A stretch of 64,000 nucleotides of DNA from Pelagomonas calceolata (taxonomy: Eukaryota). Made by a program: the position numbers and the translations under genes. Under the pieces are notes generated by a model. That model did no database searches and was not told the origin of the DNA. It worked only from the letters and a program-made list of their open reading frames with translations. Positions 1-64,000 of this stretch are shown one piece after another (within the stretch, counting starts at the first letter, position 1; every line of letters starts with the position of its first letter). Location: assembly GCA_918797485.1 (NCBI GenBank), contig CAKKNE010000003.1, positions 1,364,001 to 1,428,000 of the forward strand, given 5' to 3'.

Positions 1-4
1 GCAT

Positions 5-3000
5 TTGGGACGAGGCCGGCTGTTCTGTCGCGCGCGCGCGGCCTTTGACGGCGTTTCGTTGGATTCATATGATCGCTCGTTGTTGGCCGTATCTACACAA
101 GTCCCGCCGCGCGTCTTTGCCTGCCGCGACCTGCCGCTCGGAAATGAAACTGAATTTGAGGTCGGCGACCGCGTCCAGGCGCGGTGGAATGGGGAGCCCA
201 CATGGTATGTCGGGACGCTTACGTCCGTAAATCCCTACGCTATTGACTACGACGACGGCGACCACGAGGATGATGTGGACTTGTCATTAATTCGCGCGTC
301 GCGCCTGCCGGACCCGCCCCGGTACCCGACGCCCGATGCCGCGCCGCCGACCTGTTCCACAGTACTAGAGGGGCGCGACGTCGGCGCCCTCTGCGACGTG
401 GCCTGTTTTGCGAACGACGGCGTCTTCGCGGCCAAGGGCGAGGACTGCTGGTGCGGCGAGGCAACTCTAAAATTGCATGGTAAAGTAAAAGCCGTCGCTT
501 CTGCGTCAAAACATGTCGCTTGTGCCTGCAGTGACGGCGCCGTGCGCATCCTCAAGGTGGATACATCTATCATATTGTTACATTCCCTGAGGAACCCCAT
601 CGACAAGGTCCAGTTCTCTTCACCAAGTTTCGGCGCCGGCGGCGAGCATTTGGTAGCAGCGGCGCACGTCGGGTCGCAGGTCCAATTTTACGTGTGGGAG
701 GTCCAGAGCGGCCACTGTCTGGCGCGGCCGCGCGACGACGACAAGGACTCGCAGGACCGCGGGCCAATTCAAGCACTCGCGTGCCACGCGAACGGGGCCG
801 TGATCTGCACGGCGGCCGCGCACGCGTCCCAGCACGCGATCCGCGTCTGGGCGGCGCCCGACGGTTTTAGTTGGCGGGCCTACGCGCCGAACTTTGAAGA
901 ATTACACGAGAACATTACTTATAACGAGCGCGAGGACGAGTTCGACACGACCGTGGATAGCAAGGCCCCGTCGCATCCGCAAGCGGAGATTGAGGCGCTG
1001 CTGGGCGCGCATGGGTGCACTCTAGACGATGTTTTGAGGGTGGAACCGACGGTCTTCGACGCGGCGTCGGGCGAGTGGGTGCCGAACGCGGACGGGACCG
1101 AGGAGCTCGCCTTCGACGATACGTGGTCGGCGCCGGAGCGCGCGCGCTTCCGCCGGGCGCTCGCCGCGCTGCAGGGCGAGGATGAAGCGGAGGCGCCGGC
1201 GGCCGTGGAGGTGGAGGTCGTCGCGGAGGAATCGGAGCTGCTCGACGCCGTCGGCCTCCCGCCGCGGTCGCGGTCGCGGTCGCCCTCGCCCGCGCCGTCC
1301 TGGTCGTCAGAGGAGGACGAGGAGCCGCCCGCGTCGCCGGCGTCGTCGCCGTCGCTGCCGTCGTCGTCGCCGTCGCTGGAGCCGGCCCCGAAGGTGACGC
1401 CGCCCTCGCCGCCGGCCTCGCCGCCGCGGGAGACGACGAAGGCGTCGCCGCTCCGAGTGAAGCAGGTCGCTCGGCAGAGGAAGACCGCGCCGCCGCCTCC
1501 AGCCGTTGGCGGGGTCGCGGCGGCACCCCCACGGCAGAGGAAGGCCGTGCCGCCGCCACCGCCGCCGCCGGCCGTTGTTGAGCTCGCGGCGGCACCGCCG
1601 CTCCATCGTGCCACGCCCGCGGCCGGCGACTGGCGCATCATTGGCGCGCATGTACAAGATTCCGACGATGCGACGGTGCGCGGCGTCGTGACCGATTGCA
1701 CCCACGCTTTCAAGGAAGTAACGACGACGACTGGCTCCGTGGTGATGATGCGACGCTCAAAATTGACGCGAACGACGCTGACGGACGAGGAAGTTGCGCT
1801 CTGCGCGCGCCCAACGTCACTGAAGGACTACGTGCAAGCACGGATTGACGGCACGATACGGGTGAGCCACGGCGAGAACGGTCGAGAATTTAAGAACTGC
1901 TACACGTGCGCGGACGGCACGGAGCGGCGGCAATTCGAGGTCAAGGCTACTCATGTTCGGTGTGCCCTCTGTGGTGATGCGCATACGTGGTCCTTGGAAA
2001 CCGACTCCCTAGTTCTCTTGAATTCTCTCAAGCAGCACTGTGGCCAGACAAAAAGCAATCTCCTCTGTGTGCAGCAGCACCTCGACCGCCTCGACCAGTC
2101 TGTGGGCGCGGGCGCCGAGCAGTCGCTTGAGTCCGACGACGATGACTCGGAGGACGTCCAGTCCGCATGCGCGGAGTCCGAGAATGACGAGTTGGACGAC
2201 GAGTGGGGTGCGGAGCAGCGGCCGACGCGCCGGCACTTGGTCGCCGCGGCGGAGGCGGCGCCCGCTGAGCAGTCAAGCGAGGACGAGGACTTGGCCACAT
2301 TGCGCAAAGCCAAGCCGACGAATAAACCGCGCGACGCGTCGATGGCGCCGGAACCGGTGACCATCAACGCGCACAGCTGGCGCTGCGTCGGAGCGCACAC
2401 CGAGGACGCCAACGATCCGACGGTCCGCGGCATCATCACGAGCTGTCCCAGCACATCAACCCGGGAAGTGACGACGACGACGGGCACCGTTGTCATACTG
2501 AAGACCACTGAGATCATACAGACGACGTTGACGGACGACGAGGTCGCGCGGGCTGTGCGCCCGACATCCATGAAGGACTACGTGCAGGCGCGCATCGACG
2601 GAACCATCGAAACCCGCTGCGGCGGCCGAGACTACAAGAATTGCTACACGGCCGCCGACGGCACGGCGCGGTGCCAGTTCAAAGTAACCGCGACTCACGT
2701 CCAGTGCGCCATCTGCCCGGACGCGCCGACGTGGTCCTTGGATGCCGACTGTGTGAGACTTCTCAAGGAGCACTGTGGCCAAACGGGGGGTAGGGTCAAA
2801 CACGTCCGGAGCCTCGAGGCATCGCTGGCGTCGCGCGCGCTGCCGTCGCCCAAGAAAGCGCCGCCGATGTCGCCCGCGCCGATACCGAAGCGCAAGAAGC
2901 CGTCGCCCCTCGCGACGGAGAAGAAGGCCTCGCCCCTCGCGACGGACCCGCGGAAGCGCGCGAAGCAGCTGTCGGGCGCCGAGGCCGCGCAGGCGCGGGC

Positions 3001-5701
3001 GGAGGCCGTCTGGGCCGGCCTGACCGCGCCGTCCGCGCCGCCGCCGCCGCCAACGTTTCCGCCGTCGCCGCCGCCGCATCCGCCTATCTACTTCGACGTC
3101 TACACGATTGACGGCCTCGGCGGCACGCAGCTCTTCGGGCGCCTGGACCTGTCCGGCGCCGAGCGGCTCACGTTCGGCCGCGACGGGGAGCACGTCGACG
3201 TGCCGCTCGACCACGTGTCCATCTCGCGCCACCACGCGACGATCCGCTTCGAGGGCGACGTGACCTACATCGCGGACATGAAGTCGAACAACGGCACCTT
3301 CGTCGTCACGGCGCCGGGCGAGGCCGATGAGCGCGTCACGACGTCGCGGCTCCGCGAGGGGAGCGTCCTCCGCTTCGGTCTGTCGCCCTACCGCTACGTC
3401 CTCCGGCGCAGCGAGGACGGGCTGCCGCGGCCGGCCGGAGACACGTGGCCGCGGCTGGCCGAGATCGGGTCGAGCGGCGCGAAGCGCGGGGCGCCCATCC
3501 CGAAGAAGCCGGACGCGCCGCCGATCCCGAAGCGGGTGCGGCCCGAGTCGCTCGCGGCCGTGCCGCCGCCGCCGTCACACGACCGGCGCGGCGACTGGCG
3601 CGGGCGGGCGCCGCACGAGGGCGATCGCGATCGCCGCGGGCCGTCGACGAGTCCCCGCGCCAACTTCGGCGAGCGCCTGGCGGACCGCGCGGCGCGCTTC
3701 GGGCCGCCGCCCGGTCCGCCCCCGTTCGAGGCTCGCCTGGCCGACCGGGCGGCGCGCTTTAGCCCTCCGCCGAGTCCCCGCGGCAACTTTGGCGAGAAAA
3801 AAGCGGCCCGCGCGGCGCGCTTCGGGCCTCCGCCCGGCCCGTCTCCCTTCGAGGCGCGCCTGGCGGACCGCGCGGCGCGCTTTAGCCCTCCACCGAGTCC
3901 CCGAGCGGGCGACGCGGGCGGTGGCCACCGCGGGCCGCGCGGGCCGGAAGCGCCACACGGCTTCGGGCCGACGGCACTCAGCGAGGCCTTGAGCCACCGC
4001 CTCAACGCCGACGCGCTGCGTGCGCTCGCCGAGCTCGAGACGGCCGACGCCGACGCAGTCTTGCAGCGGCTCGAGAAGGCCGGCTCGACCGTGCGCAATC
4101 CGTCGACCTGGGTATGCCAGGCGGCCAAAACGCTACTCCGCGCCTACGCTGCCAGGCGGCCGCCTCACCAAAAGCCCCCGGGCCCGCCCCCTAGAAGGAG
4201 AGGCGTCTGCCAGTGGTTCGACCCCGAAAGAAAGCACGGCTTCATCAAGCCCGACGGCGGCGGCGCCGACCTCTTCGTGCACCAGATGGACCTGCGGGCC
4301 GGCACGGAGATCACGGAAGGCGACGCCGTCGAGTTTGGGACCGCGGACTATCAAGGCAGGGAGAAGGCCGTCGACGTCACCAAGGTTGAACGATACGCCG
4401 CCTGGGGGGTGGGGCCTCTTCCGGACGGCGCAAACCCCAGGAAAGTTTCCGTGGGGAATATCATATACGAGGCGAGCGAGTCAGAGATCAAGGCCTTCTT
4501 CGCAGCCGTGGGGGAAATGACCGATGTGCAATATCCACTAGATGCGACCGGCCGCCCCAAAGGCATCTGCTTCATCACGTTTGCGTCTGCCGAAGCTGCG
4601 AGCCGGGCCATCGCCACGATGAATAACGCGGAGTTTGGGGGAAGAAAGCTCCGCGTGGGTTGGCCGCAGTTCGACCGCTGCCAGTTCTCGCACGATGGGC
4701 CTCAGGGTCGCGGTCGCGGCGGCTTCGCGGGAACCGTCCTCGCGAGACACTGCGCCGATGCTCGATCTGCGGCGCCGGGCGACGGCCACCGCGAGCCGCG
4801 CGGGCCGGCACCGCCGCATGATTTCCCGCCACGCCGCTTCGGGCCGACAGCACTCAGCGAGGCCGTGCGTCGCCGCCTCCACGCCGACGCGCTGCGTGCG
4901 CTCGCCGAGCTCGAGACGGCCGACGCCGACGCCGTCGTCCAGCGCCTCACGCAGAAGGGGGCGGAGGTGCTCAACCCGTCGGCCTTTGTGTGCCAGGCGG
5001 TCAAAACGATACTCCGCGACAGGCGTGACGGCTTTGCGCGGCCGGGCGTTGTGCCGCCTCTTCCGGACGGCGCGAACCCCAGGAAAGTCCGCGTGAAGAA
5101 TATCACCTTTACTGCGAGTGAGCCAGAGATCAAAGCCTTCTTCGCAGCCGCGGGGGAAATGACCGATGTGCAATTGTGCAGAGGCCACTGCTTCATCACG
5201 TTCGCGTCTGCGGAAGCCGCGAGCCGGGCCATCGCCACGATGAATAACGCGGAGTTCCAGGGAAGAAAGCTCCGCGTGGGTTGGCCGGTATTCGACCGCT
5301 GCCGCGGAGGCTTCGCGGGAGCCGACATCGCGAGACACTGTGCCGATGGTCGATCTACGGCGGCGGGCGGGCGGGAACCACCGCGCGTCCCGCTCGACAG
5401 CCTCCAGCGCCTACCGCCGCCGAGCGCGCGGGGCAACATGGCGCCGCGGCCCGACTATCCCCGACCGGACCAGCGCCGCGGTCTGGGCCCCGACGAGTGG
5501 ATTTGTGGTGCTTGCGGCGGCGACAACTTCGCCCGGCGCCGTGAGTGTCGCCGGTGCGGCACGCCCAAGTCGTCGGGCGAGCACTGGGAAACCAACTACG
5601 GGTTTCAAGTCCCGCGGCCGACGCCGCCGCGCCGCCGCAGCAGCAGCCGGTCGCGGTCGCGGTCGCGCGAGCGGCGCGGCCGGCGCGGCCGTCGTTCCTA
5701 A
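5..5701 (+). CDS. Large multidomain ORF, probably 5'-partial: RBBP5/Swd1-like WD40 with Tudor-like insert, duplicated Cys/His domain, FHA, cold-shock domain, 2 RRMs, RanBP2 zinc finger and RS tail; could be two genes
   Basis: WRAYAPNFEELHENITYNEREDEFD resembles the RBBP5 post-WD40 motif; FEVGDRVQARW..YAIDYDDGD (Tudor); FGR..SISRHHA..DMKSNNGTF (FHA); WFDPERKHGFI..DLFVH (CSD); KGICFITF (RNP1); WICGACGGDNFARRRECRRC (zf-RanBP2). Confidence 0.7.
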   Translation: MGRGRLFCRARAAFDGVSLDSYDRSLLAVSTQVPPRVFACRDLPLGNETEFEVGDRVQARWNGEPTWYVGTLTSVNPYAIDYDDGDHEDDVDLSLIRASRLPDPPRYPTPDAAPPTCSTVLEGRDVGALCDVACFANDGVFAAKGEDCWCGEATLKLHGKVKAVASASKHVACACSDGAVRILKVDTSIILLHSLRNPIDKVQFSSPSFGAGGEHLVAAAHVGSQVQFYVWEVQSGHCLARPRDDDKDSQDRGPIQALACHANGAVICTAAAHASQHAIRVWAAPDGFSWRAYAPNFEELHENITYNEREDEFDTTVDSKAPSHPQAEIEALLGAHGCTLDDVLRVEPTVFDAASGEWVPNADGTEELAFDDTWSAPERARFRRALAALQGEDEAEAPAAVEVEVVAEESELLDAVGLPPRSRSRSPSPAPSWSSEEDEEPPASPASSPSLPSSSPSLEPAPKVTPPSPPASPPRETTKASPLRVKQVARQRKTAPPPPAVGGVAAAPPRQRKAVPPPPPPPAVVELAAAPPLHRATPAAGDWRIIGAHVQDSDDATVRGVVTDCTHAFKEVTTTTGSVVMMRRSKLTRTTLTDEEVALCARPTSLKDYVQARIDGTIRVSHGENGREFKNCYTCADGTERRQFEVKATHVRCALCGDAHTWSLETDSLVLLNSLKQHCGQTKSNLLCVQQHLDRLDQSVGAGAEQSLESDDDDSEDVQSACAESENDELDDEWGAEQRPTRRHLVAAAEAAPAEQSSEDEDLATLRKAKPTNKPRDASMAPEPVTINAHSWRCVGAHTEDANDPTVRGIITSCPSTSTREVTTTTGTVVILKTTEIIQTTLTDDEVARAVRPTSMKDYVQARIDGTIETRCGGRDYKNCYTAADGTARCQFKVTATHVQCAICPDAPTWSLDADCVRLLKEHCGQTGGRVKHVRSLEASLASRALPSPKKAPPMSPAPIPKRKKPSPLATEKKASPLATDPRKRAKQLSGAEAAQARAEAVWAGLTAPSAPPPPPTFPPSPPPHPPIYFDVYTIDGLGGTQLFGRLDLSGAERLTFGRDGEHVDVPLDHVSISRHHATIRFEGDVTYIADMKSNNGTFVVTAPGEADERVTTSRLREGSVLRFGLSPYRYVLRRSEDGLPRPAGDTWPRLAEIGSSGAKRGAPIPKKPDAPPIPKRVRPESLAAVPPPPSHDRRGDWRGRAPHEGDRDRRGPSTSPRANFGERLADRAARFGPPPGPPPFEARLADRAARFSPPPSPRGNFGEKKAARAARFGPPPGPSPFEARLADRAARFSPPPSPRAGDAGGGHRGPRGPEAPHGFGPTALSEALSHRLNADALRALAELETADADAVLQRLEKAGSTVRNPSTWVCQAAKTLLRAYAARRPPHQKPPGPPPRRRGVCQWFDPERKHGFIKPDGGGADLFVHQMDLRAGTEITEGDAVEFGTADYQGREKAVDVTKVERYAAWGVGPLPDGANPRKVSVGNIIYEASESEIKAFFAAVGEMTDVQYPLDATGRPKGICFITFASAEAASRAIATMNNAEFGGRKLRVGWPQFDRCQFSHDGPQGRGRGGFAGTVLARHCADARSAAPGDGHREPRGPAPPHDFPPRRFGPTALSEAVRRRLHADALRALAELETADADAVVQRLTQKGAEVLNPSAFVCQAVKTILRDRRDGFARPGVVPPLPDGANPRKVRVKNITFTASEPEIKAFFAAAGEMTDVQLCRGHCFITFASAEAASRAIATMNNAEFQGRKLRVGWPVFDRCRGGFAGADIARHCADGRSTAAGGREPPRVPLDSLQRLPPPSARGNMAPRPDYPRPDQRRGLGPDEWICGACGGDNFARRRECRRCGTPKSSGEHWETNYGFQVPRPTPPRRRSSSRSRSRSRERRGRRGRRS

Positions 5702-5747
5702 CTATTGTGGTGTTGTTTATCACTTACTACACATCTTGGGGGAACGC

Positions 5748-6709
5748 CTAGGCCAGAGGCAGGTGCTCCTTGAGGTAGCCGACCGCCTCGGTCATCGCGT
5801 CCTTGATCGCCGCGGCGACCGCCGGGTCGGACGCGTCGCCGCGCGACGTCCAGCCGTGCTCCTGCTCCGGGAAGGTCTTCTGCTTCGAGCCGGCGGGCAG
5901 CTCCTTGATCACCGAGCCCTCGGGGCCGTAGAGGGCGGGGTCGTCGGACTTGGCGGGCATGATGTAGTGCGGGGCCTGGACCTGTGCGGACGTCGACAGA
6001 TGAGTGATTGTGCGCGTCCACCATCGACGCTACGTCTGCGTGATTGTACCTAGGACGCCGCTTCGATACCTTCTTGGCGAGGGCGTGGACCTCACCGCCG
6101 TGAGCGGCCACGATGTGGCAGGACGGGTGGAAGATCACGCCGACCTTGACGTCTGCGTGGGGATTTGGGCGGTGAGTGACGCGTCGCGTCGGTGGCGTAC
6201 GAGCCCACGCCGTCGCAAGTCGAAGGCTTCGCGACGGACGCCGGACACGGACCCGTCGTCATGGCCGACGTCTCAAAGCAGGCCCAGCCGCCCCAGCAGC
6301 AGCCGACGACGCCGAGGGACGTCGCGCCCTCGGCCTTGGCGTACGCCAGGAGAGCGTTCACCTTGGAATCGATGCCGTCCCATTTGACGGTCTTCACCCA
6401 CCCCATGAACTCATCCATACGCGAGCCAAGGTCGAAGTCCGGCGGCAGGCCGTCGCCGTCCGTGCCGCCCTGGAACGCCGGCTGGAGAACTTTCGGCACG
6501 TACGTGCGGTAGCCCTGCTCGGCGAACGCGTCGGCGAGCGCGCGCGTGCGGCCGCTGTCCCAGCCCCACACGTCCGGGAAAAGGATGACCGCGGCCTTGG
6601 ACTGGGCGCCGGTCTCGTAGAATTCGACGCCGTCGACGGCCTTCTTGGAGCCCTTGGTGGCTGGCTTTGCAGCCAAGTATGGCAGAGCTGAGGGAGGGCA
6701 GCACGACAT
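5748..6709 (-). CDS. Dienelactone hydrolase family protein, 3 exons (introns 6153-6252 and 5982-6069)
   Basis: PDVWG, GCCWGG nucleophile elbow, C-terminal HGW..RG. GT-AG introns join three ORF pieces in frame (MTT-DVKVGVIFHPS...LAKK-VQAPHYIMPA). Confidence 0.88.
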
Positions 6710-7078
6710 TTTTGTTGGCTGCGCGGTGGCGGTCTTGTTTTTGGAGCTACACGAACCTATGGTTGTGTTGCGGGCGTTGCAGCGATGTGTTGCTGCAGCG
6801 ATGTGATCGATTTGAGTGGTTGCGAGATGGCTGCCTGAGAGCTCCTAGCAAGTTCCACTAGAGTTCTGCCGGGCTGTCGCCAATCTGAAGACAAGTGCAC
6901 GCCCTCGGACCACCACAACAAGCAATCCAATGACACATCTCACCTTCTTAGACAGACTAGACCGAGACCACTGGCCTCCCGTCCGGGGACGGTTACGCTA
7001 GAATCTTAAGCCTGGCCGCCAGAGGGGATATGTTCAGGGATGGGGGCGGCGAGTGGCGAGCAATGCAGAGGAGCGTGC

Positions 7079-7951
7079 TCAGAGGTACTTCTCGAAGAAA
7101 TCAAAGAGGCTGCCCCACGCCGCGTTCGCGACGTCGGCGTCGTACGGGTAGAACGTCTTGTCGAAGCCGATCGCCTCGAAGCCCTCGTCTTTCGCCGTCT
7201 CGTTGGCGTAGGGCTCGGGCGACTCGTTCATGAACCCGTGGCCGATCTCTCCTTTGTACACCTTGACTGTATAGTCCTTGTTGCCCGCGTCCGCAAGCTC
7301 CTGCTCGAGCTTCGCGGCCGTGGCCGGGTCCGAGAAGCCCCCGAACAGGTCTAGTTCGCCGCTCGACCAGAGCACGGGCTTTTTCGTCGACGTCGTGGTG
7401 TCGAAGCAGCCAGCAGGCTGAGGTGCGTAGCCGTAGAACGGCGCGCCCGCGGCGATGTCGTCGCAGGCCTGGAGCGCGCACAGCGCGAGCGCGCTGCCCA
7501 TGCAGAAGCCCGTCACGCCGACCGTGGAAGCGCCGGTGTCCTTTGCCCACTTCGCGATCGTGCAGATCTCCTGGACGGCCGTCGGAAAATCAAGCTCACT
7601 CATCAAGTGATTCGCCTCCTCGGCCTCGACGCCTAACTTACCTTTGTAGAGGTCGGGAACGAGCGCTCGGTAGCCGGCCCCCGCTAGCTTCTGCGCCTTC
7701 TTGATGTGTTCTTCGTTGAGCCCCCACCACTCCTGGACCACGATCACGGCGGGCTTCTCGCTCCCCTGGTAATCCGAGTCCAGCACCGCTACCGTGCCGG
7801 TGCTCATGAGCGAACCGGCGGTGTTCGTCTGGTTGAGCCGGAGCGGAACGAGCGTCGGACACGTCGTCTTCAGCTCTTCCGCATGGAACTCGCCGAGGGC
7901 GTCGACGGCCGCCGGCAGCGCCGCGAGACAGAGGAGCAGTTTAGCGTTCAT
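7079..7951 (-). CDS. Dienelactone hydrolase (carboxymethylenebutenolidase-like) with signal peptide
   Basis: QEWWG, VPDLY, GFCMGS and HGFMN motifs; hydrophobic N-terminus MNAKLLLCLAALPAA. Confidence 0.88.
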   Translation of the reverse strand: MNAKLLLCLAALPAAVDALGEFHAEELKTTCPTLVPLRLNQTNTAGSLMSTGTVAVLDSDYQGSEKPAVIVVQEWWGLNEEHIKKAQKLAGAGYRALVPDLYKGKLGVEAEEANHLMSELDFPTAVQEICTIAKWAKDTGASTVGVTGFCMGSALALCALQACDDIAAGAPFYGYAPQPAGCFDTTTSTKKPVLWSSGELDLFGGFSDPATAAKLEQELADAGNKDYTVKVYKGEIGHGFMNESPEPYANETAKDEGFEAIGFDKTFYPYDADVANAAWGSLFDFFEKYL

Positions 7952-8390
7952 GGCTACCTGCGATGGCGTCGACCGCTCGCGTCGCGACGGCGGGTGGCGC
8001 TCGTGGTTGAGGGTGGCGCTCGCGCTCGCGACGGCGCGGGTGGCGCTCGCGGTCGCGACGGCGCAGGTTGGGTTTGCGACGATGCGCCCGGCGAGACGAC
8101 GTCGCCACGGCGCTCCGGTGGGTCGCATCGAGACGTGAAGCGGTCAACGCGCGCGCGAGGGCTGCAAAGCCAATGAGGGTGATTGGGTTCAATGATAATC
8201 TGTAACCCATTTCACGACTGCGGCTCGTTTGAGGGACGCGCAGACGACTCGTACACTGTATTGCTACCTTTTTCGTGCTACAGAGGCGAAATACCTCTTG
8301 TTTGCGGCAAGTTTTGGACCCCCACAAAACAGGTTTCGAGACGCGCGAGTGAGAGAGCAAGTCGTATGGAAGCAAACAAATTACAACAAC

Positions 8391-8864
8391 TCACCACCGC
8401 TCTCCCTCGAGCTTCGCCAGGACGTCGTCGAGCTGCCCCCGCAATCGCCCGGGCGCCGAGCGCATCTGGGCGGCCTTCTTCTTGCGGCGCGCGAGCGCCT
8501 TCGCCTTCGCCTTCTCGGCGTCGTCGCGCCGCTGCTGGCGCTCGGCGGCGGCCGCGTCGCGCGCGGCGCGGACCTTCGCGAAGGGGTCGCGCTTTCGCCG
8601 CTTCTCTCGTTTCTTCGGCGCGGGTTCACCCTTCGCCTCGGCCTCGGCGCGGGCGCGCTTCTGGGGCTTCGTGAAGTCGCGCTCCGTGCCGACGTCGCCG
8701 TCGCGCTTGCGGAGCTTCTCGTAGCTGCGGATGAGCTTGGCGTTTTTGTAGAACTCGCGCTGCTTCTTCCGGCGGCCGGGGTTGTGCGCCTTGCGCGTCA
8801 GGTAGTCGAAGTCGAGCTTGCCGCCGCGCGGGCCCACCGGCATGGGGCGCTTCGCCGACGCCAT
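8391..8864 (-). CDS. Small basic protein, Fyv7/TAP26 (CCDC59)-like rRNA-processing family
   Basis: Lys/Arg-rich coiled coil, KLIRSYEKLRK, C-terminal QLDDVLAKLE. Confidence 0.5.
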   Translation of the reverse strand: MASAKRPMPVGPRGGKLDFDYLTRKAHNPGRRKKQREFYKNAKLIRSYEKLRKRDGDVGTERDFTKPQKRARAEAEAKGEPAPKKREKRRKRDPFAKVRAARDAAAAERQQRRDDAEKAKAKALARRKKKAAQMRSAPGRLRGQLDDVLAKLEGERW

Positions 8865-9267
8865 GGCGTTACGGCGCGCGTTGCGTCGTGTCGCAGTCTC
8901 CGCGAGCGCTGCGGTGAAGCGCTGTGCCGCAGTCCGCGAGCGGCGCTGCGGTGAAGCTCTGAACGAGGTCTTACGACGCGTCGAGCCGCGCCGCGGGCCG
9001 GAGCGATGCGAAAGTGCTGTGTATGCCTGCACAGGCTGCTGCTTGCGCGACGGCGTAACTCTGGCTATCACTCTGCCCAGCGCTTCAAATCGCGAGCATA
9101 GATCGCACACGATCGAAGGATCGTGGTAGATGCCGCTAGGTCGCCCGCAGAGAGCACTGTCGCCCACGGCGCTGAGGGCTGCAGCAGCCTGCAATCGACC
9201 TCAGCGCATCGTGAGCGATAGCATTTGTGCTCAAAACGCTTGGGCACGTCCACAGTGCTCTCACAAG

Positions 9268-11559
9268 ATGTGCAAGCCGGCACCTGCTGCGAACGGCACC
9301 GCTTCGGACACTAATACACCAACAAAACAATGCAGCATCTGCAAGACCACCTTCCCGAGCCGCAGCGCGTTGTTCAAACACTTAAGAAGTGGCGCCTGCG
9401 ACGCGCGCCTCGCGCAAGCGCCGACCAAAGCGAACGCGATCCTCCAAATCGGCTACCACAGCAGTACACCGGACGCCGTCGAGGCCGCGCTGCGCCGCGC
9501 CGTCGGCGCGGCGGGCGCGGTCAAGGGCCGGACCGGCGCCTCGTCGACCACGCGGGCGCACCTCGCTTTGGCGCCCGGCGCGTCGGCGTGGGGCGACGTC
9601 TGCGCGTGCTGTCTGCCGCCCTGCGAGGATGACGATAAATGGGTCGACGCCGCGAACGCGCGAGCCGGTGGTGCCGTGGAGATCCTGCGACGAGCACCCC
9701 TCCTACAAAACTTCAAGGCCGACGCCTGTTCGTCGCAGCGGGTGGAGGTGCTGGTTCCCTCGAAATACATCGGTGAGCTCAAGGCCTTCCGCGACGCCGC
9801 CACAGCTTTATTGATCGAGAAGCGCGGCGCCCGCAGCGTCGCGCGGTCGTGGCACGCGTTCTGCGACGACGACCTGCCATCGACGACGCGTCGCTGCTGC
9901 CCCGGCGACCAGGCGTCGTCGTGTACAGTCAAGAAAGTGCACGTCAAGACGTATGACGACAAGTGGGTCGTCGTCGCGCTCGAGGCGGACCGCTTCCTGC
10001 GGGGCATGGCTCGTAAAGCGGTGAGCCTCGCGGTGTTCGCGCACGCGGGCGTCATCGCGGACGTCGCTTTACATGATGAGGCCGCCTTCGTACGGCCGTG
10101 GGCCTCGGACGTGCTCGAGGCGCTGGGGCCCGCTATTGATCCTCGTTCTGAAGGCCTGGCCTGCTGCAAGTTCGCGGCCTGCGAGCGCGTGGCCAACGCG
10201 TCGGTCGACGCCGTCCGCGCGGGCGACGGCGCCCGGACCCTGGCTTTCCGGGAGACGTGTCGCAGGCACGGCGCTTGTATTGAGGTGGAAGCGTCCTGGG
10301 CCGCCGCGGAGGCGTACTGGCGCGGTCGTCGTTCTGAAACCTGCGTCTTACCGGAGCCGCGACTGGAACCGCCGCCCGAACCTTATGAAGCCGCTCTAAC
10401 AGCACTAAGAGCGCTGACGGACCGCGGCTGGCCGTCTTCATCAACAGCTCGGTCGAAGCTCCTCGTTTCTTCTGATGAGGGCGGCTCCTTCTCCGTCGGC
10501 GCCACGCCCACGGCCCACCAGCCGAACAACAACGCGGAAAGCGACGTCGTCGCCGCGGTCTTCGCGCTGGAAAGAGAGTTAATAAAGCGCCACTTCCCAT
10601 CCAGACAACCGTCGACGATGTGCGCGATCAACCGCTCGGCGCGGTTCCGGCCGCACCTCGACGCCGGCGCGGGCTTCGGCCAGCGCACGTCGCTCATTGT
10701 GGGGTTGGGCGACTATACTGGAGGCGGTTTGGTCGTGGAACGCGTCGAAAAAAATATACGCTACGCGCCTCTACAATTCGACGGCTGGCGCGAGCGCCAC
10801 TGGACTCTACCATTTAAGGGCGAGCGCTTCTCGCTGGTCTGGTTCACGCCGCTGACCGTCGCTCCACCAGTACCGAAGCCGCCGCTGCCGCCCTTCGTGC
10901 TAGAGGCATGCAAAGGGGACCTGCCGGCGCCGCCGTCTCCTACGCCGACGATCGAGCGGCTCGCGCCGGGCTGCGTGCTCGTGCGAGGATTTTTAGATGT
11001 AACTAAACAGCGCAACGTCGTCTCATCAATTGCCGGCCGGGCCTTCGCGGCGCGCGCCTACGACGGCGGCGGCGCGCTGAAGTGCCGGACGGTGTGTCTC
11101 GGGGGTCAAGACTGGGACCACGCATCGAATGCCTACGTTGCGACGGACGGCGCCGTGCCGCCTTTACTGGAGACGGTCGCGCGCGACGCCCACGCGGCGG
11201 CGGCGGCGGCCGATGGAGCCTTACCGGCCTTCGACGTTCCCGACGTCGTCGTGTGCAATTTTTATGAAGAAGCGGGCCGCATGGGCCTCCACCGCGACGA
11301 CGCGGAGTCGTCGGAGGCGCTCGCGCGGGGAAGTCCCGTCGTGTCGCTGTCGTTCGGCGACGAGTGTGTGTTCGCTCTCGCGCCGTCGCGGGACGCCGAG
11401 CGGACGCGAACGACGCTGCGGTCCGGCGACGCGCTTATTTTTGGTGGGCCCTCGCGGCTCGTCTATCATGGCGTCGAGCGCGTCAAGGCGGGGACTGCGC
11501 CCGCCGCGCTGGGGATGCGTGCCGGGCGGCTGAATTTGACTTTTCGATCTGTAGTGTAG
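9268..11559 (+). CDS. C2H2 zinc finger + TruA-like pseudouridine synthase fold + 2OG-Fe(II) oxygenase + AlkB (ALKBH1-like) dioxygenase fusion
   Basis: CSICKTTFPSRSALFKH; ALEADRFLRGMARKAV (TruA-like); PHLD..H..ERFSLVWF; NFYEEAGRMGLHRD..PVVSLSFG..HGV..RLNLTFR. Confidence 0.75.
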   Translation: MCKPAPAANGTASDTNTPTKQCSICKTTFPSRSALFKHLRSGACDARLAQAPTKANAILQIGYHSSTPDAVEAALRRAVGAAGAVKGRTGASSTTRAHLALAPGASAWGDVCACCLPPCEDDDKWVDAANARAGGAVEILRRAPLLQNFKADACSSQRVEVLVPSKYIGELKAFRDAATALLIEKRGARSVARSWHAFCDDDLPSTTRRCCPGDQASSCTVKKVHVKTYDDKWVVVALEADRFLRGMARKAVSLAVFAHAGVIADVALHDEAAFVRPWASDVLEALGPAIDPRSEGLACCKFAACERVANASVDAVRAGDGARTLAFRETCRRHGACIEVEASWAAAEAYWRGRRSETCVLPEPRLEPPPEPYEAALTALRALTDRGWPSSSTARSKLLVSSDEGGSFSVGATPTAHQPNNNAESDVVAAVFALERELIKRHFPSRQPSTMCAINRSARFRPHLDAGAGFGQRTSLIVGLGDYTGGGLVVERVEKNIRYAPLQFDGWRERHWTLPFKGERFSLVWFTPLTVAPPVPKPPLPPFVLEACKGDLPAPPSPTPTIERLAPGCVLVRGFLDVTKQRNVVSSIAGRAFAARAYDGGGALKCRTVCLGGQDWDHASNAYVATDGAVPPLLETVARDAHAAAAAADGALPAFDVPDVVVCNFYEEAGRMGLHRDDAESSEALARGSPVVSLSFGDECVFALAPSRDAERTRTTLRSGDALIFGGPSRLVYHGVERVKAGTAPAALGMRAGRLNLTFRSVV

Positions 11560-11574
11560 TGATTTAAACATGTA

Positions 11575-14313
11575 TTACCTTCCAAGCGGCGTCATACTCC
11601 CTAATTCCCACGAAGCCGGTGGCGGCGCCGACGCGACCGACCACGTCTGCGACCGCGCCAGGGGCGGGCGCCCGGTCGAGGTCGACGCGGACGTCTCGTC
11701 GTCCTCGGCGAAAGACACGGCCGACGGTCGCGGCCGCGTCCGGCCCGGCGGCACGAGCCCATAGGCCAGCAATTGAGCCTCCACGTCCGGGTCCTCATCC
11801 AACAACATGGGCGTCCCGGGCGGCGGCGACGACACGGCGCGCTCCGGGTGCACGGCCCGCACGATGGTCGACGAGGCGGTAGAGCCCTCGTCGGCCACGG
11901 CCTCAAGCGGCTCGAACTGCGCCGTCTGCGTGTAGACCGTGGCCTGGGGCCCGACCGTCGCGCCGCCCTCGAGCTCCGAGTCCTCCGGGTTCAGAGATAA
12001 CGCCGAGGGCTCCGGGGATAAGGCCGCGCGCTGCTTCTCGGCCAGCAAACGTTTGGCGGCGTCGCGCTCCTCGCAGGCCATGCGCGCCTCGCGCTCCTGC
12101 TGGGCCAGCGTCGTGCGCAGCTTCAGAGTCTTATCTTCAAGCTCGGCCTTCTCCCTCCTCAGCCGCTCGGCCTCGCGCCGCGCGGCGTCCTCGCGCTCCT
12201 TCAGGGCCGCCTTGAGTGATTCAATCTCGGCCGCGTGCGCCTTACTAGAATCCGCCTCGCTCTCGGACGCGCGCTCGTCGAGCTGATGTTGTAAACGCTG
12301 CGCTTCCGACGCCTCGCGCTCGGCGAGTTGGTCCTGGAAATGGGACAATTCCTCCTGCAACCTTGAAATTTCGGCACCGTGCAGCGTCACGGACTCGTCG
12401 CGCAAGGCGCGGTCGCGCTGCGCGAGCATCTCTGACAAGCGCGCGACCTCAGCGGCGTGGGCCGCCTCGGAGTCGTCTCTGAATGAAGTGGACTCCGCGA
12501 GTTGGGCTCGTAGCCGTTCCACTTCTGATGCGCTGTCGTCTGTGGTTTCTTGCAGAGACGACGTGAGCGCAGACGGCATCGCCGCGGGGTCCAATGAAGC
12601 GGTAAACAAAGCCGAGGGCTCCGCACTGACAGGAGCGAAGCGCGCCTTGAGGGGTTGTTCCGCAAAATCGGAGTCCTCGAAGCGTAGTAACCGAGAGGGC
12701 GCCTCGTCCACAGAGCCAGTTAGTGCCGAGGGCTCGGGCTGCACGTCGAGCGATGCTGTCAACAGAGCCGACGGTTCCAGGCTGACGGACTGCCTCAAGA
12801 TGGTGGGAGAGAACATTTCCAGGGAAGGCGCCGGCGCCGCCACCACTGGACTTTTCGCGGCCTCTAGTTGCAAGCGCTCCGCTCTTCTTTCAGCCCGTTC
12901 CTCCTCCTCCCTTTGCACATCTCTTTCTAGCTCTCGTATCCTTCGATCTCGTCTCACGAGAGCCTCCCGTTCGAAGTAGATCGTCTTCGCCTTCTCCCGG
13001 CGCTTCTTATCCAAATCAGAAATAGCTGCGTCGAGCTTCGCGACGCGGACGGACTGCTTGAAGGACGGCGGGCCGCTTATCGACGATTGTAAGTCGTTCT
13101 TCTTCCCCTTCAGCGTCTTGAGTTTCTCCTCGAACTCTCTGAGTAGCTTCTCGGACTCGCGCTGTCTACGTCTACCTCTCCGTTGTTCGGCCCGCGTGAA
13201 CTCGAGATGGCGTTGCGCAGAGGTAGTTCGGTCCGACGCGGTCGACTGGAAGAAGGACGCTTGCGTGACGGTGACGGGCGCCTCCTCGATCTTCTCGACT
13301 GTTTGTGGGGGCGGCTCATAAGCGATCGTCTTGGTCCTCGCTTGTTCCTCGTCGATGTATTGATGAATAGTACCTCGAGGCATCGCCCTTAGTTCGGTGA
13401 GCAGTTGCTTCTCGGCGTCGGTGTTCGCGCCGTAGTAGTGCGGCAATTGCACGACCGCCCTTTTTGATTGTAAGACAGAAGGCACGAAGTCGTCCCCTCG
13501 CAAGTCATCAAAGCCGGGATGCGCATGAGGTAACAGTAAGGGGTTCCTTCGGGCCGTCTCGTAGTCCAAATATCTACCGTAGTCCTCCAAAAACTCGACA
13601 TCACTTAACATGGTCAGGACGTAGGGCTGGCCCCCCAGGTCGAAGCTAGGTGCGGCATCACCTAGTAATGATCTTCGCTGAGCCAGCAAACCGGCTACCT
13701 TCCTCGTGAGCACTCGGAGCTCCTCCACGACTTTTTTGAGGCCTTTCGGCGGGCCCTTCTTCACCTTGCCGTCCCGCTCTTTGATCGCGCGTACGAGCTC
13801 GTCGTCTTCATCGAGAGTTGTCTCCTGGACCTTCTTCTTCCTCTTTTCTCGCCTTTCCACGATCTCGTGGGCCCGCCTTAAGCAGTCATTCCGCCGCAAG
13901 GCCAGTCGAACCACATCGAGCTCCGTCGCATAACCAGCCCCAATCTTCTCGTACGTGACACCGGGCCCGCCGTGCTGCTTTGTGGTACTAGAGACGAGTA
14001 GAGGCAGTCCTGGAGCCTCGAGCGGCACGGGGTCGACGATCGGCCGCGTCGACGGACTCGCCTGTTTCTCGGCCTCATTACGAGGTTGTTTGATGGCGAT
14101 TGGTTTATTCTTGACGCGTGTCTTCGCCTTCTGCTGCTCGTTGAAGATGAGACGTAATGCGCGGGGGCAGCGCGGATCATGAAACGCGTCGTACGGACTT
14201 AAGCCCTCCAGCGTGATGTTCGGCGCCGTGTCCGTCCAGCCACTTTCCCGCATGCGCTGCACTATGAGTGAGGGGCCCCCATGGCCCTTGGTCTTGGGCT
14301 TGCCGCGGGCCAT
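11575..14313 (-). CDS. Uncharacterised coiled-coil protein
   Basis: 912-aa ATG-started ORF with charged helical segments and short EPSAL repeats. Confidence 0.7.
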   Translation of the reverse strand: MARGKPKTKGHGGPSLIVQRMRESGWTDTAPNITLEGLSPYDAFHDPRCPRALRLIFNEQQKAKTRVKNKPIAIKQPRNEAEKQASPSTRPIVDPVPLEAPGLPLLVSSTTKQHGGPGVTYEKIGAGYATELDVVRLALRRNDCLRRAHEIVERREKRKKKVQETTLDEDDELVRAIKERDGKVKKGPPKGLKKVVEELRVLTRKVAGLLAQRRSLLGDAAPSFDLGGQPYVLTMLSDVEFLEDYGRYLDYETARRNPLLLPHAHPGFDDLRGDDFVPSVLQSKRAVVQLPHYYGANTDAEKQLLTELRAMPRGTIHQYIDEEQARTKTIAYEPPPQTVEKIEEAPVTVTQASFFQSTASDRTTSAQRHLEFTRAEQRRGRRRQRESEKLLREFEEKLKTLKGKKNDLQSSISGPPSFKQSVRVAKLDAAISDLDKKRREKAKTIYFEREALVRRDRRIRELERDVQREEEERAERRAERLQLEAAKSPVVAAPAPSLEMFSPTILRQSVSLEPSALLTASLDVQPEPSALTGSVDEAPSRLLRFEDSDFAEQPLKARFAPVSAEPSALFTASLDPAAMPSALTSSLQETTDDSASEVERLRAQLAESTSFRDDSEAAHAAEVARLSEMLAQRDRALRDESVTLHGAEISRLQEELSHFQDQLAEREASEAQRLQHQLDERASESEADSSKAHAAEIESLKAALKEREDAARREAERLRREKAELEDKTLKLRTTLAQQEREARMACEERDAAKRLLAEKQRAALSPEPSALSLNPEDSELEGGATVGPQATVYTQTAQFEPLEAVADEGSTASSTIVRAVHPERAVSSPPPGTPMLLDEDPDVEAQLLAYGLVPPGRTRPRPSAVSFAEDDETSASTSTGRPPLARSQTWSVASAPPPASWELGSMTPLGR

Positions 14314-14758
14314 AACGCGGCCGCGGGAACCGCCGGCGGGCCGGGCGCCTCTCCGGGCAGCCGCGCAGGCGCGTGGGGCAGCGCGCTCCCCAGCACCAAG
14401 CTTCGCGTTAGCACAGAGTCCGCCGAACCCGCACGGTTAGGAGGCAGTATGTTGCTCCAGAATCGTCCCGAGATGGGCAGAAACGGAGCCATCGGGGAGA
14501 ATCGCGATAGCTCCAATGACTCTAGTGGCTTTGTGCGCTAGCTCGTCCATCTCCCGCGCGACAAGCGCAAGGCCATAGCGTTGGCATCTCTGCTTGAGGG
14601 AGGCTAAATCACACTGATCGATTGCGTTTTGCAAAACGCACCAAATTTTGCGAAGTTTGCTGCCAGCACCAGCTGAAACTAGTTGGTCACAGGCTTTTTG
14701 CAGCCACCACTGCACACAAATGTGCTGCGCAGCGATGCAAAGCAGCTAGCATTTGCCG

Positions 14759-15469
14759 ATGGCCGACGAAGACGCCTTCGCGCGGCGCGTACGTGCCTTC
14801 TACGAGGCCCACAACCCCGAGCGTCTCGACCTCGTGCCCGAGATCGTGTCGAAATACCGCAATCAACAGGACAAGCTCTGGGCCAAGCTCGAGAAGAAGT
14901 ATCCCGGGACGGCGACGTCACGTGATGATCGATTAGACTTTCGGAGTCGCGCGTTCGACGCGCGCGCTGCTTTATGTGAGCCCGGTCTGAGACCGCCGGT
15001 GCCGAACGCCCCACCTTTGGACAATTTATCGAAATTCCGGCCTTTTTTACCGCATTCATCGGAATATCATGATACGCGAGTGAAGCAGGGCGCGCACCAC
15101 GTCGTGAGGGAGCCGTCTGCTACCTCGACGAATAGAGGCGTGGCGCTCCTGTCCCAGGTCACTGATACATTAAGAGAGGGGCCCCACTCGTTATTATGGA
15201 GAGCGTTGCGGGATAGAGTTAGAGTGCGCGTGACGCTGCGGCGCATCAACTCCATTAGAGGGGTGGTTGTCGGGCACTTGAAAGCATTTGACCGACACAT
15301 GAACCTGCTGCTCGTCGACGCGGCCGAGACGACGACGCCGAAAATGCGCAACCCTGCGCGCGCGCGGCCGCGGACGCGGCACCTCGCCCAGGTGCTCGTG
15401 CGCGGCGACAACGTCGTGCTCGTGGCGTTGGAGGGCGGGTCGAGTAGTAGGCCGAGGCCGGATCGGTAG
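14759..15469 (+). CDS. LSM11: LSm-domain protein, LSM11-like
   Basis: LDFRSRAFDARAAL..P.P.APPLDN N-terminal motif; GPHSLL..RVRV..RG...GHLKAFDRHMNLLLVD (Sm1); QVLVRGDNVVLV (Sm2). Confidence 0.7.
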   Translation: MADEDAFARRVRAFYEAHNPERLDLVPEIVSKYRNQQDKLWAKLEKKYPGTATSRDDRLDFRSRAFDARAALCEPGLRPPVPNAPPLDNLSKFRPFLPHSSEYHDTRVKQGAHHVVREPSATSTNRGVALLSQVTDTLREGPHSLLWRALRDRVRVRVTLRRINSIRGVVVGHLKAFDRHMNLLLVDAAETTTPKMRNPARARPRTRHLAQVLVRGDNVVLVALEGGSSSRPRPDR

Positions 15470-15484
15470 TGTTGTTAACTAAAA

Positions 15485-16645
15485 TCAATCGCCCCTTGCG
15501 TCGGTGGCGTCGGCGCGCGGCGGCGGCGTTTCGTGGGCGCGGAGCGCGGCTCGCGCATGCCGCAGGGACATCTCGATCTCACTTGTGGTCGGGTGCGCGC
15601 CGCCAAGCACGCGACGCGCGGTCCGTTCCGTGTCCTCGAGCGTCGTCACGGCCTCGCGGAGATCGTCGAGCGTGGCGCCGGGGTCAGTGTAGAGCGCTCC
15701 CGCGTAATACCACCTCATCTTGAGTGTGAGGATATTATCATCTCCGAGAACGCGTCGGGCCACGGGTATCGTCTTGCGCAGCAGCGACTTGGCCTCTTCG
15801 AAGCGTTGTAGATCAACAAGGCTCGATGCGTAGTTGTTGGCTGATCGGATTGTATCACCATCTTCTTCGCCCAATAGCCTCAATGAATCATAGTATACGC
15901 CCCGTTCGAGCTGTAGGGCCTGTTCCATCCGCCCTAGCGCATGATACGAGTTCGCAAGATTTGTCTGCGAGACAAGAATATCAATTCCTGATGCGCCAAC
16001 GCGCCGCGTGATAGAGAACTCGGCCTCTCTCACGGCCAACGCGTCCTCGTGGTGTTCTGCGTCGTGTAAACCGTTCCCGAGACGCGTCATCGCCGCGCCC
16101 CGAGCCCAGTCATCCTCCGGCCGACCCAGGTACGTCTTCCAGCACGCCCACCCGAGGGCACACGTCACGACGCCATGGTAATTTTGCTCGCACAGGCTAC
16201 ACGAGTGCCACCGGCACCATCTCTCGTCGAGCGTCTTGTCGCCCAAATTGTTCTCCAACGCCTCCGCGAGCAAAATCTTCGCCTGCTCCGCCAAACACGA
16301 CACATGCGCGAAGCCCGCCGTCCCGCGGCACGAACACCCGCGCACGAGGCCCTCCTTCGTTTTCCAATGCAAGGCTTGCGTGCAGATGTAGCACGTCTGC
16401 CCCTTCGTATCGTCCGCGCATTTCTCGACCGCGACCGCGACGGTCTCCGTGTATCTCTTATTGGCATGAAATTGTTCCGCGCCACCAGCCTTTTTGATTT
16501 TCTTGCAGAGCTTGTCGTGACCACCCTCTTCCCAGTGTTGTTTCTGGCACTCGGCGCCGCAGTAGCGCGTGCTGCAGCGGCCGCATTTCTTGCCCAAGGA
16601 TAAGCCAAGCTCGGTGGCGCAGACGGCGCACTGCGTGAGGATCAT
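15485..16645 (-). CDS. MYND zinc finger + RING-CH (RINGv) + TPR-repeat protein
   Basis: CAVC..CGRC..YCGAECQKQHW..H..C (MYND); CYIC..CSC..AHVSC..CSLC (C4HC3 RING); kinesin-light-chain-like TPRs (NLANSY..LGR.EQA, RRVLG..H). Confidence 0.85.
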   Translation of the reverse strand: MILTQCAVCATELGLSLGKKCGRCSTRYCGAECQKQHWEEGGHDKLCKKIKKAGGAEQFHANKRYTETVAVAVEKCADDTKGQTCYICTQALHWKTKEGLVRGCSCRGTAGFAHVSCLAEQAKILLAEALENNLGDKTLDERWCRWHSCSLCEQNYHGVVTCALGWACWKTYLGRPEDDWARGAAMTRLGNGLHDAEHHEDALAVREAEFSITRRVGASGIDILVSQTNLANSYHALGRMEQALQLERGVYYDSLRLLGEEDGDTIRSANNYASSLVDLQRFEEAKSLLRKTIPVARRVLGDDNILTLKMRWYYAGALYTDPGATLDDLREAVTTLEDTERTARRVLGGAHPTTSEIEMSLRHARAALRAHETPPPRADATDARGD

Positions 16646-16831
16646 ATTATAACGCGCGCGTGCGCTCACGTATTCGGAGCGCTGGGGTTTGTAGGCCTCT
16701 TTTTGGGCTGTCTCTGGCAGAGATCACTGGTCTCTGGCAAAGCATCTCCGCATCTCAACGCCGCCGCAGGGCTGCCCCCGGACCGGGACGGCCTAGGGCA
16801 TCGTCCTCGGCCGCGCTGGCAGCGCAAGGCG

Positions 16832-18514
16832 ATGTTTCTCGACGCCCTCGTGACGGCGCGCGCCGACTTTGAGGCAGAATTAGAGCGCCACGAGAAGTCG
16901 CTGGAGTCCGCCGAGGAGGAAGTCAAGCGCGACGAGCACGCGGCGCGGCGCGACGTGGCCCTCGCCGTCTCCGCGGCCGTCGGCGGCTTCGCGTCGGCCG
17001 CCGCGCCGCCGCTGCCGCCGGGCCCGCGCGACGACGACGCGCCCATCACCTTGCCGGACGCGAAGCCGGCGGTCGTGCTCGCGCGCGCGGCGCTGCAGCT
17101 CGCCGAGGCGCGACTCGACGAGCCCCGGACCGGCATCATTAGGGTTGGATATTTGCGGCGCGTGGCGCGGCGGAAGAAGCCGCCGTATCGCTTCCACCGC
17201 ATTGAAATTAGGAGAAGACCCGGCGCCGTCGCCGTGCTCGCCTCGGCGCCGTCGACGGCCGACGGCAAGGAACGCACCGTTCAGTTGTTGCGAGGCCGCT
17301 GCGTGATCGCCGTCGCCCAGGTCGGGAAAAGAGGCGAGGCGTTTTCGGTCTCGAAGGACGGCGAGCGGACGGTCTGGTTGTGCGCTTCCACGAGAGAGCG
17401 CGATGATTGGTTGAGGTGCCTCCAGGCGTCTTTAGATGATGAGCCGGCGCCGATCAGCAACGACGACGCTTCAGCCATGTTCGACGCCGCGGCCGCGCGG
17501 GCGGCTCGCGCGACGGATCGCGAGACGTACGTCGACGCTTTGAGAAGTGTAGCCTCTCTGGGACCTTCCGTGCAGATCCACACGAAGCGCGACGCGTTTC
17601 CCGCGGCGTGTGCGTCCTTCGTCGCAGATGTAAGGCGTGTCAAACAGGACGACGATTTAGGAACCGAGGAGCCTTTTGAGCGGCGCTTCGAGCAGATGCG
17701 CAAGGACATGCGGAGGGACCGCGTCGCGGTGGACGGCGAGGTCTGTCGGTCGTCGAACGTCGACGCGCCGGAGACGATCGCCGCTGCTTTAGCTGCGAGA
17801 ATCCTCGAGGAATCAAGACGCTTGACCAAGGGTCCCCTCGCGGAGCTCACCGAGAGTGGTGCCCTCACGCACGCCGCCCATATACTGGTAGAGTGCACTA
17901 GGACTGTCTCGGGCGGCGACGCCTACGCGTGCGTGCGACGATTGTGCGCGCCACCAGGAGTCGACCACGTCGTCGTGTGTCCCTTGAACGCGCGCGCGTC
18001 GCCGTTGGACGTCCGCGTGCGCCTCACGAAGGGCGTGGTGCAGGAACCGGTCCCGCCGCCGCCGCCACCACCCACTCGGTCGCCACCTGCTTTGTTATTC
18101 GCGCACAAGCTCTTCTCGTCCTTAACGTCGCCGAGCGGCGAGGCCTCTTCCCAGAATTTCGCCGACCGGCCGTCGTCGCCGTCGTCGTCGCCGCCGAGCG
18201 GCCGCGCTTCCACAACAGACGTGCCGCGCGACGACTCGTCGAGTTCCGACGACGAGGACCTCGCGGTGAAGCCGCGGCGGCGCGCGGGCCGCGCCCGCGT
18301 CGACGTCGCCGTGCGCGCGACCACTCTCTACCGCGTCTGCACGACGGACCCGCGCGACGCGCGCGACGATACGTGGGCGCTGGTGCGCGCGGTCTGGGAC
18401 CGGACCTTCTCGGTGCTCGGCCCGCCCGCCGGCGGCACGCCCCGCGCGGGCGACGCGGTGGTGCACATCGGCGTGTCGGACTTCCTGTACTGGGAGCCGC
18501 CGGAGGACCCTTAG
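16832..18514 (+). CDS. PH-domain-containing protein
   Basis: RVGYLRRV...VWLCASTRERDDWLRCLQ PH-like signature in a long ORF. Confidence 0.6.
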   Translation: MFLDALVTARADFEAELERHEKSLESAEEEVKRDEHAARRDVALAVSAAVGGFASAAAPPLPPGPRDDDAPITLPDAKPAVVLARAALQLAEARLDEPRTGIIRVGYLRRVARRKKPPYRFHRIEIRRRPGAVAVLASAPSTADGKERTVQLLRGRCVIAVAQVGKRGEAFSVSKDGERTVWLCASTRERDDWLRCLQASLDDEPAPISNDDASAMFDAAAARAARATDRETYVDALRSVASLGPSVQIHTKRDAFPAACASFVADVRRVKQDDDLGTEEPFERRFEQMRKDMRRDRVAVDGEVCRSSNVDAPETIAAALAARILEESRRLTKGPLAELTESGALTHAAHILVECTRTVSGGDAYACVRRLCAPPGVDHVVVCPLNARASPLDVRVRLTKGVVQEPVPPPPPPPTRSPPALLFAHKLFSSLTSPSGEASSQNFADRPSSPSSSPPSGRASTTDVPRDDSSSSDDEDLAVKPRRRAGRARVDVAVRATTLYRVCTTDPRDARDDTWALVRAVWDRTFSVLGPPAGGTPRAGDAVVHIGVSDFLYWEPPEDP

Positions 18515-18689
18515 TAACTTGGATTTGTGTGAACTTGCGGGGCCACGTCGGGGCGTGCTGTGGACTAGCTAGTCCGGTAATACTATGAGGCCAGCTATTA
18601 CTCCTCCTCGGACGGACGCGCCCGAGCGCGTCCGTCCGAGCGGCGCGAGTCCTCGTGGCCACCCCCGACGACGCCTCACGCTCACGGAG

Positions 18690-18818
18690 CGCGTCTCGCG
18701 ACTCTCGCTGGTTTCGTTCAATCACCCGTACAAGCGGGTGCGCGCCACCGAGCACACGCCGCGCGGTCCGTTCTAAATCCTCCAGCGTCGTCACGGCCTC
18801 GCGGAGATCGTCGAGCGT
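18690..18818 (-). pseudogene. 3' fragment of a MYND-RING-TPR family paralogue
   Basis: TLDDLREAVTTLEDLERTARRVLGGAHP; DNA closely matches ~15590-15673; no upstream portion. Confidence 0.75.
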
Positions 18819-18829
18819 TCTCTCTCGCG

Positions 18830-19384
18830 ACAGGCCACTACGAGGACGCGTTGTCCGTGAGAGAGGCCGAGTTGTCTATGCTGCGGCGACTTGGCGCAGG
18901 AGAACTAAACATTCTCCTCACCCAGAGCAATCTTGCGAGTACATATGATGCTCTAGGACGTCATCAAGACGCCATGCGGATGTCGCGAGACGTATACTTC
19001 GGGCGTTTGAAGCTCCTCGGCCAGGAACATAGAGACAGCCTCATAGCAGCCCTCAACTACGCGTCGTCCCTTGTTCAAACAGAGCGCTTCGAAGAGGCCA
19101 GGTCGCTGCTGCGCGAATATATGCCCGTGGCACGACGCATTCTCGGTGCGGGTCATGATCACACGCTTAGGATGAGGACGATTTACGCGTCGACGTTCTC
19201 CCTGGACGCCAATGCCACGCTCGACGATCTCCGCGAAGCCAAGACGACGTTCGAGGAGACGAGAAGGACCGCGCAGCGCTTGCTCGGCGGCGCGCACCCG
19301 ATCGTAGCGGCGATTGATATAGAGCTTGAAGTCGCGCGAGCCGCGCTCCGCACCCGCGAGACGCCGTCGCCGGGGGTTGCGTAA
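18830..19384 (+). pseudogene. 5'-truncated MYND-RING-TPR family paralogue (TPR region only)
   Basis: HYEDALSVREAELS..QSNLASTY..TLDDLREA..GGAHP aligns with the C-terminal half of 15485-16645; no MYND/RING part and no ATG at the homologous position. Confidence 0.75.
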
Positions 19385-19464
19385 CTGGTAGCAATTGAGT
19401 GATCCACTGACCCGTGACGACGAGACGCCATCAGTAAGCGAATAATATACACCAACAGATTACT

Positions 19465-22400
19465 CTACAATAGGTCCAGCTTCCGGCCGCTCGACCCGAT
19501 GCCGACGGGAGAGCTAGGTTTTCTCCCACTCGACGACCCACCGAGCGGAGAGCCACCAGCGGATGGAGGTACCGGCGTCGGCGGCCGCGAGTCCTTCGCC
19601 GGCGTCTGCATCGACGCGACGCGCTCCAAGACGCCCGGCGAGTCGGGCCGGCGCATGGGCGTGTCCGAGGCGAGGCGCGACGAGGGCACGGGCGCGTCCT
19701 CGTCCGGCGCCGCTACTAAATAGTCCGCGACGCGGTCCACAATTGTAGAGGTCTTCTCCTCGGGCAGGCCTATTGAATCGACGACGGACACCAGCGCTCG
19801 TAAGACGGCGGCGTGGGCCCTCAAACTCTTGAGTAATTCCGCCGCGGGCCCCGTCTCCCTCCTAAGTCGATTGCGGATCCACAGCAACCCACCGCCGTCG
19901 TCCGCCCGCACGAAGGCCGCGCCGCCTCGGTGCACGTACTGCCGCGTCACGACCCCCTTTGTGCCATTTCGAGGCGTCCGCTGCGCCGCCGACGAGGCTG
20001 CCACTGCTGATGCGGAATCCCGCACGAAATCTAGCCGAGCCGTCAGCGCCCGCTCGACGGCCGCCGACACCTTTTGAGACTTAAGAGCGCCGTTCAGGAT
20101 GGGCACGTGCGCGATGAAGGGATGGATATTGACCCGGACCGTGTACTCCGGCACTTGTACTAGTGTCAAGCGCAGCTGCGTCGCTCGCCTTCTGACAGCT
20201 TGGAGAAAGTCTCCCACCACATGCCCCGAGCAGAGTAACCAATGTAATGCTAATCGATAACACCGGTCTCTAGCGACCACAGAGTCACATTCAAGAGCGA
20301 GCCACTCGTCGCGCCAGCCGCCGTCGCTTTCTAATCCTAGTCCTAGTAACCGAGGTCTTCGGTATAGCGAAGTGCTACCTTCGACCCGACCCACATCTAG
20401 TGGAGCTTCACCCTGGCGTCTTTTACCATTTAGGAACGCCTCGAATTTAGAAAAGCGCGTCGCGTAGTCGTCGCCCTCCAGATCGTCTTGGAGTCGAGGC
20501 GGCACGACCGCTAACAGTACCCTTCTTAGTTTGACCGACTCCAGAGTGACAGACGGCGGCAGATAGCCCGCCAAGACCTGATCTAAAGTGTTCCAGTTCG
20601 TCTCCGGCGCGGGATATTTCAGAAACGTCTGTTTCTTCGTCTCGAAGGTCCCCGTCTCGCCGCACCACAGTCCATACTGGTAATCGAACCTGTTGGCCGG
20701 GTCCGCATTTGAACCGAATCTTGACCGGTAGGCCCTTACATCCACTCGTCGCTCGACGCGATTATAAGCTAATACTTGTATGCGATGGCCCATCGACAAC
20801 GTGTAGATCGACGGCTTCTGGGTTCTCGACCGCCGCCGTTGCGACGGGGGAAACAAGTCGCGCGCGTTGTGCAGGGACCGGTCCATCTGTTGCGCGACGC
20901 GGCCCTCGAGCGTGGGCTGCGACGCGTCCCTTCTGAGCGAGGGTGGCCTTTCTTGGGCATCTTCGACGAGCTGATAATCGCCCGCGATCCTTTGCGCGAC
21001 CATCTGCGCGACCGTCTCGGCCGCCGCTTCGTCCGTACTCACCGTAAAGACAATCGAATGGTTCGCCTCCTCGAAGGCGTTGGCTCTCCCAAAATCCTCC
21101 GGCAATACGTCGGTCTCGACGGGTAGTACTGCTGGTGTACTCAGTGAACGCCAATTGGGGCCCGGCACCCTGCCAGCCTCGGCCAACTGAAACTCGTCCT
21201 CGCCGTCCGGGAAGACGTGGGACCACCTCCTCCTATTGTGACTGAGTCGCTGGAGGACATCAAATTCGTCGTCCTTACGGAACGGATTCACAAACCGCAG
21301 GTGCGCGGGCGCGTCGGCGAGCCGGTCGGGGTCCTCCTGGTGGACCCGCGACGCTTTGGAGGTTTGCTGGCGCTTCTCCTGGGACGCGAGCTCGTTGTGG
21401 AGTAACGACGCGCCTTGGCGCGGCGGCGAGGCCTTCTTGTTCACTAGTCTCGTCTCGTCGGAGGGTCGGCGCTGTTTCGTCGGTCTCGGCGGTGGCGGCC
21501 TGGCTGCCGCTATCGCTTGAGAACCCCCAAGTAAACCAGCGCCCGGGATGGGTCTCGGTGGTGATTGGCCCTTCGTGATCGGATCGCCAAAAGAAGCCCC
21601 TCTTCTCCGACGCATCGGGGGCTGGCTCCGGGCCAAGAAAGAGCTCTCCTGGGGCGGGCTCCCGAACTCACCGGTTATTGTCCTTGAAGGTTTGATGTGA
21701 GGAGTCTCGTCGGCCGGGTCGCCGTAGTAGGCCATCATGTCGTGGGCGTCGAACTTGGCCGCGAGGTCCTCCGGCGCCGGTGTGGGAGGTGGTCGCGGGC
21801 GCGTCGCGAGTTGTCGCGGTCGCTGTTGACTGCCTGATAGCGTTCTTCTCGAGACGGGAGGCGATTTCGAGGCCGTCGTGGAGAGACTTCCGGCGAAGGA
21901 CGCCGCGACGTCGTAGGCATAGGGTAAGGCCTCGTCGTCCTCTTCACTCAGCATCGACGGCGTCCGTCGATGAGTCTGGTCAGGCGTATCGTCTGGTGTC
22001 GACTTGTCCCTCCAAGACAGAGATACTCCACTATCCGACGGGCTTCCGAGGTGGAGCCAGGGCCGCCAGGGCGCGCCGGCCGACGACGCGAGCGACGACG
22101 CGTCCTCATTGGACGCATGCCCTAGAGACTGGGCCAGGTTCCCCGGACTCCCGAACGATACGGACTCTTGCCTATCTCTCGAGGACTTTTTCTGCTGGAT
22201 GAAGCGTCGAGGTCGTTGGAGAGGCGGTTGCGACGTGTCTAGCTCCGCCCCCACCAAGTGAGCGAGCAAATCCGGGACACGCCTTCGTCGCTGAGCTAAT
22301 GCTCGTAACCTCACTTGTTGCTCCTGATCCACAACGGGCTTCAACTCCTCCTCCTCCGGTTCCGTCGTAAGCAGATCCAAGCGCGCCATGCGCCAGCCGT

Positions 22401-23748
22401 CGCGAGCGCGTCGAGGCGCCGCGGCAGCGACCCAAGCGAGCGCGTCGGCCGCTCGCTCGGGGTCGACGAACGACAAATTGATCCAATGAGGAACCTCGTA
22501 GGCCGTAGCTTTCGTGTTGTTGATCCCTCTATGCATGAAGATGGGCGCCGTGTGGAGAGGGGGCACCGCTAGCGACAACATGTCCATGCCAATCCCATTA
22601 TCCATCATGCGCTGCTTCGTAACTCTCGCGAGTCGCGCGTCGACGGCGAAGACGCCACTCCCGGCGGAGATCAAGACTATCGAATTTCCTGTTCTTTGGA
22701 CGTCTCTATCCATGTAGTGCTTCTCCAGTACGTTTAGGGTGAGGTTGATGGCCTCCAGCACGTTGCCGTCGGCGGCGCGGCAGACTCGCAATTCATTCGG
22801 CGGCACTACTGATGCTAGGGATGCGGCGAAGGCCACTAATTCTCGTTTCAGGGCTGATACGAGTGTAGCTGGTTCCGCCTTCGAAGCGGCCTCGTTTTCT
22901 AGCACTACTCGGTAGACGTCTCTGTGTCGCTCGATGCCGCCGCCCGAGACTCGCGCAAACAACACCACGGACAGGGAGTGGTTCACGTCTAATTTCCTCC
23001 ACCTCTGGAGCAAGGGTGCCGCGAAACCGTCGACGAGTCGCTCCACATGCGTCGCGCCGTCCGCCCCACCGGTGGGCTCCCAGGACTCGTAGGACAATTG
23101 CACCAACCAAAAAATGCGTGAAGATCTTGTTCTGAATGTCAATCGCGTCGACGCAACAACACACCCCGACGCGAGCACGCCACAAGATTCTTTCGCTCTC
23201 AGGACGTTCGTCGACGCGCGCATGCCGCCGACCGCGACATGTTGCCCGACATGCAACGTCCTGCCAATCACCAACCGCTTGAAGCGCCACAGGTCCGCCC
23301 GCGACACGAACTGGTCCTTGAACATGAATTCCACGTACTCGGCCGCAGCTTCATTGGCGGGGTCGTTGCACGGTTCTACAGAAGCGTCGGCCCAGGGCGC
23401 GACGTCGAAGGCCTCGGCCACCGGTTTCAGGAGTGACAAAGCGAATCTTTTCGACTTTGTGGTCTCGTCCTCGTCCTTCATGAGCGTGGCCCTCAAAACG
23501 ACGCGCGCGGACTCGTTGTTCTTCGTGCTGAAGTCGACGAAGACGACACCTCCGTCTTTTACATCTGGAAAAGCTGTTGGCGAGACTAATAACTCTTCGC
23601 TGCTAAACGACGAGTCGTGGACGAAGACCTTGACCGTACTGGTTTGTGGTTCCTCGGCCGGCTTCTGTTCCGGACTCGTCTCCATTTTTTTCTCTTGCGC
23701 CGCGTCTCTTATGTACAAAAATGCGAGGTCGCTGGCGCTTCGGCGCAT
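19465..23748 (-). CDS. DEPDC5: GATOR1 subunit DEPDC5/IML1
   Basis: FKDQFVSRADLWR, GNVLEAINLTLNV..HYMDRD..RTG, TKQRMMDNGIGMD..PPLH..P.F, NRRRWSHVFP, WRSLSTPAVLP. Confidence 0.92.
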   Translation of the reverse strand: MRRSASDLAFLYIRDAAQEKKMETSPEQKPAEEPQTSTVKVFVHDSSFSSEELLVSPTAFPDVKDGGVVFVDFSTKNNESARVVLRATLMKDEDETTKSKRFALSLLKPVAEAFDVAPWADASVEPCNDPANEAAAEYVEFMFKDQFVSRADLWRFKRLVIGRTLHVGQHVAVGGMRASTNVLRAKESCGVLASGCVVASTRLTFRTRSSRIFWLVQLSYESWEPTGGADGATHVERLVDGFAAPLLQRWRKLDVNHSLSVVLFARVSGGGIERHRDVYRVVLENEAASKAEPATLVSALKRELVAFAASLASVVPPNELRVCRAADGNVLEAINLTLNVLEKHYMDRDVQRTGNSIVLISAGSGVFAVDARLARVTKQRMMDNGIGMDMLSLAVPPLHTAPIFMHRGINNTKATAYEVPHWINLSFVDPERAADALAWVAAAAPRRARDGWRMARLDLLTTEPEEEELKPVVDQEQQVRLRALAQRRRRVPDLLAHLVGAELDTSQPPLQRPRRFIQQKKSSRDRQESVSFGSPGNLAQSLGHASNEDASSLASSAGAPWRPWLHLGSPSDSGVSLSWRDKSTPDDTPDQTHRRTPSMLSEEDDEALPYAYDVAASFAGSLSTTASKSPPVSRRTLSGSQQRPRQLATRPRPPPTPAPEDLAAKFDAHDMMAYYGDPADETPHIKPSRTITGEFGSPPQESSFLARSQPPMRRRRGASFGDPITKGQSPPRPIPGAGLLGGSQAIAAARPPPPRPTKQRRPSDETRLVNKKASPPRQGASLLHNELASQEKRQQTSKASRVHQEDPDRLADAPAHLRFVNPFRKDDEFDVLQRLSHNRRRWSHVFPDGEDEFQLAEAGRVPGPNWRSLSTPAVLPVETDVLPEDFGRANAFEEANHSIVFTVSTDEAAAETVAQMVAQRIAGDYQLVEDAQERPPSLRRDASQPTLEGRVAQQMDRSLHNARDLFPPSQRRRSRTQKPSIYTLSMGHRIQVLAYNRVERRVDVRAYRSRFGSNADPANRFDYQYGLWCGETGTFETKKQTFLKYPAPETNWNTLDQVLAGYLPPSVTLESVKLRRVLLAVVPPRLQDDLEGDDYATRFSKFEAFLNGKRRQGEAPLDVGRVEGSTSLYRRPRLLGLGLESDGGWRDEWLALECDSVVARDRCYRLALHWLLCSGHVVGDFLQAVRRRATQLRLTLVQVPEYTVRVNIHPFIAHVPILNGALKSQKVSAAVERALTARLDFVRDSASAVAASSAAQRTPRNGTKGVVTRQYVHRGGAAFVRADDGGGLLWIRNRLRRETGPAAELLKSLRAHAAVLRALVSVVDSIGLPEEKTSTIVDRVADYLVAAPDEDAPVPSSRLASDTPMRRPDSPGVLERVASMQTPAKDSRPPTPVPPSAGGSPLGGSSSGRKPSSPVGIGSSGRKLDLL

Positions 23749-24090
23749 GCGCTGGTGGCTCTGATATTATTGGTGCACGGCGCGCGCGGCGCGGTGCGAC
23801 ACTCTGCTGAGAGCAGTTGTCTGGTCTAACACTTCTGCGTGCCGCTGGGAGCTGTTGCTTTGCAGCAGTAACTGTGATGCCGTCCTTGTCACCACGGCAA
23901 CCACAGATTTGAGACACTCGCCCGCAGGGCCTCCGCAGCACTCTGCACCGCGACCGGGAGGAGCTAGCGTGTCGAGACACACTAGCACTGTCCGGAGGCG
24001 TGCGAGTGCGTGTAGACTCAACCAGGAGAAAAGATACGATAAATTCGACTTAGAAGAAACGACAATAAAAACGGCACACCAAAGGATGGA

Positions 24091-25104
24091 TCACGCCAGC
24101 GCGATCCGCTCCCGCGCCGTCAGCACGGACTCGAAGTTGTGCCGCGGCGCCTCGTCGACCGCCGAGAGCTCGACATCATCCTCCACGACCAAACCGCAGA
24201 CGACCGCGACGTCGTCCTCCTTGCCGCCCTCGAAGCTCAAGCCGTCGTCGCGCGCCGACGCCGCGAAGGGCGTCACGGCCGCGTCCTCTCCCGCTATTGA
24301 GACTGCGACCCCTGCCAACGTCTCCGCGAGCGCGTCCAACGCTTCGCGCGCGGGGTCCCGGCCCGCGGCGTCGTCCGTCATGCGCTGGACGCGTTTTGAT
24401 AAACCACCAAAGGCGTTCTGGTGCGCCGCCGCGGCCCAGAGCGCCGGTAATCGGGGAGCGATAGTTGCCAGGGTCGTACTATCGAAGACGTTGTCCCAGT
24501 AGCCGTCCGTCGCCGCAATCACCAGGTCGCCGCTCCTCACATGCGCGGCGATGGTGTCCGCGCCGCAGGCGCCCAAATCAGCATCGGCGGGCGCCTCGTC
24601 CGACGCCGAGGCCTGGTAAGGACAATTGAAATAATGGGTTTGGTCGTGGGTCCTTAGTAGTATCCGCGGCCACAATTGTACAACGTCGCCTCGTTTGCGC
24701 GGCGTCGGCCTCAGCACGATCAAGGCGGAGTCGCCGAGGTTCGAGACAGAAAGCGTCGCGTCGTCAAGAGTGGCGACCAACAGAGTCGACGAGCCGCCCT
24801 TTTTGCACAAGACGTCGTCCTTGACCGCCTCCCTTGCTTTCGCGACGGCCTCGTCCGCGGGTCGCCTCTCGGTCACCGCGTGCGCCAATAAACGTCGGCT
24901 GAACGCCCCAGGGTCGACGCCCTCGCGCTTCGACCCGCCGACGCCGTCGGCGACGCCCAACGCCGCCTGCCGCGACGACGCGTAGAAGGCGTCCTCGCCG
25001 TCCTTTTTATCCGGGTGGGGCACGAGGTGGGCGCCGACGAGGAGCTTGAGCGTGCGCCGCGGCGTGCGTGGGCGCAGCGCCCTTGTGGTCGCACTACGCA
25101 GCAT
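24091..25104 (-). CDS. PTC7: PP2C phosphatase, PTC7-like, with probable organellar leader
   Basis: GEDAF, GVADGVGG, NLGDS, QTHYFNCPYQ, ATDGYWDN, GGKEDD. Confidence 0.9.
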   Translation of the reverse strand: MLRSATTRALRPRTPRRTLKLLVGAHLVPHPDKKDGEDAFYASSRQAALGVADGVGGSKREGVDPGAFSRRLLAHAVTERRPADEAVAKAREAVKDDVLCKKGGSSTLLVATLDDATLSVSNLGDSALIVLRPTPRKRGDVVQLWPRILLRTHDQTHYFNCPYQASASDEAPADADLGACGADTIAAHVRSGDLVIAATDGYWDNVFDSTTLATIAPRLPALWAAAAHQNAFGGLSKRVQRMTDDAAGRDPAREALDALAETLAGVAVSIAGEDAAVTPFAASARDDGLSFEGGKEDDVAVVCGLVVEDDVELSAVDEAPRHNFESVLTARERIALA

Positions 25105-25414
25105 GGGAAATGATGGGAAGCACTTATATGAAGGCCTGGGGCTGTAATTCGCCTGCCAATCCAGCAGCGCCGCGGCAGCTGGCTTTGCGCTAGTGTCTTA
25201 CCGACGCTAGCTGCGCAGGCTGCGCGCTTGGGCAATTAGGGCAAACAGGAGCAAGCAGGGACGGTCTGGACACATTAGCATTGCCACAATCGATACGTGC
25301 AAAGACACGACTGGCAGTTTTGCGCGTGGTGCCACTGGTGGCTCCCAGCAGTGCACTGCTCTCACAAGAGTGCAGGGCTCAAACGTGCTCAAAACGTGCT
25401 CATAGCGGGCACAA

Positions 25415-26473
25415 ATGAGCTCGGACGACGAGGATGAGGCCTCAGCACGCCTCGTGGCAGCCGTGCGGCTGGCCGAGGCCGGTGCCACGGCGCGAGCGAC
25501 CGGCGACGAGAAGAAGGCCAAGAAGCGCTACCGCAAGGCCGTGAAGCAAGCCGCCGCCGCCTGCACGAGCGGTGTCGCCTCCGCCGCCGCGCTCGCCGAG
25601 GACCTGTTGACCCGGGTCGAGCAGCACGACGCGCCCACCGAAGCTCTGCCGGACCTGCGCACGAATATCGAAGATCTCGACGACGCGGCGACCGCGCTGG
25701 CGGCCGGCGGCGTTTGTCTGCTGGAGGAATGCGTGCACGTCACGGAGGCCGGCGGCATGATGCAGAGTGCATACATCACGTTGGATCTCGTCCGGGCCGC
25801 CACGCGCGACCAGTACGGCGACGACGCGCATTTCTCGTTCAAGGAGGCGGCGCGGCGCTGCAAGGGCCGCATCGACGCGCGGCTCGACGCGAGCGACGTG
25901 GAACCGTGGTCCATGGCCACGAAGGCCCTCCGCGACTACGCCGCACACCTCAGCGACGTGCTCCGGCCGTTGATCGATCGCGTCCTGGGCGACGACGCGA
26001 AGTTGGCCTACGTGGGCCTCGTGTCGTCGGGCCCCGGCTCGGTCGCGCAGCCGTGGCACGCCGACGGCGTGCCGCTCTTCCCCGGCAGCAACGACCTGCC
26101 GGCGCACGCTTTGAACTGCTTCGCGCCGATCGTGAATGTTTCGAGACGAATGGGCCCGACCGAGTTCGTGCCCGCGTCGCACAAGCCGGGCCCCGTGGCG
26201 CGCGCGCTGGAAGCCGCGCTGCAGCGGGGCCGCGAGCCGGCCGACGTCTTCAGCCCGGAGCTCTCCGTCGGCGACGTTTTGGTCTACGACCAGCGGACGG
26301 TGCACCGCGGCGTCCCGAACCGGACGAAGGACGAGCGGCCCATCCTCTACCTGTTGTTCGCGCGCCCCTGGTTCCGAGAACACATAAACTTCGGGGAGAC
26401 GTCGCTCTTCGACCGGAATCGCGACCGGCGCCCGGCAGCGAAGAAGAAGCGGCGACGGCCGGCGCCAGAGTAA
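25415..26473 (+). CDS. Phytanoyl-CoA dioxygenase (PhyH) family protein
   Basis: QPWHAD, GPTEFVPASH, GDVLVYDQRTVHRG..N...RPILY. Confidence 0.88.
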   Translation: MSSDDEDEASARLVAAVRLAEAGATARATGDEKKAKKRYRKAVKQAAAACTSGVASAAALAEDLLTRVEQHDAPTEALPDLRTNIEDLDDAATALAAGGVCLLEECVHVTEAGGMMQSAYITLDLVRAATRDQYGDDAHFSFKEAARRCKGRIDARLDASDVEPWSMATKALRDYAAHLSDVLRPLIDRVLGDDAKLAYVGLVSSGPGSVAQPWHADGVPLFPGSNDLPAHALNCFAPIVNVSRRMGPTEFVPASHKPGPVARALEAALQRGREPADVFSPELSVGDVLVYDQRTVHRGVPNRTKDERPILYLLFARPWFREHINFGETSLFDRNRDRRPAAKKKRRRPAPE

Positions 26474-26951
26474 TCGACTTGTAGGATGTATCTTGAAGCC
26501 TCGACGCGCCGACGGGCGTTCGGCCGGATTTCTGTGACGGTGCTAGTGCCAGCCGGCAGGGTCTATGGGCGGAGCTTCTAGGGGGGGAGCCACCGCGCGT
26601 CGGGCGTCAGGCCGCACCAGTGTACCAGCGCGATGCGAGCGGTCTTTTCAAGAAGATCCAGAAGACTCCGTCCGAGCTGGGAGGGGATGCAGAGACCTCC
26701 GCCAGCGAGCTTCACCCTAGCGCGTTTTCAGCCCGGCGCGGGGCGCGCTTCTGGACAGCGACGTTTATTGCGGCGCGCCGCCCCTACCGCCACGCGCAGC
26801 AGCCCCACGGCGCGCGCGGCCCTTTTGCCTTCGGCAGAAGCAGCCCGCATCGCAAAAAGGCAGGCCAGCGCGGCGGTTCTGTCATAACAGCACACAGCGA
26901 GGCAGGGCGCAGAAGCAGCCCCCGCGCCGCAAACCGGTATAAAGTAGTAAG

Positions 26952-28844
26952 ATGGGCCTCGGCCGCAGCAAGGAGGAGGAGCCGCCCGACGATGCGGCGC
27001 CCCCGGCGCCGGCCGAGACGCCGCCGGCGGCGGGGATCACCTCCGACGAGGAGGAGGCCGTCCAGGTGCGCAAGGCGGCGCGCGCGCGGCGCGTCAAGGG
27101 CATCACGGGCAGCCCCGGCGTCCACTCCTTCCACAAGCAGAAGAACTGGGGCGGCGAGACGCCTTCTAGGAGACAAGAACTAGCCCGCCGCGTGCAGGAG
27201 CACCACGACGCCATTTTTGACACCGACGCGACGATGTTCGACGCGTCGCAGAGGGATGTGGGCGTCTTCGAAATTATTGATGGGCCCTACACGCCCCCCA
27301 TGACGCTCGACGAGTACGAGGAGGAACTCGATGGCGAGGAGTACAAGTCGTCGTGGGACGAGTTGTTTTTCGATTTAGCATTAGTGGCGGCCTTCGGCAT
27401 GCTCGCGAACATTTTGAGGGCGGGCGGCCACAAGAGCCCGCACGACCACGGCGAGGACGAGCACCACGACGACCACGAGGACCATCGCCGCTTATCGGGC
27501 GGCTTTGAGCTCGTGCCCACTTCCTTCCACAACGCCATCATCCTTTATTGTCTTGAGACGTCGGCCGTCATTGCGGTAAGACGCTTCACGGACGGTCATA
27601 GGAGCCAGTGGCGCCGCAACGACCTCGTCGGTAGCGTACTACTCCTAGCTCGGGCCGTCTGCGTGTTGGGGATGGCCGCCTGCGCCATTGATGCGGAGGA
27701 GGGCATCTGGCGCTTCCACGCGTTTGCTGTTGTGGCTAATGGTATTGGTCTGATATCAGTGTTAGATTCGTTATGGTCGCGGCCCAAGCGCTGGAGAACA
27801 TTAAAAACGGAAGCCATCAACCTGACGCTGAACATCGTCTTCTCGCTCATTTACGCCTGCCTCTTCTGCCCCCAGATCGGCGACATGATGACGCGGCACA
27901 CCGAGGACCACGAAGATAAGGTGCGGAACACGGCGGCCGACATCGCTTTCCTCATCTGGGGCCTCTACACGCCCTTCATGTTCTGCGGGTCCTGGATGCT
28001 GCCCGGCGCCGGCATCGCGATCGGCGAGCACGAGCACCACCACGACGAGGAGCGGGGCCACGACTACTACGTGAACCATGATGGGATCGTGCCGGTGAAC
28101 GTCGAGTACGTCTCGGAAAGATTTGGGTTATTGATCATCATCACGTGCGGCGAGTCGTTATTTGCCGGCGCGGCCATCGTCGCGTCGTCGAGGAGCATGC
28201 TGAGTTTGTTGATGGCCGGGTTATGTGTCTATTTCGCTCTCCTGGTCAAGTTACTGTATTTCGAGCTGCAGGGCCACGTGAGCGAGCACGCCATGGACAT
28301 TAGTCAAATAAATGGGGTGCTGTGGACGCTGGCCCATCTGCCGGTCTTCGTGTGCTCGGCCGGAGCCGGGGCGGTCTTGCACTGGGCGGCCATCGACCCG
28401 CAGGAGAACCGGTGGCAGATCGACGAGCGCAACCTGTTTCTGGGGTTCACGTGCCTGCTCCTCTTCTCGCTGTCGCTCATCATGCTCCTCCACGGCCGCC
28501 TGCACAACGACCGCAAGCACTGGTGGACGAAGAAGTACACCCGGATCTTCGTGCGCATGGCGCTCTCGGTCATCATGATCTCGGGCATCCAGATCAAGGA
28601 CCACGACAACCTGTGGGTGCTCATCTACGTCTGCTCGTTCATGACGGTGGACTTCATCTACGAGTTCGTTTGTAAAAGAGCGATCTCCTCAGAACACGCC
28701 CGCGAGGTCAAGGAGCACTCCTCGCCGGATCTCAGCGCTTCCTCCAAGCACCACAAGCACCACAACAAGCACGATCATCATGCTTCGCCCGCGGCGCCGC
28801 CCGACCCGGCGCCGGCACCGGACGACCACAAGCACGAAGCCTAG
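26952..28844 (+). CDS. LtrA (low temperature requirement A)-like multi-pass membrane protein with His-rich loops
   Basis: SWDELFFDL and ERFGLLIIITCGES motifs; many TM helices. Confidence 0.8.
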   Translation: MGLGRSKEEEPPDDAAPPAPAETPPAAGITSDEEEAVQVRKAARARRVKGITGSPGVHSFHKQKNWGGETPSRRQELARRVQEHHDAIFDTDATMFDASQRDVGVFEIIDGPYTPPMTLDEYEEELDGEEYKSSWDELFFDLALVAAFGMLANILRAGGHKSPHDHGEDEHHDDHEDHRRLSGGFELVPTSFHNAIILYCLETSAVIAVRRFTDGHRSQWRRNDLVGSVLLLARAVCVLGMAACAIDAEEGIWRFHAFAVVANGIGLISVLDSLWSRPKRWRTLKTEAINLTLNIVFSLIYACLFCPQIGDMMTRHTEDHEDKVRNTAADIAFLIWGLYTPFMFCGSWMLPGAGIAIGEHEHHHDEERGHDYYVNHDGIVPVNVEYVSERFGLLIIITCGESLFAGAAIVASSRSMLSLLMAGLCVYFALLVKLLYFELQGHVSEHAMDISQINGVLWTLAHLPVFVCSAGAGAVLHWAAIDPQENRWQIDERNLFLGFTCLLLFSLSLIMLLHGRLHNDRKHWWTKKYTRIFVRMALSVIMISGIQIKDHDNLWVLIYVCSFMTVDFIYEFVCKRAISSEHAREVKEHSSPDLSASSKHHKHHNKHDHHASPAAPPDPAPAPDDHKHEA

Positions 28845-28963
28845 TCCATGGCGTCAAGGACTGCAGCAATTAATTCCCGCGCCGCGCGCCCCGCGGCCAT
28901 CGTACAACATTCTAAGTTACCACAAAGTCACAAGTTAGAAACGCCGCCGCGCCGGATCGCGAG

Positions 28964-30100
28964 TCAGCGGGGGCTCCGGAGCGGCTGCGTCATGCGGGGG
29001 TTCATGTGCCCAGGTATCGCCATGCTTGTCGCCGTTGCCGCGAGCGAGCGCGAGAGTCTGCTCGCCGGTGGAGGAGGAATCTGGGCAGCTCGTTTCGCCC
29101 GCTCCGCCTCGGCAAGCGCGGAAACGACTTTAACGCCGTCGCGGAACCGCGCCTGGAGCCGCCGCCGCGTGAGGTCGTCGACGTCGCAGCGGACCTCGAG
29201 CTGGGGCCGCGCCCGCGGCGTCGGCTCGTCCGTGTCCATGTCATCGAACGGATCCGCGCCGGCGCCCCAACAGGGCAGCACAACAGCCGGCGCGACTGCC
29301 CGGCTCGCCAGCACGCGTCCGAGAGTCGGTCCGTCGGCCCACGAGCAGCCCCGCACGTCGAGAAGGCGTAGGCCATCGAGCGCGTCCACCGCGTCGGCGG
29401 CGGCGCGCGGCGCCTGACCCGGCGTGCTCAGCGCCCGCGGCGCGAGCGTCAGCTCCTCGAGATCCGGCGCCGCAGCAATGAGCCGCCGCACGAACGCCGC
29501 CGTCGCGTGTGGGACGTCGAGCGCCAGCGCTCTGAGGCGAAGGCAGCCGGAGAACTGTTGAACCGGCGCACTATCCCAGGCTGACGCGGCGACAGCACCG
29601 GCGGACGACGGCACGATCTGATTGAGGCCGGCGTCGGTCACGCTTTCGCCAGCGATGGCCAAACGCTCGACGTCGGAGCCCACCACGAGTCCAATCAGAG
29701 CGTCGTCGAAGAGCCGTCGTTCCGACGCAACCGCCGCGATGGTCTCGAGCGCGCGGCCAGGTAGCAGCGAGAACACAGGCGCGGCGGCGTCCGGAGGATA
29801 TCTGTCTAAGTGAGCACCGATGACGCGTGAGCAGGCATCCAAGAGGGTGCCCGTCGGCGCCGGTGCTCTCAGGCCGAGCGCCGCTGGCGCGGCGGTCGTC
29901 CGCGGTCGCTTCGGCGCGCGCGGCAGCGCGGCGAGCAGTTCGCGCACCGAGAGCGTGGGCTGTGTGGTCCGTGGTCGCTCCGGCCGCGGGAGGAGGCGTT
30001 TCAGGTCGTCACGCGTGTCCCGCGCACGCATGCGGTCTTGCGCGGCGCGGCCGCGCTTGGAACCGGCGCCTTGGCTCTGCTTGCCTTTTTTGCGGCCCAT
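28964..30100 (-). CDS. Uncharacterised protein with RNI-like/LRR region
   Basis: 378-aa ORF; VTDAGL, CLRLRAL, LEELTL, LRLLDVRGCSW. Confidence 0.6.
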   Translation of the reverse strand: MGRKKGKQSQGAGSKRGRAAQDRMRARDTRDDLKRLLPRPERPRTTQPTLSVRELLAALPRAPKRPRTTAAPAALGLRAPAPTGTLLDACSRVIGAHLDRYPPDAAAPVFSLLPGRALETIAAVASERRLFDDALIGLVVGSDVERLAIAGESVTDAGLNQIVPSSAGAVAASAWDSAPVQQFSGCLRLRALALDVPHATAAFVRRLIAAAPDLEELTLAPRALSTPGQAPRAAADAVDALDGLRLLDVRGCSWADGPTLGRVLASRAVAPAVVLPCWGAGADPFDDMDTDEPTPRARPQLEVRCDVDDLTRRRLQARFRDGVKVVSALAEAERAKRAAQIPPPPASRLSRSLAATATSMAIPGHMNPRMTQPLRSPR

Positions 30101-30101
30101 G

Positions 30102-30180
30102 ACTACTGTGACGAATCACGTCTGCGCCCACGTCTGGTACTACTGTGACGAATCACGTCTGCGCCCACGTCTGCGCCCAC
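30102..30180. repeat. 35-bp direct repeat (2 copies) plus a partial third unit
   Basis: ACTACTGTGACGAATCACGTCTGCGCCCACGTCTG at 30102-30136 and 30139-30173. Confidence 0.9.
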
Positions 30181-30428
30181 CTTGGCTCTACTGAGACTGA
30201 GCCAGCACTGCTGGCTGGACAGGCCTCGCCCGCCTGAGATCCTCGAACGCTGCTGTACGTGGTCGACGGCTTGGCCTTGCGAGCCTCTCTATAGGGCGCC
30301 ACACGGCCACAACTACTCACGCTCACTCGTTGCTGGTCTGTGCTTGTGCTTGCTAGTGCCTTACATTCGCTAGCTTTTGTGGGCGCCGGGGCCGCGGGCA
30401 GCCTTACGCCATGGAAAAGCAGCCATAG

Positions 30429-32579
30429 ATGCCGCGCGCCATGTCGCGGCACCTCTGGTGCGTCCTACTCGCCGCCGCAGCGCACGCATTTCCCACCAAC
30501 GACGCGGAACGCACCGCATTCGCCTACCTCATCAATGGCACGGAGCCCGCAGACGGCCTGCTCGAGGTCGACGCCGCGGCTGCGGCCAGCGCGCACGTCG
30601 GAATGCTCGCAAACAGCGGTCGCATCGCGCCGAACGACGCCGCGCTGTGCGCGGACCGCGCGCGCCGGGCGGGCCTGCCCCACGCCGCCGCGGCGCTCTT
30701 CAACAACGTGGCGCTGCTGTGCGGCGAGATCTACGGCGGCGACGCGTCCTGCGACCGCGGGGAGATGTACGAGCGGGCGCACGACGCGGCGCCGGGCCTC
30801 GCCGGCGTGACGCTGAATTACGCCTACTTCCTGGAGCAACGCGACGACCCGCTCGGCGCGGCCCGCGTGCTGCGGCGGGGCGCCGAGGCATCAGAAGCGG
30901 ACGGCGACGCCTACGGCGCGGCGGGCATTCGGGTCATGGCCGCGTCGCTCTGCCAGCCGCACGTGCGGCGGGCCCAGGACGCGCCGGCGCGCTACGCGCG
31001 ATTATTAAGGAGGCTCGAGGACCTCGCCGTCGACCTGGAGCAGCAAGACATACAGGGGGACGCGCGAAGCCTAGTGGGCAACATGCCCATCGCCTGGCCC
31101 TATCTGGGCTACGCATTCTATCCCCTCGCGAAGAGGCTAGGGAGATTGTACGCCGCGGCCGGCGTGCAGCCGGCCGGCGTCGCGCCGTACTGTGCAAAGG
31201 AGCCGCGGACGAAGCCGCGCGTCGCGGTCGTTGCTGAATTCGGCGGCAACACGTCGCCCGGCTTGCTCTTCGTCAACGTCTTCAGGGGCCTGCGGGAGAA
31301 ATATTCAGATCGCCTGGAGCTGGGCATCGTCGTGCCGGAGGGCCTGGACACGGACTTCACCGCTTCTGCCATAGACGCCGCGGCTTTTGTGGTCTACATC
31401 CCGTCCGACGACATGGTCGAGGCGGCCAACGTCATCGAGCAGGCCCGGCCCGACGTTTTGGTGTATCTCGCGCTCGGTTTGGCCCACCAGACCTACGCGC
31501 TGGCGCGGCGGCGCCTGGCTCGCGTCGTTCTGGTCTTCGGCCACGGCCACCCGCTGACCTCTGGTTTGGATACGGTGGACTACTTCGTCTCGTCAGAGTC
31601 GTACGAGCGGGACCCGACGTGGCCGAACCGCGGCGCTTCCAGTAGACACGCCATTAATGCGGAGGCGGCCGTATTTTTCGACGATGATTCTATGGTGCTC
31701 GGCGCCTCGAGTGACGCCGACGACGCGGCTAGAAAAGCGGCGGGCTTAGCACCTGATTATGGCGCAACGGGCGCTACCCTAAGGCTCGACGCCGCGGCGC
31801 CGCGCGGCGACGGCGCCCAGAAATATGAAGAGCAACTCGTGTTGTTCGAGCACTCGTCCATTGGCTTCGACGAGCCGCCAGCACCGCCCTATTCAACACG
31901 TGCTGACCTCGATCTGCCAGAAAACGCCCCGGTCTTCTGCGTGCTGCAGCACTCGAAGAAGCTGCATCCCGACTTTGATGCGGCCCTCGCATCGGTACTA
32001 GAAAAGGCCCCCGAGGCGTTCATCTTGTTGTTGGAGGGCGCGCGGACGCATGTGCCGCGCTTCAATCAATCACTAGGCGAGGACGCGCTCGAGCAGTTGA
32101 TCTTCCTGCCGCGCATGAGCCGCGAGCGAGTCTTGCAGGTCGTATCCCAATGCGACGCGTTTCTGGACACGTACCCCTGGGGCGGAGGGGTCACGGTGCT
32201 CGAGTCCCTAGCGATGTGCACGCCCGTCGTCGTCCTGCCGCGGAAGACGACGATCCTCCAGCTCGGCCTGGGTCATTTAAGAACGATCGGGCTGGAGCGG
32301 GACCTCGCGGCGCGCGACGTCGACCAGTTTGGCGCTATTGCGGCGCGGCTCGGCACGGACAACTACTTCCGGCAGCACATGCGCCAGACGATTTGTACGC
32401 GGAAGAAGCTGCTTTTTATGAGCAATGAGAGCGTCGACGAGTGGGCGCGGTTCCTGATCCACGTGGCGCACGACAAGGCCGCGGTCGACCTGAAGCCGGA
32501 GACGTGGCCCTGGGAGAAGTCGCGCGAGCTGCACCGCGAGCAGGCGGCGCGGGACTACGAGAGGGGGTGGGCGTTCTGA
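30429..32579 (+). CDS. TPR + GT41 (OGT/SPINDLY-like) glycosyltransferase with signal peptide
   Basis: GHGHPLTSGLDTVDYFVS, QHSKKLHPDFD, DAFLDTYPWGGGVTVLESLA..PVV. Confidence 0.85.
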   Translation: MPRAMSRHLWCVLLAAAAHAFPTNDAERTAFAYLINGTEPADGLLEVDAAAAASAHVGMLANSGRIAPNDAALCADRARRAGLPHAAAALFNNVALLCGEIYGGDASCDRGEMYERAHDAAPGLAGVTLNYAYFLEQRDDPLGAARVLRRGAEASEADGDAYGAAGIRVMAASLCQPHVRRAQDAPARYARLLRRLEDLAVDLEQQDIQGDARSLVGNMPIAWPYLGYAFYPLAKRLGRLYAAAGVQPAGVAPYCAKEPRTKPRVAVVAEFGGNTSPGLLFVNVFRGLREKYSDRLELGIVVPEGLDTDFTASAIDAAAFVVYIPSDDMVEAANVIEQARPDVLVYLALGLAHQTYALARRRLARVVLVFGHGHPLTSGLDTVDYFVSSESYERDPTWPNRGASSRHAINAEAAVFFDDDSMVLGASSDADDAARKAAGLAPDYGATGATLRLDAAAPRGDGAQKYEEQLVLFEHSSIGFDEPPAPPYSTRADLDLPENAPVFCVLQHSKKLHPDFDAALASVLEKAPEAFILLLEGARTHVPRFNQSLGEDALEQLIFLPRMSRERVLQVVSQCDAFLDTYPWGGGVTVLESLAMCTPVVVLPRKTTILQLGLGHLRTIGLERDLAARDVDQFGAIAARLGTDNYFRQHMRQTICTRKKLLFMSNESVDEWARFLIHVAHDKAAVDLKPETWPWEKSRELHREQAARDYERGWAF

Positions 32580-32903
32580 TCTTTTTTTTGTGGCGGTAAC
32601 TATCTTTGTGCTTCTCTCCTCCTTCCTACTGACCTACGCAACCGCAGGAACCTAGTCTCCTGGAGCGACGTACGCGCGGGCGCGGCACGCGCATATAAAG
32701 AACGTCCCCAATTTTCGCGCTATGCAGTTCCACCAGATCGCGGCAATTCGCGACACGAGGATGCAAGGTTAAGAGCCGGGCGATATACTTCCGCACACTG
32801 CGTGCGGCAAGTCGCATTGAGGGCGCGACGCATAAGTATACGTTATTATATTAAGTCCTTGGCGTCTTCGCGGTCAAGACTAAGACTACTGGAAATAACA
32901 TTA

Positions 32904-35429
32904 CTACAGGATGTGCTCATCATCCTTCCCGTACAAGAATCCAACACGCCCGATGTTTTTCTTCGACCGCCGCTTCGGCCAACAAGCGAAGATGAGTGAA
33001 ATCACCAGCCACCCCGCGAAGATCTGCTGCATCTGTAAGGCGCCGTAACTTTCACCGATGTCCTCACCGATCAACTGGAACACGCGGACTTGTCCAGTCA
33101 ACGCGACTATCAGCAATAGTAGACATATCGACGACGAGCACCGGCAGCAACACCGCAGGACGATCGTCAGTAATGCCAGAGCGGCAGAAACTCCCATGAA
33201 CGCAACATACGTCGCCTCGGTGGCAGCGTCCGCGGCCCGCGCAACCCTTCGTAGCCGCGCCCGACGCGCGTCGGCGCGGTCTGAGAGCTCGGTCGACGGC
33301 CGCCCAGGACACGCTCGGTTATCTAACTGAGGCGGCTCCTTCGTCGACACAGCCGGCGCCTCCACAAATAGTCGCTCCCAGGCCGGTCTGTTCCAAGCTC
33401 TCTCCGCCTCCGCACATTTCGCCTCGAAGGTCTGGACGGCGCGCCCGTGGCCTGCGCGCGCGACCGGTGAGCACCGCCACGCCATCGAGCGTCGATCTCA
33501 TCATGGGCGGGTCGCGGAGATGGCGTCGAGCAGAAGGCACCGTAGGGACGCCGCGCCCCGCAGTCATTCGATTCGGAGCTCCCGCGCGATAAGCGTAAAC
33601 GCGCCCACTCGCGGATCGCAGCTTTAGTCTCATCAGTCAACGCCGCGATATGTGATCTCGTGAACGACGCGTCGTCGCCCTCCGCGGCCTCAATAACAGC
33701 GGCCTCAGCCTCAACAGCCGCGCCGTCGGCGGCGCGCTCCGCCGCCGCAATACACGGCTCCGGCGGGTCGCTGGCGGGAAATCCGACGCACGTGCGGTCG
33801 AATGCCGTCTTCGCCTTGAGCGTGGCATTGGCTATGAGGACCGCCTTGCCCATCTTCGAGGCCGTCATGCGGAATTGATCCACAGTTTCTTGAAGCTCGA
33901 CGCGATGGCGGTCCCGAAATCCCGATAAGACTGGCGCGCCTTCCTCCCGACTCAACCAGTCCATCGACGCTTCGAACTCACAGCCACGGACCCCATGCTG
34001 GTCCACTTTCGCCAAACGTTCGTCGTCGGGGAGCCCCTGCAAACACGATATCAGCGCCCGCTTCGCCGCGTAGAGTTCCGACGACGACAGGTCCGCCTCC
34101 GCGCGGCCGTTCTTGCCGCGCACGCTCCCAGCCACCTCGGCCACGGCCTGCTTCGCGACGGCCTTTGCGCGTTCAATGGCGGCGGCCTTCACCGCAGCAT
34201 TGCCATCTTTCTCGAACTCCGCCTGGGCCGCGATGACACCTGTGCGCACATCAACCAGTGAGTCGGGTGCTAGAGCGGCGAGAGACCCACACCGCCACGC
34301 CATTGAGCTGGCGTCGCGTCGATGGCGTGAAGGTCATGACTGAGCCGTGGACGGACACACGCCGTGATATTTGATTTCTGCACTGAACAACGCCTTCCTT
34401 CTCCGCCTCTATCAACATCGCGTCGATGGCAGACTTCTCCGCGGGCAGCATCAATCCGCCAACTATTTCCCCCACGGCTACTTGGGCCTTCTCGATCGCG
34501 ATTTCCTCCCTCGCTTCGAGCGCGACGTGTGCGGAAAACGCTTCGCTAGCTCTGGCAATCTCCGCGGCGTCGGGTTCCGCACCCGCCTTCGCGGCGACCT
34601 GGCCTGTGTGGAAATCAAATTTTACGGCGCGTTCGTGCTGAATCGTCGCGTCGACCTGCACGCCATCGACGCGACGCCTGCTCGATGGCGTGGCGCTGCG
34701 GGTCCCTCGGCGCTCGACTGAGCCCGCGCGGCCGCGTCATCACCGAGAAATGACTTCGTGAAGAAAAATCGGGTGCACCCGACACACTGCTTGATTTCCA
34801 CACAGGACCTGGCCCTTCCAGACCTCCAAGAGCGCTTTCGCTTTGTCCTTGGCGTTTTTGTCGACCGCGGCCTCCGCTTTTGTGATCATGTCGGCGATGG
34901 CCTGGGCGTTGTTCTTCTGCAGTCGCTCGGCCTCGTCCGCGAGCGTTCTCAGCAGAGACGGTGCGGTGGCGGCGGCCCGGCGCAATACGGCCGCCGCCGC
35001 CTCGTACTGGGCCTCCCGCAGCTCCGAGGCGGCCATGGCCTCGTCCGGCGCGAGGCCCTTCTCTGACAGGAAGGCCGCCACCGCGCCGCGGAAGGCTGCG
35101 GCGGCGTCCTCGCCGGACTCGACAAGCGGCTCTTTCTCAGAGGCGGGCTCGGAAGCCTCCTTCGGGGCCGCGGCGCCGCTGTCGCCCGTCGCCGCGGACG
35201 GCACGACCTTATTTTGGTCTTTTGCTTCCAAAGCGCCCAGCGCTGCGGCGGAGGCGTCCGCCTGCTGCGCCCAGTCCTTCGGGTTATTGTGGCGCGGGTT
35301 CATCCGCGGCGGCGGCGCGGCCGCGGACTGGCCCTGCACCGCCGCGGCCTCGCCGTCCATCGAGACCGCGTCGACGTCGACGGCCGTGGCCGCGGCGGCT
35401 GCCAGCACGAGCACCAATGGCCTCATCAT
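32904..35429 (-). CDS. Uncharacterised helical protein with signal peptide and C-terminal TM helices, 4 exons (introns ~33452-33540, 34240-34393, 34604-34813)
   Basis: Four ORF pieces join in frame: WKG-QVAAK, EKEG-VIAAQ, PYG-HGRAVQ. Two donors are GC. Confidence 0.7.
34240..34385. mobile_element. Degenerate introner element of the same TIR family
   Basis: CTGTGCGCACATCAA...TTGATTTCTGCACTG; eroded TSD (4/8 match); internal CGTCGCGTCGATGGCGT motif; interrupts the reading frame. Confidence 0.7.
34604..34805. mobile_element. Introner element (MITE-like), 202 bp, perfect 15-bp TIR, perfect 8-bp TSD
   Basis: CTGTGTGGAAATCAA...TTGATTTCCACACAG; GACCTGGC at 34596-34603 and 34806-34813; close internal similarity to 59482-59652. 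Confidence 0.92.
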
Positions 35430-35810
35430 GACCCAGCACTGAAGCGTGGGCTTTTCCGCGCTGGGGTTTCGCGACAATTACGATACGTGGGTTCAAAATC
35501 ACAGCTGTGCGCGTGCAGCACTGTCACGGCAGGCGGATGGCTCGAGCGACCCGGCAATATTAGCTAGCGGTCAGTAAGACACTAGGAAGTAGCAAAACTG
35601 TGAGCTATTTCAAGCCTATTTGTCGTCTCGCGGCTTAAAAGTGCTAGAAAATATACGTTGACGAACGAGGCAAGCAGGTCTGCGCACTCCTGCTTCCGCC
35701 GTGAACCGGAGAGCTTCATCAAGGGCCCAGCCAGGTTTGCGGCTGCCACACGCGTGCGCGAGCGCACGCCTTCGACGCGGCTCCTAAAGGCTGGTGTTCC
35801 GCACTGTTGC

Positions 35811-36698
35811 ATGAAACGCCTCCTCCTGCTCGCGATGGCCTCGTTCGCGACACCCGACGACGAACCGCATACGCCGGACGGGACTGAGGCGTGGACCCAG
35901 CCCCGCGAACTCCGCGGCAGACCACCTCTCCGCATCATCACCTGGAACGTGTGGTTCGACCACCGGCGACAGAAGGAGCGCCTCAAATTACTTCTCGCCC
36001 TGCTCGCGAAGGAGAACGCAGACTGCATCGGCCTTCAGGAAGTAACGACGGAGGTAGCAGCGAGAATACGGCAGCACGCCGGCGTCACGGCGAGGTACGA
36101 CATCTCGGAGAACGACATTAGCGCGTATGGGTGCCTGCTACTCGTCAGAAGGGAGCTGAACCCAGCTTTTGCGGAACTGCAGCTCCCAACCACCATGGGC
36201 CGCTCGCTCGTCGCGGCGGAGCTCGATACGTACGGCCACGCGGGAACGCGGCGCCGCGTCGTCGGCACAGTCCATTTAGAATCGCTCGATACGGAACGGA
36301 CGCGCGCGGCCCAGCTGCGGCAGATCAGCGCCGTCGAGGGCCTCGATGTCCTGTGTGGGGACTTTAACTTCGACGAAGTCTCTACGTGGGGCGAGTGGCG
36401 CCAGCCAGAACGAAAACGGCCTGCGTCAGCGCTGGAGAACAACGTGCTCGCGCGGGCGCTGCCCGACTTCGTGGACGCCTGGGCGGCCGTGTTTCCAAAC
36501 AACCGCGGCTTCACGTTCGACGGCGAGCTGAACCCGTGGGTCCGCGACCGCGGCGAGCGGATGCGTTACGACCGCGTTATGGTTCGACGAAGCCTCGGGC
36601 GACCCGTCGCCGCGGAGCGCCTCGGGACGACGCCCGCCGGGGACGGGCTGTTCGCGTCGGACCACTTCGGCCTGCGCGTCGACGTCGTGATGTTGTAA
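35811..36698 (+). CDS. EEP endonuclease/exonuclease/phosphatase, TDP2-like
   Basis: ITWNVWF, GLQEVT, TVHLESL, GDFN, FTFD, RYDRV, SDHFG. Confidence 0.88.
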   Translation: MKRLLLLAMASFATPDDEPHTPDGTEAWTQPRELRGRPPLRIITWNVWFDHRRQKERLKLLLALLAKENADCIGLQEVTTEVAARIRQHAGVTARYDISENDISAYGCLLLVRRELNPAFAELQLPTTMGRSLVAAELDTYGHAGTRRRVVGTVHLESLDTERTRAAQLRQISAVEGLDVLCGDFNFDEVSTWGEWRQPERKRPASALENNVLARALPDFVDAWAAVFPNNRGFTFDGELNPWVRDRGERMRYDRVMVRRSLGRPVAAERLGTTPAGDGLFASDHFGLRVDVVML

Positions 36699-37011
36699 GA
36701 GTCGTGTTTTTGTTAATACGTTGCCCTGTTGTAAACGGTGCTAGGACAAGTGGGCGGAGCCCCTAGGGCGGGGGACACCGCACGCCCCGATTCATCCTGT
36801 CGCGAGCCGTTTTTTTTCTAGTGTGTTAGCACATCTAGCTCTTTATTGAAGGTTGCTCCAAGTGGAGGGTGGCTCAGGCTGCGCTGTGAGACACCACGAG
36901 GCCGGCGCGAGTTTTTAACACGTTGTCTCATTGCGTGCTAACACCCACCGCAGCCCACGGTGCGTTGCGTGCCAGCAATCGCCCGTCGCTGGCAAGTTGC
37001 TGCAGAGCACG

Positions 37012-38649
37012 ATGAGAGCGCGATATGCGGCGAGCGCTGTTGCGGCGCTAGTCAGCCTAGCAAGCGCCTCCCAGCCGCCCGGCGGCGGTTGGGGCTACAA
37101 CAACTACCCGCCGCCCCAACAAGAGCAGCCGCCGCAGCAATGGGGCGGCTACCAGCAGTACGGCGAACAACCGCAGTACGGCTCCGAGGCGGTGGAGCCC
37201 GCCACCGCTGACGACGACGCCGACGCCGACGCCGAGGCGGTCGAGGCCGACGTCGTTGCGGAGCCGGCCAACGAGACTGCTGTCGAGGCCGCCGACGCGG
37301 ACGACGAGGCGCCGAGCACCGAGCCGGAAGTCGAGGTCGCCGAGTACGCGTACGACGACGGCCGCGGCACGTCGGCGTACTACGGCGAGGTGCGGGCCGA
37401 GTACCAGGCGCCCTCTCCTTCGGAGCCCGAGAGCGAGCCCGAGGCGCCTACAGGTGGCGAGGCTGTGCCTCCGGCCGGCGAAAGTTCTGGCGAGGCGCCG
37501 CCGCCGCCTCCACCACAATGGGGCGCCCCGCCACCGCCCGGTCCGCCCGGCTTTGGTGCGCCGCCGCCGGGCGGACCGCCTCCGGGCTTTGGGGCGCCGC
37601 CGGGCGCCCCGCCGCCGCCACCGCCGCCTGCGTGGGGCGAGCACGGTGGCGCGCCGCCGCCGGGTTCGAGTGGACCCCCTCCGGGCCCTCCTGGCGGCGC
37701 GCCGCCACCGTGGGGCGCACCTCCGGGCGCGCCGCCGCCTCAGCAGCCGCCGTGGGGCGCGCCTCCGCAAGAGCAACCGCCGTGGGGCGCGGCCCCGGGC
37801 CCGGCCTCCTCAGACCTGCCGCCGTGGGCGAGCGGCGCGCCGCAGCAGGAGCAGCCGCGCGGGCCCGGCCTGATGGGTCGTATCTTTCGGGGGAACCGAA
37901 ACAACCAGAACCAGAACCAGGGCTTCGGCCAGGACCCCTACGGCGCGCCGCCGGGCGCGGCCGCGCCGCCGTGGGGCGCGCCGCCTGGTCAAGGACCGCC
38001 GGGCGCGCCTCCGGGACGACAAGGACCGCCCGGTGGGCCGCCTGGCGCGCCGCCGGGCCGACCGGGAGAGATCGTGCCCTGGGGCCAAGGGCAGGGTGGA
38101 CCGCCGCGGGGTCCTCAGGGAGGCAACGACGTGTCGGGCATCTACTACCAGCAGCAGATGCTCGTGACGCGGCGCGGGAACGGCGGCGGTGGCCTCGGCG
38201 CGACGGTCGCGTCGGCGGGCATAGGCGCCGCCACTGGTGTGGGAGGTCTGCTCTCCAAAGTGAAGGGCGCGATGGCAAGGCCGCAACAGGCCGAGGCGTG
38301 GCCGGGCCAGCAGAGCGGCTACCCGCCGCAGCAGGGCGGTTATCCTGGCGCGCCTGGTGGTGGTCCTCCGGGCTTTGGCGCGCCGCCGCCTCCGGGCGGC
38401 CCTCCTCCTCCGGGCTTCGGTGGGGCGCCTCCGCCGCCGCCAGGCGGTCCTGGCGGTCCTCCGCCTGGATTTGGGGCGCCTCCGCCGCCGGGCGGGCCGC
38501 CGCCAGGTTTTGGCCCGCCTCCTGGCCGCGGCGGGCCGCCGCCACCGCCTGGTCCGCCCGGGCGCGGGCCGCCGCCGCCGCCACAGGGTGGCCCGCCGCC
38601 ACCGGGTGGACCGCCGCCGGGCTATCCGCCGCAGGGCTACGGCCGCTAG
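37012..38649 (+). CDS. Pro/Gly-rich low-complexity protein with signal peptide
   Basis: Hydrophobic leader, acidic segment, then repeated PPWGAPP/PPGFGAPP units. Confidence 0.65.
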   Translation: MRARYAASAVAALVSLASASQPPGGGWGYNNYPPPQQEQPPQQWGGYQQYGEQPQYGSEAVEPATADDDADADAEAVEADVVAEPANETAVEAADADDEAPSTEPEVEVAEYAYDDGRGTSAYYGEVRAEYQAPSPSEPESEPEAPTGGEAVPPAGESSGEAPPPPPPQWGAPPPPGPPGFGAPPPGGPPPGFGAPPGAPPPPPPPAWGEHGGAPPPGSSGPPPGPPGGAPPPWGAPPGAPPPQQPPWGAPPQEQPPWGAAPGPASSDLPPWASGAPQQEQPRGPGLMGRIFRGNRNNQNQNQGFGQDPYGAPPGAAAPPWGAPPGQGPPGAPPGRQGPPGGPPGAPPGRPGEIVPWGQGQGGPPRGPQGGNDVSGIYYQQQMLVTRRGNGGGGLGATVASAGIGAATGVGGLLSKVKGAMARPQQAEAWPGQQSGYPPQQGGYPGAPGGGPPGFGAPPPPGGPPPPGFGGAPPPPPGGPGGPPPGFGAPPPPGGPPPGFGPPPGRGGPPPPPGPPGRGPPPPPQGGPPPPGGPPPGYPPQGYGR

Positions 38650-38721
38650 GTGCCCGTCTAAGTATCGACTACAAGACGCTAAATTACGCCCGGCTCCTAA
38701 CTAGAACAGGCCCGACCACAA

Positions 38722-39087
38722 CTACGCGTAGTTGAATCGGAAGATGACGTTGTGCAGGTAGTACTGGCCCGGTGCCGACGCGACGAGCTGGAACACCTCG
38801 GAGTATTTGAGCGGCTTGCCCTGCTCCACGAGGATGTTTCCCGTGCAAAAGACGAGGATGGCGTTCGGGTTCGTCGACGGCTGCGTCTCGATGGTCTGGG
38901 GCTGGTGCTGCACCGGCGGCAAGGTCCGTAGTTTTTCCATGATGGCCGGCGCGCCCGCCTTCGGGCCGTCGCCTTCAAAGGTGAACTGGGACTCATTTCG
39001 GAATAATGCTGCGAGGCCTTCTCTATTGGTATCGAAGAGATTGTAGTAGTGCGGGATGAATGCTTTTGCTACGTCGTCGGCGGACAT
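38722..39087 (-). CDS. NTF2: Nuclear transport factor 2
   Basis: VAKAFIPHYYNLFD.NR..L..L..S.FTFEG..I.EKL..LP..SEVFQL..YYLHN.IFRFNY. Confidence 0.93.
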   Translation of the reverse strand: MSADDVAKAFIPHYYNLFDTNREGLAALFRNESQFTFEGDGPKAGAPAIMEKLRTLPPVQHQPQTIETQPSTNPNAILVFCTGNILVEQGKPLKYSEVFQLVASAPGQYYLHNVIFRFNYA

Positions 39088-39600
39088 GGTGCTGGTATCA
39101 CCTGGGCTCAAATGCCGCTGCTGATTTCAAAGGTGGCCAGACACAGCTGGTTTCAAACTCGTCGTAGGCGGCGCGGAAGAAGCCGCGACTGCACAGCACT
39201 CAAGATGCTGCTGGAAACGGTCCACAGCTGCAGCTGCGGCGCCGGATATTGTCTCGGCGGCCCTAAAAACGCAGATAAAGGCGGCGCGGCGCGATCAAAA
39301 CCCGAATTGCGCACAAAAACAGGCATGCTTCCTTCGAAAACAAACGTCTTCTAACGACGTATGCTATCCGTAGCATCGAGCAAGGGGCTGCGCCGCGTGC
39401 GGGTCGCTAGCGCTGTAAGACACTAGAGCAAGCAAAAAAATCTCTGCGGCCGAGGGACCGGTGCCCCAGGACGCAGCACACGTCCAAAGAGCTCGCTGCA
39501 CAACTCGCCTGACAGCGCCTCGACGCCGTCGACGCAGCGCCGCCGCCGCCAAGCCACAAATCAGCCGGCTCTCCAGCAGCCGAAGCAGACCCAAGACAAG

Positions 39601-40932
39601 ATGAGCAACAACTTCACGGAACAAGGCATAGCGGTGGTCAAGGAGGCCATCCAGGCCGACAACGAGCAGGACTATGCGAAAGCTTTAATGTTGTACAAGC
39701 GCGGCATCGAAGTTTTACTCACTGGTGTCAAATACGAAAAAAATGACACCGCAAAAAACATGATTTTGAAGCGCGTCGAGGGCTACATGAAGCGCGCGGA
39801 GGACCTGAAGGAGGTCGTGAACCAGCAGCGCCAAGGACCGACCAAGGGCGGTACGGGTACCTTGGACAAGGGCAAGGGCGAGCCTGACAATGAGCAGTCG
39901 AAGCTCCAAGAACAACTCAGTTCGGCCATCGTTACGGACAAGCCCAACGTCAAGTGGGACGACGTCGCCGGTCTGGAAGGTGCGAAGGAGGCTCTCAAGG
40001 AAGCTGTGATTCTCCCGCGACGGTTCCCGCAGTTGTTTGTTGGCAAAAGGCGACCGTGGCGGGGGATTTTATTGTTCGGGCCCCCTGGTACCGGTAAGTC
40101 GTATTTAGCCAAGGCCGTGGCCACGGAAGCCGACGCGAAATTTTTTGCCGTTTCTTCCTCAGACCTCGTGTCGAAGTGGCAGGGCGAGTCTGAGAGATTA
40201 GTGAAGAATCTGTTCAGCATGGCGCGGCAGGAGGAGCACGCGATCATCTTCGTGGACGAGATCGACTCGCTCTGCGGGTCTAGAAGCGAGGGCGAGTCCG
40301 ACGCCACGAGAAGAATCAAGACCGAGTTCCTCGTGCAGATGCAGGGCGTCGCTTCCGCAAAAGATGGATTACTCGTATTGGGCGCCACGAATATTCCCTG
40401 GGACCTGGATCCCGCCATCAGAAGACGTTTTGAAAAAAGAATCTACATCCCTTTGCCCGAAGGTCCCGCGCGGGCGACGATGCTGAAGATCCACCTCGGG
40501 AACACTCCCAACCAACTCACCCAACCGGACTTCGATCGGCTGGGCATGCAGGCCGATGGGATGTCCGGGTCCGATCTGTCGATTGTGTGTCGCGAGGCGA
40601 TCATGGAGCCCATGCGGACGTGCCAGAAAGCTAGACAGTTCCGACCGGTTGTGGTAGATCATCAGGAGATGCTGTCGCCGTGCGAGACGTACCCGTCGTG
40701 CGCGTATTGTCCGATCGACTTGAGCGATGCGCCGGCGTCGAAGGACCCGTGCCAGTACTGCGGCGCCGTGCGCATGACCATGTACGACATGCCCGACCCC
40801 TCGCTCATGCTGCCGCCGGTCGTGTCCGTCAAGGACTTCGAGTCGAGTCTCGAGCGGATCAAAAGGACGGTGGCCGAGGAGGAGCTCACGCACTTCGAGG
40901 AGTGGGCCGAGGAGTTCGGCCAGGAGGGCTAG
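39601..40932 (+). CDS. VPS4: Vacuolar protein sorting 4 AAA ATPase
   Basis: MIT domain, [42 protein letters not shown]-terminal EFGQEG. Confidence 0.96.
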
Positions 40933-40963
40933 GAGGTCGCGTTCGACAATTGTGTAATTTTCG

Positions 40964-41503
40964 TCAACTTATTGAATATGTCGCGGCGCACGCGACGGCC
41001 GCGCCCGACGCGTGCCAGAGGCCGTGCGCGAGCTGCCAGTCTTCTGGTCTGTCTAAATCTTTCATGCGCTGCGCGTAGACAAACAGGGCCGCGGGAACGA
41101 GGCCGAGCGCGAAGAGCTCGGGCGCCTCTTGGCTCAGAAGGAAAGCCAGTCGCAGGAAATTAAAGGACGCGAGGACGCGGTCGACGCCGTGCGCGGGGCT
41201 GGGCCCGCCGATGTAGACGTAGTCCGCGAGCACCGACACGAGCGCCTGAAAGACCCAGAGCGCCTGCTCGGTCGGGTCCGGCGTGCACGCCGCGGGCAGC
41301 GCGAAGAGCGCCCCCGACAGGCCCGAGACGGGCGCACGCAGCTCGTCGAGCGTCCAAGTCGGCGGCATGTTGCTCGCGGTCAGGTCGGTTGTTCGTACTC
41401 GTATCTGCTCCCGTAGTGATGTCGCGACGGTGTCCAGTTGTGGTGCTTTGAGTGCTGTCGCAGTGTGCAGCCAGCAGAGCAGGAGCAGAGTGGCTATGAG
41501 CAT
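40964..41503 (-). CDS. Small multi-pass membrane protein
   Basis: Signal-like N-terminus, several TM segments, conserved-looking S..AD, DR and H.LWH motifs. Confidence 0.6.
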   Translation of the reverse strand: MLIATLLLLCWLHTATALKAPQLDTVATSLREQIRVRTTDLTASNMPPTWTLDELRAPVSGLSGALFALPAACTPDPTEQALWVFQALVSVLADYVYIGGPSPAHGVDRVLASFNFLRLAFLLSQEAPELFALGLVPAALFVYAQRMKDLDRPEDWQLAHGLWHASGAAVACAATYSIS

Positions 41504-41634
41504 GGTTACGAGTTGTAGAAGTCCGTACGCGCGTCCAAAGTATTGTGGCTTCAGAAATGAAATTTCAGCGGTGCTAGATCATGCGCTGCTTTGCTTAATT
41601 CAGCTGTGGACGTCCGCACCGCGCGTTTGGTGGT

Positions 41635-41657
41635 GCTAGCGTCCTGTAAGACACTAG
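41635..41657 (+). promoter_or_regulatory. Representative copy of the bipartite intergenic motif GCTAGCG-N2-4-GTAAGACACTAG
   Basis: Related copies at 14522, 23963, 25190, 30353, 35563, 36818, 39406, 44269, 47817, 56648 and 62722, all intergenic and upstream of gene starts. Confidence 0.7.
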
Positions 41658-41708
41658 CAGCAAGCCAAAAAACGCTGCGTACACATTGATGCAAATCCTG
41701 GCTTAATT

Positions 41709-42572
41709 ATGCAAGAAAGAAGCGCCCTGTATCGATGTTTTGCAGTGGCAGCGCTTGCGGTAGCCGCACGGAATGCCATCACCTCCTGGCAGCACAATGC
41801 ATGGACAGTGGTTTCAAGGCCGCCAACCGGTGCGACACGCGGTGCAGCGCTGGTCTTCTACCCATATGATTCTGCGGACCACAATGGTGCGTACAAATTA
41901 GATGGCCACGCAAGGCAGCGCGCCCTGGAGTTAGCCGCGACGGTAGTACGCGTGGGACGCGTCGGCGCTGCCAAGCGCTGGCTAGCACACGCATCGCCGA
42001 ATTCGCTCCGACACGTCTCCTTGGGTGGGCACGGCAATTCCACTCGAATAATGTGGGGCGACGGCAGGTGCCACGAGAGCGATCGGACATGTGGCCTCTG
42101 GCCCGACAATAAAGGCTTCCTGGCGTTATTGAGTTCGCGCCTCACGGAGCGCGCGGTCGTCGTCCTCGAGAGCTGTTATGCCTTGTCGATGGCACCTGCC
42201 ATCGCGGCATCATTACGACTTGGCGCGCGGGTCTTCGCCACCGACGCGTGCTACAACCAGGAGCATCTCAAGTACGTGCTCGACGCGAGCGGTGATTTGG
42301 TGCCGATGCTCCTAGACCCATGGCATGCGTCTACTAGGATGCATGTGCTCGTAGCACCCGAGTGCCATGATATGCCATGGATCGCGCCGGAGTGGCTCCG
42401 GACGCTCGGCGTCACCGGGTGCGCGGACGTGACGATGGACGTATGCCTGTCGGACGATGCCGACGGGGAAGTCCTCGACCACAAGGGCCAGGGTCCGGCG
42501 AGCGCATGCTGTCGATGCGGCGCGGGGTGGACACGATCATCATGGTCAAAGCACGTATGGTCCGAGTCTTGA
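41709..42572 (+). CDS. Uncharacterised protein, possible caspase-hemoglobinase-fold domain plus Cys-rich C-terminal module
   Basis: HVSLGGHGN...VVVLESCY His/Cys motifs; ASACCRCG module. Confidence 0.5.
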   Translation: MQERSALYRCFAVAALAVAARNAITSWQHNAWTVVSRPPTGATRGAALVFYPYDSADHNGAYKLDGHARQRALELAATVVRVGRVGAAKRWLAHASPNSLRHVSLGGHGNSTRIMWGDGRCHESDRTCGLWPDNKGFLALLSSRLTERAVVVLESCYALSMAPAIAASLRLGARVFATDACYNQEHLKYVLDASGDLVPMLLDPWHASTRMHVLVAPECHDMPWIAPEWLRTLGVTGCADVTMDVCLSDDADGEVLDHKGQGPASACCRCGAGWTRSSWSKHVWSES

Positions 42573-42705
42573 AGGAAGCTACTGATGTTGTTGAGTCGCA
42601 GTGATGGTGTGCTTACGGCATGGACACGCCATCGCCGCGAATATAACAATTTGTGTGTCACTGGGACTACGTAGGAGCCGTAGGAGCAATCACAAAACGA
42701 GGCGA

Positions 42706-44064
42706 TTAATCATTCACAGGGGGCGGCAGCACAAGCTCCGATCGTTTCGGTGGTGACGGCGGCGGAGGCGTCGAGACGCCGGAGGCCTCCGTAGTAGGCG
42801 GTGGCACAGGCGGCGGCGCCGCGTTGGCGAACACGGCATCGTGCGCCGTGGTCGACGCGAGCGGCTTGCACGGCGGACAAGGTCGCATCTGCGCCGTCAC
42901 GGGCACGGTCACGACGTGCTCCAACCCGAGCATCTTGAGGAACGCGTCAGTCTGCGGGTTCGCCTCCTGCAGGGGATTGAAGCGGTGCCGCGGCGGGTGC
43001 CAGGGCGGACCTGATAAAGGCGGCACGCGCAGGGGCGCCTCGGCCGGCGCGCCCGCCCTCCTACAGTACTTCTCGGCCCGCGCGCGCGCGCCCGCGATGT
43101 CCGCCGACGACGGTCTTTGAAATTCCTCGGGGATCGGCGGCGCCCGCGCCGGCGGCGGCTCAAAACCCAATAAAGAGTGCGTCTTGATGAGGATCGCGAG
43201 CCACTCGGCGTCGTACTCGAGTTCTACTGGGCCACTTTTAGACCGCTCGACCGTGATGAGCTGCAGGAAATCCCGGCGCGGGAGGCACTTGTCCAAAGCT
43301 AAAAAGCGAGTGGGCTTCCCGCCGTCCCCGTGGTTCACCAAAGCAGCAAACTTGCAGTGCAGGTGCGCCGAGAACCAGTGCGCCGGCTTGAGGGCGTTCA
43401 ACAGAATCTCGTTCGCCGGGCTGCCCAGGTCGTTGCGCTGCATTTCGTCCCTAAAATGGGGCTTCCGCCGCGCCAACCCCGCGGCGTCGCCGTGGCGCTC
43501 CACGCCCCGCGGCCAGTCGTGGCTGACGACCGCGTCCACGGATCGCTCGCCTAACAACGCGAGGCGAAACACGTCGACCTCCCGCACATGGTAGGCCGAT
43601 CTAATAACGTCTCTGACATCTACTCTTTCGGCTCGTAACTCGTAATGATTGAGCTGGTAGTGCCGCTTGTGCCAAATCCCGGAGGCCCCCACGAGCCGCC
43701 ACCCGCCCACGTTTATACAACCAGCCGCCCCCATATAGTAGATGTTCGGCGCGACCCAGCCGCCGTAGAACAGTGATCCGAGGAAATTCGAGGCTTCGTG
43801 GTTGCCGCCGACGAACACGGTCAGTACCGGTGCCTTTTTTTCGCCGGACCAGTACTTTTTGAAATCTTTCAGTTCGCGGTATTTCGGCGGCACCGCGAGC
43901 GCGTCGTAGTCCTGCTCGGCCCTTAGGCTCTGGAAGTCCCCGCAACATAATAATAGGTCGACTTTCACTCCTCGTCTTCTCTCGACCTCTGCGATCGATG
44001 CGTAGATGTTATCCAGTTCGCCGTGACAGCAGCCCTCGACGATGACGTTGAGGTGGCTTGCCAT
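42706..44064 (-). CDS. DBR1: RNA lariat debranching enzyme
   Basis: EGCCHGELD.IY, CCGDFQS.R, GGNHEASN, SHDWP, WFSAHLH.KF, FLALDKCLPRRDFLQ. Confidence 0.96.
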   Translation of the reverse strand: MASHLNVIVEGCCHGELDNIYASIAEVERRRGVKVDLLLCCGDFQSLRAEQDYDALAVPPKYRELKDFKKYWSGEKKAPVLTVFVGGNHEASNFLGSLFYGGWVAPNIYYMGAAGCINVGGWRLVGASGIWHKRHYQLNHYELRAERVDVRDVIRSAYHVREVDVFRLALLGERSVDAVVSHDWPRGVERHGDAAGLARRKPHFRDEMQRNDLGSPANEILLNALKPAHWFSAHLHCKFAALVNHGDGGKPTRFLALDKCLPRRDFLQLITVERSKSGPVELEYDAEWLAILIKTHSLLGFEPPPARAPPIPEEFQRPSSADIAGARARAEKYCRRAGAPAEAPLRVPPLSGPPWHPPRHRFNPLQEANPQTDAFLKMLGLEHVVTVPVTAQMRPCPPCKPLASTTAHDAVFANAAPPPVPPPTTEASGVSTPPPPSPPKRSELVLPPPVND

Positions 44065-44406
44065 CGCGTTCCCGCTGTTGCGCTGTGATAGCCCTCAGAA
44101 GAGGGTGCAGCTGTGGAGGTCTGTGCAGCGTCTGTGCAGGGCGCTGTCGCGCCGGCAGCGAGTTAGGCGTTCTTGCCCGCTGTTGGGCGACGCGATGCGT
44201 GTTCTCAGTTGTTAATTTGGCCAGTATTCGCTGCGGTATGGAGCTAAAACAGGCAAGCCAAGCCAAAACTAGTGCGTTGATACGCTAGCTCACGCTTGGT
44301 TTTCATCCGTATCGCTGCGCCTGGCAGTTTATAGCTGTTTCAAGGTGTTGTCGCATTCATTTGGACATCACTGCGTCGCCTCGTCACCGCGCGGTCGCGA
44401 GAAAGG

Positions 44407-45850
44407 ATGCCGCGAAGGCTGCTCATCAATGCTGCATGCTTAACCTTGCCCTTGCTGAGTGATGCGCTGTCTCTCACAGGACTGCTGAAACGAAGTAGGA
44501 ATCGTGCACGCGGCCGACGTGTGCTCGAGGACTTTTCTACGCCCTGGCAACTGGACATTCGCAAGGGTTCGACCGGCGTGCTTTATGCCGAGGAAGCTGG
44601 CGCGCAAAAACCAGTCAATTGGGCGTTCCTGAGCTGCGGTCGTGTGGCTCACGACTATGCGAATGCGCTCCGATGCGTCGACGGCGCCAAGCCATACGTC
44701 GTGGCAACGCGGTCTGCAGACGACCTGCCGCGAGCGGAGGCGTTCCGGGACAGGCATGGTTTCGAAAAGGCGGTCGGGACGTACTCCGAAGCACTCTTGG
44801 ACCCGAACGTGGATGTGGTCTACCTCTCATCGCTGCATTCGGCGCGCGTTGAGCATGTCACTGCCATCCTTGAATGTGGCAAGCACTGCGTCGTCGAGAA
44901 GCCGCTTGCGTGCAACGGCGCTGACGGCAGGCGGCTCGTCGAGCTGGCACGGTCGAAGAACGTATTCATGATGGAAGGAATGTGGACCCGCTGCTTTCCG
45001 GCCGTCGAACACGCGCGACGGTTAATAAATGACGGCACGATTGGCGCCGTCACCGCCGTGATCTCCGATTTTGGGTTCGATGCAGCCGATTCAGGCGTAT
45101 ACCCCACAGATATGAACGATCCGTCAACTGGAGACCCAATCTACTTTTCAAAACTTGGCGGTTCTGCATTGCTCTGGGCGGGGCCGTATCCCATTGCGGC
45201 TGGTCTACTTCCCTTTGGCGCAACGGAACCGCGGAGCGTCGCTGCTGCTGGCGTCGTCGATCCAACGGGTGTGGACCTATCGTGCGGCCTCACCTTATCG
45301 TACGCCGCGCCGGGCGGCGTCCCGGTGCCCCAGAAGGCTGGCACTTGCCCGCCGCGCGGCGCGACCGTTAGCTTGTACACAGCGATCGACGCCGAATCGG
45401 CGGAGACAACGACCTACATTGGGCAGAAGGGTCGCATCACGGTACTGCCTCCCGCGCATTGTCCGACAAAACTACGCGTCGAGCTCAAAGGCAAGGGCAG
45501 GGGAAACGCGAGGGTGACAGAATTTGAATTTCCCTTTCCAGAGCCGAAACGGCCCTTCGCGCCCGTCCCCGGCGGCGGCGAAGACGATGTTTTCTTTTAC
45601 CCGAACTCGCACGGGTTTGCGTACGAGGCCGCGGCCGTGACGCGATGCCTCAATGCCGGCCTGACGGTGTGCCCCTGTGTGAAAATCAAGTTTCGCGGCG
45701 CTTCTCGCATACGGCTGAATCTTGCACTTGACTCACTGTTTGATTTCCACACAGGAGTGCCCACAGTACACGCTAGACGAAACGCTCCGAGCACTCTCGC
45801 TCGTCGACGCAGCGCGGAAAGCCATGTCCGAGCCAAATTCCGAGTCATGA
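44407..45850 (+). CDS. Gfo/Idh/MocA oxidoreductase (dihydrodiol/xylose dehydrogenase-like), 2 exons (intron 45667-45754)
   Basis: CGRVAHDY, KHCVVEKP, FMMEGMWTRCFP. Splicing gives GLT-ECPQYTLDETL..TGA at 45848-45850. Confidence 0.88.
45675..45754. mobile_element. Short introner element, 80 bp
   Basis: CTGTGTGAAAATCAA...TTGATTTCCACACAG; TSD GTGTGCCC (45667-45674) / GAGTGCCC (45755-45762). Confidence 0.88.
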
Positions 45851-45870
45851 CAGTAAGTATTAACAGTACC

Positions 45871-47744
<1,874 letters not shown>

Positions 47745-48071
47745 TTACTATGCTCCTGGAGGCTGTCTGAGCGCTGATTCTCAGCTGCAGCTCGAGGCGC
47801 TGCATTATATTTTCTAGCTAGCGGTCGGTAAACACACTTAACGCAAGTTACAGGAGCAAAAGCGCCGCACCGAGTGCACACACGCCCGCCAGTCATCACG
47901 CGCTGTCGTTTGACAGCTTGTGCCAGCGCGAAGCGGTAGAGCCGCAAAAACTACCCGCCGAGCCGCCCCAGCTAAAGGCGCTGTGCTGCTACCCTAACGC
48001 TAACGCCGATAACCGCGCGCCACCCGGCAGTAGCGGCGCATAACACACGTGCGCGCTTAGCGGCAAAAACG

Positions 48072-49094
48072 ATGACGCGACCAAAAGCCGCCGCCGCGCG
48101 CGACCGACGAAAAGCCGCCGCCGAAGAGACGCCGGCCTCGGACGGCGACGCGCCCGCGCCCGCGCCCGCCCCTACTGGAAGAGCGAGTCCACTAGGAGGC
48201 ACCAGTATAGCGCGGCCGGGCCGCGCGAGCCCGCTGGGCGGCACGAGCATAACCGCAGGACGACGCTCTCCACTGGGCGGCACGTCGATCACCGCGGGCC
48301 GCACCTCACCAAAGCTCGGCGGCACGAGCATCGCCGGCGCTACAAGAAGGCCGAGCACGACCCTGTCGCTCAACGACCCCTATCGACCGAGCCTCGGCAA
48401 ACGACCAAGGGCGCCCGGCGCCGACGCGTTGGCTCTGGTGCTCACGCAACAACCGGCCAACGACGACGGCCAGCGCCTGTCCGAGTTCTGCACGACCTAC
48501 AAGAAGAAGGCCGGCGCCAAGGGCATGACCAAAAGACCAAAACAGGAGAAGCCGCCGCGGCCGCCGCTCATCCAGCCCCCTCCCAAAAAACAGGCGCCGC
48601 CGGCGGCGCAGCGGGCCCAGGTGCGGATTGTCGATGGGCAGTTGGTCGTGGCCGAGCCGCAGGCCCCTGAAGAATCAGCTCCGGAGGTCGAGGAAGAAGG
48701 TCTGATCGAAGTGAGGGGCGACGATGCCCCGGGTGCTACTTCTGCCTCGTATAGTAATCGAGTCCCATCCGAACGATGGGGGCTCGAGGAGACAAGAAGG
48801 TTCTACGACGCTCTTAGACGCTTCGGCACGGACTTCACGATGATGCTGACGGCGTTTCCCGGGCGGACGCAACGCCAGCTCAAGAACAAGTTCAAGCGCG
48901 AGAACCGGACGCAGTCGGCCCTCGTGTCTCTAGCCTTGGACGCGTCGATCGCCGCGGACCTGACCGCTCCTTTAGTGATCGAGGCGGCGCCCGTCGAAAA
49001 GCCGTCGTCACGACAAATTACCTACGGGCCGGACGCGGGGGTCTTTCTCTTCGACCCCGCGTTGGACGCCGAGAAGGACCTCAAGCCAGTGTAA
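48072..49094 (+). CDS. BDP1: TFIIIB subunit B'' (Bdp1)-like SANT/Myb protein
   Basis: WGLEETRRFYDALRRFGTDFTMM..FPGRTQRQLKNKFKRE; upstream QVRIVDGQLVV motif. Confidence 0.85.
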   Translation: MTRPKAAAARDRRKAAAEETPASDGDAPAPAPAPTGRASPLGGTSIARPGRASPLGGTSITAGRRSPLGGTSITAGRTSPKLGGTSIAGATRRPSTTLSLNDPYRPSLGKRPRAPGADALALVLTQQPANDDGQRLSEFCTTYKKKAGAKGMTKRPKQEKPPRPPLIQPPPKKQAPPAAQRAQVRIVDGQLVVAEPQAPEESAPEVEEEGLIEVRGDDAPGATSASYSNRVPSERWGLEETRRFYDALRRFGTDFTMMLTAFPGRTQRQLKNKFKRENRTQSALVSLALDASIAADLTAPLVIEAAPVEKPSSRQITYGPDAGVFLFDPALDAEKDLKPV

Positions 49095-49182
49095 AAAATA
49101 AAAGTAGTCTATCGCGGCGATGGCGTGGGCCCTCTAGGCCGCCTCGTCAGCGACAAGCCTAAACTTGGAGACGCGGCGCTTA

Positions 49183-50571
49183 CTAGTTGAACTCCGGGCG
49201 CCCTCGAGCATCGTCTACATTGATTTCATCTTGCATGGTTCTGGCCACATCATGATCAGCATCGGGCTCAGGGGGCGCGCCGCCGTCGGCCGTGGACTCG
49301 GAGTCCGAGTGCTCGGAGTCGTACACTAACCCCTCGAGCTTCTCCGTAAGCGGGTGATCTTCGCCGAAGGTCTGGCGCGCCGCCTCATAGGCTGCGTCCG
49401 CCACCTCTCCCGCCTCGCGCAGGTCGGCTTCGTCGGCATCCTCGTCGAAAAATATGGATCTCGCATAGTTCCCGCGCCACGAAAACGAGTACTCGTGGTA
49501 CTTGGAGTTGGGCCCGAGTACGCGTTGTGCGTCGGCCATATTCGCCCGCAGCAACGACCTTGCCTCGCGGAGCATTGCCCCACTCGTCGGCTCGCGTTCG
49601 ATCAACGCGGTACACAAGTTGAGGATTGAGATAAGCTTATCTTCTGCGCAGGTCTGCGCGACGATGGGCGTAAAAACTCCGCGCATTCCGTCCTCTCTGA
49701 ACATGAATTCCTTTCCCGCAAGAACCCTGCGGTGGCGGCTAATGGCCTCGTCCTGCCGCCCAAGGAGCATCAAGGTGTTTGCAATGTTGGTCTGAAGAGC
49801 CATGCAACTTTGTGCGAGGTCAAACGAGATTGCCGGGCGATCTGTGAGAAGACTAGGGTTGTGGTGATTAACTATGGCTAAGGAAGCCCCGTAAATGTCG
49901 AGCGCTTCTTGATGAAAACCATTTTCAGCTAAGCTGCCCGCGAGCATATCCATGGCGGCTCGGCGAACGAAGTGATCTGCCGGCTGCTTACTAAGATGTG
50001 CCCGCCAGCACGCCCAGCCCATGGCGCGTTGCACGTCTCCGTGGTATCGCTTCCCACAAAGCCGGCACGACTCCCATAGGCGGAATCTATCTTGGGTCGA
50101 CGCCCACGACCTCGACATCTCGTCATCCATTGCCACTTCCGCTTGGCGCACCAGGCATGAGACGTGCGCGACGCCCATCGCCCCGGCATCGACGCCATCG
50201 CGGTCTCCACACGCGCAGAATCCGTTAACTAAGCCCTCTCCCGTGCGTTGCACGACAGCTTCCGTGCAGATGTAGCACGTCGCGCCCTCCGGAACGTATC
50301 CCGTAGCCTGGGCGACGAGCGCGCCGTGGAAGGCGCATTTTTCGACGGCCTCCGCGACGGCCTCGTCGTATTTTTGGTTCGCGTGAAACTTCTCAGCGCC
50401 GCCGGCGCGCTTGATGCGCTTGCACAGGGGCCGATTGTGACCGCCCGTGTTCCAGTGCTGCGTCTGGCACGCCTGCCCGCAGTAGCGCGTGTGGCACTTG
50501 CTGCATCGCGGGGCAGTGTATGGAATGGGAACAGCGCACGCGGCGCAGGTCGTGAGGATTCCTGGGGTCAT
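49183..50571 (-). CDS. MYND zinc finger + RING-CH + TPR protein (divergent paralogue of 15485-16645)
   Basis: ILTTCAAC..CSKC.TRYCG.ACQ.QHW..GGH..CKRIKRAGGAEKFHAN; CYIC..CAC..AHVSC..CRLC; GWACW; DLREA..FGEDHPLT. Confidence 0.85.
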   Translation of the reverse strand: MTPGILTTCAACAVPIPYTAPRCSKCHTRYCGQACQTQHWNTGGHNRPLCKRIKRAGGAEKFHANQKYDEAVAEAVEKCAFHGALVAQATGYVPEGATCYICTEAVVQRTGEGLVNGFCACGDRDGVDAGAMGVAHVSCLVRQAEVAMDDEMSRSWASTQDRFRLWESCRLCGKRYHGDVQRAMGWACWRAHLSKQPADHFVRRAAMDMLAGSLAENGFHQEALDIYGASLAIVNHHNPSLLTDRPAISFDLAQSCMALQTNIANTLMLLGRQDEAISRHRRVLAGKEFMFREDGMRGVFTPIVAQTCAEDKLISILNLCTALIEREPTSGAMLREARSLLRANMADAQRVLGPNSKYHEYSFSWRGNYARSIFFDEDADEADLREAGEVADAAYEAARQTFGEDHPLTEKLEGLVYDSEHSDSESTADGGAPPEPDADHDVARTMQDEINVDDARGRPEFN

Positions 50572-50676
50572 TATATTGATGGATAAGGCAGCCTAAAAAC
50601 CGTCTCTAGGACCCCAGAAAAAGCGCCGAAGCCGAGAGCTAGCGGCCTGTAAGTATGGGCGGCAAAACCCACACGC

Positions 50677-50780
50677 AAAACTGGAAACTGAAAACTGGAA
50701 ACTGAAAACTGGAAACTCGGAGAACTCGTCAAACTGGAATCTCGAAACTGGGTAAACTGGGCGAACTGGGCGAACTGGGC
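50677..50780. repeat. Tandem AAACTG-core repeats
   Basis: (AAAACTGGAAACTG) about x3, followed by degenerate AAACTGG/GAACTGGGC units. Confidence 0.9.
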
Positions 50781-51115
50781 TACGGTCGCGCGTCGCGGTG
50801 CCGCGGGGACGGCGCGGTCGTTGTACGCGTAGCCTACCCTCCCGCGTCTTAGTCGCAGACTTAGAGAAACAAATTACTACATACACTCTTTCATTGGCTC
50901 AGGTTAGCTGGTTGTGGTAGCATTAGGCTTCGCCGGCTGCCCGTCGGTAGCCGCCGCCCCACTCTGCTTTTGACTTGTGATGGGCACAACCAGAGCGTCG
51001 ATACGATACGATTTTCGATACGATACGATTTTTGTGGTGTTTTTTTTTTTTGGGGGGGGGGGAGGGGAGGATTCGAGGGGGGGGGGGACACTAAGGGGGT
51101 TCACGTGAATCACGT

Positions 51116-51469
51116 CTAAGGCGGGCGGTCATCTTCAGATTCACAGTACCGCTCGGCCCAGACCGCAGCCAACACAGGCGGGAGCCGCCGCTTGAGTTTC
51201 GCTGCATGCATGGCCACGCGTTTATAGATCTCGTTCTCTAGATTTCTTCCGTACAATTCGATGCCCGAGACGTCGACCTCGTAGGATGCTGCCCGGTCCC
51301 GCGCGTGTTGCAACCGGTTATACCCGCGCACGGCTACGAACGAACCCTTGATTTCCTCGAGCATGTCATCGTAATCACCATCATACGGTTCATACTCGCC
51401 CAACCTCAAATCTAGGTTTATATCGGAGTTCGGGTTGATTTCCTTGTCCAATTCGAATATCTTGTACAT
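51116..51469 (-). CDS. 117-aa acidic ORF of unknown function inside the insertion; may be a 5'-truncated fragment
   Basis: MYKIFELDKEINPNSD...EDDRPP; visibly lower GC than host genes; frame stays open up to the insertion junction. Confidence 0.4.
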   Translation of the reverse strand: MYKIFELDKEINPNSDINLDLRLGEYEPYDGDYDDMLEEIKGSFVAVRGYNRLQHARDRAASYEVDVSGIELYGRNLENEIYKRVAMHAAKLKRRLPPVLAAVWAERYCESEDDRPP

Positions 51470-51572
51470 AATGATCTGGTCTGGTAAGACACTAGCAATC
51501 ACGCCAGCTGCGCATGCTGCCCAACAATCAAATTCGCACGGCCCAACTCCCCACCGCACGCGCAAAGCACCG

Positions 51573-52460
51573 ATGCGCCACGCCTGGCTGCTCCTGGCAG
51601 CCAGCACCCATGCTCTCATAAAATTAGAGAACAAGACCCACGGCGCATTCATCGAACAGTACACAGTAACACTGCTCAAAGTGTGCGCCGAGCGATGCGC
51701 GAGCGACGCCGCGCTCGACGCGATCGACATCGAGGGCGTGGGCGTCGCCGCGGCGACGCGCGACATCGACGCCGTGCGCGAGTTTGATGCGGAGTTCCTG
51801 CTCGTGTATGGCCCCCAAATCAAAGGTCAGACCTCGAACGTGTCGACGACAATCCAAGGGCGACGGTGGGACGTCTACCTTGGAGGTAGGGCGTACGACG
51901 ATATGGTATGGTGGCTGAGGAGACTCGTACAAGGGAGGGACCCCGTACAAGATGAGCGGCTGGGGTTCCGGCCGGGCCTCTTCAGCGCTTATGATGCGTG
52001 GGGCGAGTGGTCGCTGCGCCTGGGATATCAAAAAAATGACCCTCCGGTGTACGAGCTCGACGGCGGCGCGTTGGAAGCGATCGCCAACGGCGCCGACGAC
52101 CGGCTCTGGGTCGTCTTCTTCTACTCTGATCGAAGTAAGCGCGACCGCGCCGCCAAGGCGTCCGTATTGAGACTGGCGGCGCAATTTAGAGAAAAGCACG
52201 GGACGGCCGTCGCCGTCGGAGCGCACAACGCGCGCGTCTGGCCCGAACGCGCGCGGCAACACGGCCGCGTCGTCGTGTCCGACGGTGGCCCGAAGCTGGC
52301 CTTCGCCTGCCTCCAGAAAGGTAAGTGGCTCAACGGCGCCATGAGCCTGCCCCGAGATTTGGAAAGCGCCATCTACGGCTGGGCCGCGCGGCTCGCCGTG
52401 GGGGGGCTGCCTGACACCGAGTTGACGACGCGGCTCGGGCCGAACGGCGAGGAGTTCTAG
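51573..52460 (+). CDS. Secretory-pathway protein with a thioredoxin-like fold region (no CxxC)
   Basis: Signal peptide MRHAWLLLAASTHA; VYELDGGALE..LWVVFFYS; ER-retention-like end EEF. Confidence 0.55.
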   Translation: MRHAWLLLAASTHALIKLENKTHGAFIEQYTVTLLKVCAERCASDAALDAIDIEGVGVAAATRDIDAVREFDAEFLLVYGPQIKGQTSNVSTTIQGRRWDVYLGGRAYDDMVWWLRRLVQGRDPVQDERLGFRPGLFSAYDAWGEWSLRLGYQKNDPPVYELDGGALEAIANGADDRLWVVFFYSDRSKRDRAAKASVLRLAAQFREKHGTAVAVGAHNARVWPERARQHGRVVVSDGGPKLAFACLQKGKWLNGAMSLPRDLESAIYGWAARLAVGGLPDTELTTRLGPNGEEF

Positions 52461-52549
52461 GACCCGCGGCGTGCCCCAGGACGCCATCGCCGCGTGCCCG
52501 CGGTTGTCAGTACGCCATCGCCGCGGGGACATGTAATATGTATAACAAA

Positions 52550-53014
52550 CTATGAATTAAACTTGCGCCGCGGACCCCGCTTCCGATGGTCCCGCTTCGC
52601 GTCGAGCTCCGCGCGCATCTCTCCCAGCCGCTTCTGCTTCACTTGAAATTTGTAGAAGTCCGCGCTCTTTTCGAACTCTTCATGCTTCTTTTGCTTCTTG
52701 GCGCGCGAAGCGGGCTCTCTTGGTTGATCGGAAACGGCCTTGCGCTTGTAGGTCACGACCTGCCAGCCGTCGGCGTCGGCGCCGGCCTCGCGCTGCGCCT
52801 GGCGCGCCTTCGCTTCCGCGTCGGCCCGGGACTCCAGGGCCAGCAGCGTCTGCTCCGTCTCCGCGGCGAAGTCGGCCGGGTCCCGGTAGCGCGCCGCGTG
52901 GGCCTCGAGCTCCTCGCGCAGGGCCGCGCGCGCGTCGGCGTCGGAGGCGCCGGGGATGACTTCTACTATCCTACGTTTCTTCGCCTTTTTTGGTTGCTTC
53001 TGCTTCTTGGCCAT
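52550..53014 (-). CDS. RRP7: Ribosomal RNA processing protein 7 C-terminal domain protein
   Basis: DADGWQVVT.K and DFYKFQ motifs; C-terminal RKF. Confidence 0.75.
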   Translation of the reverse strand: MAKKQKQPKKAKKRRIVEVIPGASDADARAALREELEAHAARYRDPADFAAETEQTLLALESRADAEAKARQAQREAGADADGWQVVTYKRKAVSDQPREPASRAKKQKKHEEFEKSADFYKFQVKQKRLGEMRAELDAKRDHRKRGPRRKFNS

Positions 53015-53561
53015 CGCTTGCTGTGGGCGGGCGGCGGCGGCTGATGAGAGTTGTGCGCTTGCTTTGTGAGCGGGCGTCGGCTGCTGAGGCTGCGGGCGGC
53101 TGAGCAGTGCGCTTGCTATTTGTGTGATCAGGCGTCAGCTACCGTTGCGGCGGCAGCGTGGCGCTGTCGGTGCGGTCAGCTTCGCGCGGCCGCGGCGTGA
53201 GCAGTGCTGCTACTCTCCTGTGCTGTGTGCACAACTCTCTTCTGCGGCGACTGCGCGCAGCCGGTTTTGCCTACAGCTAGTGCAATGATGTGTTTGCACC
53301 ACTCCGAAGCGCTTCTATCGACAGATGCCGATGCACAGTGCCCAGGCCGTGGGCGTCGCCTGAGGCTGAGTGCCAGAGGCTCGGCTGGTCAGCTGATCAG
53401 GCGGCCTTTGCGTACGGCAAAGCACGGCCTCGGGGACGAAGGACTAGCTACACCACGACTAGGAACCAACGTATTTACGCCGCGGGGGCCCGACGCGCGC
53501 TGCGGCGGACAACCCCACTAACGGAAAGGCCGGCGAGGACCACACAATCTCAGATGAGCAT

Positions 53562-53879
53562 CTAGAAGTCGAAGTCGTCCTGCGGCACGGCGGCCTTGAG
53601 CAGGTCGACGAAGATGAAGATCCACAGCGCGGCGATCGCGACGGGGAGCACCGACGCGCCGAACGAATCAGGGGGCGTCACGAGGCCCGCGAGCGGCAGC
53701 GCGACGCCGAGCGGCAGCGTCAGCCGGATGTTCTTCTCGGACCAGACCTCCATCGACATGGCCGGCGGCGCGACCCTTTGGCTGCGCGCCGACATGAGCG
53801 CGGCGCCCGAGGCCTTCGGCGCGAACGCCGCGACCGACGCGACGCACAGCGCGGCGGCGACGAGGGTGGCGGGCTTCAT
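53562..53879 (-). CDS. Small plastid-targeted membrane protein
   Basis: Bipartite leader with VAA-FAP cleavage motif, transit-like region, two short hydrophobic segments. Confidence 0.6.
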   Translation of the reverse strand: MKPATLVAAALCVASVAAFAPKASGAALMSARSQRVAPPAMSMEVWSEKNIRLTLPLGVALPLAGLVTPPDSFGASVLPVAIAALWIFIFVDLLKAAVPQDDFDF

Positions 53880-54582
53880 CCTTTCTTACCTGTGTGGAGG
53901 AGGCGGTGAATTTCTGCCTGGCGGCTCGACGGTCGATCGGCAGCTGGCGGCGGATAAGCCAGCTGGCGGAGCGGCGGGTCAGCGTCCGTGCCGGCTGTTG
54001 CTAGGTCTCGGCGGCGGCCTCTCGGCGGCAAGTCCTTGCGCGCTTAGCCCACGGCTCGGCGCGGCAAGTCAAAGCTCGGCGAGTTGCGGCATAGCCAATC
54101 TACAGCTACGGCGCGCGGCTTCGCATCGCAGAACTCGCTCCAGCCATGGCGGCGTCGTCAATCCTCCTCGTCAGGCTGTCGTAACGCTGTCGGCTTGCTT
54201 AGACGCGGTTTTGCTGACCAATTTGCTACCTTGCTAATGCGATCAAGCTGGTGAGCTAACGGACCGCGCAATTCCCCCGTTCGACAGAAACCCTTTGGGC
54301 GACCTCAGTCATCGTCGCACCCGGTCCGCACCGCTCTTCCTTTGTTGGACAGCTCGATTCGACCACGTTTCCCATATCAGTCCAAAATCCGCCAAAGCAA
54401 AGAAAACCTCCACCAGAACCCCCTCCCGGCCGACCATTCCCGGCGCCGAGGGCTCCGAGGAACGCTCCCGAGGCCTGCAAAAAGACGGACACTAGCGCGC
54501 CAGGCTAGTGGAGCCCGCAGACATAGCGCCTCGCAGAGGGCAGCCGCAAAAGCCGCCCCAGCCACCACACCAGCCACAAAGG

Positions 54583-55263
54583 ATGTACGCCGGCTACAAC
54601 CAGTACGAGCTCAAGGGCGTGCGCATCGGCAACTGGGTCGACGAGGCCGCTCTGCTCGAGGCCACGGGGCATAATAGAGGCCCGCGCCCCGGCGAACCGG
54701 ACTTCGGCATCGATAACCCCGAGAGAGTCATCGGCGCGCCCGGCGCCACGCACCCGAAGGACTGGCAGTCGGACTACCAGGCGGGATTTATTGATCACAC
54801 GGGCCGCGACAACTACCGGCCGATGCCCGACCATGGACAAAGGGAAGCCTTGCGACGACAGGCCGTCGCGAAGCGCGTCGAGGAGGAGATGGCCGCCGAA
54901 GAAATGGAAGAAACGAGGCGAAGGGACTCCTTTGCTGGCATGGAAACGGTGGCCCAGGCCTCGTACCAGAAGGCTTCGACCCAGACCTACATCGACGCGC
55001 GGAATGCGGTGCGACCGAAGAAGGCCAAAGCGCCAGGCTTGCCCTGGGAGGAGTTCGCGGCCAAGAGCGTGTTTGATGACGTCGCGACGACGATCTATGA
55101 AGATGCAGTGGAGCTCGGGAAAGCGCACCACTTTGTGGGTGCGGGCCACCTGGATTCGGCGTCGGGCTCCTTCGGCAAGAACACGTCCTTCACGGCGGAC
55201 ATCCACGACCCCGTCAAGGGCCACGCCGACCCGACGCGCGACGACGAGTCGCTCTGCGCCTAG
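54583..55263 (+). CDS. Probable ciliary microtubule inner protein (GNW.E motif family)
   Basis: N-terminal GVRIGNWVDE resembles NWE-motif MIPs. Confidence 0.5.
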   Translation: MYAGYNQYELKGVRIGNWVDEAALLEATGHNRGPRPGEPDFGIDNPERVIGAPGATHPKDWQSDYQAGFIDHTGRDNYRPMPDHGQREALRRQAVAKRVEEEMAAEEMEETRRRDSFAGMETVAQASYQKASTQTYIDARNAVRPKKAKAPGLPWEEFAAKSVFDDVATTIYEDAVELGKAHHFVGAGHLDSASGSFGKNTSFTADIHDPVKGHADPTRDDESLCA

Positions 55264-55442
55264 GCTTGCTGCGCGTAACTATCAAGATATCGTCGCGTCG
55301 ATGGCGTTGGGGTACTAATATACTACTATAGACAAGATTAACACATATCGCGTCGCGTCGACGGCGTGGGGAATGACACGCTCGCGGTGTCGCGATGGCC
55401 GGGCCCAACCTCCACGCCGCGTCGACGGCGCCTGACGCCAAC

Positions 55443-56540
55443 TCACGCGCGCCCCAGTACGGTGTCGAAGAACGCCCTCAGGAACGCGTCGCCGTCGACG
55501 TCCACGAGCACCGTCGCCCGCGGCTTTTGGAAACCGGTCACGTCGCCCGTGCGGTCGTCGACGATGCCCTCCTTCGCTAATTGTCTCCTATCCACAAGTG
55601 AGTGGCCGTTCGAGGGATGCAGGGGCTCCGTGACCATGATCTCCACAGGCTCAACACGCGTGCCGTTCGCATACAAAGAAGGATGCAGCAGATACGCGAC
55701 GGGGTGCGCGTCGTGCACCGCAGCATGAGCGCCGCAGAACTTCAAAACCTGGCAGTAGTTCGTCGTGTACCGGCGCCAGGCCTCTGCTAGCAAGGAACCG
55801 CCAATGCCAGCCTTTGTCAACTGTTGCATCTGTTGCACCGTGGCCATGGCCCGCATCGTCACGTCGAGCGGCGCTATGACCAATCGCTCTCCATCCTCCG
55901 ACGAGAAGGCGTCGACGACGACCTTGGCCGCTCTTGAATCGTGGGCGAAGTTCGCCTCGGCTAACGGCGAGACGTTGCCCGGGTGGTCGACGGCGCCGCC
56001 CATAATTAGTACTTGTTTCACTAGTTCTGGGAGTTGAGGCTCCAAGACAACGGCTAATGCTAGATTCGTGGCCGGCGACGTGACGATGATCGTGACCTCG
56101 CCCGGTCTCTCTCTAACTGTCTGCGCGATGAACTCCGCGGAACTCAGGCTTTCGTCGACGTCTCGGTCGCACGTCACTACATCCGCCTCTCCATCAAGAG
56201 GTGGGACGTCCCCGAGGCCGTCCGCGCCGTGGATGTACTTGCCATCGTCGTCGTTCGGCGCCCAATTCCCGAACGCGACTCTACTACCAACGTGCACGGG
56301 CACGCACGGCGCGCCCGCCGCCCTTAATAATCGCTTCGCGTTCGCTGCGGTCTGCCTGACGTCGCCGTGGCAGCCGAAGGACGAGGCGATGCCCAGCAGC
56401 TCGATCGACGGCGAGCGCAGCAGCCACAGCAATGCCGCGGCGTCGTCGATGCCGACGTCGGCGACGAGCACGACGGGAATTTTTTCGGCACTGACGGCTG
56501 TGACTGCTGTGACGCATGCCAGAGCGAGGCCTTTAAGCAT
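55443..56540 (-). CDS. Inosine-uridine preferring nucleoside hydrolase with signal peptide
   Basis: DVGIDDAAAL, HGADGLGD, PATNLALA, MGG..GNVSPLAEANF..D, HDA. The stop lies inside a GTGAGT donor-like site, so the C-terminus is uncertain. Confidence 0.92.
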   Translation of the reverse strand: MLKGLALACVTAVTAVSAEKIPVVLVADVGIDDAAALLWLLRSPSIELLGIASSFGCHGDVRQTAANAKRLLRAAGAPCVPVHVGSRVAFGNWAPNDDDGKYIHGADGLGDVPPLDGEADVVTCDRDVDESLSSAEFIAQTVRERPGEVTIIVTSPATNLALAVVLEPQLPELVKQVLIMGGAVDHPGNVSPLAEANFAHDSRAAKVVVDAFSSEDGERLVIAPLDVTMRAMATVQQMQQLTKAGIGGSLLAEAWRRYTTNYCQVLKFCGAHAAVHDAHPVAYLLHPSLYANGTRVEPVEIMVTEPLHPSNGHSLVDRRQLAKEGIVDDRTGDVTGFQKPRATVLVDVDGDAFLRAFFDTVLGRA

Positions 56541-56886
56541 TCTGCTTAAAGCTTGCGAGCGCTGGGGTATGCAGGCGATGCCTGGACGACGGAAAGCGCG
56601 CTTAGTGCTGCGCAATGCTCTTTCGAAGGCACCGAGCTCGTGCGTGAGCTAGGCCAGTAACACACTAGCAAGCAACGCGTCGAGGCCTCCCAAGCGCTTT
56701 GCTCCCCGAGAAATCTGATTAAATATAGTTATTCGAAAACGCGCATCGAACACCCCTCCTTCCCGCGAGGGGAACACGTAGCAACCGAGCGGCGACGGCA
56801 CCCCTCCCCCCGTACTCTAGCCCCGTACTAAACGTCAGGCAACAACGGGAATGCTACGGGACAGCGTCTACAAGGAACAAACAAAA

Positions 56887-59800
56887 TTAAACATCCGTCA
56901 GGACAGGCAACCCGTCCGGCAGATACGTGTGCGTCGTCGCGTGCGACGCGTCATCAAACAACTCCTCGGCGACGGACTCCGTCGATATCCGCAGCTTCGC
57001 CTGCTTCGCCGGCCGCTCGAGCGTCTTGATCGATTCCTCCAGTAATGAAAGAGCCGACGTGATGTGCGACCGGTCCTCGACGTTCGCGTCGCGCCACTGC
57101 TTCGCGGCCTCCTTGGCCCTGACCTGCTGGCGCTCCGCGTCCCAGGCTTCATTATCTTCGTGGGCCCACACCACAAACACGTCGACGGCGCCGCGCCACG
57201 AGTCGACCTGCCCCGTGGCCCGTTCCCCGAGCTTCAGCCACGCCCGCCTCGGATAGCCGTCGCGGTACTGCGCGATCCTGACCACGCTCTTGCCCACCAC
57301 ATGTTTTTCACCCTTCTTGTCCACGGCCAGGATGGCAATTTCAAGCGTGGCCTTCGGCGAGATCTCCCGCTCTCGTATTTGTTTGCGCCCCTTGGCCTTC
57401 CACACGACCTCGGCAGCTTCGTCCGGCCTAGAGCCTCCCGAGGCACTCACCGTATCCGTGGTCAGGAAGAGGCGGTGGGCGACCCTAACCTCAGCTAGTA
57501 ACGTAAAGCCGCCCTCCTTGGCGAGGCTCGGGGGCGCTCGCACGCGCGCCGCTCGTACGACCGTGATATGTAGTGCATTCGGCGGCGCCTGCGACGCTAA
57601 AGCTTTGCGCCGTAACATGGCCTCCTTGCCCGTCGGCGGCTCGCCGCTCACACCTAGTCTCTTTGCCCACTCGGCCTCTTCATCTAAACCCATCTCGCGC
57701 GGATTCAGGCGCGGATCAAAAAACCACTTGAGTCGTAAAAGGACGCGGCCGTCGCCGATCCCTGGCTTTGCCGCGAGGCGATTCGCTGCGACGACCTTGT
57801 TGCCAGTCTTCTGGAGCTTCCCGCCTCCCGCGCCGCCGCCGCCGTCGCCGCCAGTCCGGGCGCCGCTGCCGTCGTCGCCGGTTGCGGCGCCGCCAGCCGA
57901 CGCATTTACCGATGCCGGTTCTTCGGAGAAAGCGACTTTTGAACCACGGTCGAAGGAGCTTTTCGGAGAGGCCGCGACGCGCGCGGCCTTCAATCGCTTG
58001 AGCATTGGAGAAACGGCCTTGACCTTGGCTTTAGCGATGTCCCGCGCCAGATTGCCGGGGCTCTTGGCCTGTACAGAATCAGCGGGGTGCGAGGCGGAAA
58101 ACGGCGCGTGGTTCAGCTGCTTGGCCCGGCGCTTCGTCACCACTAAACCGGACGTGAGGACGTGGAGGGCCGGGCGCTTCTTCTTCCGGCGCACGGGCGT
58201 CTTCTTCTTCGTCGATGGCGCCTTGCCGGGCGACCCCTCCTCCTGAGCAGCGGCCTTGAACGCCGCGACGACCTCCAGCTGGTCGTCGACGTGTCCCCAG
58301 CCCCTCTTCGCCCCGGCGGCCGGCGACTTCAGGGCCACCCACGTTTCAGTGTAGTCGAGGCCGTCCTTCGCCACCCCCAACAAGTCCTTGAGCAAAATGG
58401 TATGAGACCCTATCAATTGATCCTGCTCGTCGTTCGCCGCGCACGTGTCGTCGTAGACTTGTACTTTCAACGCTGCCTTCGGCGACGAGTCGAGCTGCAA
58501 CGAGGCTTCTTCATGCCACGAAGGTGTCAACGATCTTTTAATGGTCTCGGACTGCCAGACGTCGCCGGTGAGCACAAAAGTTTTTTGCCGCTTCGCTCCC
58601 GGTTCCGTGGGAGGCAACGACCGTTCTTCCCCCGCACTCAACCGACAGTAGGCGTCTCTAGATGCACCTTCATAGGCCTTCAGATCTTCGGGGTCCGCCA
58701 TGATTTCCGCCCGTACTACTACTACTTCTAGTCGGTTCGGCACGCCTCGCAGCGAAGCCACTTGAAACACGCTCTGCTTGCCCAGTTTGAAGTCGGCTTC
58801 CGTCGGCTTACTTAGTATTCTCTTAGACGGCTTCTTAGTAGGTGCTTCCACAACAACAGGTCGTGGAGCCTCGAAGTATCCATCGGCGGGCCGCGACGGG
58901 TCGAATTTCCAATCTAGGAACACCTCGACCAGGCCCCGCTCACAAATATTCAAATCGCCGGCGAATTTGCTCATCATGGACGCTTTATCTTTCGCCTGCA
59001 GCTCGAACCATCTACGATGCGGCCCCCGTCGTAGTTCCCCGATTCTTATTTGCACCTTGCCAATGAAATCATGCGACTTGACCGCGCCCAGCAGGAACCG
59101 ATCTTCGTCCTGCACAAGTAATTCTAGCATATCAGAGGCCTTGTGGCAGTTGAATACAAAACTTTGATCCCAGACCGGGTTGACCGACGAGCGAACGACT
59201 TTCGTCGATTGCGTTTGATCATTTAGTGTCAAACGACAGACGGGGTCCGACTTCGGCGTGGACAGCAACGCCCAGTCCATGGCCTTGACCTCCTTGGCGC
59301 GGATTATGCGGACGTGCAGGACGTTGGGCGGGTTTTGCTCTGGTGCGTCTGACCATGCTTCTATAAGAGTATCCTCCTCGATGCCGAACACGAGCGCCGG
59401 GTTCTGGCGCCAGCTCACGCAGAGCTGCACCCTCAGATCCTCGTTCTGCAAAACGCGCTCGCCGAAGGTGATGGCCTCCGCCTGTGTGGAAATCAAATTT
59501 TACGGCGCGTTCGTGCTGAATCGTCGCATCTACCTGCACGCCATCGACGCGACGCCTGCTCGATGGCGTGGCGATGCCGGTTCCTCACCGCTCGACGGAA
59601 CCAGCGCGGCCACGTCATCGTGCACCCGACGCGCTGGTTGGTTTCCACGCAGGCCTCCACGGAGTGCTCCAGCACCAAGGAACCGAGCAACGACGACCCG
59701 AGCACACCCTTGTCGCGCACCTCCACCAATAACTCGGCGTGGTCGTCCTCGACGTGCAGACGGACCTCCTCGTTCCACCTCCCCTCGTTATCCCAGGTTT

Positions 59801-60854
59801 TCCCGGACGTGCGGCCCGACGCGCCGTCGCATTTTAGCACGGCGAAGACGCCCTTGTTGGACCGGGGGTCGCCTATCTTGGGACCAGTAGCACCTCGCAG
59901 GAACACGGCCAGTTCGTTCAGTTTCACTGAGCGGTCCCGCTGCTCTTCCCGCTCGATCCAGCACGGCTCTCTCTGATCATTAAAGCGCCACCTTAATGAT
60001 AGTCTTATCGCTCCTTGCTGATCCAGTTGATACCAGGTGTCGGTAGAAGCGTCTAGCGAACCGACCGCGCCGAGCTCGACCCTACCTAGTAAATCGCTTC
60101 CTACCATGTCCTTGTCCCGTACCTCAATGCTGATCGGTGCCGTCCCATCTTCAACCCTCAAAGACAGGAGTTCGTCGAACACGGGATGCAGATTCTTGCT
60201 CACCACGCGACTTTGCGCGGACGCGCCGTCGCACCTTACCACGACGAAGGGGTCGGACGAGCCCTGTCCAATGAGTGAGTGGTCCGCTATTCTTAAGTTC
60301 TTGGCCCTTCTTAAAACGACGCAGAGCTCGTTGGCTCTTCGTGAACCGTCGTCCGTTTCCGGCAGCCTGGCGCGCTCGCTGAACTCGACGGCGTCATATA
60401 CAAGATGCGTCACCACTTGAATCCTACCTTTCTGTTCCCCATTGTGAGTGAGGTCGTACCATGCTTTCCTCGGTTCCCTACCTTGTATCTGTACAGTACA
60501 CGAGCACATGACGTCGTCGGCACTGAGCACGTCGGCGTCCATCACGACGAGTGAGAGCGGTTCGTCCTCATCCCTAGAAAGGAGGAAGGCCTCTCCATAA
60601 TCTGGATTCAGGTTCCTCTTCTTCGTGGTGGTGCGGGCCCGTTCGCCGCAACATTCCAACAAAACATAGGGGTCGCTGCTGTTTTTGGTGAGGAGGTTCG
60701 TGTCGACGGCCGGCAGGTCTCTCGCTCGTATAATGCGCACGTGCAGCGCGTTCGGCGGCTTGGACAGGTCGTCTGGGGCCAATGCTACTGCTGGGGCGTC
60801 CTCCGGTTCTATGACTACCGGTGCCGACGGGGGCTTGCGGAGGCAGGCGCCCAT
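56887..60854 (-). CDS. Multi-C2-domain protein with N-terminal MGAC acylation motif, 2 exons (intron ~59482-59660)
   Basis: Repeated PN.LHVRIIRA..L...D....SDP..NP.W/F..V.D.D units (about 6 C2 domains); two ORFs join in frame across the element. Confidence 0.88.
59482..59652. mobile_element. Introner element, 171 bp, same family as 34604-34805
   Basis: First ~90 bp nearly identical to the 34604 copy; right end TTGGTTTCCACGCAG; TSD GCCTCCGC (59474-59481) / GCCTCCAC (59653-59660). Confidence 0.9.
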
Positions 60855-61624
60855 CGTTGCGACTTCTGGAGTGCCTGTGGCTGCCCGTGGGCCTGGGCTG
60901 GGCTGCCCTTGGCACTTGGACCAAGGCGCTGGCTGAAACCCGACAGAAATGGGATTATCCGACGCGCGCGGCCATCTGAGGCCTGGGATTCATCAAGTAG
61001 AGGGTTGATATGTCTCAATCCCGGGTTTCAGGGAGGGGGCCACAGGGGGCCACCTACTAGGAGCTACTAGCCCTTATCCAATCCCTCGACCTTCAGCAAA
61101 CACCTAACTTGCCGTAAATAGCAGCGTCCGCCACCGCGCACTGCAAAACGCATGGGTAGACGTCGTGTCTGAGCTGCGCTGAGGCATTTTGCGAAATCGC
61201 GGCGCCGTCGGTGGCGTGAGCGGGCCAAATCCGCCACATCGCCACGGTGTGGAAGCGCTGCGCGAGCGGCGCCGCCCGCGCGTTGTGGCCACAGCCAGCC
61301 GCGCCAGGCCACGACGCCTGCACCGCGGGTCGCTGCGAGGCAAAAGCGCCGGCCCCTGTGCTGCTTGGCGCCGGTAGCGCTCGGACTTCCGTCATATCCG
61401 ATATTCAAACCAAGCAGCGAGGGCGCGCTCGTCGAAGCGAGCGCCCGTCCGTCGACGCGCGCGCGCCACAGCGGTGCCCCGCCGTCGCAGCGCGGCTCAC
61501 ACACTCCATGCCATGGCCCGCCTCGCGGTGCCGGCGGCGCTCACCCGTCGGTTCCCCACGAGCGCACGCCTTCGACGCGCGCACGCCGCAGCGGTGTGTC
61601 ACCCGGTCCGCTCCGCAGGTCAAG

Positions 61625-62456
61625 ATGCAGAAGATCATCGCCGCCCTCGCGCTCTCCGGCGCCGCGGCGTACGTCGCGCCCGTCGCGCCGAAGGCGACGT
61701 CGTCGCTCGCCGCGTCCAAGGACGAGGTGATCGCGCTCGCGGAGGCCAACCCCGATTTCCTCGGCAAGGCCATCGGCTTCTGGGACCCCCTCGGCGCCCT
61801 GGACTCGAACTTCTGGGGCCTCGGCAACGAGGGCACGATCGGCTACCTCCGCCACGCGGAGATCAAGCACGGCCGCGTTGCGATGGCCGCGTTCCTCGGC
61901 TACATGGCCGGCGCGACGGAGCTCGTCTCGGGCCCGCACAAGATCCTGCCGTACCGCGGCTTCGAGCCCGGGCTCACCCCCCCGGAGCAGTGGGACGCCA
62001 TCCCCCTCTACGGCAAGCTCCAGATCCTCGTGATCGTCGGCATGCTCGAGTCGTACGGCGAGATCCTCGCGCCCCACTACACCAAGGGCGGCCTCCCGGG
62101 CTACTACCCCCCGATCAAGGGCAAGCGCCCGGAGCTCATCTTCAACCTCTACGACCCCTTCAACTTCTTCGAGGGCGACTCCGCCGAGAAGAAGGTCCGC
62201 GCCAGCGTCCCATTGTGCTTCCTTGCTTCGCTTCCTTGCTTCGTCCGCGCGACCGGCCGCTCACCGTCGATCGTCTCCACAGGCGCGCGGGCGCCTCACC
62301 GAGGTCAACAACGGCCGCCTCGCCATGCTCGGCATCTTCTCGATCATCTCCGAGGCGACGGTCCCGGGCTCCGTCCCGGCGCTCAAGGACATGATCCCGC
62401 CGTACGACGGCAACGTCATGATCCCGTTCTCCGGCGACTTCTCCATCTTCTCCTAG
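61625..62456 (+). CDS. Fucoxanthin-chlorophyll a/c light-harvesting protein, 2 exons (intron 62195-62282)
   Basis: Plastid leader AAA-YVAP, FWDPLG, RHAEIKHGRVAMAAF, YDPF, EVNNGRLAMLG. Confidence 0.95.
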
Positions 62457-63003
62457 ATGTTTGGCCTGTGAGTGTGGGAGCGCAGGCGTCGCGCACAAAA
62501 ACTTGGTTACCCCGGCACTTACTGGCGGCGGCGTAAGGTGCGGTTTATAAACAGTAGTATCATCCGAGTCGGTCGTGGCGCGGCTACCGCGTCCGTGAGT
62601 GGGCGGGTCAACGTGCGCTCAAAGCTTCTCGTGGCGTGGGCGAGGAACCGGGGGCGCGCGGCTTCGGTTCTGAAGGCTTGGGAGAGGTCTGGTGGGGCTC
62701 CAGACGTTTAGCTTGCGCTTGCTAGTGTCTTTACTGCCGCTAGCTTAGTCTCGAGTTTGATTTTCAGGGCCGTCAATAGAGCCGCTCAGACCGCTTTGCG
62801 ACAACTGGGCCGGCTACGCAGCGCCATCGTACTGCAGGGATAGGCGCGCGCTACAGCACTACAGCTGTTCGCCCGCCGCGCGCCGCAAAAACCGCCCCCG
62901 CCATTTAGCACCTTCAGCCGCCTGGCGCGCGGACCGTCTAGCGGCGCCACAGCCTGAGACCGGTACAGAGCGCCGCGCGCACAAAAAACGCGCAAAGCAA
63001 ACC

Positions 63004-64000
63004 ATGCCCTTCGGCCAATCATCCGTCAACGCCCCGCCGACGGCCGACGCCGTCGCCGCGGCGCGCTGGGCCGGCCGCGAGGGCGTCTCGACCTCCCAAT
63101 TAAGGAACGCGTGCCCCGCCTCGGACGCGCAGACCGCCCTTGATCAATTGGAGAAGGCGCACCCCGACTGCCAGCGCGCCGTGGTCGTCGTGACGCCGGA
63201 ACGGACAAAATCAAAGCTTGGGACGTCCATCGCCGGCCGGACCATCAGACTAGTGCGGCGCCAGAAGGACAACACCGCACCATTGTACGCCGTCGCTCCT
63301 TCCAGTGAAGCATGGCCCGAGTTGTGGCGCAAGGACGCCGCGGAGGCCGCCCGGCTCCTAGAAGACGAGTCCGACGCGGGAATTGCCTTCCGCGAAGCGC
63401 GGGCGGCGCGCATCCGATGCGACGTCCAGATCTCATCAAAAACGGACTGGGCCGATCCCACGGGCGAGAAGGCCGCGAAGGCCGAGGCCGAGGCGAAGGC
63501 CGAGCGCGAAGCCGCGGAAGCGCGGCGGAAGAAGTCTTCAGCTTTACCCATTGGCTTCGGATCGAAGAAGAAGGGCCACGCGGCGCTCTTTGGTGGTTCG
63601 AAGAAAACTTCCTCGAGCAAGAAGAAGAAGCCCGCGCCCGTTGTCAATAAAAAGAAGCGGCGCATCGTCGAATCGGATGATGATGACGACGAGGAGGACG
63701 GCGATTCTGTGGAGGTCGCGTCGCCCGAGGAGGACGAGCGGCCGCCCATGGAGGAGGCGCGTCGCGGCGTCCCTTCCACGCCGTCGCAGCGACGCCAGCT
63801 CGACAGCGTCGCTCACCGGTCGCGCCCCCCGCAGGAGGAAGAAGCCCCTCCGCCGCCGAAGGAAGAGGCCAAGCCGGGCATGAAATTGGTAGAAAAAACG
63901 TACGTCGACCCGAACGGCTACTTCTGCACGCAGCAGGTCTGGGTCAAGGACGAGAGTGCGGCTACGAAGATGGAGATCAGTGCGCCGAAGGCGAAGCCCG
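63004..64000 (+). CDS. POLD3: DNA polymerase delta subunit 3 (Cdc27/Pol32)-like, 3'-partial
   Basis: Open frame from ATG 63004 to the window end (absent from the ORF track because it has no stop); KKRRIVESDDD and KLVEKTYVDPNGYFCTQQVW motif. Confidence 0.65.
   Translation, partial: MPFGQSSVNAPPTADAVAAARWAGREGVSTSQLRNACPASDAQTALDQLEKAHPDCQRAVVVVTPERTKSKLGTSIAGRTIRLVRRQKDNTAPLYAVAPSSEAWPELWRKDAAEAARLLEDESDAGIAFREARAARIRCDVQISSKTDWADPTGEKAAKAEAEAKAEREAAEARRKKSSALPIGFGSKKKGHAALFGGSKKTSSSKKKKPAPVVNKKKRRIVESDDDDDEEDGDSVEVASPEEDERPPMEEARRGVPSTPSQRRQLDSVAHRSRPPQEEEAPPPPKEEAKPGMKLVEKTYVDPNGYFCTQQVWVKDESAATKMEISAPKAKP

Follow-up and report, generated by a model that had tools for sequence, protein, structure and literature searches.

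Eukaryotic IS3EU elements have TA..TA termini and, in their fungal families, ends of the form TAYGG..CCRTA with TIRs of more than 30 bp (accessible portions of PMC10045372 and PMC12730594), and a 5-bp target duplication is given as a feature of hAT5 in the available text of the second source. Among elements of stramenopiles, the CryptonS group is described as having 5-6-bp direct repeats and mostly TATGG termini, Cryptons being without TIRs (PMC3212892, in the part available). Dada comprises target-specific, TIR-less DDE elements for which one-ended events have been proposed (accessible text of PMC3706591). Abortive gap repair is the standard explanation for internal deletions (PMC4161770), and maize has elements that provide one end only (PMC8225341), both according to the available sections of these papers; the one-ended Helitrons treated in the accessible part of PMC3627910 have no direct bearing here. 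Pelagomonas itself is described as repeat-poor, with ~6% repeats that are mostly unclassified (available text of bioRxiv 10.1101/2024.10.30.620910).

The insertion described here lies in a 64,000-nucleotide stretch of the Pelagomonas calceolata genome (contig CAKKNE010000003.1, positions 1,364,001 to 1,428,000), hereafter the window, which consists of gene-dense eukaryotic DNA (GC ~64%) with genes that include VPS4, IML1, DBR1 and RRP7. It comprises 830 bp (50654-51483; GC 0.54) between copies of GTAAG at 50649-50653 and 51484-51488, exactly as delimited in an earlier sequence-only reading, which had described a mobile element without TIRs in the middle of a recurrent intergenic motif. When the two motif halves are rejoined they differ by one mismatch from the motif copy at 41635, again in agreement with that reading, and by two from the copy at 35563; the chance of the GTAAG 5-mer at one fixed position is ~6e-4. 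The insert is best explained as what remains, with one end only, of a non-autonomous TIR transposon from a new family. That it is the remnant of a TIR transposon is very highly probable, while the fuller reading, in which it is the left arm of a non-autonomous TIR transposon in a promoter motif and its right arm was likely lost after insertion, is one that we consider distinctly probable. The features of the locus are collected in Table 1.

Table 1. Features of the insertion and its flanks (positions in the window)
Feature	Position	Strand	Remarks
Left host gene (MYND finger and TPR)	49183..50571	-	Motif lies upstream
Left half of the recurrent CTAG..GTAAGACA..CTAG intergenic motif	50638..50653	+	Ends in the left GTAAG (50649-50653)
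Left TIR, 74 bp, TATGG start	50654..50727	+	2 mismatches to the L002 right end, reverse complement
Left arm, 291 bp, with AAACTGG repeats at ~50671-50780	50654..50944	+	93% identity to L002:2632-2912
Internal segment with a diverged counterpart at a third locus	50889..50998	+	Crosses 50944, the point of departure from L002
Low-complexity internal DNA with a doubled 17-mer, a T12 run and two G11 runs	50998..51087	+	
117-aa orphan ORF	51116..51469	-	Frame open to the right junction; 0 RNA reads
Right GTAAG (51484-51488) and right motif half	51484..51495	+	No right TIR before it
Right host gene, 295 aa	51573..52460	+	RNA coverage from ~51500-51531

Scanning metagenome contigs for a 23-nt TIR pattern gave three loci (L001, L002 and L003). 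L002, on a Pelagomonas-like metagenome contig, holds a 414-bp element (2632-3045) that starts with TATGG, finishes with CCATA, has 74-bp TIRs with three mismatches and is flanked on each side by the 5-bp duplication CCAGC. Its segment 2632-2912 is 93% identical to window positions 50654-50944 over 291 bp, and L002 also matches the window element in inverted orientation over 74 bp, the first 74 bp of the window element showing two mismatches to the reverse complement of the L002 right end. The window copy starts precisely where the TIR starts and contains 539 bp more internal DNA than the 291 bp that match L002; a counterpart of the L002 right arm (2913-3045) was sought in the insert and none was found (best local score 16). 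The claim that the element has no TIRs thus stands for the window copy as a pair but not for the family, in which L002 has TIRs of 74 bp and the window copy keeps the left one. Because L002 possesses TIRs and its own 5-bp duplication, the window copy can be recognized as the left arm of a TIR DNA transposon. At the two sites the duplications agree in length and differ in sequence (GTAAG in the window, CCAGC at L002; n=2). The AAACTGG repeats of the arm are likely, as a prediction, to be transposase-binding sites.

The L002 element is located downstream of a PDCD5 gene, and CTAG is absent both from the ~430 bp next to its left end and from the 52 bp available on its right. The neighbouring gene, DNAAF3, encodes a protein that clusters with its P. 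calceolata counterpart and is 92% identical to it. Between L002 and P. calceolata the arm is 93% identical in DNA and DNAAF3 92% identical in amino acids, a contrast that may reflect recent activity or exchange between lineages. L001 and L003 were rejected as family copies, being bacterial-looking repeats with only 29-30 bp matching; in both (L001:2975-3029 and L003:1467-1521) the similarity resides in an intergenic inverted array of an AAACTGG-type repeat, and is probably convergent low-complexity sequence. No match of at least 25 bp to the insert was found in any of the viral loci that fit the TIR pattern (20 of 20) or in the 120 prokaryote loci among the matches listed. Within the window there is no second copy of the insert, the best other match being 43 bp at 81% in GC-rich sequence.

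With respect to described superfamilies, L002 resembles IS3EU/GingerRoot in its TATGG..CCATA termini and 74-bp TIRs. IS3EU duplications, however, are usually 6 bp according to the available descriptions, and those observed here are 5 bp at both sites. In this property the window and L002 sites are like those of hAT5. Short subterminal repeats and YA..TR ends are hAT-like as well, and a 74-bp TIR is long for hAT. Unlike the present elements, hAT5 is placed among animal hAT families (PMC12730594, accessible text). A survey of public contigs and reads identified neither a transposase nor a full-length parent, and, as there is no transposase to classify, we do not file the family under any superfamily. 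In its construction, which looks like a left arm fused to a right arm, L002 is similar to the Ds-like internal-deletion derivatives of maize (available part of PMC4161770), and the window copy, which keeps one end, recalls fractured Ac (fAc), which supplies a single end (PMC8225341, likewise in part). Ds and fAc differ from the elements described here in family and in host, and at the window site both copies of the target duplication survive. Dada offers a parallel for a DNA transposon with a short duplication whose site is a motif that the host repeats. The accessible account gives Dada no TIRs, duplications of 6-7 bp and small RNA genes as targets; the present family differs in its TIRs, and at least one of its copies lies away from the motif.

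The insert was present in all four DNA runs (X1-X4), in each of which contigs span the left and the right junction, and is thus no assembly artefact. An empty-site allele, for which the sequence-only reading had pointed to the reads, did not emerge from them: none of the four DNA runs contained a joint that skips the insert. A heterozygous empty allele was considered, as insert depth is below that of the flank in some contigs, and was rejected on the same ground (4/4 runs); it should be emphasized that contigs show the presence, not the absence, of an allele. Homologues of the right host gene, in contrast, do appear to preserve the empty site. The 32 close homologues examined are the listed members of clusters of 99, 24 and 2, and six of them, which are metagenomic, contain upstream read-through. 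The motif is crossed unbroken in five of these six, the sixth beginning too late to cover it, and the peptides that cross it read ELAACKTL, ELAAYKTL, ELAACKDT (in two proteins with identical N-termini) and VLAAWKTL. In the frame of the right gene the left flank in the window ends in ELAACK and the right flank begins with TLAITP, as expected if the empty site contained one GTAAG. Two of the five, P0088 and P0082, show a further match to the antisense strand of the start of the MYND gene (E 1.4e-8 and 2.5e-7, respectively), indicating that the two-gene arrangement exists without the insert. At the level of translated protein, rather than DNA, an empty site therefore appears to exist. Together with the intact L002 element elsewhere, bearing its own 5-bp duplication, the empty site in the homologues bears out the proposal of a mobile element with a 5-bp duplication.

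RNA data came from one run (X21), of which ~6% was read and 525 reads were placed. Depth was 0 over 50688-51480, 9-17 at 50505-50626 in the left gene and 34-74 from 51542 in the right gene, five molecules ending at 51531. This pattern indicates that the 117-aa ORF was silent in X21 and that transcription of the two host genes proceeds away from the split motif on either side. The insert was earlier said to split a putative divergent promoter; it does so, but both flanking genes are still transcribed in this run. The locus thus provides a natural experiment in which the motif halves lie 830 bp apart and neither divergent gene is off, a statement that concerns the presence of transcripts, not their levels, in one RNA run. 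An intron was considered as an explanation of the insert, the left junction (50649-50659) giving a consensus 5' splice site, GTAAGT, on the + strand. It was ruled out, as X21 contained no joint or spliced read across the insert and the transcripts start outside it. With respect to the flanking genes themselves, the MYND and adjacent region (50250-50500) has many paralogues, with contig depth up to ~28x single copy. The right gene, called thioredoxin-like in the sequence-only reading, a putative assignment, matched no Pfam family and no PHROG family; its homologues form nine clusters, and its first 30 residues are highly variable among homologues that are otherwise 90% identical.

The internal features listed in the sequence-only reading, namely the AAACTGG repeats, a doubled 17-mer (50998-51031), T12 and G11 runs and a 117-aa ORF (51116-51469, minus strand), are all present. 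The ORF may represent the 3' portion of a longer gene that the right junction truncates. Its product matched 0 Pfam families, and a protein search returned two matches, the ORF itself and P0002 (92% over 55% of the query); the P0002 identity of 92% covers the last 64 residues, and the N-terminus differs. There was no match to longer proteins, and a search of 1.84 billion representatives returned the same two matches only. A structure model had a pLDDT of 0.50, with a best TM of 0.42 and no usable Atlas match. A PHROG match (E 0.068) was dismissed, and two viral loci were set aside as chance, the match being 34 aa within an unrelated 944-aa ORF. The GC3 of the ORF, 0.67, is at the low end of eight host genes (0.66-0.82). 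An Rfam scan gave one weak match, below threshold and outside the insert.

Evidence for other copies in the same organism comes from X1, X2 and X3, in each of which a second contig with a different flank reaches into the TIR and stops after its first 30 bp. A second contig likewise shares 50763-50792 and then departs. This second copy, hereafter copy 2, shares element positions 1-139 before it diverges. Its records derive from X1-X3, depth in X4 being only 3-7 there, and its two sides were joined by elimination from loose ends of 24-30 letters, not read from one contig. By arithmetic on the records listed, two single-copy contigs, both apparently left ends, explain the depth at the TIR start in X1-X3, and among these records there is no near-identical right TIR. 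From these depths we infer that X1-X3 contain two left ends but neither a near-identical right TIR nor an insertion of the L002 type. The outer flank of copy 2 ends in CTAG followed by ACTGT, and the 24 letters past its departure point hold CTTAC-N4-CTAG, a pattern that, as CTTAC-N4-6-CTAG, occurs six times in the window on both strands. These flanks seem to fit the two halves of a reversed motif, in which the TIR would abut the GTAAG/ACA bond as it does in the window. A counterpart of part of the internal DNA is also present at a third locus, where a piece corresponding to 50889-50963/50972 was found in 4/4 DNA runs with three substitutions and seven gap letters; the likeness extends to ~50998, as judged by eye on a loose end. 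The fact that this segment crosses the L002 breakpoint suggests that the extra DNA came from a longer form of the element or from host capture.

The motif into which the element inserted occurs well above chance. In the window there are 12 CTAG pairs with a spacing of 16-18, against 0.88 expected (P=2e-10), and 11 of the 12 lie outside long ORFs. Copies of CTAG-N4-6-GTAAGACA-N0-2-CTAG and its variants are intergenic at 14522, 23964, 25190, 30353, 35564, 36818, 39407, 41636, 44269, 56649 and 62722, mostly 70-250 bp from ORF edges. At the split copy RNA begins just beyond each half. The motif is likely a bidirectional core-promoter element, and by a rough estimate it covers ~2% of noncoding DNA.

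How a left arm came to be bounded on both sides by an intact duplication can be envisaged in two steps. A DDE transposase acting in trans would have inserted a longer, two-ended copy through a 5-nt staggered cut, and the right arm would then have been removed with the right flank left intact. Removal could have followed from transposase cleavage at the element end and one-sided (abortive) gap repair, or from deletion between an internal GTAAG and the GTAAG of the duplicated flank; either route would keep the 5-bp duplication intact. The sole GTAAG in the L002 element is at 2911, the exact point at which it departs from the window copy, so a microhomology route for the deletion is possible. It could be argued against this route that GTAAG would be found at the L002 junction by chance in ~1 in 64 cases given the shared GT. 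Loss of the right arm after insertion is, taken by itself, on balance likely, the comparison being with the one known intact relative, L002. Random deletion, however, rarely stops exactly at a duplication, and copy 2 also seems to be without a right end while its flank is nearly intact, which hints at a systematic one-ended process. The main rival to the loss of a right arm is such a process, in which a motif-preferring transposase would have used a cryptic end as the partner of the left TIR and integrated the left arm together with adjacent DNA. One-ended transposition would produce in one step a duplication that is perfect at an end without TIR likeness, and the flanks of copy 2, which is apparently one-ended, fit reversed motif halves. 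The sides of copy 2 are, however, linked by elimination only, its duplication would match at just three of five letters, the right ends differ between it and the window copy, and L002 is both two-ended and off the motif. We consider one-ended transposition unlikely. Any preference for the motif must also be set against the fact that the window copy was chosen for its motif; of the two unselected copies one is in the motif (P ~0.04, a rough noncoding estimate). In a compact genome, moreover, surviving insertions are skewed to open intergenic DNA. The suggestion that the element strictly targets the motif is refuted because L002 lies outside it, at most two of three known copies being in the motif, whereas the apparent abutment of copy 2 on the same motif leaves room for a looser preference. 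It is doubtful that an undescribed pelagophyte family with IS3EU-type ends and 5-bp duplications prefers the core of a genome-wide bidirectional promoter motif and is repeatedly one-ended there. Equally tentative is the corollary that the TIRs of the window copy and copy 2 would have come to lie at one and the same GTAAG/ACA bond, one on either side of it.

Explanations that dispense with a TIR transposase on site fare less well. The insert might be a patch, copied from a distant transposon remnant into a staggered break in open promoter DNA. The diverged counterpart of part of the internal DNA at the third locus accords with such repair, as does a right end with no TIR, but repair explains neither the start of the insert at the exact first base of the TIR nor a duplication of the same length as that of L002, and we regard this capture as quite improbable. 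The proposal of a 5'-truncated retroelement, in which the minus strand would read first the ORF and then a repeat-rich 3' tail, accords with the order of a minus-strand ORF, C runs and an A12 run and with a frame that is open to the junction. L002 largely refutes it: the supposed tail is a TIR with subterminal repeats, found at both L002 ends, and the A run lies ~390 bp inside the end. Family, protein and structure searches with the 117-aa ORF revealed no RT or endonuclease likeness, and a retroelement is thus very improbable. The same low standing applies to a tyrosine-recombinase integrant, CryptonS-like, arising by crossover in the motif spacer. The stramenopile host, the TATGG terminus, the 5-bp direct repeat and the inverted CTAG arms of the motif all recall such elements. 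Cryptons, however, lack TIRs and use a tyrosine recombinase (PMC3212892, in the part available), and the L002 family has TIRs of 74 bp. The repeated pentamer, moreover, varies by site (GTAAG or CCAGC) and there is no motif at the L002 site; a different pentamer at an unrelated site is the product of a DDE-type transposase, not of crossover in a fixed core. Under the transposon reading that we favour, the window copy is probably an immobile, dead relic.

A published description of this transposon family was not found in titles and the starts of abstracts, and supplements or Repbase could list it as an unclassified repeat. The locus thus adds a new small transposon family to an abundant, repeat-poor alga. 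If the preference for the promoter core is true, the family would be a case of a short promoter motif guiding a DNA transposon in a eukaryote, would point to a motif-binding factor and could become an insertion tool for pelagophytes. Titles and abstract starts on pelagophyte promoter motifs yielded no description of the motif, and the word 'motif' is absent from the accessible main texts of PMC9481584 and 10.1101/2024.10.30.620910. In folding predictions the motif copy at 41636 forms a hairpin (z -2.8), and the element ends fold no better than shuffles (z 0.09 and -0.32). A second single-copy locus, seen in X1-X3 and comparable to window positions 51484-51605, carries the same motif in intact form and a similar signal-peptide start, followed by a different gene body. 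There are 113 letters between motif and start at that locus, compared with 79 here (joint 51504-51584). A promoter-plus-leader cassette is reused by this second gene at the other single-copy locus.
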